Of a stretch of DNA of 64,000 nt, positions 1 through 64,000 are shown in pieces. Source of the stretch: Piromyces finnis finn (lineage: Eukaryota; Fungi; Neocallimastigomycota); the NCBI GenBank assembly GCA_002104945.1, contig MCFH01000011.1, positions 558,001-622,000 of the forward strand, written 5' to 3'. The notes below the pieces were generated by a model, which was not told the origin of the DNA, ran no database searches, and saw nothing but the letters and a program-made list of their open reading frames with translations. Within the stretch, counting starts at the first letter, position 1. Each line of letters begins with the position of its first letter. The position numbers and the translations under genes are program-made.

Positions 1-544
1 GAGAAACTTTACGAGCAGTTTCAAAAGCAATATCAATAAAGTTTGGAACTTTTTGACGAAGGAAAGAATTACGTAACATAAAACCTTGACCATTTGAACT
101 ATCATCAACAGCTTCGTTAACAACATCCCAAGCCTTGATTTTACCTTCATAATGTTGTAAAGTCTTAGTAATGTGATCAACAATAGCATTCTTTAAAGTA
201 TTAGAATCAGCATTTTCAAACCAAGATGGTTGATAAGCATGCCAGATAAGACAGTGACCACGGAATTCCATACCTAATTCCTTTGCCTTATTGTAATGAG
301 CATCACAATCATTGAAATTGTAAACACCTTTTTGTTGTTGGATACCTGAAAGTTTACAACCATTTTCTGCAACCATCATATTGAATGCCTTCATAGCATT
401 ATTGTAATTACCATTATTGAATCTATTTGTGTTGGCAGCAACACCAACCTTTAAATCTCCAGCAAAGTCCTTTAATAAATCATATGCACTTGCTGATGCA
501 ACAAAAGTTGAAATTAAAATTTTATTGATTGTACTGAATTTCAT
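1..544 (-). CDS. Glycoside hydrolase family 10 endo-1,4-beta-xylanase, secreted; N-terminal part only, runs off the window start
   Basis: Manual translation from ATG at 544: MKFSTINKILISTFVASASAYDLLKDFAGDLKVGVAAN...MVAENGCK...RGHCLIWH...AWDVVNEA. It has a signal peptide plus the GH10 motifs EN.K, RGH.L.WH and WDVVNE (acid/base Glu). No introns are visible. Not in the ORF track because the stop lies outside the window. Confidence 0.93.
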   Translation of the reverse strand, partial: MKFSTINKILISTFVASASAYDLLKDFAGDLKVGVAANTNRFNNGNYNNAMKAFNMMVAENGCKLSGIQQQKGVYNFNDCDAHYNKAKELGMEFRGHCLIWHAYQPSWFENADSNTLKNAIVDHITKTLQHYEGKIKAWDVVNEAVDDSSNGQGFMLRNSFLRQKVPNFIDIAFETARKVS

Positions 545-1920
545 TTTTATATTTTATTTATTTATATAAATATAAATATTTTATATGTTATTTATTAAAT
601 ATATATTGATTTTCTTTCTTAACTCTTTTTGCTTTATTTAATCTTAAAAATAAAAAAATTAATATATTTTTAAACTATTATATAATATTATAAATATTTA
701 TTAATATTATATAAATAATTATTAAAACAAGAAAAAAAAGCTAAAACTATCAAAAATTATGAAAAAATTTTTATCTTATATATAAAAATATTTTTTTATC
801 TTTGGAAATTCTTTTATTTTTAATATAAAAATAAACTTTTTAATTTAAAATAAATTTATATTAATATATTAAAGTTGTAGATTTGCGGTATATAAAACAT
901 CGTGTAAAATGTTGCACGCTTATATATTTTTAAAACAAATTAAATATATATTATTAGCCAATTAAACAAAAAAGAAAATTAATTCTATTAATGAACAATA
1001 TTAAATGATCTACAAATGTTGATTATCAATTAAAACTAATTATAAATATATTAATAGAATTATCAATATATTATTTTTTAAAAAAATTCTTAATATAAAT
1101 GATGCTCCTTTATAAATTAAAATTATAAAAATTAAAACAAATATAATATAAATATGTTTACTTCTTTTAAATAATTTTTTTTTGTTAACAACACTTAAAG
1201 TGAAGGAAAGAAATTACACTATTATTTTAAATAAAATTTATTTTATTTATTATTACTTAAAAAATGGAATTTGTTTAAATATATATTTTATATTGTTATA
1301 TTATAATATATAATTACACAACATTATTAAAATAATACTACATTTATTCTTAATTCAAATTTTAATTTATACATATTATAATTATAATAATTAAAATTAT
1401 TGTAATTTAAATTAAAATTATTTATCTTCAATTACTACATAAATTTGTGTAACATTTTATGATACAATGAAAATCAAATGTATATATGTTTTGAAATATA
1501 TAAAAAATAAAACCTTTAAAACTTTATATCTACAGAAGTAACAAAGTACAATAATAGTTTTGTGCTCGATGCAAATAAACCTAGTTCAAGCTACGTTTCA
1601 TATACATTTCCTTAATTAAAATTGAAGAATTAGCCATAATTTAAAGAAATCTATACAATATAAAAATATTTACTACTTTTATTATCAATTTAATTATAGA
1701 ATATTAATTAACATTTTCCCATATAGTTAAAATAATTTTAGTTACATTAGCTTATTCAAATAGTATTTAATAATTCTGTCTATTAAAAATTTCAATGATA
1801 GGATAAAAATTATTAAAGTTTTATCTATTTTATTAAAATTAAAATATTTTACATTTATTAATGTTTAATATAAAATAAGGTTTTAAAGAAATTTAATATG
1901 AAATAAACTTTATCATTTAT

Positions 1921-1971
1921 TTATTATTTATTTATTTATCTATTTATTTATTTATTTATTTATTTATCTAT

Positions 1972-2014
<43 letters not shown>

Positions 2015-2020
2015 TTATTT
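1921..2020. repeat. (TTTA)n tetranucleotide microsatellite with occasional TCTA units
   Basis: Directly visible tandem TTTA units. Confidence 0.9.
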
Positions 2021-2504
2021 AGTTACTTAGCTTACAAAATTCAACGTTTTCTTTTAAGTGGATTGTTTTTTAATTCTAATAAATGATTTTATCCCATCCC
2101 AGAATCAAGTAAAGATAAAGAAAGTATTAAAAGTATTTTTAGCCCAAAATGAATATTACTTTTAAAAATGTTAACTTGATAATAAAAATTATTTAGGTAA
2201 TAGAGTTGTTTTCTATAAATAAAAATAAAATATTTTTTAATGTTCACTTTTTCATCAACTCAAATAACTGAATTGAAAATTGACTTTGTGGATAAAAAAA
2301 ATTAAGATTAAATCTTTAATATAAAAGAAAAAAAAAACTTAAATCAAAAAATTAATTAATTTTATTAATTAATTATTATTAATTTAAATTGTTTGAAATT
2401 TTAATAATTAAGTTAGGCTAAATATAACATTAAATCTTTTTATCTTAACAATAATTTATAATAAGAGAATAATTAGTTTTATTATTATTTAGTAGTGGTA
2501 TTGC

Positions 2505-2894
<390 letters not shown>

Positions 2895-4716
2895 TTTTTT
2901 AATGATAATTTTCAACCAATTGTTTTTCATTAATTATTCAAAAAAAATAATTATTGAAAATTATCACATGTAAAATGATAATCAGGTGTTATTAATAAAA
3001 GTTTCTTTTAATCTAATCTATTGTTTAGTAATATTCTATATATATATGTATATTATTCATTTATCATATGTTTAAACATAGATCATGTGATATGTGTTAT
3101 TTTTATACAAATATTTTATATCTAAAAATAAAAGATTACTATTTATAATTAAATAAATAGAATTAATAATTAATTATATTTACTATTAACATCAAGCTAT
3201 TATTAGAAATAAAAGATAATCTTACTGATATACATCATCTATAATCTTATTAAATTTTCATCATATATAATTCATAGTTAGTAAAACATCTTTTTTAACT
3301 ATGAATAATTAAATATAAATGTTTTAATTAAATTAAAATTTTATCATTTATAGTTCTATATATATATAAATTTAATATATTAATTTAAATGTAAACATTT
3401 GTATTTTTTAAAAAAAAAAAAAAATACTGATGAGTTTAAAAATAATAAAAAAGTAGAAAAGCTTTCTTTTTATACATCTATAGATATTTAAAAAAGATAT
3501 AGATACGCTGCATGATATTAACTGAAATGAAAAAAGGCATCATTTTATGTTTTATTTTATATATATTTATTAATATAAATTAAAATAGTAATAGTGGTAA
3601 ATAATATTTTAAATTTAAATTCATTAATCTTTATTATAAATGTATTATACTTTTTCATTTATAAATGAAAAGAATTTAATAAGCCAATATAGGATAAGTA
3701 AAAAAAAAAAAAATAATAAGAAAGTTTTTTACACGTAATTCAAAGACTATAAAAAAATGAAATAAAAAAAGACAACAAAGATGAAATAAAAAAACAAAAA
3801 AAAAGGCCACTTTAATTATTTTGATCTTTACCTTTACACATCATTTCTTTAATTATTAACTTTATTTTATATTAATTAAATTAATTAAATATAAAAATAA
3901 TAAATTTTAATTATATATAAAAAATCCAATTCTTTTTATATCTTTATTCCTTTTTTTCTTTTACCTTTTTTTTTTTTTTCTTTCTTTTTCTCACTGAAGA
4001 AAAAAAAAAAGTAGATTTCTTTATTTCTGTAACTTCTAGAAGTAGATATAAATACATAATACTTCACGCTTATTAAATAAAGAAAAATAAAATAATAAAA
4101 AGTATGAAAAAGTTTCTTTATAATGATTAACAATAGTATAATAAAAATGAAATATATAATAATAAAAAATAGTATTCAAAATAAAAAATAAAAAATAAAA
4201 AAGAAAGAAAAAATAGAAAAAGTTATTAATAATCAATTATAAAAGCAAAAATAAAAAAATTAAAGAAATTGAAAATTTTAAAAATATAAAAAAAAGATTA
4301 TAATACATTTTAGTAATTATATAATACTCAACTTGATGGTCTTTATTCAAATTATTAATAAGATATGTTTTTTATTAACTATATATTCTAACGCTAATAT
4401 TATTTTTTATACTATAATTTTTCTTATGCTTTGAAAAAAAATATTCAATAAACTTGGGTTCTCAACTTTAAAATTTTAGTAAATTAATAAAATACAAAAG
4501 TAATAATAAAACTTATTTATACACAAAAAATAAAAAAAGGAGACATTATTTTTAAAAATAGAAAAATAATAATAATAATAAAAAGCATTTAAAATTTATT
4601 TTCAATTCAATATAATTAAATAAATTTCAAATATTAAATAATATAATTATATATAAAATATAAAATATAAAATAGAATTAAAATATTGATATAAAAAAAA
4701 AAAGAAAATAACTAAA

Positions 4717-5427
4717 ATGAAGATTGAAGAAATAAAAGAATATGTTGATAACATTGCAAATTTTGTTAATTTAAAGAGTGTTCTTCCTGATATAGATGGG
4801 TTATTAACAAGTATTATACATAAAGAAATTGAATTTTTGGTCTTTTTAACTATAGTTTACCTTATTACACTTGTTATTAAACAAAGATCAAAATCAATGT
4901 ACAAGTATCTTGTTTCTTTAACTATAGCAGTTATTGCATTATATACCTTTTATATATCTACAATTTTTGATGAAAGTATTAAACAAGGAAAACCAACTGA
5001 AGATGTTATTAAAGGTTTACCACCAATATGTATTTGTATCATTATTAGACTATTCCATATTATTCCACCACTTAAACTTGGTTATTACACCTTACCATTA
5101 TTTATGATTGCCTATTCAATATATTACCACAACTTATTAAGTGGTACACATGTCAAACCAACTAAATCAAAATCAGGCTCCCGTAAACATTCTCATTCAC
5201 ACAACAGCAGTAAAATTAAAGAAAAATCTTTAAAGAATTTCATACGTATTAGTTTATCGTTATTTACCGACTTTATTCATTCATTTATTTTATTCTATGC
5301 TTATACAGTTCTAGTTCTTTTAATATTTATTAATAATAATTATGAATTTACTATCAATTCATTAAACGATAAATCTAGTGCTTATGGAAGAGTTATTAAA
5401 TTCCTTGATTTACCTTTCTTTAAATAA
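4717..5427 (+). CDS. Hypothetical single-exon multi-pass membrane protein (236 aa), no recognised family
   Basis: 711-nt ORF in sequence where chance ORFs are short; about 5 hydrophobic stretches and a basic S/K/H-rich loop (KPTKSKSGSRKHSHSHNSSK). Confidence 0.7.
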   Translation: MKIEEIKEYVDNIANFVNLKSVLPDIDGLLTSIIHKEIEFLVFLTIVYLITLVIKQRSKSMYKYLVSLTIAVIALYTFYISTIFDESIKQGKPTEDVIKGLPPICICIIIRLFHIIPPLKLGYYTLPLFMIAYSIYYHNLLSGTHVKPTKSKSGSRKHSHSHNSSKIKEKSLKNFIRISLSLFTDFIHSFILFYAYTVLVLLIFINNNYEFTINSLNDKSSAYGRVIKFLDLPFFK

Positions 5428-5901
5428 ACTATTTATTAAAATATAAAATGTAATAACTAATAATAAAAAGTATATAGAAATAACGACATTCAACAAAATA
5501 TAAAAAATAATAATAAAAATGAAATATAAATTTTAAAAAAAGAAATAAGAAATGCAAAAGAAAAAGAAAAATTTTAAAAAATATGTAATCATATTTATAC
5601 AAAAATTTAAAAAGAAGAAGAAAAAAAAAAAAAGAAATAATAATTAATACATCTATCATGTATTAAAATTAAAATAATAAAAAATATAATAAATAAAAAA
5701 AATTAAAAAATTAAAATATAAAAAGAATAAAAATAATATAATTTGAAAAAAAAAAGTTTTTAAAATGTATATATATTTTAGTTGATATTCAAGTTTTTTA
5801 AAAATAATATTGAATTTTATTTTAAAAAAAATAAATGATCAGATTATTATTATTATTAGTTAACATAAAAATTTTAAGAAAAACAAAAAAAAAAATATTT
5901 T

Positions 5902-12334
<6,433 letters not shown>

Positions 12335-12561
12335 TATTTATTATTTATTATTAAAGAAAAAAATATTATTTATATATATATATAAAATTAAATATAAATA
12401 TAAAATAATGAAATTCTGATATTTATCCCTTAACCTAATATCTTATCAAATATGAGCTTTTAACACCGATAAATGATACAATATTGGAATCTTTTTGAAT
12501 ATTATAATGAATATAATAAGGAAAGGTTAAGATCAATATAATTAATGAAAAAAAAAAAAAT

Positions 12562-12593
<32 letters not shown>

Positions 12594-13468
12594 TATTATT
12601 ATTATTATTATAATTAATTAATTAAAATGAATGTTAAACTATGAAGAATATTAAAACGTAATAAGGAATAATGGAATAATATCTTTCTGCTATTTTTTAT
12701 TTTTAAATATAAAAGCCATACTAATATTTGAATTAAATATAGAGAGATTTCAAAATAATATATTAAACATAATAATAATGAAAAAATAAAATATATTAAC
12801 TTTAATATTTTTTTATATATTTTAAAATAATATATATAGAAAAATTGAAATTTGTACAAGTATTAATTTTAAGATATACTGATTGAATGAGTATTTAAAT
12901 TTAAGACACTCAAATTAAGCAGAAAAACAATAATTATATTAATTTATTTTAATCTTGTCTTGTTTTATACAACTAAAGTTTATTAGTATAAATTAACTTT
13001 AAAATGATAAATGAAATAAATTATTAAATTCACTTTAATTCAAATAATATATTTTTACAAAGCTTTTTTAATTATTCATTGTTTGCTTTTTTTTTTTGTT
13101 TTTGTTTTTGTTTTATTATTATTATTCCTTCTATAAAAATTATTATTAATATAAATAAAACATCTCAATTGATTTTACTTTATATAAAATAAAATGGTTT
13201 TTGCTTTTTTTAATATATAATTCCACTTTCTATTTAATTTAATTAAATTAATAATAGAATTTATTATAAAAAAGATTAAAAACTTTTTAAAAAATATATT
13301 TTATTTATAGGTTTAATTTAAACCAATCATATTATTATTATTGAAATTTGTTATTTTTTTTTTTTTTTTTATAATTTTCAAAAAAAACATTAATTTTGAT
13401 TTTAATAAAATAAGTAAATTTCATTTTTAAGAAATTAACATTTGAAATTTCAAAATTATATATTCAAT

Positions 13469-14247
13469 ATGAATTCAAATATTCGTTCACATAGTCTTGT
13501 ATTCTGCCCAGTTTGCAGTAACTTATTAGATTCTCCAGGAGATATGGACACTATTATTTGCAGTGTTTGTGGACATGCTGAAAGTAGTTCAGGTATGTTA
13601 TATTGGAAATTTCTACTTTTGCAAATATATATAATATCATTTATCTATTTTTATTTTTGTCTCTATTGATTTATTACTATCTATCCATATATTAATATAT
13701 ATTTTTTTTAAATGTTTTTTTTTTTTTTTAATTTTTTTAAAATTATAAAAATATTTAAAATCGTAAAATTATAATTTTAAACAAAATCAGTTTTCGAAGA
13801 TGTTCCAGTTATTACACACTCTTTACCAGGTGTTTTCCATTCCAGAAAGAAGGAAAAGGTTGATGAAACCAAAGAAGGAGCAACTGTAAATATCAAAATC
13901 ATAATTCATTTTTCAATAATTTAATAAAAGAATAATAAAGTATAATTCAAATTTCTTTTTTATCTCATAATAACAATTTTTCTTATTAAATTAATAATTA
14001 ATAATAAAAAAGATTAAAGAAAAATGTCCAAATCCAGAATGTGATTCAGATGAATTGGTATTCCACACTATGCAACTTCGTTCTGCTGATGAAGGTCAAA
14101 CTGTTTTCTACACTTGTCCAAAGTGTGGGTAAGTATCGTGATTGTATATAACTATGATTAAATAAACCAAAATGTATTAATAATATTTTTTATATATGCA
14201 TATATAATATCAAAAATAATAGTTACAAGTTCTCTGTTAACAGTTAA
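13469..14247 (+). CDS. RPA12: RNA polymerase I subunit A12 (RPA12/POLR1H), 4 exons: 13469-13592, 13791-13885, 14013-14128, 14223-14247; 119 aa
   Basis: N-terminal Zn ribbon FCPVCSNLL...ICSVCG and TFIIS-like C-terminal ribbon CPNPEC...[28 protein letters not shown]; exon phases sum to 360 nt. Confidence 0.95.
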
Positions 14248-15123
14248 TTTTCATATGAAATCAGAAAATATTTACAATATATACTTATCATAAAAGATAT
14301 CATTAAAAAAATACCTTTCATAAACAAAGATTAATTTATTATTTAAAACTCATATATAAAATGAGAAAATCATAAACATTAAAAAGTAATCTCTATAATA
14401 TTCAAATATAATTTCAATAATTATAATCAAATTTACTATTCAGTGTATAAAATTAATTAATAATAATAATTATAAATTGTTTTATAGATTTATATAAATT
14501 CAATAAAGAACATATTTAATAAAATATAAATTATATTATTAAAATATTAGCAAATTATAATTTTGAAAAAAAAAGTTAGAATTTTTATCTTCATATATTT
14601 TAATTCTTTGTAATCCTAAACCATAATAATATAATATATATATATATATTTTTTTTTTGTTGTTGTTATTTTTACGCATATTCTCATTTGTTTTGTTTTT
14701 GAAGAAAAATTATTTTATTATTTTTTTTAATGTTTAACTCGATAAATTATATATTTTATATATATATTTAGTTGAATTGTAAAAATACAAATTAAAGTAT
14801 AAAGAAATGATAAAAAAAAAAAAAAGTAAATAATAAAAGAAAATAAAACTCAAACTAAAAAGATAATTGTTATGGTATCATATAATATTGAGAATAGTAA
14901 GGTATTAACATAAAGATTTGATGTTATTCTTATTTAAAAGTATAGCATTTTCATATATATGTATCTATTGGGATTTAAAGGTTGAAAATAAAATGAAAAT
15001 GAAAATATTCATGTTCCTATCTTGGAATATTGATATAATTAACTGAAACAATTATATATTGTTAAATTGGAATTGTAGATATTTATGTGCATTCGAATTT
15101 ATAATATTTATGATATTTATAAT

Positions 15124-16355
15124 TTAACCAAGTCCACCCCATGGACCACGTATTCTTCTTGCAAGTTGGATATCTTTTTGCATCAATGTCACACGCTTAG
15201 CATGAATAGCACATAAATTACTATAAAAATAGTTAAGAATAATATAAAATGAAATAATAAAATAATGAAAAATAATAAATATTTCTGAATATCTTATTTT
15301 ATTATACATAAAAAAAAGTAATGCTCTTAACACTCACGAATCTTCTAATAAATGTGTAAGATAACATTCTGCCGCTTCTTGTAAAGCTAAAATTGCAGAA
15401 GAGTTCCATCGGACTTCTTCCATATGATATGGTCCACGTCTTAAGACATCTGTTGCTATTTCACGTACCTTATACAATTAAATTTAATTATATAAAAATT
15501 TAAATATACCACAAATTTATAATTTTAAACTAATATTACATTAAATATAAATACATACTAAACGTGCAAAAGGTAATTTCCTAATTAAAAGTTCTGTCGA
15601 TCTTTGGTATCTTCTAATTTCTTTTAATGCTAGAGAGCCAGGTCTATAACGCCTTCTCTTTGTAATTGCTTTCAAGTTTATTAAATTTTAAATATTTTCC
15701 GATATAATAAAAATAAATATGTATATATTTAAATTAGTAATTGAAATTTATTATATTGATTATTTTAATTTTGAAATCTAAAAATTTTAATATAAAGATT
15801 TCTTTTTTTTTTTTCCTGTAAATTGGTAATTTAAAAATATATAATAATATTTAATCATTTTCTTTACTTATGTATCCAAATAATCTTATAAAATCTAAAT
15901 CAAACTTTTATGAACATGAATAAAAAAAAAAAAAAAAAAATTAAATAAAAAAAAAAGTAATTCTAGGCGTTAGAGACTTTATAAATAATACTGATAAAGT
16001 TATTTGGTAATAAAAGATATGATATAAATTATTATATTCTAAGGACAATTTATATAAAAATTTCTTTCAATAATTTATGGCTGAAATTAAAATTTCTACA
16101 CTAATTATATTTAAGAAGGTTTTCTTCTATTTTAATAATAAAAATAAATTTACTTTTTTCCGCAACAGAAGATGTTTTTGTTGGTATGGTTTTACTATGT
16201 GTTCTTCTTGCTGAAGTTGCATTTCGGGTATTATGATTACTATAATTACTACTACTATGAATCTCATCATTAGAATCACTTCCATTATTATCATTGTCAT
16301 TATTAATACTTGGTATAGTACGCTGTACTAAACGTCTCCTCTGTCTAGCTGACAT
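15124..16355 (-). CDS. CENPA: Centromeric histone H3 variant (CenH3/CENP-A/Cse4), 4 exons
   Basis: Divergent N-tail, then [108 protein letters not shown]. CenH3 diagnostics are present: Q68 to A, F84 to W, T107 to S and a longer loop 1. Confidence 0.92.
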
Positions 16356-18307
16356 TTTTATAATATTTATATTTTTATAAAACTTTTTATTTTCAAAGCT
16401 TCTAATAATTATTTTTATATTTCTTTAAAAAGAAAAAAAAAAGAGAGGAAATAAGATAAAAGAAAAAGAAAAGGAAATTAGAGATAAAAACGAATGGAAA
16501 TATATTTTAATATATTTATTACTTATAAATTAAATAATCACCATTCTTCTTTTAATTTTATACATATATTCTACTAATTTATTTTTATTATTACGATTGT
16601 TATTTTTATTATTATAACCAGATTTTATAAAATTTTTAAAAATTTTCTAAAAAATGAGAATAACATCGAAAAATTAAAAAAGAATAATTAAGGTTCAAAA
16701 TATCTTTTTTTCTATTTGAAATGTGAATATAGAAATATTTACTTATTCCACTTAACAAAAATTAATTATTTTTATTCATAAATTTATGTAATTTTTACAT
16801 ATTTTATTATTTATAGATAAAAGCCATGTTACCTTTTGAAATATAAAACATAATTACAATTATTATTTCAAAAATAATTGTTATTTTAAAAAATGGATAT
16901 TAAGAAAAAAAAAGAAAGAAAATTATATAATTTAATATAACGAAACTATGTTATAATAAAATCCTCTATACTTTAAATATAAGTGCTTTAAAATATGCTT
17001 AATAAGAATATAAATATCATCCACCTTTTTCAAAATGAAAAATGTATTATTGATACATTAAATAGATGTTGAAATGTATTATTTATTATTAGATTGATAT
17101 TTTATTGGTTGAAAGAGTATTATACTTATGAACTAATAAAATTAATAAATTTTTAATACTTATTACTAATATATCAAAAGATTATACTATTCAATTTAAA
17201 TTATATTAAAATAGAAAAGTTTATTTTAACATTTATTTTGATAGTACAATTACTATTATTAACATATATAATGTTTATATTTATTATAAACAGTAGTAAT
17301 ATAATAAATTAGTATGAGATGGTGATTGATGAATAAATCATTAATCTAAAAATTCAATTTATTATAATTCTTATTGATATTTTAAAATAATAATACATTA
17401 TTAAAGAAAAGGAAAAATTTTTTAATATTATTCTTTAATAATAAGCATAATTATTATTATTCTAATTAAATATAAGGTAATACCATAAAATTTTTTGAAT
17501 TTTTTTTTTTTTTTTTACTTTCTGTTCTTTGCAAAATAATAGTAGTTTGAAAATAGTATTTTTTATTGATCTGACATCCATTTCAATAGCAGTGAAATGT
17601 AAATGCTTTATAAAAATAAAATAAATATATTATAAAAATCTCCATATAAAATAATATAAAATATCAATAAGAAATAAGAAAAAAGAAATAACAAATTATA
17701 AATAAATAAATAAATAAATAAATACAAAATTATAATATTTTTTATTGTATATATAAAATCCTTAATAAATGTAAAATTTCTAACTTTTTATCTTTAAATG
17801 TTTTTATTGTAGTGGTAAAACCAAGATCAAGCCATAGAGATACTTTTTCTTAGTTCCAATATCTAATAATAATAAAGCAGTTATAAAAGTAAATTTCAAA
17901 TTTAATTTTGAATAATGTTAATATAATAATAAATTATTGTTTTTACACTTAAAATTATATTATTTCTATTGACTTCATTATCGTTATAATAATATATTTT
18001 ATGACTTTAAATATTGTTTGAATATATAATAAGGAACGAGCGTTCATTCGATATCGTATTAAATATAACAAAATAACAGCTACTTTTTTTTTTTTCTTAA
18101 TATATCAATTAATTGTTAATAAGGTATGAAATATATTAAAATAAATAAATAAGTAGCTATTATCAAATAAAGCTATAGAATTTATCATAAATTTTTATAA
18201 AGTATTGAAATGTTTTTTTTAACTTTTTTTACTTATAAAATTTTATAAATATATAATTTTATTATAATTATTATTTCAATAATTTAATATGTATAAAAGT
18301 AATAACC

Positions 18308-20363
18308 ATGGATGAGTACAACGAAAAGAAAAATGAAGATCAACAAAATGTTGAAAATAATGAACAAAAAATAGATAATAATGTTAATGATCCATCTGTC
18401 CAATCTTCAAATGATGAAGAAGAAAATAAAATTAATAAAGTTGAAGATAATGTAAATGTTGAAAATACTGAAAATGGAAATGATAACATTGAAAATTCAA
18501 CTGATGCTAAAACTGAAGAACAAAAAAATGAAGAAGGGTAAGTAAATAGAAAAAGTTTTAAACTTTTTTTATTTATTTTTTATTTCTCAAATTTGAATAA
18601 AAAAAGAAAAATTTCATCTTTTTAGTTCTTAATATTAAAAATAGTTCTAAACGATAGAAATTTATCTAAATAATAATAATAGAATAATTTAACTAATTTA
18701 GTTTTTAATATTAATATTTTTATAACTATAATAAAAATTGCTATAATATAATATAAATATAATTTAAATATAAATGCATAAAATATAAATACATAAAAAT
18801 AAATATTACGATAGAAAAATATTTGTAGGAGGTCTTAATATTGAAACAACAGATGGTAAGATATAGTTTAAGAAAGAAAAGTTAAAGAATAAAAGCGTAA
18901 AGAAAATAGAAAAAATAAAAAAAAAAGAGTATATAGGCCTAATTGACTTAGTAGCAAATAAGCAAATAAGCAAATACCTAGTTTTAAAAATTTAGTCCAT
19001 AAATATTATTATTACTTAATAAATAATAAGAAAGATGAAATTTTTAAAATTAGTAAACCAAGTTTTTTTGTTTTAAATAAGTAACGGAAAAATATAATAA
19101 TATTAATAATTAAAAAACTTACGTTTTATTTTCCTTTTTTTTTCAATACTATTTTTTTATTTTATAATGCTATAATGTAATAGAAAATCTTCGCACTTAC
19201 TTCTCTGAATATGGTGAAATTTCTGATTGTGTTGTTATGCGTACTGATAATGGTATGTCTCGTTGTTTTGGTTTCTTAACTTTCAAGGACCCATCTGTTA
19301 TTGACAATATTTTAAAACAAAAGCATAAACTTGATGGAAAGGAAGTTAGTATAATATTTTTATGTATTTTTAAGAGATATTAATAGTAAGTATAATAATG
19401 AATATTAAATTAAAATTTAAAAATATAAATTAATAGATTGATCCAAAGCGTGCTATTCCACGTGAAGAACAAGAAAAGACTGAAAAGATTTTTGTTGGTG
19501 GTGTTAAGCCAGAAGTTACTGAAGAAGAATTCAAAGAATATTTCTCTCAATTCGGTACTGTTGTTGAATCTTCTTTAATGTTTAATAAGGATACTGGTCG
19601 TCCACGTGGTTTTGGTTTCATTACCTTTGATAATGATCAAAGTGTTGAAGCTGTTTTAGCTAAACAAGGTGAAATTATCATTAAGGAAAAACCAGTAAGT
19701 ATTTTAAAAAATAATATTGAAAAAAAAATGTAACAAAATAATATATCTAGATTGTGATAAATAGAAATTTAATTTAATTGAAACTATTGTAAACTAATAA
19801 TTAATGATTTATTTATATAATAGGTTGAAGTTAAAAGAGCTTTACCAAAAAGTAAAACTGCTAAAATGAATCATATGTCTCGTAGAAATAATTATATGAT
19901 GGATCAACGTAGAAGTTATGCCGGTCCAGTTCGTAATTCAAGATCAATGAATGATCCAAGATACATGAGAGGTGGATATAATGGAATGATGGGATATGGA
20001 CGTGATTATGGAAATAGAGGAAGTCGTGGAGGATACTATGGATACGGAAATGGTGGAAATTATGGATATGGTGGATATGATAATATGAATATGTACTATA
20101 GAAGCCATGGAAATGGTTCAAGTCAACAAAATTATTCATTTGGTTATAATAATGCTAGATATCAATATAATAACGGTGGTGGTCAAGGCTATGGCTATGG
20201 TCGTACAGGAGATTCCACCAATAATTATGGATACAATTCTGGTTATGGTAATTCCAGAGTTAATAATATGAATAATGGATTCTCTGGAAATGCATCAAAC
20301 GCAGTTCAAGGTCAACAATCACAATCTCGTAGTTCACATGGATATCACCCATATGCTCACTAA
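18308..20363 (+). CDS. HRP1: Hrp1/hnRNP A-D/Musashi-like tandem-RRM protein with G/Y/N-rich prion-like tail and C-terminal PY-NLS, 5 exons
   Basis: RRM1 KIFVGGL...SRCFGFLTF; IDPKRAIPREEQEKTEKIFVGGV; RRM2 GRPRGFGFITF; VEVKRA; ends in ...GYHPYAH like fungal Hrp1. Confidence 0.85.
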
Positions 20364-20658
20364 ATAACAAAAATAATCTTGTAATAAATTCTTATTTTTG
20401 CATTAAAATTATACACAAAAAACCATAAAAAAAGTTAAAAAAAAAATAATAATAATCATTGCATTTACTATAAAATATTTTTCATAATTAAATAAAGCTA
20501 AGTTATAATTTAATAGATATAAAAAAAAATTAATATAAAGTATAACCTTTATATAACAATATTTAAATATTTTTATTTTATTTTTTTAAACTTTTTTTAT
20601 TTTTTATCCTTTTATGCAATAAAATTTTTAACTTCATTTATTTCCACTTTAAAAAAAG

Positions 20659-20690
<32 letters not shown>

Positions 20691-22701
20691 AGAAAGAAAA
20701 GGAGAAAACAGAGAAAAGAAAAGAAAAAATATTAAACAATTTTAGTATATGAGTTAAAGTTGTTATTTAATATTTATTTTTTTTTTTTCTTTTTTCTTTT
20801 TTTTGTCATTTTCATTATTATAATAATATTATTATAATAAGCCTTTTTTTTTTTTTTTTTTAATTTATTTTTTTTTTATCATGCTGTATTTTTTTTTTTT
20901 TTATATATATACATATACATATAATTTAAATAAAAAAAAATTTAAAAAGAAAAAAAAGTTCCAAAATTTTCATTATATTTTTAATTCCATATTTTAAGTA
21001 TTATGTATTTTTCATAATGATTTTCTTTGATTACAAAGTATCTAATAATAATAATAAATAAATAATGATTTAAAAAAAAAAAATGTATTAATATACAAAA
21101 TCAATATAAATAATGTTATTAAAAAAAAAAAAAAAAGTAATAATAATAATATCAATAATAATAATTAAATTTCTAGATAATATTTATTTGAAGTCCAACT
21201 CTATACAATAAAAAAAATAGAAACACTTTTTTTTTTTTCCATTTGACTAGTGTCATAGCACTAAATCTTTATAATTATAAAACTAAAAAATTTTAAACCT
21301 AAACCTAGATTTATATAAATGTATATAAATTGCAATTGTTTAATCCATACTATGATACTATGACAAAAAAAAAAAAAAAGAGAGAAAGAAAGAGAAAGAG
21401 AAAAAGAGTTTTAAAAGCAAATAATGCTTTTATTTAATAAACCTATTAAATGAAAAATAATGCAAACATGCTATTTTCAAAAATAGTCGTCTGCATTGTC
21501 ACAAATTTAAAGCCAATGAATTTCTTCAGTATTTCAATATAAGTGATAAGTATTTATTAAAGATTATATTGAAAAAAAAACAGAAATAATAATAATGATA
21601 ATGATCTTTTAAAATAATTTCTAAATAGTAAAAGATTAAAATAATGCTATAAAAATAATAAGATAAAACATTATTATATTTTTAAAAAAGTAAAAAAACA
21701 AGTAAATGAGAAAAAAAAAAAAAAAACATTTTTATTCAAATTATGAAAATTTAATTAAAAGAAAATTTAGCCTCCTGATTGAATGTTAATCTATCTTTAC
21801 ATTTTACACTGTAGTAGCTGTAATAATTTCACCATTAATTTTTCAGAATGGTTTAATTAATAATGAATGGTATAAAAAGTGAACATTAATTATTAATTTA
21901 ATATTGCCTTTGTATAATATATACTTTATTTATTCATAAAAAATCTATATTTTTAACATTTTTTCTTTTCCTACGAATACAAGATAACATTAAGAATTAC
22001 TATTCTTACACCGTCTTAAAAAAGATAAAGGATAATTTTCCGTATATATTCTATTAATCGACACAATATATAATATTATAATAATAATATACCCATTATA
22101 ATATATTATATTACACTTTTCTTTGTTTGATCATAGTGTAACAGTATATATGATTAACGTTGTATTATTATATATTATAATATAATGTAATATATTATTA
22201 AACATATTAATTAACTCCACAATAATGTACATTAAAAAATTAATTAATTTATTTAGAATCAAGTATTAAAAGTTCAACGTTTAATAAAAGCTGGCATTAC
22301 TATCAAAAAAGTATAAAAAGGACGGTTTCTCACCTATTAAAAAATATATATATCATAATATTGTTTAATTTATCAAATAAAATTATAAAAATGTAAGTAA
22401 AAAAAAAAAATTAAAGATTTAGGAATTTTTAGTATAAAGAATTTAATGTAATAAAATATATTTATAATATTTTAATTACAATTTTTAAAATTTAAAAACT
22501 AAAGAATAAGTAATAATGTATTTTCAGTATAATAAAATAAAAATTATCAGTTATATATATATATATATATAAAATTTTCAAGCAATAATTATTTTATAAT
22601 AATAAATCAAATATACTTTAAAATAAATTACACAATTATTGAATAAATACTAACAGTAGTTATTATAATAAATAATATATATAGATAATATTGAAATAAA
22701 G

Positions 22702-22845
22702 ATGGAAAACGATCAAAAGAAGAGAAAATTAAACAAGTAAATATATAGAAATAAAGCAATAAATATATAGAATTTCTTAAAAAAAAATAAATAATAAAAT
22801 AGAATAGAAATTTAAATTAAAAAAAGAGGGAAAGAGACATGAATG

Positions 22846-22890
<45 letters not shown>

Positions 22891-23477
22891 TAATTATAGT
22901 AAATTCTAACTAATTTATTAAATTACATTATTATAGCGAAATGTCTCTTAAGGGTACTCAAACTGAAAAGAATTTATTAAAGGCTTTCGCTGGTGAATCT
23001 CAAGCAAGAAACAAGTACACTTACTATGCTTCTAAGGCTAGAAAGGAAGGATACAACCAAATTGCTGATATTTTCGAAGAAACTGCTAACAATGAAAAGG
23101 AACACGCTAAATTATGGTTCAAATTATTAAACGATGGTATGCCAGATACCAAGACTAACTTAGAAGATGCTGCCAATGGTGAAAATGAAGAATGGACTAG
23201 CATGTACAAGGAATTCGCTGAAACTGCTGAAGCTGAAGGTCTTTCTCATATTGCTTTCCTTTTCAAAAAGGTTGCTGATATTGAAAAGTCTCATGAAGAA
23301 CGTTACCGTAAACTTCTTCAAAACTTAAATACTAATGCTGTATACATTAAGAGTGAAAAGGTTATTTGGGAATGTACTAACTGTGGTCACATTCACATTG
23401 GTGAAAGTGCTCCAGAACGTTGCCCAGTTTGTGACCATCCACAAAAGTACTTCAGAATCCGTGCTGAAAACTACTAA
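22702..23477 (+). CDS. rbr: Rubrerythrin (ferritin-like diiron domain plus rubredoxin domain), bacterial type; core ORF 22941-23477, with predicted 35-nt upstream exon 22702-22736 spliced to 22937
   Basis: [37 protein letters not shown] diiron ligands; C-terminal WECTNCG...CPVCDHP. The confidence given is for the rubrerythrin identity; the upstream exon is about 0.6 (see findings). Confidence 0.95.
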
Positions 23478-25319
23478 ATATAATAATTATTTATAAATTT
23501 AATATAAAATATAAATATATAAAATAACTATCATTATATATTAGTTTTATATTATTATATCAATTTTTCTGTAATATAAAGTACTACATTTCATTTTTAT
23601 AATATATAAAAAAAAAAATAATAAAAATAAAAGAAAAAAAAGTATAAATTTATATATAATATATATATTATATATTATATATAGCAAAATAGCAAATTAA
23701 ATAAAATAAAAATAAATTTATTCTATTAAAAAATTGAATTTTAAAAGCTTTTGTTTTTATTGTTTTAAGTAATTTTTAAAAAGTGGATTTTAAGAGGTAA
23801 TCTAATTTAGGTTTTAAGTTTTTTAATGAATTTATTTTTCAACAATTATAGCAATTTTATCAATTAGAGAAAATAAAAAATAAAATACAATTCAATGGCA
23901 TTACAATTAATAATAAGTTATAATTTTATTTTTTGTAAATTTTTTCATAATACAATAATATTTTTTACTTGTTTTTTCTATTTCTTTTTATCTACAGTTT
24001 ATTTTTTTATATGCATTTATAAAATAATCTATATCAAGTTCTATTTTCATTTTCTATTATGAAAAATTTTTATAATTTTTATGTGGTTGTTTCAATTGTT
24101 TCACCTTTCATTTTTTCCTTTCAATTTTCCAATATAAAATTTAATTATTAAAATTTTTTAATTTTTTCAAACGTTATTTATGAATATAATCTCTAAATTG
24201 TAATAATAATTTAGGTAAAAATGAGTCAATATTAATATTTACCATACCAAATATTAATATCTTTTTTTTTTTTCCATTTATTTATTATTTTAATCCAAAA
24301 AAATTCCAAAGTTTTATTGTAGGCATTATTTAATCATCCATAAACAGCATTTATAGAAATTAAAAAATAATACATTTGTCCCTTTTATTTCAAGAATTTA
24401 AATGTAAATGAATTAATGGTAAATTAGAAGCTTGAGAAGAAAATAATCAAGAAAAGTAAATCAATAATATAAATCAGAAATATTAGACCAAATTTTTTAC
24501 TTTTTAAATAAATAGCTTATTTATAAATAATATTTAACACTTTAAAAATATTGTAATAGGGTTAGATTAGTCTAAATCTTGAAATTTAAAGAAATATAAT
24601 GTTACCTATTATTTTACATTTTTAACTTTTACTATTCTTACATTGTTATAATTTATTTTATGTCAAATTTACATTAATTTTTTTGTGACTTTTTTTTTTT
24701 TTTTCTTATTATTCCTTTTTAAATAAAAGAAAAAATGTACTTTTTGTGTAACTTTTTTTAAATAAGTTACACAATAAATTTTCTTTTTTTTTTTTTAACA
24801 AAAACTTTAAGGTTTATTTTATTCCTTATTTGTTAAAAAAGAAAAATAATAAAAAATATTTAAAATAAAAATTTGTTAATAAAAAATGCTTACTTTTTAT
24901 TTTCTTTTCTTATCTAATCCCATTCCATGATAAAATTAAAAGTTGAAAAATGGTAAAAAAAAATGCATAATTATATAAAGATTGTAGTAGAACGTACTGG
25001 AACTTCATAAATAAAAATAATAATAATTTATCTTGAAAATTGTTAAATATTAGTCATTAGGCATTTCAAATAAAAAAAATATATATATCACTTTATACTT
25101 TCTTTATTTTAAAAGATTATACCTTAACAAATTCTTTAAAAATAAATAATAATAATTTTCAATTTTCAAAAAAAAAATATATATATATATAAAATAAATA
25201 TATAATACTTTAGTTAAATTAACATTTCTTATAAAACATATTATTCAATTACTAAATTATATATAGTTTATTATATAAAGTTTTTGTTTCAGTATTTATA
25301 ATCTAATAAGATAAATTAT

Positions 25320-25352
25320 ATTATCATTATTATTCTAATTATTATTATTCTA

Positions 25353-25400
<48 letters not shown>

Positions 25401-25419
25401 GTTGTTGTTGTTGTTGTTG

Positions 25420-25463
<44 letters not shown>

Positions 25464-25485
25464 GTTGTTGTTGTTGTTGTTGTTG

Positions 25486-25562
<77 letters not shown>
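25320..25562. repeat. Compound (ATT)n/(GTT)n microsatellite
   Basis: Directly visible ATT tracts with two GTT blocks; produces the spurious poly-L ORF. Confidence 0.95.
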
Positions 25563-25563
<1 letters not shown>

Positions 25564-26507
25564 TTTTATGTTTTTTTTTTTTTTATCACATATTTTACTT
25601 TTAAATAATTTATTTTTAAAATGAATTTTTAATTTTTTTAAAAAAAAAACTTTGCCACCAATTATGGATAAATTTTAAATATAATTATACATTATTACTA
25701 TAATAGAATAGTAATTAAATATATATATATTCAAAATATCATTTTTTTTTTACTTCATAATAACATAAATAAAAATAGAATAGATTTTTTTTTCTTTTTA
25801 CATTATAATAAAGTCTTTTCTCTTAAAAAAATAATTATTACTAATTTAAAACTTTATGAAAATTTTAGTTATTAAATTTTTATTTATTATATTTATTATA
25901 TGGAATGAATGTTTATTATCAAAATAATATTACATGAATTATTCAATTATTCTTTTTTCATTCATTAGTATTTAAAATCTATTTAAAACATTAATTTTAT
26001 GAAATAAATATATCACTTTTATTATAAGAGATTTATGTATGAAAAAGTATACTACGTGTTTTTACTTTGAAACTAATTAAAAATTAAGAATAATTCTTTG
26101 TAAAATATTATCTATATTATCATTATTATTATTATAACAAAAGTTAAAAAGATAATTTAAGGTATTCAACATTATTTTTTTTTTATAAAATAGAAGAAAC
26201 TATAATATGCAAACTATATGAAAAAGTATTAAGTAAAATATATAAAAATACATACAATAATATACATAAATAACAAAAGACTTCCAATATTTTATTTAAA
26301 CATAGTTTATATAATTCATGAATCAATAGCCTAACCATTATATTTAATAAAAGGATTAGATTAATATTGCTAATAAAAATTACTCAAAAATTTTTATTAA
26401 ATATTAAATATATATTAACACAGAACAAATTAAAAATAAGGCTTTTTATAATTTATAATTATTTTTTTAAAATATTATATCCTTAAAAATATAAGAACGT
26501 ATAATTT

Positions 26508-26524
26508 ACTATTACTACTACTAT

Positions 26525-26568
<44 letters not shown>
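26508..26568. repeat. (ACT)n microsatellite
   Basis: Directly visible tandem ACT units. Confidence 0.9.
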
Positions 26569-27256
26569 TTTTTATTATTATTTAATTATTTTTTGTTATA
26601 ATTTTATAATATATTTTTAATAAATCAGATATTTTTATATAATTCCTATTGTTTTTTTTTAACTCTAATTGTTTGTTTTTTAATGTAGTATTTTTTGTAG
26701 AAATTTTATTTAATATATTGGAAAAATACATTTGCAATATAAAATTGATATAATAAAGGATATTGTATTACTTTTATTAGTTTAAATTTAAATCTATTAT
26801 TGATTTTAATTGCTAATAAATTCCTTTTTTTTTCTAATTTACTTAATATATTATAATATATTGAAAAATAAATAGGATCTATATATCATAATAGCAATTG
26901 GTTTAACTAAATTTAAATGGAAAAAGCTATTTCTAATCACCGATATGATTGGTTAAAAAACTTTTTTTTTTTAAGTTTTTTTTTTTTTAAATTTTAAAAA
27001 ATAATAATATAAATGAAATAAAAAGCAAAAAAAAAAAAAAAAAAATCTTTTTTAAATTACATTTATATGTCATATTTAATTATTTAAAAAAAAGAAATTT
27101 TTTATTATAAAGTATTGAGTAATTGAATTTGAATTATTCAGTAATTTCTTTTTTAAATCATATTTATTTAATAATTTATTTATTCGTAGAGCACTATTTA
27201 TTATTTATTTATTTCAATTTAAACAATTTTTAAAATATAAAATAAAGTAAAACAAA

Positions 27257-29207
27257 ATGAAGTATATTCTTGTTACTGGTGGTGTTATTTCTGGTATTGG
27301 TAAGGGTGTTATTGCCTCTTCTACCGGTTTTCTTATGAAAACTTTAGGTTTAAAAGTTACTTCTATTAAGATTGATCCATATTTAAATATTGATGCCGGT
27401 ACTTTAAGTCCACTTGATCATGGTAAATATTATTACTAAATAAATGAATTTTGTTAAATGTTAAAAAAAAAAAAAAAATAGAGTATGATATTGCTAAATA
27501 AAAAAGAGAATAATGTATATTCTTAAAGAAAAATATGGAATTAATAAAAATATAATTTTATAATTGGAATAAATAGGTGAAGTTTTTGTTTTAGATGATG
27601 GTGGTGAAGTTGATTTAGATCTTGGTAATTATGAAAGATTCTTAGATATCAGATTAAGTAGAGATAACAACATTACTACTGGTAAGATCTACAGAGAAGT
27701 TATTGAACGTGAAAGACGTGGTGATTACTTAGGTAAAACTGTTCAAGTTGTTCCACACATTACTAATGCTATTCAAAACTGGATTGAAAGAGTTGCTAAG
27801 AAGCCAGTTGATGATAGTAATGAAGAACCAGATATTTGTATTATTGAACTTGGTGGTACTGTTGGTGATATTGAATCTGCTCCATTCGTTGAAGCTATGC
27901 GTCAATTCCAATTCAGAGTTGGTTATGAAAACTTCTTTTTAATCCACGTTTCTCTTGTTCCAGTTGTTGGTTCTGTCGGTGAACAAAAGACTAAGCCAAC
28001 CCAAAGTAGTGTTAGAGACTTAAGAGGTTTAGGTCTTTCACCAGATATGATTGCTTGCAGAAGTTCTAAGCCATTAGATGCTGAAATTAAGAGCAAGATT
28101 TCTATGTTCTGTCATGTTAAGCCAGAAAATGTTATTGGTGTTCATGATTGTAATTCCTTATACCATGTTCCATTATTACTTCACTCTCAAGGTGTTCTTG
28201 ACATCATTAGAGAAAAGTTAAACATTGCTCCAAATATTGATCCAACCCAAGGTACTCTTTTCAGAAAGTGGGTTGAACTTACTAAGAGACACGATCGTCT
28301 TCAAGATACTACTACCATTGTTTTAGTTGGTAAATATACCAATCTTCAAGATTCTTATATTTCTGTCTCAAAGGCTTTACACCATGCTGCTATGGCTTGT
28401 AACAGAAAGTTAATCATTAACTGGGTTGAAGCTACTGATTTAGAAGATGAAACTTGTGCTTCTGATCCAATTAAATACCATGAATCATGGAAGAAGCTTT
28501 GTACTGCTGATGGTATCCTTGTTCCAGGTGGTTTTGGTGAACGTGGTGTTGAAGGTAAAATTGCTGCTATTAAGAGAGCTAGAGAATTCAACATTCCATT
28601 CCTTGGTATTTGTTTAGGTCTTCAATTAGCTTCTATTGAATTTGCTAGAAATGTTTGTGGTATTACTAATGCTCACTCTGATGAATTAAAGACTGAAGAT
28701 ACTACCCCATTAGTTATTTTCATGCCAGAAGGTTCTAAGACTCAAATGGGTGGTACTATGCGTTTAGGTTCTAGAGTTACCAACTTTGTTAAGGGTGTTG
28801 ATTGTATCTCTAAGAAGCTTTACGGTAACCAAGATTCTATTAATGAAAGACACCGTCACAGATACGAAGTTAATCCAAAGTATGTTCCAGAATTAGAAAA
28901 GAACGGTCTTAAGTTTGTTGGTCGTGATGAAACTGGTGAACGTATGGAAATCTTAGAATTAGAAGGTCACCCATATTTTGTTGCTTCTCAATTCCACCCA
29001 GAATACAAGACTCGTCCATTAAACCCATCACCACTCTTCTTAGGTCTTATCTTAGCTGCTTCTGGTTTATTAGAAACTTATTTAGATTCCTTAGAATTAC
29101 CAGAAAGTAACAGAGGTAACTTAGGTAGATACCGTAGTTTCACTGAAATCTCTGAAATCTCAAGCTTTACTGATTTAACTCAAAATCAATCTACTCCAAG
29201 CAACTAA
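27257..29207 (+). CDS. URA7: CTP synthase, 2 exons: 27257-27422 and 27577-29207; about 598 aa
   Basis: [56 protein letters not shown] (nucleophile Cys), [13 protein letters not shown]. Confidence 0.98.
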
Positions 29208-30192
29208 ACTTGACAAAGATTAAAAAGCATTCCCCTTTTATATAAATACTATACAATCGATTATTTATTTATAATTAAATAAATAAAATGAAAGGAGAAA
29301 AAGGAAAACGCATCATAATAGAAAAACGTAAAACCCCATATTACCATAAGTTTTTTTATTACCAATATTACATTTTTATAAATCATTTTAATTTTGTTTA
29401 GAATTTTAAATTATCTATTTCAATTATAAATATTTTATTTTTTTTTTTAATTTACATCAATTAATTTAAATGAATAGAGGGGGAAAATAAGAAGAAATAA
29501 TCGAATTTTTTATTGTTTAAACCAAATTATATAGATTTTTTTAAGTATAGGAATCTATATAAAATTATTCATGTAGTAAAAATACATTAATAAATAAAAT
29601 TAAATATTAGAAATATATAAGTTATTTAATTTACATTAAAAAATAAAAAAGAAACATTCATATTTAATCATAAAAAAATAATAAAAATTAATAAAAAATA
29701 CGCGCATTCTTAACCAAAACTATCCAATTTTTTTTGTAAAAATTTTGTGTTTATAAGGGGACACTCTCACCTTCTCTCCTTTTAAATTTGTTATGAATAC
29801 TGGAGGAACAACCATTTTGTTATTTTTCATCTTTTTAAATCATATTTTGTGATGAAAAGAAGGAAAAATTCAAAAAATTCTAAAATTTATTTTTTTATTG
29901 TTTTGGTGCTAATCGTAGAAAAAATGTAAATATATATAATATTTCACTTTTGTTGAATTTATTTTTATACTATCTAAAGTTTTATTATAATTAAAAAAAA
30001 TATAATATATATATGGATGATTTTAAAGTGGTTTTACATCTATTTTAAAAAACAAAAAATTGAAAATTATTGTTTTGAATATTAATCATTTTATTTAAAA
30101 TAACATATTATATTTACTGAAATATATATATTATTTAATATTAGCTATTTATCTTGCTATTATTTTAATGTGTTGTTTACTAATTAATATTA

Positions 30193-30248
<56 letters not shown>

Positions 30249-30764
30249 ATTTTTTTTATTTGAAAAATTTATTTTATGAATCAGTCATAAAAACTATTTA
30301 GAATTGGTATCATTATTATAAATAGTTGAAAAACTTTTTATAAATATACTATTTCTAAAATATATATTTAACAGTTTAATAAAAAAATATAGAAATTTGT
30401 TATTATTCTTTATAGAAAAAAAATAAGTAAAAAAAAAAGGAGGCTTTTTTAACAACATTTATATATTATCTCTTTTATTGGAATATGTGCTATTTTTATT
30501 TTACATTTTTTTTTTCAAAAAAATAACAAGACACAAGTATAAATATAAGAAGAATTAAAAATTAAAATGGAATTTGTTAAAAGAAAGAAAAAAAAAAAAG
30601 TATAAAGAAATTATTAAAATAAATCTTTTAATTCAAATTATATTACCACAAATTAATGTTTTAAATATACAATCAAAAAATAATTGTCTTTTCTTTTTTT
30701 TTTTTTTTTTTTAACTTTTATATATATACAATAACTATATTTAAATTAAACTATAGGTATGTGT

Positions 30765-31724
30765 TTAATTAAACTTTTTTCTGTTAACTTTAACTGGTTT
30801 CTTTTCTGGTTTAACATTTCCCTTAGTATTTTGATCCTTAATTGGCTTTTTTGGTTCTGGCATAGCCTTCTTAACTGGCTTTTTGACAGTAGTTTTGCTC
30901 TTCTTGTCTTTTGTCTTGGTGGAAGAAAGAATACCTAAGGATAAGCAACAAATAATTAACTATAATAAAATATTAGGATTAATTACTATTACTATTATCA
31001 TTATTATTAATTTAGGAATATTAATATTTATCATTATATAGAAATTTACTAAGCATAAAATAAGTTCAAATAAAACAGGAATGTTTAAGAAATATAACAT
31101 GAATTTTCCATTTCTGTCAAAGTAATTCTTAGCAGCAATTCTAGTCCAATTGTTAGCTCCTAACATATTTAAGAAAGAACTAGAGAAACTCAAAATAGCT
31201 ATATAATTATTTTTATATTATTTTAATACATTTATAATATAAATTTATAAATTTTATATTTAATATATGAATCTATTTTTTATTATTATTATTTTAATTA
31301 TTATAATAATAACAATAAACAAATACTTACTTAAAAGAATTACATGGAAAATTTGTTTGATAAAGCTTTTTCTATCTTGAATAATTTCAACAATAATAAG
31401 AACATGGATCAAACATAACATCATAATAAATCTATCATTCCATAAAACCTATTATTGAAAATAAATAAGTATAATTGTGAATATATGACCATAAATAAAA
31501 TCATTCAATTATATATATAGTTATGATATTTATTAAATAGGGTTAAATGCACATACATTTCCAAAAACGTTATGTGCATCAGTACAGAATTTTTCTTTAA
31601 TGGCTAAAAGATTTTCTGTAGTGAAGAAAGTGGCCCAATTGATTTTTGTTAAGTTTTGTAATGCTATAACATATTTACTGAATTCACGTTTTAAAGAATA
31701 AATATAAATGTCTAATGTGGCCAT
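30765..31724 (-). CDS. TMEM18: TMEM18-family membrane protein with Lys-rich C-terminal tail, 4 exons
   Basis: Spliced product includes VLWNDRFIMMLCLIHVLII...LNMLGANNWTRIAAKNYFDRNGKFM...NIPVL, matching the TMEM18 pattern N.laA.NW..F....YFD..G.F...P. The last exon (30765-30959) is in phase 0 and basic. Confidence 0.75.
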
Positions 31725-32908
31725 TTTTTTTATTATATTATAGGATAAAAGATTTAAAATTGAATAATAATAAATGAATGTAAATAAATTTAAAATGGAT
31801 AATAATTTTAAAAATAAAAATATATAAAAAAGAAATAAAAAAAAAAAGAATTTTTTAAATTTTTAATTTAATATTGAAAATAAAAAGTTTAATTATAAAT
31901 TAATATATAAAAAAAATATGTATTAATGCCGTTTTATTAAAGCTAAAATAAATTAAAATTTTATAATTAATTTTTTTTTTATTGTAAAACAGGCATGATG
32001 ATGATCCTAATTTTAATATTAATTATTATTATATAGTTAATAATAATTAATAATAATAATAATAATACCAAAAAAAACAGGGTTGAATGTGCCAATAATC
32101 TTTAAACAATTGTAACATACATTAAAGACATTTGAAAAGGAATCTTTATTAAATTATTATTTGTTATATAAAAAATATATTATCATTTTATCTATTAAGT
32201 TGATACTTTTAAAATGAGTTAAAGTTTTATAAAAGATACAAAAAAACAACAACTTTATATAATCCATTTATCATATTTTTATTTCTTTTAATATGAAGAA
32301 ATAAGAAAATTATTGAAGTATTATTACTAATTACTATTAATAAAATAAACAATGTCAATTTCAATTAGAATAATAGATCGACCTTTGTTTATATAAATAA
32401 TATATTTTAATATTTTTTAAAGGCTCTAACTTCATAGCAAACTACAATATGGATATTCCTCTTTCATACTATTTTTATAAAAAAGACAATTTATTATATT
32501 TATTATAACAAAATCATAGTTATTTAATTCTTTTTATATGAAGTAAAAATTATTAAAAATTATTAGGATGAAATGAGAATAAAGCTTAATTAATGGGTTA
32601 GTTTTTATATAATATATAAAAATAATATATAAAATAATATAATTAAATAAATGAAAATAATTATTCCTTTTATAATATTTTTAATATAAATAGAATACAA
32701 ATTTTAATTATTATAATTTTTTTTTTGAGATGAAATTAAATATATTATAAATTAATTAATTTAGAAAATTCGTATAAAATTATCGATAGTTGGTAAACTC
32801 ATTAAAAAAAGCATTTTAATAAAATAATGGCAGAATAATTTTAAAATATTTTTTTTTATAAAATCTAAAAACTAATTTATTTACAACGAAAAAGGGAAGA
32901 ACAATAAT

Positions 32909-35805
32909 ATGACTATTAAGGATATAACTTTTTGTATAGCAAGGTTGGAAAATTAAATGTTATTATATAATCGATATATCAAAATTAACAATGTTATGAT
33001 TTATATGAAAAAATAAAATGAAAAATATTTTTTTTTTTTTTTCTTTCCTCTCTCTTTATTATTATTATTATTATTATTATTGTCAATGTTAAATAAGAGG
33101 TATATTAAAAATTGCAGCTAATGTTTACTATTCTTCTATTATTATTGAAAATGAAGAATTTGTACCAGAAGATGGAATTCCAACATTCATTTGTTGTAAC
33201 CATCCTAACTCATTAACTGGTAATAATCAAAAATTGTAAATTTTTAAAATTAATTCAAATTTTTAAGAAATGTTCCAATAATGATTTATTTTTTCATATC
33301 TATTGTCAATGCTCAATAATAGATGCTGCAAGTAAATAAATTACTTTTTTTATATTTTTTTATATAGAAATCTTTTAATGTATACTTGAAATTTGAATGT
33401 AAAGAATTTAACAATAAAAAAAAAATTTTATATATATTTTAAAGTTATTTAAGTTCTTTGTCAAGAAAAAAAAGAAAACATGTTAGAATTACTTGTAAAG
33501 ATACACTATTTAAAATGAACTTTTTATATTGGGCTTTTAATACTATGTTAAATTCAGTTCCTATAATGAGAAGAAGAGAATATGGTGATAAAATAGATAA
33601 TACTGAAGCATTTGCAAATTTAATAAAAGTATACTAATAATTTATTCGGAACACCATATTTATTATTATTTTGTTTATTTTTAATAATATAAATATTTTT
33701 ACATTCATTTAATTGAAAAAATGCTTTTATTACTACTATATTATAATTTTGTAATATCAAATAAAATATATATAGTCATTGGAAAAAGGTGATTCTGTAA
33801 TTTTGTTTCCTGAAGGGTATAGCAGATATAATAGTACAGCAGGAAATTTTTTAATGGGTGGTAATACTTTTATTTTAAGTCTAAATATTACTAATTATAT
33901 AAAAATTATTGATATTATATATATTATTAATATATATTAATAATATGTAATAAACAAATACTATTTAAAGTATCGAATATTACCTCAGAAGTGTTAACAA
34001 GAAATAGAAGTAATTCAGATTTTAAGATAAATATATTACCACTATCAATTAATTATGCGTAATAATATAATACTTAATTTATTATATATTATATATTATT
34101 TGTTTTTTTTTTTATTTTATTTTATTATAATAAAGTGATAAATATTTTAATGAAATTTTTATAAAAATATATAAAAACTCATAGCAATACAAACAATTAT
34201 ATATATATATTTATTAATTTTTTTTTTAATGTTTAAAATAACTAGACATCGTGAGAAATTCAGATCGAACATGATAATCACTTGTCATAGACCAATAGTA
34301 CTTAATCCAATTGATAACGAAGATTTAATTATCGATAAAAATAATATTAAGGATAGTCAGAGACAAGCTCCATTTAAGCCAGCAAAAAGTTTGACTTTAG
34401 CTATGGATAAAATTATTAGAAATGGAATTCTAGGTATTGATTACATATTAAAATACATAATTAATAATAATAATATATGGTTATAAATATAATTAAAATA
34501 TATATTAAAAAAAAAAATAGATTCACCAAATTGGGAATATATTGAGTATGCACACACAGCACGAAATCTTTATTGTTCTTACGGTTTAGATATTACTTTT
34601 GGTAATTATATTCGATTAACAAAAAGGTTTTTAGACGTTTTTGCAAGACAAGAAAAGCAGATAGAAAAGGAGAAAAAAATAAATTATGAAAAAGAAAAAG
34701 ATTTGAATGTTGATCGTTATGTATTTGAGGATAATGGAAAGGAAGATAAAATAACAAAGCTAGGTCCATTAGATTTTAATAAAGTTGAAAAATCTATTGA
34801 TATTGATCAATTAAATAAAAGTTTGAAGGTATATACTACTACTAATAATAAAACATTATATATATATATTTACTAAATATTTTATGTGATTATTAATTTT
34901 TATTATAAATTCTGATATGGAATATTATTTATATTATTTATATAATATGCCAATAATAATATTATATAATATAGGAATATCAAGATATATTAGATAAAAT
35001 TAAAATAAAAGATGCTAAACTGATTTCAAAAGAATCATTAGGAAAATCAATTTCTATAATAATAGTTGAAACATTATTATTATTCATTTATCTTTTATTT
35101 TTAATACCATACTGTATTATTTGGTTACCAATTCTAATTATCGGTAAAAAATATGAAAGAAAGGCAATGACAAGTGGTAAATATTTTTATTTATACATTT
35201 ATATTATATATTCTAATTATATAAAATTAATAATTTTGGTGTATGAATGTATATTTAGGTGATTTAGAAGATAATTTTGATGAAATTGCACAGAAGAAAA
35301 TTTTATCTGGTTTAGTGGTAGTATTATGCTGGTATTCTATTTTTATTTTTATAACTCTATTTACATTAAATATTACATATTTTCTCGGTGTTGTTATCGG
35401 ATATCCATTAATTATGGTATTAGGTGTAATTATATTAGAGAATTATTCTAGGAGTCAAAGAAACATAATGTATAATATTAGATTGATAAAATTAAAATAT
35501 TTTCAAAATGATAGCTATATAAAATATTTAAGAATTCGTGATGGTAAAAATAAAGTTATTTTCAATATTATTAATTTTAAAAAGAAATTAAATTTTTATA
35601 TATTGTAGATTTATATAATAATATTCAAATCTTATCAAGGGCCATGAATCTTCCTTCTGATTCAGAAGTATTGAAATCAAATAAAAATACACTCTATAGT
35701 GAAGAAAGCAATATATTTTATAAGATATATATAAAATTGTTAAGAAAAGAAGACTGGAATGATACGCTAAGAACCAGAGATATTATTAGATATTCAAAAG
35801 AATAG
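32909..35805 (+). CDS. Fungal glycerol-3-phosphate O-acyltransferase (Gpt2/Sct1-like, PlsC domain), multi-exon; one apparent 1-nt frameshift as assembled
   Basis: NHPNSLT-D (HX5D as in yeast Gpt2/Sct1), VILFPEGYS, HREKFRS, and C-terminal TM segments ending DWNDTLR...KE* at 35803-35805. Confidence 0.82.
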
Positions 35806-37122
35806 TAATTTTAAAAGAATATAAATTAAAATATAATATGCTTATATTTAAATGAGAAATAAAAACAAGAAATATCAAATCATATATATACATACATATT
35901 TCTATTTATATAATTATGATTAAATAAAGATAATGCAAATTTTATTAAGAAATCATGTATAGTTTTAATAAGTAAAGTAATAGCTTTAATAATATTAAAA
36001 AAAATTTTTTTGTGATACAAATTTTGAATAAATTAAAATTAAAGCAAATATAAAAAATTTTTATCAAATTATTATTTTTAATTTTTTTTTATAATATTTG
36101 TAACCTAATAAATAAAAATATATTTAAACTACTACACTATAACAAATATGAAAAACAAAGTAATAAAAATAAAAGTGATTAAATATTATAAATAATAAAG
36201 ATAAAATATACGTTTATATTGTTACATTTTTTCTTGGTAGTTAATGTTGAATTAGAATCATATAATTTCCCATAAAATTTAAGAATCTTAAATTCAACAA
36301 CAACAACAACAACAACAATAATGATAAAACATTATTTGGTAAAAGAAAAATAAAAATAAAATTAATTGAAGAAGTGTAATATATAATGTAGTTAAAATAT
36401 AGTAAAGTATTTAATTATTATTAATATTAAAAATAATTTCTTCGAATTTAATATTTAATAAAACTTTCATGTATTACCCATCAATGTCATAATATAATTA
36501 CAATTCAAATTTTAAGACTTTTACTAATTGTTATTTACACACATTACACATGTTTTAATTTTTTTTTATAAAGATCAACATAATGAATTATATAATAATA
36601 AATTTATACCATATACAATCGTTACTAAGTTCTATAAAATATCCAATTAACGAGTGATGAGCTTGATGATCTTTATAAAGTTTTTGAATCAGTAAAATAT
36701 TTTTTTTTTGTTTACCAAAGAAAAAGAAAAAAAGAAATAATACCATTTTTCTTAATTTTAAATAAATTTATAATTGAAAAAAGTTATCATATTCCCCTTT
36801 TTAATTATTTATTTTAGTCATAGCTTTGTTAATACCATATTTTAATCGTTTTAATATTTAGTTTAAAATAAATTAAATTTTAAAATTTTAATAAAAACAT
36901 TAATTTAATATATACTATAATATATCCTAATCCTTATTAATGATAATTTAAAAATTTTATAAAATATATTAATTATTTTAATATAAAATTGTGGCTAAAG
37001 AATATACAAGTTATTGATTGGATAAACAGCATTATTCTATTTTATTATTCAAGAGATCAAGTTTTTGAAAAATGTTTTGAACCCTCTTTTAATTAATATC
37101 ATTTATTAGTCCTAAAGGCATC

Positions 37123-37733
37123 ATGGTCAAATTCCTTAAACCAGGAAAGGTTAGTGATGTTGATGAATGAATGAATGAATTTTTTTTTTAAATTTTAATG
37201 AATATTTATTAAATGAATGTTTTTATGTTATGGTATTTTAATGTGTATGTAAATATAATGTATAGGTTGTTCTCATTTTACAAGGTCGTTTCGCCGGTAA
37301 GAAGGCCGTCATCGTTAAGAACTACGATGAAGGTACCAAGGAACGTCCATACCCACACGCCATTGTTGCTGGTATTGAAAAGTACCCATTAAAGGTTAAC
37401 AAGTCTATGGGACAAAAGCTTGTTGCTAAGCGCTCTAAGGTCAAGCCATTCGTTAAGGTTGTCAACTTCAACCACATCATGCCAACCAGATACAGTCTTG
37501 ATGTCGATTTAAAGCAAAACGTTACTCTTGATGCTTTCAAGGATCCATCCCAAAGAATGCAAACCCGTAAGGTTATCAAGAAGGCTTTAGAAGAAAGGTA
37601 AATTATTAGAAATATAAAATATAATCAATATAATTAAATATTAAATATAAAATATTTTTATTTATTACTAATTACAATAAATAGATACAAGAGCGGTAAG
37701 AACAAGTGGTTCTTCCAAAAGCTTCGTTTCTAA
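37123..37733 (+). CDS. RPL27: 60S ribosomal protein eL27, 3 exons: 37123-37149, 37266-37597, 37685-37733
   Basis: [26 protein letters not shown]...[21 protein letters not shown].../[15 protein letters not shown]. Confidence 0.98.
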
Positions 37734-38501
37734 GTTATTTATGTTCAATAAAAAATTTAAAACGGAATTTATTGTAACTTTTAAAAGAATAAATAAAATG
37801 ACCATAAAAACATAGATTATTTTTTTTGCTACATGAATAAAATTTTTGATTGTTAAATAATTTTTTATATACCAACAGTTATTAATATAAATATATTTAA
37901 GTAATAAAAAACACTGTGTTAATAGACAATAAAATAAAAGGATATAAAACAAAATTTATTGATATCAAATATTAAATATGAATTTTCAGTATTAAATAGT
38001 GGAAATGTAAGAGTAACTATAAATTGTGCTTCAAAGATATTTCAAGCTGGATATAAGTATTTATTAGTAAAAAGTTAGTTTTACTAGTAATACATAATAT
38101 AAATAGAGAATTAGTAATAAAGTAATATATATTTTGAAAGAAATTTTGAGACCAGTAATAGACAATATGGTATAAAATATGTAGAAAATTTATAAATTTA
38201 AAGCTTGCAATATTATAAAGTTGAAAAAGAAGTAAAGTGTAGGTGTTTGAAAAAATGGAGGAATAATTTTGGAATGCTAAATTTTAGAATTTAAAGGTTA
38301 ATTTTATCTTTTTTTACTTAAAATGATAAATTTTGTTCTTTGTTCATATTGGTATAATTATCTTTTTTTTTTTTGTGTTATTTTGTATTAAAATATTGTT
38401 CCTTTAATTTTAAAAAAAATAAGGAATTAAAATAGGTATTTAATATAGTGTTTAATGTAATCAAAAGTAATGTGTTGTATAGATATGGGAAAGGAACATT
38501 A

Positions 38502-40247
38502 TTCAACGATGGTGATTCGTCCTGAATCAATAGAAAATCAGAACAAGAGAGATCCAACATTTTACTTAGCAGGACAACCCATTCCAACTACTGATTGCTA
38601 TACTTATCTTGGTGTTCCATTTGATAAGAATCTGTCCCTTAAACCAGTAATTAAAGCTCTTAATAACAAGGTTTTGAAAGGACTTTTCTCAGTCAGTAAA
38701 TTCTTAAGAAATCCTAATATTCCTATTCCTTTCAAAAAACTAGTACTTAACTCACAAGTGATTAGCAGAGTTTCATACTTTGCACCATTACTTGGATCCA
38801 ACAAAGCTAGGTCTAGGATTGCTCAGAAGCATGTTAACAAAGGAATACGATGGGTTGCCGGAGTTCATAAAGCTGTATCGTTTATATCTTTATACTCTAT
38901 CTCAAAAGATTTGAATATTCCTCCATTGTCAGCCAAATGTGCGTTAGCTCAGGTTAGATGTTTTAACAAATGGAAAAACTCAAATTGTATTATCTCACAC
39001 CTTGTCAATTACATTCCTAAATTTAGAAAATACACGTGGTGCAAATCAAGTAGGACACTTGATAAAAAATTAAAGAAACATGGAGATGTTAAAGCAGTTA
39101 AAAACTTTTATTGGAAAGATCTCAAAGGGAATTCAATCAAAGCGCAATATTATGATGATAATAAATTTATTGAAACTAAAGATTTTATTAAATTATGTTA
39201 TGAGTACCCAGAGTTTGCCTATGGCTTCTACTGGCTATTGAAAGCAAGAAGCGGATACAAGTTGGATGCTAGAGTTGCCAAAGCTGCCAAATTTGTTGAT
39301 CCAGTTTGTCCTAACTACTGTCCATGTTGCAAGTGTGGAGATCAAAGTATTAAACATTGGTTATTAGATTGTCCAACATTTAGAGATATCCGTATTAAAC
39401 ATTATGATTCCATAGTCCAGCTATTAAATTTTTTCAGTCAACGTAATTCCAATAGTCCTATCAATAATAATGAAATTGATAATATCAGTAGAGATAGTAA
39501 TAACATTAATAGTAATAGTAACAATAGTAGTAATAACAATAGTAATAGTAACAATAGTAATAGTAACAATAGTAATAATAACAATAATAGAAATAATAAT
39601 ATTAGTAATGATAGCAATAGTGAAGATAATAATTCTAATTTAGATAGTAATTTAGTTAATGATAGTAATAGTTCTAATAATCCGGTGAATATTAATGTGT
39701 ATGATTATTCTAGTGTGTGCAGTAAAATATTTAAATTCCTTCTTGGGGGAAGAAGTTTTAACAATATCAATTACAATTCAAGGGAATGGAAAGAACTTTG
39801 TAAGCGTCAGATTCAATCTGGTACTAATGAAGGAGCACCATTCTTGACGGTAACCGCGGAACTTCTAACCAAAATCATGCCTTTTGCTATTGGCCAGCAA
39901 TGGTCAATGTTCAAAAGGTTTGAAGCAACATCCAAGAGCGTCAATGCTGAAGAAACAGTAAGACAGGCCAGGAGGGCCAGCGCAACCAATGGAGATCATA
40001 ATTTTGTTCCATGACAAAATTTTGATCTTTGGCTCGGTGTCCCATTGGAAGTCAAATACAATTATTATACTTTAGTATGATAGTGGCTTTCTTACTTTAA
40101 TTAAAATTACTAGAATACATTATACCCAATTTTTATTCATTTGTGTTTATTTAAACATATTTTTTTTATTTTTATTATTTTTAATTATTTATTACATGTA
40201 TTATAATTTTAATTAAATTAATAATAAAGTTTAAAATATTTGATGCC

Positions 40248-40293
<46 letters not shown>
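38502..40293 (+). mobile_element. 5'-truncated LINE, family 1 copy A: RT C-terminal/thumb region, CCHC zinc knuckle, 3' UTR and A43 tail; TSD AAAGGAACATTA at 38490-38501 and 40291-40302
   Basis: Open ORF to 40014 with YTYLGVPF and CPCCKCGDQSIKHWLLDC; poly(A) at 40251-40293; the flanking direct repeat is read directly from the sequence. Confidence 0.92.
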
Positions 40294-40295
<2 letters not shown>

Positions 40296-40513
40296 AACAT
40301 TAATACAGGATCTAATATTAGTGTCAAGTTGAATGAAAACATTAAAGTCTTATATATAGAGTTTATCTTACACATTATCATATCCTAATGATACTTTCCT
40401 TGCATATTTCGTTTAATTTGTTAGGTAGGTTCCAACCTCACAAAGTACAAATTGCAGAGTTCACCAAACTATATACAACTTAAATTCTTTTTATAGTTTA
40501 TTTTATTTATATT

Positions 40514-42433
40514 AAAGGCTTGGAGTTAGCTTAGGTAATAAACGTTGTTGTGGTGGCCTTTTCGCTGATGACATTGTTTTGATTGCTCCTAGTAAGAAGA
40601 ACCTTCAAAAGATGCTCAATCTAGTCCTTGATTGGGCTAATTTAAATGAAATGTCTTTTGGAATAAATAAATGTGCAACTATTGCTGTTAAACCTATCAA
40701 CTTTAATAGATCCCCTAGTTATGTCGACCCAACATTTTACATCGGTATGTACTCGATTCCAAAGGTTTCTTGCTATACTTACAACCCATTCCAACTACTG
40801 ATTGTTATACTTATCTTGGTGTTCCATTTGATAAGAATCTGTCCCTTAAACCAGTTATTAAAGCTCTTAATAACAAGGTTTTGAAAGGACTTTTCTCAGT
40901 CAGTAAATTCTTAAGAAATCCTAATATTCCTATTCCCTTCAAAAAGCTAGTACTTAACTCACAAGTGATTAGCAGAGTTTCATACTTTGCACCATTACTT
41001 GGATCCAACAAAGCTAGGTCTAGGATTGCTCAGAAGCATGTTAACAAAGGAGTACGATGGGTTGCCGGAGTTCATAAAGCTGTATCGTTTATATCTTTAT
41101 ACTCTATCTCAAAAGATTTGAATATTCCTCCATTGTCAGCCAAATGTGCTTTAGCTCAGGTTAGATGTTTTAACAAATGGAAAAACTCAAATTGTATTAT
41201 CTCACACCTTGTCAATTACATTCCTAAATTTAGAAAATACACGTGGTGCAAATCAAGTAGGACACTTGATAAAAAACTAAAGAAACATGGAGATGTTAAA
41301 GCAGATAAAAACTTTTATTGGAAAGATCTCAAAGGGAATTCAATCAAAGCGCAATATTATGATGATAATAAATTTATTGAAACTAAAGATTTTATTAAAT
41401 TATGTTATGAGTACCCAGAGTTTGCCTATGGCTTCTACTGGCTATTGAAAGCAAGAAGCGGATACAAGTTGGATGCTAGAGTTGCCAAAGCTGCTAAATT
41501 TGTTGATCCAGTTTGTCCTAACTACTGTCCATGTTGCAAGTGTGGAGATCAAAGTATTAAACATTGGTTATTAGATTGTCCAACATTTAGAGATATCCGT
41601 ATTAAACATTATGATTCTATAGTCCATTTATTAAATTTTTTCAGTCAACGTAATTCCAATAGTCCTATCAATAATAATGAAAATGTTAATATCAGCAGAG
41701 ATAGCAATAACAGTAATAGTTATAGTAATAATATTAATAATAACAATAGTAATAATAACAATAGTAGTAATAGAAATAATAATATTAGTAATGATAGCAA
41801 TAGTGATGATAATAATTCTAATTTAGATAGTAATTTAGTTGATGATAGTAATAGTTCTAATAATCCGGTGAATATTAATGTGTATGATTATTCTAGTGTG
41901 TGCAGTAAAATATTTAAATTCCTTCTTGGGGGAAGAAGTTTTAACAATATTAATTACAATTCAAGGGAATGGAAAGAACTTTGTAAGCGTCAGATTCAAT
42001 CTGGTACTAACGAAGGAACACCATTCTTGATGGTAACCGCGGAACTTCTAACCAAAATCATGCCTTTTGCTATTGGTCAGCAATGGTCAATGTTCAAAAG
42101 GTTTGAAGCAACATCCAAGAGCGTCAATGCTGAAGAAACAGTAAGACAGGCCAGGAGGGCCAGCGCAACCAATGGAGATCATAATTTTGTTCCATGACAA
42201 AATTTTGATTTTTGGCTCGGTGTCCCATTGGAAGTCAAATACAATTATTATACTTTAGTATAATAGTGGCTTTCTTACTTTAATTAAAATTACTAGAATA
42301 CATTATACCCAATTTTTATTCATTTGTGTTTATTTAAACATATTTTTTTTATTTTTATTTTTATTTTTAATTTTTTATTACATGTATTATAATTTTAATT
42401 AAATTAATAATAAAGTTTAAAATATTTGATGCC

Positions 42434-42467
<34 letters not shown>

Positions 42468-44072
42468 CTTGCTATACTTATCTTGGAATCCCATTCGACG
42501 AAGATCTTTCTTTGACTCCTATTCTGTCTAATATGTACAAAAAAGTTCAGAAATCTTTATTCTCTTTTAAGAACTTCCTCAACAACAATTGTGTTCCTAT
42601 TGGTTTAAAAAACATAGTAATTCATTCTTATATTTTAAGCAAAGTCTCTTATTATGCTCCTTTGCTTGGTTCCAACAAAAATAGAACTAGAAGAGTCCAA
42701 TCTCTTATCAATACTGCTGTTTTATGGAGTGTCAATAGCTTTCACAATAAAAGTTTTAATAACAAAGATTTTGTTTTTGAACGAAATTCATTTATTAGTC
42801 TGTATGCTCTTACAAGAGATATGAAGATTCCTACCCTTTCAGGTATTTGTGATGCGCAACAAGTGAAATGCTTTGTTAAATGGAGAAAATCAAATTGTAT
42901 AATTAAAGATCTCGTCCGATCTATTCCTCCCATGTCTCATTACTCTTGGGCCAAAGAATCTTGTTCACTACATAAGAAGCTTATGAAAATAAATATTAAA
43001 AGTACTAAAGATATTAGAGAATATTATTGGAATAATAGTAGCCTAAATAATGGAAGTAAAGCCCTCAGATATACTAACAACAAATTCCTTAATTCAAATC
43101 GCCTAATGCATATCGGTCTCAACAAACCTCACTTAAATTTAGGAATTACCTGGATTATTCGTATTCGATGCGGTTATGAAAATATTACCCGAATTGCTAT
43201 TGCCAGTAATAGAGTTACTCCTGACTGCCCTCGTGTCTGTCCATGTTGCGGATATGACGAACAATCTTTTTACCATTGGATATTAGAATGTTCTGCATTC
43301 TCTGAATACAGAGCTTCTTCACTTAGCTTTCTTGACGATCTTTTTACCCTTTTTTACAATAAATATAAGAATCAATTCATCACATACTTACTCCCCGAAA
43401 CGGAAGTAAGAAAAATAATTTATAACTATATTTTTACGTTCCTTCTTGGTGGAACTTTAGCTTATGATGAGCTACAAATCGATAAGGCGGAACAAAGACA
43501 TTTGAATGAACAGCTTTACAGTTCATCGGGGTCTCATGTTCCATATGTAGAGGGTCTCGCGGCTTTTCTTACTAAAACAATCCCTATCATTAGTAGCTCT
43601 ATGAAGCTATTTTTTGATAGGTTTAGTAAGACACCTAACGTAATCAAGAGCGCCGACGTCGTACCGATATGGCAAAGGAACATTTCCAATGTTCCGTACA
43701 CAGGGTTCAATGTTAGTATTTCCTCAAATTCGAATGAAAACATTATGAACTCATGGGAGAGTTTAGTGGACACCACACTATCATACCTGATGTTACTTCT
43801 TTTTTTTATTTCATTTAATTTATTAGGTAGGGACCAATCCCACACAGTACAAATTGCAGAGTTCATTGAACTTTTATGCAACTTAAATAATTATTTTATA
43901 TTATTTTATATTTATATTTTTATTTATATATATTTTATTATTTTTATTTATTATTTATTATATCAATATCAATATGTATTATCACCTAATGTTATGTAAT
44001 ATCTCAAATTAAATAAATAAATAAAAGATGTGTATTCTCTTCCTAGTCTAAAAAAAAAAAAAAAAAAAAAAA
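40514..44072 (+). mobile_element. 5'-truncated LINE, family 2, interrupted by family 1 copy B; A23 tail at 44050-44072; probable TSD TTTATTTATATT at 40502-40513 and 44073-44084
   Basis: GVSLGNKRCCGGLFADDIV (RT catalytic motif)...GINKCA...SCYTY/LGIPF...CPCCGYDEQSFYHWILEC. Removing copy B and one TSD restores a continuous 595-codon frame (40516-40781 plus 42481-43999). Confidence 0.9.
40782..42465 (+). mobile_element. 5'-truncated LINE, family 1 copy B with A29 tail; TSD TTCTTGCTATACTTA at 40767-40781 and 42466-42480
   Basis: Near-identical to copy A; exact 15-bp flanking direct repeat; open ORF to 42197. Confidence 0.93.
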
Positions 44073-44773
44073 TTTATTTATATTTTAATTATCTTTATTA
44101 GTATGAATTCTCTTCAATTTCAAAAAAAAAAATAATTTTTTTTTGAAATTTTATTTTTAATGATACCGAGGCTTCTCAAAGCAGAAAGTCATTTTTTTTT
44201 TAATCAGCAAGTAGTATATTATAATTATAAATAAACAACTGCTTAAGAAGATAAAGTATAATAATAATATTAATTTTATTAGAATACACCATACTTTTAA
44301 TATATGCAATGCAATATTAAGCAACTCATTATATCTATATCTATTTTTATTTATATATATTTTATTATTTTTATTTATTATTTATTATATCAATATCAAT
44401 ATGTATTATCACCTAATGTTATGTAATATCTCAAATTAAATAAATAAATAAAAGATGTGTATTCTCTTCCTAGTCTAAAAAAAAAAAAAAAAAAAAAAAA
44501 ATTTATTTATATTTTAATTATCTTTATTAGTATGAATTCTCTTCAATTTCAAAAAAAAAAATAATTTTTTTTTGAAATTTTATTTTTAATGATACCGAGG
44601 CTTCTCAAAGCAGAAAGTCATTTTTTTTTTAATCAGCAAGTAGTATATTATAATTATAAATAAACAACTGCTTAAGAAGATAAAGTATAATAATAATATT
44701 AATTTTATTAGAATACACCATACTTTTAATATATGCAATGCAATATTAAGCAAGTCATTATATCTATATCTAT
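43914..44773. repeat. Tandem direct duplication, period about 427 bp, spanning the LINE 3' ends and unique flank
   Basis: atcacctaat at 43981 and 44408; gataccgaggcttctcaaagc occurs twice. The copies differ by poly(A) length (23 vs 25) and one substitution (gcaactc/gcaagtc). Confidence 0.9.
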
Positions 44774-45839
44774 ATTTATTTTATTTTAGTTTAAGCAGAG
44801 CTAATAAAATGAGAAAAAGTTTTTATTTATTTTATTTTCTTTATGTATCATGTATCTTATACAATATTAATATAGTAATAAAAATGTATATTTGAAAAAT
44901 AGTGTAATGTTAAACAATTTATTTTATTATTAAGTATAAAAAGTTTACATATTTAAACTTATTTCATATTTTTAATTATTAATATGTAATTATATAAAAT
45001 TTATAATAGTTATTATTCTTTAATTTCATTAAACATAAATATAAAATGAAAAAATATTTGTTAATTATTTGGAAAACAATTGGAAAGAAATTATATTAAA
45101 TATAAAAGATGAAATAAAATTTACATTTCAAATTTTATATATTTTTAGCTTTTGTCTAACTATTTTTATTATTATTATTTTTGCATGCATGAGATATAAA
45201 TGTTTAATGAAATAAAGTTTGATTATTATTTTAATTAACAATTCTATAGGTATCATTTTGAAAAATAAACAACATTTATTTTTCATAATTGAAATAAGAA
45301 TAAGATTTTAAGGTTTTATCATTTTAATATTAAAAATAAATTAAATAACAAAATATTATAAAATATATAGGTAATTACATATATAAAAGTCCATACATAA
45401 TTAGCCATATCCATCAATATTTAACTATTAATTCGAAAATTTCAATTTATTCTTTTTTTTTTTTTTAATCCTTTGTAGCTTTGTAGAATAAAAGAAAACA
45501 AAAAGTATTTAAAAATTCATGTAAACTTGAAAAATATTATAAAAATAATTGATATTCTATTATATTTTGATAACAATAATAATAAAAAAAATCCACACTT
45601 AATTTTTTTTATAACAAATAACCTTTTTAATTAATATGCGCATTTAAATATATAAAAAAGTTAAATATAATACAACAACATAATAATAAAAATTTTGTTA
45701 TTATTACATTAAATCTATATAGAACAAAGAAAATAATATAGAAAAATAATATTTTTGTATGATTCCAAATAAATAGCAATTAGAAAATTTTGTAATATAA
45801 ATAAAACGAACAACATAAACATTTATACAATCATTAAAT

Positions 45840-51070
<5,231 letters not shown>

Positions 51071-51428
51071 AATATTCAACTTATAGATATCATTTTAGTA
51101 TTACAATTAGCAACATTCAAATTAAAATTTATTATTATTTATGCATAAATACATATATAATTTATTTATTTTTTTCGCATCTTTTTAATATAAGTCATTA
51201 TGATAAATATCATATATATTTTCATTTATTATTATTATTTATTTAAGCTTGAATAGCATATTGCAATTTTCTAATTTTTTTTTTTTCATTAAGGCAATTC
51301 AAATATATATATAGTATATATACTCATTAGTGGATCTGTTACTATTAAAATTTTAACAATTTCAAATAAAAAAAAATTTGAAAATTTACTGATATAACAT
51401 TATAACCTTTATGCATATATATTTAATC

Positions 51429-51464
<36 letters not shown>

Positions 51465-52148
51465 AATTTATTCATACCTTTTTAATAATCAATAAAAGCT
51501 TTCATTAAAAATTACAATTTATTGAATAAAAAAAATATCACCATATATCAAATATTTAATATTGTTAATGATTATTCATATTTTTTAAAATTAATAACAT
51601 AACCCTTTGTAATAATTTAAAATATTACTTTTTTTTTTTATACTTGAAGAAATATAATTATATGTATAACTAAGCAAAACCTTAAATAAATCGAATATTC
51701 TGATATCTAACACAAAAAAAAAAAAAAAATGCTTTTAAAAATTATATATTTCAAATTTAATTAATATATATATATAAATTATTTATTATAACAATTACTG
51801 ATTTCTATAATAAATATTATATAAAATAAAATATATGCTTAATTTCGTTATTGCTTAATTCAATTTAAATATTAGTTATTATAATGAATGGAATAATAGT
51901 CTAGTTAAAAAAATAAATGATGTTATATTACAATATTACTGAATAAAATTATTTATATAAAGATATATAATAAAAGTTGAGCTAAATGATAAAGCATAAT
52001 AATAAATTTAATGATTTTTAATATATCAAGCTTAACATATATTATAAAACTTCTTAACGTTTTCGATATAGAAGGAAATAAAATTTATAGATAATACATA
52101 TATTTTTTGTATCATTTAATATACAAGTTTTTGTAATAGTTAACGATT

Positions 52149-53307
52149 TCAAAATTTATTATTTCCTTTGTTGAAGGGTCTTTTATTTCCAAAGTTATTC
52201 TTTTTAAATTTATTGTTGAATCTTCCTTTATTATAACCTCCTGATTTACCCATTCCATTTTGTAAAACATAATTTCCATACCCATCTCTTTCATATACAG
52301 GGTCTGGAATAAATTTTTTAAATTTTGTAATTTTTGGTTTTCTTTCCTTCATTACACCAGCTTTAATAGATGCTTCAATTATTCTTTTCTTTTGACTTTT
52401 ATGTCTTCTATATCTTCTTTTTTTAAAATCAGAAATATTTATAACCCTATTATTCCAACTAAAAACCTATTGATAAAAATATAATTTTAATTTTTAACGA
52501 TTTTAAAAGTAATAATTGGTGATAATCATTAAATATATACCCATGGAATTTTTGAATCTTCTTCAATTTTATCGACTGAAATTTCTGATTCTTTAAATTG
52601 TTTTTCTCTTTCTTCTTCTAATTCACTTTTATATCCATTGATATTAATAAAAATTTTTAATTATATTAATTTATTATAACTTATTATAATTAGGAATCAT
52701 ATAAATTACCTTTCATAATCATATGTATTTTTATGTGCATAATTTACAATTTTAGGAAGTTGAGGATTGAGTGTAACATTTATTGGTGGTTTATTCAATA
52801 ACTTAAAAGGAACTTTCAAAGATAAAAAAGAGAAGACAAGAAAAAGAATGTAAAAAAAAAAAGGAATTAATATAAATTTATAATATAATAAAAATAATAT
52901 CATTTCTTTTTTATATGATACTAACTTCCTTTTAAACCATATAATGGTCCATTTTCTAAATAATATAATATATAAAAATTTTGTTTTATTTTTAATATAA
53001 TAATTATAACAATTTTTGAAATTAAATAATAATAAAGTTATTAATTAATATATATTCTTTTTTTCTTTTTCTTTTTTAAATGTTATTCTATTAGAATTTA
53101 TTATTTCTTACCACTTCTATCGAATTCTTCACTACCTCCAGGCTTTTTTTTGTGTGCTACTAATTCAAATTTTATAAATGAATCTAAGCGCTTATATAAA
53201 CCAGATTTAATTTCTTCAGTAATAACAACATCTTCAAAGAGCCTTTCCTTTTTTTTAATATAATATTTATCGATATCCTCTTCACTATCTGAAAATAAAA
53301 TTTTCAT
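52149..53307 (-). CDS. Conserved hypothetical protein, possibly DUF2011-like, with basic C-terminus; about 5 exons
   Basis: Exons join in frame with GT-AG junctions. Contains ELEEEREKQFKESEISVDKIEEDSKIPW, recalled as resembling fungal DUF2011; the family call is weak. Confidence 0.55.
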
Positions 53308-53565
53308 TTTTTTATAATTATAAAAATTTATATTTTAAAATAAATTAAAAGAATTAAGATTAAATAAACCTATATCATAGATCTATGTTATTCAATAATT
53401 TATATAATTTTGCCAATCATATAATTATTTGATTATTGACATTTATAATGATAGTCATGTGAAATACCATCAACTATCATTTTACATATTTAATAATAAA
53501 TTTAAAATTCATTTTTTTTATATTTTTAAAGCGTAAATAATTATATATAATACATATAATACATT

Positions 53566-54721
53566 ATGGAAGAACTTGTTGATTGGGTTAATGAGAACTT
53601 AAAAAAATTAAATATTGAAGATGAGGTATCATATGCTATTTTCTTGAAACTATTTATTATTGTTTTAATTTGAAGAATTATTTTATTAATTGGAATATTA
53701 TTATATATTCTTCGAATATGAAATAAGTGTATATTGAAATTGATGATTTATACTAACATCAACAAAAATGATATTTTCAAATAGACAGTATCCGAATATA
53801 TAGCAGGAATAGTTGAAGAAATCGAAGATGAAGAAGAATGTAAAGAGGCAGTAGAAGGATATTTAGTTGAAGCCACAGTATGTAGTAAAATATTATATCA
53901 ATAAAATGTTAAAAAAATAATTTAACTGAAGTACGTCATAATATACATTTATACGTTAAAAGGAAGAACCTATAGAAGAATTTATGAATGAATTATTCGA
54001 ATATTCATCAAAAATAAAGCAAAAAGAGTTACAAAGACAAGAAGAAGAAAAAATAAAAAGACAAAATGAAGCTAAACGTAAATATTCTTCAATTTTATTA
54101 GAAGCATTGACATTTATAAATAATTCTATATTATTTCTATAACCAAATAGTAATCAAATTTACAAATTCATTTTTTTTATCTTATTTTACTTTTATAAAC
54201 ACTATTAAAATTAAATAGAAAAAGAATTAGAAATTTTAAATGTTGAATCAAAAAAAGAAACTACAAAAGTTCAATTAACTGATAAAGAAAGAGAAAAAAG
54301 AGAAAAGTTTTTAGAAAAATATGCATACAATTTAGATAGAATTACTCAAAATGAAAATGGTGAAGATGAAATTGAATATATTGACCATTCAGTTGATGCC
54401 CAAGGTTTGTTAAATTATTAATGTTAATATTAAATATATTTTTAATTATTGATATTTGATATTATATTAGGAAAGAATCATTGAATTAATTGAATATTAT
54501 TATTATTATATATATTATATATATTATATATGGAAGATGATTTTATTCCAAAGAATAACAATGCTGATATTGTTAAGGAAAAGGAAAGAAAGCAAAGAAT
54601 GGAAGCCAAGAAAAAGCATATGCAAAAGGTTGAAAGAGATAAGAAGTTATTAGAAAAGCAAAGATTAGATAAAGAAAAAGAAAAGAGAAGAACACAAAAA
54701 AGAGAAAAGCGTAGAATGTAA
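53566..54721 (+). CDS. CCDC43: CCDC43-like protein (N-terminal PWI-like helical domain, charged coiled-coil), 5 exons
   Basis: MEELVDWVNENLKKLNIEDE/TVSEYIAGIV...; C-terminal KNNNADIVKEKERKQR...EKEKRRTQKREKRRM matches the CCDC43 terminus pattern. Confidence 0.75.
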
Positions 54722-55137
54722 AATAATAACTATTTTTTCATCGTGTTTAACAAATTCTCGATATATAACATTACTTTTATAGTATAGTAATATTAATCCT
54801 AAAAGAAAATAATTTTAGTGTATTCATTTATTTTAAATATACCTATTAAAATACCAAAAAGTAAATTCTATTTTAATTACATTTTATAAATAAATCTATT
54901 AAAACACAAAAATAAAATAAAAAACAAAAAATCAATTATAAATATTATTATATACGGCGGTTTATTTAATTATTTTTAAGAAATAAATTTAAATATATTT
55001 AACTTTATATGTGTTAAGTGTATTTTAAATTCTTAAGTATTAACATATTTTTAATACAAAATGATAATTACATATTATTTAATAATAATATATATCTTAT
55101 TGAAATAGAATAGTAGCATAGTTATTTTAATATTAGA

Positions 55138-56844
55138 TTAACCTTTATTCATACGGTTTCCCCATCCTTTTGGATTATCATCTTTGAAGTCATCCCATTT
55201 TCTTTGTTTTAAGGTTTCAGCATCAAGAGCGTCTTCATCATTATCATCAATAATCTTCTTTTTTGGTTCACTTTTCATATTATGTAATAACAGTAGAAAT
55301 TATTAATAGCGTATTATTATTATTTAATTGATTGTTTATTTTTTCTTATAAATTTTAGTATAAAATTTCTTAAAAAAAGCTTACGTTCCACCAGATAAAA
55401 TATTTCCACGTTTTCTTTCATTTTCTAAGAATTCATCAATAGTCATTGTTGGTAAATTATGACTTGGTCTGAAAACTTGGTTAAGTCTTTCTTTTTGATC
55501 AACGATCACAAATGGTCTTAAAGGCTATTTGATTAACAATGTTGTTTAAAATTTGGATTTAATGATATAACTTTGAAATAAAATATTTTTAAGAAAATTT
55601 GCTTACTTTTCCCTTTTGTGATAATAATGGTCCAGATGTTGGAATTGGTGCAAAGTTATTTGCAGAATTATCAACCCTTTCGGAGTTTGGTCCTTGTTTT
55701 TCTCTCATTTGTTTCATCATTTTAACCATTTCCATTTCATCCTTTATCATTTCCAAGTCTTGAATTGTTTGTTGAATAAACAAATCAATATTTGTTAAAA
55801 TTAAATTACGAGTAATTTCTTCATCAACATTTTCTTCTCCTCTTTCTGATGCAATTTGTATTTGTTTTGTTAATTCCTAGAGCCAATGATATTATATTTT
55901 ATTTAATTATTTGTAAATTGTAGATTGTATTGACAAATATATTGATAATTTTACATTTTTAAAATTAGAATTTCTATATTTTAAAATAAATGTATTATTC
56001 ATAAAATTATAATTAATTTAAAATTAAAATTACTTCAATTTTATTTTTTGTTTCTTTTTCTCTTTTATATCTTGCAATTTTTTCTTCTCTATTTCTGGAA
56101 GCATTAAAAGTTTTATTTGTTAATTTAGCTTCTAAGTATTCTTTATCCTTAAATATAAAATTTATTTTTATATATATTTTAAACTTCAATAAATTTCAAT
56201 GAATCTTTGATATAAATATTATATAATTTTAAAGTTTACATTTTGTGAAAAGAGTTCATATAATTCACAATTACTTAAATATTCATTCAAATGACTCTAT
56301 AAATAAATATAAAGAGATATATATAAAATTAGATTTTAAATCTTCGATTCTTAAATATTAATATAAATTTAAATTTACTTTAGCAGTTTCTAATATTTTT
56401 TCTCTATCAGAATTTGGATTTACTATTTTTAAGTAGAGTTCACCCAAATAAACCTTAATTAAGAGGAATCTTTATTGAAATTTCATTAATTAAAATTTTA
56501 TTTAAAAAACTTTTAATATTTTTTTTAAATTTCAAAATCTGAAATGTTAAATTACTTTAAATCTGAGGTATTGATATCATCCACTGTTTCGTTTATACTG
56601 AAAATACTTAATTGCTGAACTAAAATTGAAGCTCTTGTAAAATGTCTTATGGCATCATTTACTTGTTTCTAAAAAATAATTCATATATAGTATTTAATTA
56701 TAATTTTTATTGCAGGGTATTTAAATTATATAATATTACTTGGAAATTTTCATCATTTGAAGAAAGAGTGGAATTAATTATATCATTATATAATTTTTGA
56801 CCAACTTCGAACTCTTCTTTAAGAGTTAAATTATTATCTGTCAT
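55138..56844 (-). CDS. TAP42: TAP42/IGBP1 (alpha4) PP2A-family phosphatase regulator, multi-exon
   Basis: SIFSINETVDDINTSDLK, QVFRPSHNLPTMTIDE, KQRKWDDFKDDNPKGWGNRMNKG* are characteristic Tap42 motifs. Confidence 0.92.
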
Positions 56845-57224
56845 TCTTTATTAATTTTAGATATATTTTAATAAAAATGAGTAAGAAAAAAAAAAAAAAA
56901 AAAAGCTTTTTTGACATAAAATACTAAAAAATAATATTTAATAGAAATCAATTATTCTTTAAATTTAAATGTGATTTTTTTAATTTCTAATCAATTTATT
57001 ATTATTATCATTTTCCTTTATGCGAAAAAAATAATATTTAATGATTTATTATACATTTATTCATATATTAATATTTTTTATTTTTCGATAAAATACATAC
57101 TTAATTTAAAATAATTAAAGAATCAACTTTTTTTTTAATATATTTTTTAAAAAAATAAGATATTATACTTTTGTTACTTTTTTTTTTTTTTGTAATGCTA
57201 TTAAAAAAAGAGCGAACAAACTAC

Positions 57225-57259
<35 letters not shown>

Positions 57260-57700
57260 AAAACCACGTCACAAATAATTTAAGTTTTTTTTTTTTTAAT
57301 TAATATTTTAATTTTAGTATTATTAAATAAAATATTATTAAATATTAATGGTTACATAAATATATTTATGCAAAATTCAAAAACTTTTTTTATATATAGT
57401 TAAATATAATATCTATAAAGAAAAAAAGATAAATAAAAATCTATAAAGAGGAGAATATAAATCGCTAATTAATAAAATAACAGCATGTATTAAAATCTTT
57501 ACTTTTACATTAATAAAATAGCATTTCTTTTGAAGAAATTGTTAAAATAATGTGATATGTAATACAATGACAAATTTGTATTATATGCTTATTAATTTAT
57601 AAATATTCGATATAAATATTACTATAGTTATTATAATTAAAATAAAACTTTTTTTTAAAAAGTTTTAAATTATTTATGTTGTAAATGAATAACGTAAAAA

Positions 57701-59948
<2,248 letters not shown>

Positions 59949-60326
59949 TTTTTATATATACAAATTTGAATAACTAAAATATTTTATTTTCCTAATATAA
60001 TTGATAAATTTTAAACTATAATGGATTTTTAAATTAAGGATTATAATGAAATATATAGTAATGAAATATATCGTGCTGTTGCAATGTCTTAAAATTTATT
60101 ATATAATATTTAGTTCTTAAGTTGGTTATTTATTATATAAATACGTTAAGTATTTTTTTTATTTTAATAATGCTATTATTATTTTAGTTTTCGAATATTA
60201 TTTATTTTATTTTATGTTTTATTTTACAATTATTTTATTTCTTATTTATTATAATTTTCCATTTAAAATTTTTCGAATTTTTCAAAACTGTAAATCATAT
60301 AAAATTTTTTAAATCTTAAAGTACTT

Positions 60327-60342
60327 TGTTAACATGTTAACA
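60327..60342. promoter_or_regulatory. 16-bp perfect palindrome TGTTAACATGTTAACA, RFX X-box-like, in the divergent RIB43A/CFAP210 promoter
   Basis: The palindrome is read directly. The core GTTAAC-AT-GTTAAC has X-box geometry but deviates symmetrically at positions 5 and 10. Confidence 0.3.
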
Positions 60343-60889
60343 TTTCAAATAATTTTAAATTATGTTAAATTATATTAATTTAACTTTTTAGGTTTTACTT
60401 TTTATTATTATTATTATTTTTTTAAAAAAAAGAACAGTAGTATTAACATTTTATCTATTAGTTTATAATATACATTTAAAATATTTTCATTGAATGATAT
60501 ATATAATAAAATGCATTTACTTTTATTCAAAGCTATATGAAATTATTATACTTTTTTTTTTTTTTAATTTATCAATTAAAATAATTAATCTTATAATTAA
60601 TTTTAACATATCTCTATCACCAAAAAATTAATAATAAACATTAGGAAAAAAACTTTTTGTTAAAATTCTTCCTTGGTAATAAAGTTTTTATAAATTTTGA
60701 AAAATTTATTAAGAAATCATTGGTTATCGAAATTTAAATTGTTTTTGAAATATTATGAAAGAACAATTAAATTGTTAAGAAATTTAGAATAAAAAAAATA
60801 AATTATATATATGATAATCTCTCAAGGATACCATTAAAATTAAATAAAAGAGAATACAATTATAAATATTAATATAAAAAATTTTAAAG

Positions 60890-61235
60890 ATGGAAGCAGT
60901 TCATAATGTAACAACTGAATATGATTTGAATGAAGTGAATTTAAACAATCTTCTTAAAACAATAGGGTATTATCCAGGAGATAAACCTTCTTTACCAACA
61001 ACGTAAATGAATAAGCATGATTTGCAAGTTTATATAATTTCAGTTGATATAATGATATTAATATTAATTAAAATAAATAATTATTATAAAAATAAATCTA
61101 TATACTATATATGTAGACAAGTAGTTCAACCAAACGGCCCAATTATAGATGGTTTAGAATTTCTTCGAATTAATAATTCAATATCAAAAGATGATCAATT
61201 ACAGAAAAAAATAAGACAAAATGAGGTAAATATTA

Positions 61236-61284
<49 letters not shown>

Positions 61285-63366
61285 TTATTTATAATATTTA
61301 TTTTTTTTTAATTTATAAATGATAATATTAAAATAAATATTAGAAAGAATATCTTCATAAAAGATCACAAGATAGAATAAAAAATTGGAAAAATACAATT
61401 ACAGGACAAAGAAGAATAAAATTAGAGAAAAGAAAAAAGGAAATGGAAGAGTTAGAAGAAAAAAGAAAAAAAGAAAATGAAATATTTTTGGAAAAAGAAA
61501 AAAAAAGAAGTGAAGAAATGATGGAAAAACTTAAACAGATAAGAATTCAAGAATTAGATTCAGTTAAAGCTTTTAATAGTAAACTACGATACTTCGAAGT
61601 TCAAAAGGTAATAGAAAATTATGAAATATAGTATTACATTCAAATTATAAATATCATAAATATAATTAAAATATACTTTATAGGAAAGAAAATTACAAAT
61701 AGAAAAGAAAAAATTAAGACAGAAAATTCAGGAGGAATATGACAGACAGGTAGATGAACATTATAAAGAACTTAAAAAGATGGAAGCTGAAGAAGATAAA
61801 TTAAAATTAAATGAAAAGTTAAAAGAAGCAAAAATAATTGATGATTATAATCAAGCATTAAGAAATAAAAGAAAAATCGAGAAAGCTTTACTTAAACAAG
61901 TAATTTTTTTAAACACATAGTATATAAAAATAATTAAAAATCTTTTTATATGAATATTTTTTTTTATTTTATAGTTGTTTATAATTAATATATATATTAT
62001 ATGTATTGTAGGAAGAATTAAAAGAACAAGAAAAAGCTATTAAAAAAGATAAAGAAGAAAAAGAAAAGAAAAAAATAGAAGAATTAAAAGAAAAAGAAAA
62101 ACAAAAGGTTTTATATGAGAATTTTAAGCAGAAGGAAATAGAAAATAGAATGAAAAAAGACAGAATGAAATTAATAGAAGAAGAAACATTGAATGAAATT
62201 AATCAATATATTGAAAAGAAAAAATTACAAGATGAATTACGCCAACAACGTGAAATTGAATTAAGAAATAAAAACAACCCAAACAAAGAATATATATATA
62301 AATTATTAGAAAATGATAATATAAAGAAAAAGAAAGCAATAGAAGACTTTCAAACAAAATGGCTTAATGTTGAAGATATGCAAACTAAAAGTGAAAGAGA
62401 AAGAGAAAGAAAAGATGCTCAATTTAAAAAAGAATTATATAATGCATATTTGGAGAAAGTAATACCATTTATTAAATAAGAATATTTACAACATTTAGTT
62501 TTATTTAAAAATTAAAAACTATTATTATATTAATAATCAATATATTATTATATATTATTAAATATATTAAATTAAAAAAAAAAAAAAAGATGGAAGAAAA
62601 AAGAAAGAAAAAGGAACTTCAAGAGAAAAAGAGTTTAGAAATAAGTAAAATATTAAAAGAATATGATGAATGTACAAAAAAAATGGAACAATATAAAAAT
62701 GATCAAAAAAAACTAGAAATAGAACAATTAGCTAAATTAAATAAAATTCTAAAAGTAATATAAATTTCTAATTACAGTATTTATGTATATAATTAAAATA
62801 ATAACTATAGATAGGATTTTAAAATATGACTTAAATGTATATATATATTATTGTTATTTTTAAAATATTATATGGTACATAAAGGAGGAACAATCAGAAA
62901 GAAAAAAAAAATATAAAGAAGATAGAAATGCTTGGAGACAGTTAATTAAAGAAAATCAAGATCAAGAAAGAAAAGATTATGAGGAATATATTAAAAGTAT
63001 TGGTAATTTAAGTTGGGCAAAAGAGAATGAACCACTTCAACGTTATATTAAAGATCAATTAGATAATGAAGTATCAACATCAGGATCTAGACGTTATATG
63101 TATGGAAATATTAATACAATAGTGAGTATAAACTTTAAATATTATATAAAATTAAAAAATAGAATAAATAATAATTATATTAATATCACTTTTATATTAA
63201 TAATAAATAGAATAATACTTGGGAAAGACTTGGATTTACAGATAAACTTAAAACAAGCGATATGAAATTATCAAGTCAGACTGTTGGCTCACATGAAGAA
63301 TATTTAAAAAATATAGAGAATAAAAAATATATTCCAATTAATTATGAATCAAAAGATTTCCATTAA
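60890..63366 (+). CDS. CFAP210: CFAP210/CCDC173-like trichoplein-family ciliary microtubule inner protein, multi-exon
   Basis: KEYLHKRSQDRIKNWKNTITGQRRIKLEKRKKEMEE and ELDSVKAFNSKLRYFEVQKERKLQIE parallel the CCDC173 segments LH.RSQ.VVK.W.NT..G...KLE and TDRVK.FHS.L.LS.V.KERDAQIE; last exon NTWERLGFT. Confidence 0.75.
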
Positions 63367-64000
63367 AAATATTATGATAACACTCTTTTAATTATTAGAT
63401 ATTTCCAATAATATCATGTAAATCAAATATATTTAATATTATATAAATCTCAACATATTTTAAATTTATTTTAATAAGACTTTTAAACACAATAATTTAC
63501 CATTATATATATCAATTTTATTTCAACACATAAAAAAAGATCATTTCAATTTTTTTTTATTTTTTTTAGAGCAATTCAGTTCAATCATATATTAGTTATA
63601 TCATTTTGCATTTTTTTTTTTTTTTTATAATTTCATTTTTACAAAAATCTTAAGCATTTATATATTAACAACAACACTTGCATCTTTCATTTTCATTCCA
63701 TTTATATTAATATAAAATTTTAATTATTAATAATTAACTTTTATTTTTTTTTCTTAATATATATTACATATTAACTGCATTGTATTATCTATCATGATAA
63801 TTAAAAACCCTTTTTTTTTTTTTTTAAAAAATAGGGGAAAATTAATAGAAATAAATAAATAAATAAATAAATAAAGAAGTAAAATATATAAAAGATTTAA
63901 GAATTATTTATCATTTCGTATATTAACTCCGCATAATTCATTTCTTCAATATAAATAGAATAAATATCAACATTTACTTTTTTTGCAATTTTTTTTGTAT

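Follow-up and report, generated by a model that had tools for sequence, protein, structure and literature searches.

The rubrerythrin gene of Piromyces finnis most likely consists of three exons, namely a first exon without coding sequence, a leader exon of 52 nt and the bacterial-type open reading frame (ORF), instead of the single exon under which it was deposited, and the leader, which encodes a conserved KKRK core, may provide the enzyme with a nuclear import signal. We place the probability of this explanation as a whole, a three-exon gene whose selected KKRK tail works as an import signal, at roughly 0.6. The spliced leader exon itself is real, and it is conserved in position, phase and peptide among the sampled genera of gut fungi. 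The gene model is hereby corrected for P. finnis, and likewise for Neocallimastix californiae and Neocallimastix lanati. More generally, the locus offers a clean and datable case of a transferred bacterial gene that was fitted to eukaryotic cell biology, with a spliceosomal intron at the old start codon and a mini-exon whose short linear motif has persisted throughout the sampled genera.

The gene and its exons in P. finnis

The window analysed here is a stretch of 64,000 nt of contig MCFH01000011.1 (assembly GCA_002104945.1), in which an exact match of the ORF identifies the rubrerythrin gene of P. finnis. The deposited model is a single exon of 178 aa that covers the bacterial-type ORF only (22941-23477, forward strand) and misses the leader. 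The ORF matches the Pfam Rubrerythrin profile PF02915, corresponding to the N-terminal ferritin-like di-iron domain, with E = 1.7e-34 (profile positions 1-137 of 137), and its C-terminal part matches a rubredoxin-like Cys4 domain (RUBY_RBDX / PF21349, E = 1.3e-14). Across the 20 fungal and bacterial sequences of alignment A1, residues E34, E67, H70, E97, E100, E131 and H134 (P0121 numbering) are invariant, as are the cysteines of the rubredoxin-like domain, C161, C164, C177 and C180. By comparison with the known D. vulgaris rubrerythrin (Rbr), with its Glu and two ExxH motifs, we take the seven Glu/His residues to be the di-iron ligands, and their conservation is consistent with a di-iron site. 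The nearest solved structure, PDB 9fj2 (178 aa), is matched over residues 1-178 (E = 1e-77). Judged by these matches, the P. finnis ORF is a complete classical two-domain rubrerythrin, with a predicted role as peroxide reductase. Its upstream neighbour on the same strand is a gene for an RRM-domain protein of 409 aa (L001 1-423, about 19941-20363 in the window).

The exons and introns of the gene are as follows (window coordinates).

22307..22392, + strand: probable non-coding first exon (5'UTR), placed from homologues and sequence, 5' limit not fixed
22393..22684, + strand: probable 5'UTR intron, 292 nt, GC 10%, GTAAGT...TATAG, placed in P. finnis from its sequence
22685..22736, + strand: leader exon, 52 nt, comprising 17 nt of UTR and 35 nt of coding sequence, ATG at 22702
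22717..22728, + strand: KKRK codons AAG AAG AGA AAA (NLS-like core), from sequence and orthologues
22737..22936, + strand: phase-2 spliceosomal intron, 200 nt, GC 11.5%, GTAAAT...TATAG
22937..23477, + strand: coding part of exon 2, C GAA followed by the ORF from ATG 22941, stop at 23475-23477, 3'UTR beyond

The first exon begins with the conserved motif AAAAGTATAAAAAGG and has the donor AAAAT/GTAAGT at its end. Homologues of this exon, including the donor, are found in Anaeromyces robustus (L002, where it ends at 1687 before GTAAGT) and in Neocallimastix (L007), and it is seen spliced in four transcripts (L006, L011, L013 and L014). The 5'UTR intron carries a branch site, TACTAAC, at 22648-22654; the equivalent intron has been removed in the Neocallimastix transcripts L011, L013 and L014, and it is retained in the transcripts L005, L008-L010 and L036. 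At the start of the rubrerythrin locus we also observed a conserved AAAAGTATAAAA(A)GG motif, often after an A run (22307-22321 in the window and at about 1598 in L002), which recurs at the 5' ends of L011, L039 and L041, among contigs from Piromyces, Anaeromyces, Neocallimastix and metatranscriptomes. The motif is TATA-box-like but lies inside assembled transcripts, so that a conserved element of the 5'UTR or of the promoter is a possible reading. In A. robustus, a long (TTTA)n microsatellite precedes the first exon by about 400 nt (L002, about 1150-1235).

After its ATG, the leader reads GAA AAC GAT CAA AAG AAG AGA AAA TTA AAC AA, up to 22736. It is followed by the GTAAAT donor at 22737-22742, a branch site TTCTAAC at 22904-22910, which is 27 nt before the acceptor, and a TATAG that ends at 22936. 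When 22736 is joined to 22937, a frame of 191 aa without a stop results, in which 13 residues are added ahead of MSLKG... A first-pass annotation of the locus had placed the leader ATG at 22702, the donor at 22736/22737, the branch site at 22904-22910 and the acceptor at 22936/22937, with phases that join to an open 191-aa frame, and each of these is found exactly there. It had also put the leader ATG 200 bp upstream of the bacterial-type start; the real distance is 239 nt, and 200 nt is the length of the intron. Within this intron P. finnis has an uninterrupted run of 41 A (22846-22886), which the introns of the other species do not contain.

In composition, the leader resembles coding sequence. 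Its GC content is 22-26%, with 26% for the leader in P. finnis, compared to 10-12% in the flanking P. finnis introns, and its lysine and asparagine codons (AAG twice, AAA once, AAC three times) follow a preference that is also seen in the ORF (AAG 14 vs AAA 4, AAC 8 vs AAT 6). In both respects the leader is closer to the ORF than to the introns, which bears out an earlier remark on its use of AAC and AAG. No ATG comes before that of the leader in the inferred mature mRNA. The leader ATG has an A at -3 and a G at +4, and given this position and context, any mRNA that contains the leader should yield mainly the 191-aa form. Of the sampled words of 22600-23560, a share of 0.47-0.65 is found in four sequencing runs from the same organism (X1-X4), where arithmetic on the inferred exon coordinates gives an expected share of about 0.66 for the exons alone and about 0.89 for unspliced DNA from the leader onwards; these shares are consistent with P. 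finnis contigs that lack the introns.

Splicing of the leader exon in related gut fungi

In a word-based protein search, six near-identical fungal clusters came first, ahead of proteins from gut Clostridia/Oscillospiraceae at 70-73% identity. Several of the fungal rubrerythrins are 192-195 aa long, and their extra residues are homologous to the predicted P. finnis leader; the 191-aa P. finnis product itself was absent from the 90% clusters returned by this search. The leaders of the deposited models and environmental contigs are listed below.

A. robustus, ORX80610.1: MSSDQQNKKRKLDNE
Piromyces sp., AWI66881.1: MENDQQLKKRKLNNE
Neocallimastix 'constans', KAL6607089.1: MSTEQDSKKRKLNNE
Environmental contig P0003: MENDQQIKKRKLNNE
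Environmental contig P0004: MSSDQHLKKRKLNNENE
Environmental contig P0006: MSTDQQLKKRKLNEE
Environmental contig P0124: MSTEQQIKKRKMNEE

The three deposited proteins are orthologues at 89-94% identity that share the leader and the intron, and the leader sits unremarked in all three models; the P. finnis leader is two residues shorter.

An orthologous leader exon is present in the contigs L002, L007, L015-L024, L026-L035 and L042-L047. Together with the phase-2 intron it occupies the same spot in a Piromyces-like species, in A. robustus, in three Neocallimastix genomes and in a further lineage. The coding intron was found at this spot in six genomic lineages, always in phase 2 and four bases before the old start codon, while its length ranges from 144 nt (L026) over 162 nt (L002), 200 nt (P. 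finnis) and 201 nt (L007 and L016) to about 300 nt (the L042 lineage), and its sequence has freely diverged among the lineages. In A. robustus, the genome reads ATG AGT AGT GAT CAA CAA AAT AAA AAA AGA AAA TTA GAT AA/GTAAAT ... TTATAG/C GAA ATG, and two contigs from separate public runs (L003 and L004) read GATAA/CGAAATG, the exact homologue of the 22736/22937 junction; since these contigs lack the introns, we read them as transcripts. The same comparison of genomic and spliced sequence can be made in Neocallimastix (genomic L007, L015 and L016 vs spliced transcripts L008-L014 and L036), in the Piromyces-like species (genomic L026-L035 vs spliced transcript L005) and in the further lineage (genomic L042-L047 vs spliced transcripts L040 and L041). 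The coding intron has also been removed in L038-L041, and the spliced contigs include rumen metatranscriptomes.

Among random 11-codon stretches of intron-like composition, 21% are open, and 0.45% of the open ones contain K(K/R)RK or KR(K/R)R. Taken together with the same architecture in five or more other lineages and with the spliced transcripts, these odds exclude a chance origin of the leader ORF and its basic core.

In the 178-aa models of N. lanati (KAG4088732.1) and N. californiae (ORY49678.1) the leader was missed, and yet the exon is present in both genomes (L015 and L016), 246 nt upstream of the called start, and spliced transcripts with the leader encode a protein that is otherwise identical to these models. 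The short model therefore has the look of an annotation habit, and the error is shared with P. finnis. We rejected leaderless transcripts as the source of the 178-aa calls on longer contigs: those examined were genomic and carry both the leader exon and the intron, with L025 being too short upstream to tell. A pattern scan of metagenomes with the start of exon 2 matched two Neocallimastix contigs, too few for isoform proportions.

Two variants among the relatives would give only the 178-aa form. In an A. robustus contig (L006, from SRR9694920), the GTAAGT donor of the first exon is joined straight to exon 2, so that the leader is skipped; aligned to L002, it covers 1657-1687 and then 2204 onwards, with canonical GT..AG sites, and its first ATG is the old bacterial start, giving a leaderless protein of 178 aa. 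In a Neocallimastix contig (L037, 1-342), an alternative donor, AATT/GTAATA, is used about 110 nt into the coding intron, and the leader frame stops early and acts as an upstream ORF. A leaderless isoform made by exon skipping is therefore possible, although L006 is a single assembled contig and splicing noise could explain it. The first-pass annotation had envisaged a second isoform started at ATG 22941. A leaderless form is indeed possible, but with L006 at hand, and with the leader ATG being first in the mRNA and having A at -3 and G at +4, skipping of the exon is a more likely source than initiation at the inner ATG. A further A. robustus contig (L004, compared to L002 1729-1847 and 1969 onwards) has another upstream non-coding exon, spliced with GTATAG...TGTAG, which indicates either alternative splicing of the 5'UTR in this species or two start regions.

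One could use these variants, together with the GenBank model of 178 aa, to argue that the deposited P. finnis model is right, and that the stretch upstream of it is an untranslated leader or an upstream ORF that is coding only in the relatives. However, P. finnis has preserved the splice signals (donor, branch site and acceptor), the phase, the open frame and KKRK, its 6-nt deletion in the leader keeps the frame, its leader codon choice is like that of the ORF, and the models of N. californiae and N. lanati are equally short despite the leader exon and intron in their genomes. We consider this alternative very improbable; the leader exon is very probably in use in P. finnis.

Selection on the KKRK peptide and its possible role in nuclear import

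The KKRK core is identical in all nine leader peptides (9/9). In the seven leaders for which coding DNA was compared, its codons differ only synonymously (AAA/AAG), with AGA fixed, and the position after the core is Leu (TTA or CTA), once Met. The residues ahead of the core vary (E/S, N/S/T, D/E, Q/H/D and L/I/N/S). The flanking N/D-N/E-E residues are conserved as well in alignment A1. Across the orthologues the leader is 13-17 residues long, 13 in P. finnis, and its changes in length are multiples of three (-6 nt in P. finnis, +6 nt in L038), which keeps the frame. Nucleotide identity of the leader relative to the intron was dropped as evidence, since AT-rich sequence aligns at 55-80% regardless, and the case was instead built on frame, codons and peptide. 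On these grounds, the leader is under selection at the protein level, with the KKRK core kept by selection. Frame and KKRK are retained in every orthologue seen, an outcome in favour of the first-pass annotation, which had named their loss as a refutation; the earlier proposal that this particular fungus had gained the leader is correct as to the exon being real, but the exon is common to the Piromyces, Anaeromyces and Neocallimastix genomes sampled.

The monopartite classical import consensus is K(K/R)X(K/R), and KKRK at 22717-22728 fits it, in agreement with the first reading of the sequence. In an AlphaFold model, made with an alignment of orthologues and bacterial relatives, the protein is a confident helical bundle with a rubredoxin-like domain, whereas leader residues 6-15, at a pLDDT below 50, fall outside the confidently modelled bundle. 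The leader is thus probably a flexible, free tail outside the fold. According to the mechanism that we propose, the 191-aa enzyme would combine an intact di-iron four-helix bundle and a C-terminal rubredoxin-like domain with a flexible N-terminal tail of 13 residues, and KKRK would be bound by importin-alpha as a monopartite import signal. Import would enrich the nucleus, in which DNA is at risk from H2O2 and iron, in a small peroxide reductase, and skipping of the leader exon could provide a leaderless form that would be spread through the cell. Of the roles considered for the core, this is the most likely one; from the motif and its setting, we find it somewhat more probable than not that KKRK works as a nuclear import signal.

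Several points speak against the import reading. At about 21 kDa, the monomer is probably small enough to enter the nucleus unaided, and lysine-rich tracts are common in AT-rich genomes. Furthermore, the reductant of rubrerythrin in eukaryotes is not known, the nucleus included. The small size and the lack of a known redox partner fit a different role for KKRK in an exon that is real and translated, such as docking of a redox partner, binding of nucleic acid or acidic lipid, or turnover or N-terminal processing. Conservation shows that the leader peptide matters, not what it does, and the conserved residues next to the core place acidic flanks around the basic patch. On the other hand, the conserved core comprises exactly four residues, all basic, which match the import consensus, it is found in a flexible tail at the terminus, where import signals usually sit, and no alternative motif was recognised in the leader. 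A role of this other kind is possible, and we hold it to be rather unlikely.

Another conceivable destination is the hydrogenosome, with the leader acting as a mitochondrial-type presequence. Presequences of this type are longer (upwards of about 20 residues), basic and hydroxylated, free of acidic residues, and form an amphipathic helix. The leader has only 13-17 residues, among them three to five Asp/Glu, and the folded domain comes directly after it. Rubrerythrin has been reported in Trichomonas hydrogenosomes, and a genome survey of the gut fungi counts rubrerythrin among hydrogenosome-related domains; still, the leader is too short and too acidic, and we rejected a hydrogenosomal presequence as very improbable. 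A peroxisomal signal of the PTS2 type, checked by eye, did not fit.

Returning to nuclear import, we found neither a localisation of any fungal rubrerythrin nor a description of a rubrerythrin with a nuclear signal in the literature searched, within which the nuclear-targeting reading of the leader is new, and it is plausible. If KKRK drives import, strictly anaerobic fungi would be using a nuclear enzyme of bacterial origin to protect very AT-rich genomes against peroxide, and the question would be raised of what reduces rubrerythrin in the nucleus. The idea is directly testable with simple fusion constructs. One could also speculate further, that gut fungi send a bacterial-derived rubrerythrin to the nucleus, which would make it the first nucleus-directed rubrerythrin in any organism, that the signal was invented as an exon after the transfer, and that this exon is a cassette, giving a nuclear, DNA-protecting enzyme when included and a cytosolic one when skipped. 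This extended proposal is tentative, and we would not expect all of it to hold.

Origin of the gene and comparison with known systems

In a tree with 113 bacterial sequences, the fungal rubrerythrins form one clade (SH-aLRT 100) with Clostridia-like matches around it, which fits a single acquisition. The gene had been described as horizontally acquired from the outset, and the tree agrees; transfer of rubredoxin/rubrerythrin into anaerobic gut fungi has in fact already been published. The tail would date from the interval between the transfer from a Clostridia-like donor and the divergence of the gut-fungal genera sampled. Within the phylum, as sampled here, the leader exon is ancient.

Relative to bacterial rubrerythrin (9fj2, and the D. 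vulgaris Rbr structures 1RYT/1LKM), the fungal ORF has the same length and the same four-helix di-iron bundle and Cys4 domain. The fungal gene differs in having a spliceosomal intron immediately ahead of the old start codon, an added N-terminal tail of 13-17 residues, 5'UTR exons and AT-rich eukaryotic flanks. The rubrerythrins of Trichomonas, Entamoeba and Spironucleus are likewise laterally acquired bacterial peroxide scavengers in anaerobic eukaryotes. The Trichomonas enzyme is placed in hydrogenosomes by the one localisation reference seen here, unlike the nuclear reading considered above, and we found no basic import-type tail described on the rubrerythrin of other anaerobic eukaryotes in the literature searched. 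With signals of the SV40 large T type (PKKKRKV), the fungal leader shares a four-residue basic core in a flexible terminal segment. In contrast to these, KKRK of the fungi, as a putative signal, has no upstream proline, has acidic neighbours, and belongs to a protein whose small size would let it diffuse through pores.

Among the bacterial rubrerythrins, one of 242 aa (P0007, from an ENA contig) has its helical domain duplicated over about 60 residues, with the segment EKEHAKxWFKLLH present twice.

Follow-up and report, generated by a model that had tools for sequence, protein, structure and literature searches.

Nested, co-oriented LINEs behind RPL27 in Piromyces finnis and a possible preference for integration behind host genes

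In compact genomes, retrotransposons survive by using harmless landing sites. Known solutions are sequence-specific targeting, integration at Pol III genes (TRE, Ty1, Ty3) or at Pol II promoters (Tf1), and residence in heterochromatin or at telomeres. A locus of Piromyces finnis finn (genome of 56 Mb, 82% A+T) raises the question of how LINEs come to lie inside one another, all facing the same way, behind a ribosomal protein gene. The window analysed here is a 64-kb stretch of DNA (558-622 kb of its contig), for which an earlier note had described four nested LINEs in one orientation beside RPL27 and had proposed that these elements target pre-existing LINEs.

The nest is real: four copies from two related LINE families, F1 and F2, all lie on the + strand and adjoin RPL27, as had been described. 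The features are listed below by position in the window (TSD, target-site duplication).

37266..37733, + strand: RPL27 gene, 3' part, two exons and a short intron; stop TAA at 37731-37733
37734..38433: AT-rich RPL27 3' flank, 17.6% GC, with several AATAAA
38434..38501, + strand: old F2, front piece, ~F2 5330-5392, ~75% identity
38502..40293, + strand: F1 copy A, 5'-truncated, F1 3914-5697; 43-nt poly(A) at 40251-40293
40294..~40513-40515, + strand: old F2, middle piece, F2 5408-5626, 74-76% identity
40514/6-40781, + strand: young F2, first piece, F2 ~3904-4188, end of the RT domain with the FADD box
40782..42465, + strand: F1 copy B, 5'-truncated, F1 3986-5691; poly(A) at 42437-42465
42466..44072, + strand: young F2, second piece, F2 4174-5783, 98.9%; poly(A) at 44050-44072
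44073..44132, + strand: old F2 tail, comprising the young F2 downstream TSD (44073-44084), the old 3' UTR end and A11
43909-44335 and 44336-44778, + strand: tandem duplication, two ~427-bp units, ~99.5% identical
46124..47345, + strand: RhoGAP-domain exons of the next downstream host gene

The oldest element, previously placed from 38000 onwards, shows F2 homology only from ~38434-38453 (a 49-nt BLAST match at 38453-38500, extended by eye to ~38434 against 43600-43680) and is therefore a ~0.4-kb 3' fragment, its three pieces (38434-38501, ~40294-40515 and 44073-44132) totalling ~0.4 kb; the 3' UTR end in its tail carries the ATTCTCTTC motif. Copy A, which is 100% identical to the full-length F1 at locus L031, does split this element, ~68 bp past its front edge, so that the front piece ends in the upstream TSD (38490-38501) and the middle piece starts with the downstream one; the duplication (AAAGGAACATTA at 38490 and 40291), reported earlier as 12 bp, is given here as 9-12 bp because its first three A are indistinguishable from the tail. 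The young F2 entered ~290 bp inside the old one, between the end of the middle piece (upstream TSD 40502-40513) and the old tail, and its candidate 12-bp TSD (TTTATTTATATT at 40502 and 44073) is still just probable, since it lies in AT-rich sequence and the alignment of other F2 copies extends as much as 17 nt further 5'. Copy B in turn lies 266 bp past the front edge of the young F2, whose first piece (Pfam RVT_1, E=5e-6) ends in the upstream TSD (40767-40781) and whose second piece opens with the downstream one; the expected 15-bp TSD was recovered as an exact duplicate, TTCTTGCTATACTTA, at 40767 and 42466. Copy B matches the L031 copy at 96.5-97.8%, and at least 30 other copies share its first 121 bp at 100% identity.

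An origin of the nest by misassembly, or as one copy of a segmental duplication, is extremely improbable, even though the 427-bp tandem duplication adjoins the nest, loci L064 and L065 share 98% identity across 9.9 kb between contigs, and one junction is common to L036-L038. The two nest junctions tested occur only once in the 56-Mb genome, so the nest is not a copied composite; a TSD and poly(A) explain every break, the interrupted F2 reading frame picks up exactly past copy B, and many independent loci show this architecture as well. In each ~427-bp unit, the final 141 bp of the young F2 and its poly(A) are joined by the old F2 tail and 203 bp of flanking DNA; the tandem duplication arose later than the insertions.

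Judged from their sequences, F1 and F2 are APE-type, L1-like non-LTR retrotransposons within the L1/Tx1 group. Both are poly(A)-tailed elements of 5.7-5.8 kb, with diverged ORFs (40-55% protein identity over the part compared) and 5' monomers that are 99% identical. Residues ~241-452 of the F1 ORF match Pfam Exo_endo_phos (E=1.9e-7; 31.5 bits, cut-off 24.5; profile 1-225), and the reverse transcriptase matches RVT_1 (E=7e-36), its best solved relatives being human L1 ORF2p (E=2e-33) and then R2 (E=3e-18); a zf-RVT match is weak and below the cut-off (E=0.002-0.02), although the translation does show a CCHC-like motif. Full-length F1 (L031) is a single 1507-aa ORF with no separate ORF1 upstream of ORF2, a feature that is not universal in the L1/Tx1 group; a low-confidence ferredoxin/RRM-like model of the first ~110 residues (pLDDT 61) suggests that an ORF1-like RNA-binding module may be fused to the F1 ORF. 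Poly(A) tails, variable 5' truncation and sequence-variable TSDs are all present, with TSDs of 11-14 bp in L008, L011, L019, L049 and L062 and of 13 bp in L031, L064 and L067, and many F1/F2 copies are 99-100% identical to one another.

The arrangement at RPL27 proved to be a genome-wide habit rather than a local accident. Among 57 independent young copies, picked as best-scoring matches and not randomly, an F1/F2 neighbour (a copy within 300 bp of the young copy's poly(A)) lay just downstream in the same orientation in 35 cases and in the opposite orientation in 4 (p=3e-7), and cross-family pairs were co-oriented 16:1. Three of the four opposite pairs are tail-to-tail, the arrangement predicted if two stacks adjoin in the interval separating convergent genes. 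When flanks were scored for LINE origin, ~26 of the 57 copies were found directly inside a co-oriented F1/F2 element, compared with ~4% expected; 18 lie in plain AT-rich DNA, and none of the 57 interrupts a host exon. The sampled stacks occupy many internal positions on dozens of contigs, beside ordinary host genes. As the earlier note had held, no fixed target sequence is evident: the three TSDs of the window differ, and across 20 mapped target sites only a weak A at position -1 recurs (13/20).

That A is one of several observations that could be read as by-products of reverse transcription, whereby resident poly(A) or A-rich sense strands act as primers, as in Alu/L1 tail insertions, or the reverse transcriptase jumps from LINE RNA to a poly(A) end and leaves two copies per event. 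L067 was inserted into the tail of its resident (TSD TGTTGTTAAAAAA), L016 and L055 begin at the very end of a poly(A) belonging to another copy, no TSD could be detected for L060, and the 5' end of L066 bears 79 bp of extra F2 3' sequence resembling a template switch. Window copies A and B, L031, L033-T, L062 and L064, however, are flanked on both sides by host LINE and have TSDs that are not A-rich, which identifies them as separate insertions; moreover, in a genome of 82% A+T, A-runs are far commoner outside LINEs, so a priming preference should favour intergenic DNA over LINE fronts. We regard this explanation as highly improbable.

Wherever both flanks are visible, the newcomer lies 0-390 bp from the resident's front edge: at ~68, 266 and ~290 bp in the window, and at 13 bp in L031, 66 in L033, ~70 in L032, ~10 in L064, ~105 in L062, ~0 in L060 and ~390 in L067. 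Among the seven residents of 1.75 kb or more, this departs from uniform placement with a Fisher's combined p of 2.5e-8; for 14 of the 35 co-oriented insertions no front edge of the resident can be seen, and those newcomers may lie further in.

These data bear directly on the proposal that the integration complex recognises resident LINEs, through chromatin, transcription (e.g., from a 5' monomer promoter) or RNA/DNA homology, as for Zepp or Cnl1, with the nearby gene being incidental. Co-oriented LINE neighbours do occur at about ten times the ~4% expected, and the 124-bp 5' monomer region, ~3% of F1 DNA, takes 8-11 of the 35 insertions, including repeated use of one monomer site, GGGGG/(G)TCTACTCATGCTCAT, in L005, L013, L020 and L032. 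The 99% identity of the F1 and F2 monomers means that cross-family homology could act there, and the F2 position that copy B occupies corresponds by homology to a point 24 nt within the 5' end of B itself. Truncated residents without promoter or monomer, on the other hand, were struck equally near the front (copy B in the window, L060, L062, L064), and insertions are not dispersed along long residents, crowding at the gene-side front even where the resident measures 4.7-5.7 kb. The ORFs of the two families are too diverged for hybridisation, yet the cross-family bias is the 16:1 given above; nearly a third of the young copies sit in non-LINE DNA, and in L024, L025, L040 and L049 the newcomer lies 53-196 bp upstream of the resident's front, outside the LINE altogether. 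Chromatin marks alone, furthermore, do not give orientation. Of the earlier proposal, then, co-oriented LINE-in-LINE insertion without a fixed target stands, whereas homology and recognition of LINE DNA as such are not supported, and LINE-directed targeting appears unlikely.

What lies in front of the stacks points to a different anchor. All eight visible stack fronts begin 455-1047 bp past the end of a co-oriented ORF (one-sided p=0.004), a regularity that also speaks against LINE recognition. The front genes are RPL27, glutamine synthetase III, succinyl-CoA synthetase beta and a sugar transporter, together with Rab GDI, glutamate dehydrogenase, an ankyrin protein and one unknown ORF. Exon GC is 0.32-0.45 in the upstream genes versus 0.25-0.33 in genes beyond the stack rear (Mann-Whitney p=0.002), the ankyrin gene having a value of 0.26. 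Gene identity and exon GC together suggest that the upstream genes are highly expressed; for the ankyrin, GDI and unknown ORFs there is no obvious sign of high activity.

In the window, the anchor would be RPL27 (Pfam Ribosomal_L27e, E=2e-26), whose exon GC of 0.43 is the top value among the window ORFs. The 700-bp gap between its stop codon and the stack front (37734..38433) contains no detectable LINE homology and no match to a tRNA or Rfam RNA (ARAGORN, Rfam), and the same searches found no tRNA in the 64-kb window. Across the 64 kb, F1/F2-like DNA, the TE sequence screened for, is absent outside the stack, to which extent the claim of no other recognisable TE holds; the sole F1/F2 LINEs of the window thus adjoin the gene with the highest exon GC there. 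The RhoGAP-domain gene lies on the stack's strand, which places the stack in a tandem (head-to-tail) intergenic region, with the orientation of both flanking genes.

This tandem context matters for the possibility that integration is near-random and that copies persist only in harmless places, so that selection rather than targeting shapes the pattern. In a compact haploid genome, such places would be gene 3' flanks, especially between convergent genes, and dead LINEs. Genes past the stack rear are mostly convergent (~8 vs 2, Pfam-verified in one case only), host-exon insertions are lacking from the 57 copies, and a target-site consensus is nearly nil, all of which survivorship would accommodate. 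If survival were confined to sites between convergent genes, the 5'-side gene would also point at the LINEs in either orientation; only tandem loci, namely the window and perhaps L018, separate this from gene anchoring. Survivorship nevertheless leaves orientation unexplained, given that 5'-truncated, promoter-less copies are ~12:1 co-oriented with their resident, and a 5.7-kb resident is equally dead throughout, yet its gene-side edge is crowded. With many copies 99-100% identical, there has been time only for strong selection, and the higher exon GC upstream than downstream is not predicted. Survivorship as the sole cause is accordingly judged improbable.

Taken together, cross-family co-orientation, sites outside LINEs, crowding at the front and co-oriented upstream genes suggest that the anchor lies upstream of the stack and that nesting is a by-product. 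We therefore lean towards orientation-specific integration of F1 and F2 behind host genes that seem highly expressed, with a gene anchor seen at only eight loci. Under integration behind genes, active F1 and F2 elements would insert through conventional target-primed reverse transcription, with TSDs of 11-16 bp and poly(A) as its traces, at sites chosen independently of DNA sequence and of homology to other LINEs. Measured from the stop codon of a seemingly highly expressed host gene, the landing zone would reach from ~0.45 to ~1.3 kb downstream, and the 5' end of the element would always lie toward the gene. The zone's breadth of ~0.8 kb counts against this reading, as does the failure to find a tethering domain. 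Because such an anchor is immobile, each newcomer would enter the gene-side front of whichever LINE occupies the zone, splitting older copies or displacing them away from the gene, and the outcome would be a co-oriented, cross-family stack, nested or head-to-tail. At this locus, RPL27 would serve as the anchor, the old F2 having arrived ~700 bp beyond its stop codon. The recognised feature would probably be the gene 3' end, whether through the machinery of transcription termination or 3' processing or through the state that this machinery imposes on chromatin or DNA.

More tentatively, and with slightly less confidence than we would need to favour it, we suggest that a LINE lineage of anaerobic gut fungi evolved orientation-specific integration past the 3' ends of busy RNA polymerase II genes, by tethering to the termination/3'-processing machinery or to its DNA/chromatin footprint. 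In the literature searched, we found no description of gene-end targeting by a non-LTR element. If true, a LINE that reads the downstream end and the orientation of busy protein-coding genes would represent a new solution to the problem of harmless landing sites and would offer a handle on the DNA marks of the Pol II termination zone. Gene-end integration would also explain why the LINE nests of this genome resemble self-targeting, with a bearing on the annotation of repeat-rich, AT-rich fungal assemblies and on how similar nests are judged.

Among known systems, the sequence-specific LINEs (Tx1L in Tx1D, R1/R2 in rDNA) likewise insert repeatedly and in one orientation into another repeat. An identity of the R2 or Tx1L type was rejected, as all TSD sequences differ and the 20 mapped sites share only the weak A at -1. 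The machinery of human L1 is of APE type, depends on poly(A) and shows a weak A/T preference at the nick site, and insertion of L1 or Alu into the A-rich tails of resident repeats gives co-oriented head-to-tail pairs. The resolvable F1/F2 targets differ in being mostly the front few hundred bp of residents, of any sequence, rather than A-rich tails, and at 82% A+T a preference for A-runs would not favour LINE DNA.

Self-nesting LINE clusters are formed by Zepp (Chlorella/Coccomyxa), with one cluster per chromosome at presumed centromeres or termini, and by Cnl1 (Cryptococcus), in subtelomeric arrays (PMC3446292; bioRxiv 10.1101/2021.08.11.455996). F1 and F2 resemble them as poly(A)-tailed LINEs found in nested or stacked clusters instead of as single dispersed copies. 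The F1/F2 stacks, in contrast, are small, very numerous and contig-internal, each of them following a host gene, and are shared by two diverged families; a third of the young copies lie outside LINEs. Confinement to chromosome ends or to one centromere-like site was thus discarded for these internal stacks, spread over dozens of contigs.

A further parallel is with TRE3 and TRE5 of Dictyostelium, which are also APE-RT-zinc-finger LINEs of a compact, very AT-rich genome, TRE3 integrating, for example, 14-228 bp downstream of tRNA genes (PMC5006619). In both systems, the target is set by position relative to a transcription unit and not by sequence, and the same places are reused, which is interpreted as a safe-site strategy. 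An identity of the tRNA-gene-targeted type was set aside, as no tRNA or Rfam RNA lies upstream of the stack fronts and a tRNA within 1.5 kb was found at just one of 60 loci, namely a tRNA-Leu 530 bp downstream of an F2 3' end and hence on the wrong side. TREs, moreover, have two ORFs and F1 one, the F1/F2 zone is broader and further out (~0.45-1.3 kb past the stop codon), and the anchor appears to be a protein-coding (Pol II) gene rather than a tRNA gene. If the proposal is true, integration behind host genes would be the Pol II counterpart of TRE targeting to tRNA genes.

The earlier note described four plus-strand LINEs of two related families, F1 and F2, nested at 38000-44132 near RPL27, and sequence reading combined with exact-repeat location bears this nest out through its TSDs, its poly(A) tails and a resumed F2 reading frame. 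Its parts are two F1 insertions (copies A and B) and two F2 copies, one old and one young.

Components of the nest (window coordinates, + strand)
From about 38434-38453, then 40294-40513, ending at 44132: old F2, the host, a decayed 3' fragment (74-76% identity)
38502-40293: F1 copy A, poly(A) of 43 nt, flanked by AAAGGAACATTA at 38490 and 40291
40514-40781 and 42466-44072: young F2, with TTTATTTATATT at 40502 and 44073
40782-42465: F1 copy B, poly(A) of 29 nt, exact 15-bp TSD at 40767 and 42466

The F2 frame broken by copy B picks up exactly past that copy. The TSD of copy A measures 9-12 bp, the leading three A of AAAGGAACATTA being ambiguous with the poly(A) tail, and TTTATTTATATT is only a probable TSD for the young F2, because the 5' end of that copy can be extended by as much as 17 nt in alignments to other F2 copies. 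The old F2 had been taken to start at 38000; it is traceable only from the coordinates listed, and sensitive BLAST and nhmmer searches upstream of about 38434 returned low-complexity matches only. Outside the nest, the 64-kb window contains no further F1/F2-like DNA, and its GC content of about 18% rises to 29-31% only in 38-44 kb. Both nest junctions tested (2/2) occur once in the genome (56.46-Mb assembly, 232 contigs), which rules out a copied composite or segmental duplicate as the origin of the nest.

Three further features of the window were recorded. At 43909-44778, two tandem units of about 427 bp, each covering the young F2 end with its TSD, then the tail of the old F2 and a 203-bp stretch of flank, are about 99.5% identical and differ by one substitution and in poly(A) length; the breakpoint falls in similar AT-rich words (TATATCTAT...), and the duplication is either a post-insertion event or an assembly stutter. 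Copy B entered F2 at a point (…TGCTATACTTA; window 40767-40830) whose homolog in B itself (…TGTTATACTTATCTTGG) lies 24 nt in from the 5' end, a match that may be coincidence or microhomology used in 5'-end joining. Blocks of 0-6% GC and 0.5-0.8 kb at 2473-2970, 8624-9383 and 57704-58483 are open in several frames simultaneously and are therefore pure A/T low-complexity tracts.

As references for the two families, natural full-length copies rather than a consensus were used, namely L031:2781-8477 for F1 (5.7 kb) and L064:2781-8563 for F2 (5.8 kb); L numbers denote F1/F2 loci sampled elsewhere in the genome. F1 consists of at least one 124-bp 5' monomer, a 0.6-kb leader, a single ORF of 1507 aa (L031:3683-8206; a separate ORF1 is absent) and a poly(A) tail. 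The ORF encodes, in order, an N-terminal domain of about 110 residues, a Q-/S-/N-rich linker, an endonuclease (Exo_endo_phos, E=1.9e-7, above the Pfam cut-off), a reverse transcriptase (RT) whose closest relative is human L1 ORF2p (E=2e-33), and a CCHC-like motif with a weak zf-RVT match; a second N/S-rich run lies near the C terminus. Searches of Pfam, PDB sequences and the ESM Atlas with the first ~125 residues gave no match, and a low-confidence single-sequence AlphaFold model of the N-terminal domain (pLDDT 61) has a generic ferredoxin/RRM-like fold with weak Foldseek matches; no recognizable tethering domain emerged from these searches.

Over the part present in the window, the F2 protein is just 40-55% identical to that of F1. 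The 124-bp monomers of the two families are 99% identical (L031:2792-3040 versus L064:2791-2951, also L067:2796-2959), which suggests, from sequence comparison, that the two families exchanged the promoter module recently; monomer and partial-monomer numbers differ from copy to copy. First-look candidates number 1121 F1 3' ends, 409 F1 5' ends and 353 F2 3' ends genome-wide, corresponding to roughly 7-8% of the genome, and many copies share 99-100% identity. In L066, an F2 copy truncated at 3237 carries, fused to its 5' end and co-oriented with it, a 79-bp F2 3' piece (5977-6055; F2 positions 5292-5370, 98.7%); a matching continuation is absent past the poly(A), and the join looks like an RT template switch.

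Co-oriented LINE-in-LINE insertion generalizes beyond the window. The 30 best-scoring 3' ends per family were sampled with 1.5-kb flanks (L001-L030, L034-L063), and removal of duplicated junctions (L036-L038; L051/L059) left 57 independent copies. In the 300 bp that follow the poly(A), 35 of these had a co-oriented F1/F2 neighbor, four an oppositely oriented one and 18 none (same versus opposite, p=3e-7). About 26 of the 35 neighbors directly abut the tail, against about 3.8% expected from genome share (p~1e-22). TSDs are ordinary in truncated copies with two visible flanks (11-14 bp) and measure 13 bp in the full-length copies of L031, L064 and L067; truncated and full-length copies thus represent separate TPRT events. 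Three of the four opposite neighbors are tail-to-tail, as expected if two convergent genes each had a stack (co-oriented nested or head-to-tail copies) growing behind them. Inverted-repeat instability was ruled out as the source of co-orientation, since cross-family pairs are co-oriented 16:1 yet too diverged for hairpins. A stretch spanning 9.9 kb or more recurs at 98% identity on at least two or three contigs (L064 on C151 versus L065 on C20, also L037 on C36) and carries one full-length F2 and one truncated F1 along with a gene for a sugar transporter whose frame is broken in L064; whether segmental duplication or assembly redundancy, it inflates raw nest counts.

The earlier note attributed such nesting to recognition of resident LINEs through chromatin or RNA/DNA homology. 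Nesting in one orientation stands as a habit, whereas three results argue against recognition of LINE DNA: the cross-family ratio, the 18 young copies of 57 that lie outside LINEs, in plain AT-rich DNA, and the crowding of insertions at one edge of the resident. The original observation largely holds and its interpretation has partial support. Insertion between families keeps to one orientation as strictly as insertion within a family even though ORF divergence precludes hybridization, which argues against homology. An endonuclease motif was rejected: among 20 target sites with a position on the F1/F2 references, the sole shared feature is an A at position -1 (13/20, 35-column count). The GC-rich look of these mapped sites is the LINE's own composition, because the non-LINE targets are AT-rich.

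Every newcomer with both flanks visible lies 0-390 bp from the front of its resident, that is, the gene-side 5' edge of the older copy.

Distance of newcomers from the resident's front edge
Window copy A: about 68 bp
Window copy B: 266 bp
Window young F2: about 290 bp
L031: 13 bp
L033: 66 bp
L032: about 70 bp
L064: about 10 bp
L062: about 105 bp
L060: about 0 bp
L067: about 390 bp

Certain newcomers lie 53-196 bp upstream of that edge, and uniform placement along the seven residents measuring 1.75 kb or more has a combined probability of 2.5e-8. The 5' monomers take 8-11 of the 35 co-oriented insertions, with one site used at least three times; alternatively, some partial monomers of 65-70 nt may be leader re-copied by the RT, not repeated use of a site. 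The reused site reads GGGGG|(G)TCTACTCATGCTCAT (L032:2607-2760; 3' junctions in L005, L013 and L020), and its use leaves stacked copies separated by an identical 15-16-bp duplication. Monomer insertions obey the front-edge rule because a full-length resident begins with its monomers. A determinant that keeps its place at the front as copies accumulate must lie upstream of the stack.

In all eight stacks with a visible front, the nearest 5'-side ORF is directed toward the stack (8/8; one-sided p 0.004) and ends 455-1047 bp before it. This ORF is RPL27 in the window (Pfam E=2e-26) and, in the others, glutamine synthetase III, succinyl-CoA synthetase beta, a sugar transporter, Rab GDI, glutamate dehydrogenase, an ankyrin-repeat protein and an ORF without a family match. 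A tRNA or small-RNA anchor was ruled out, as ARAGORN and Rfam found no tRNA or Rfam RNA anywhere in the window or, at the other loci, upstream of the fronts, the interval from gene to stack included. Across the 60 sampled LINE 3' ends, one tRNA alone comes within 1.5 kb, a tRNA-Leu(CAA) at L042:2817-2900 (= L067:9099-9181), on the same strand and about 530 bp past the poly(A) of a full-length F2. Exon GC is 0.32-0.45 in the upstream genes versus 0.25-0.33 in ORFs beyond the stack rear (p=0.002); among the window's ORFs, exon GC peaks in RPL27, and the window's only F1/F2 LINEs lie behind it. We infer that high exon GC is a proxy of high expression in this genome.

A caveat is that LINEs may simply persist between convergent genes, where the 5'-side gene would face them in either orientation. 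ORFs beyond the stack rear are mostly convergent (about eight versus two, one verified), so that on this view a gene directed toward the stack would be expected without targeting. The window is informative on the gene anchor because its context is tandem, RPL27, the stack and a RhoGAP-domain gene (46.1-47.3 kb) all being on the + strand, although this is one case. The GC asymmetry between upstream and rear genes, the front-edge rule and the roughly 12:1 co-orientation of promoter-less truncated copies are difficult to explain by selection alone.

We favor gene-end targeting, in which F1 and F2 would integrate via ordinary TPRT downstream of a busy-looking gene, about 0.45-1.3 kb from its stop codon, with the 5' end gene-ward; an integration zone behind a gene would make nesting automatic. 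Candidate recognized features include termination or 3'-processing factors, R-loops or other termination-zone DNA states, and chromatin. At this locus, the old F2 would have entered first, about 700 bp beyond the stop codon of RPL27, followed by the young F2 about 290 bp into the old one and by copy B 266 bp into the young one. Copy A would have entered the old F2 about 68 bp in; percent identity gives it no order relative to the young F2 or copy B, and cannot date A against B because they belong to different young subfamilies. The window holds a clear cross-family nest in a tandem-gene context, and this nest is an ordinary instance, in this genome, of what may be a new form of position-specific LINE targeting.

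Open-access text yielded no account of Neocallimastigomycota LINEs, none of a non-LTR element that targets gene ends, and nothing relevant on the TE content of Piromyces finnis. F1 and F2 do not fit the pattern of sequence-specific elements such as Tx1L. Zepp forms a single nested cluster on each chromosome (PMC3446292) and Cnl1 forms arrays in subtelomeres (10.1101/2021.08.11.455996); nesting is common to these elements and F1/F2, but location is not. The nearest mechanism is that of Dictyostelium TRE3 and TRE5, which target by position, adjoining tRNA genes (PMC5006619), whereas F1 and F2 would be anchored by a Pol II gene, with a zone that is broader and further off.
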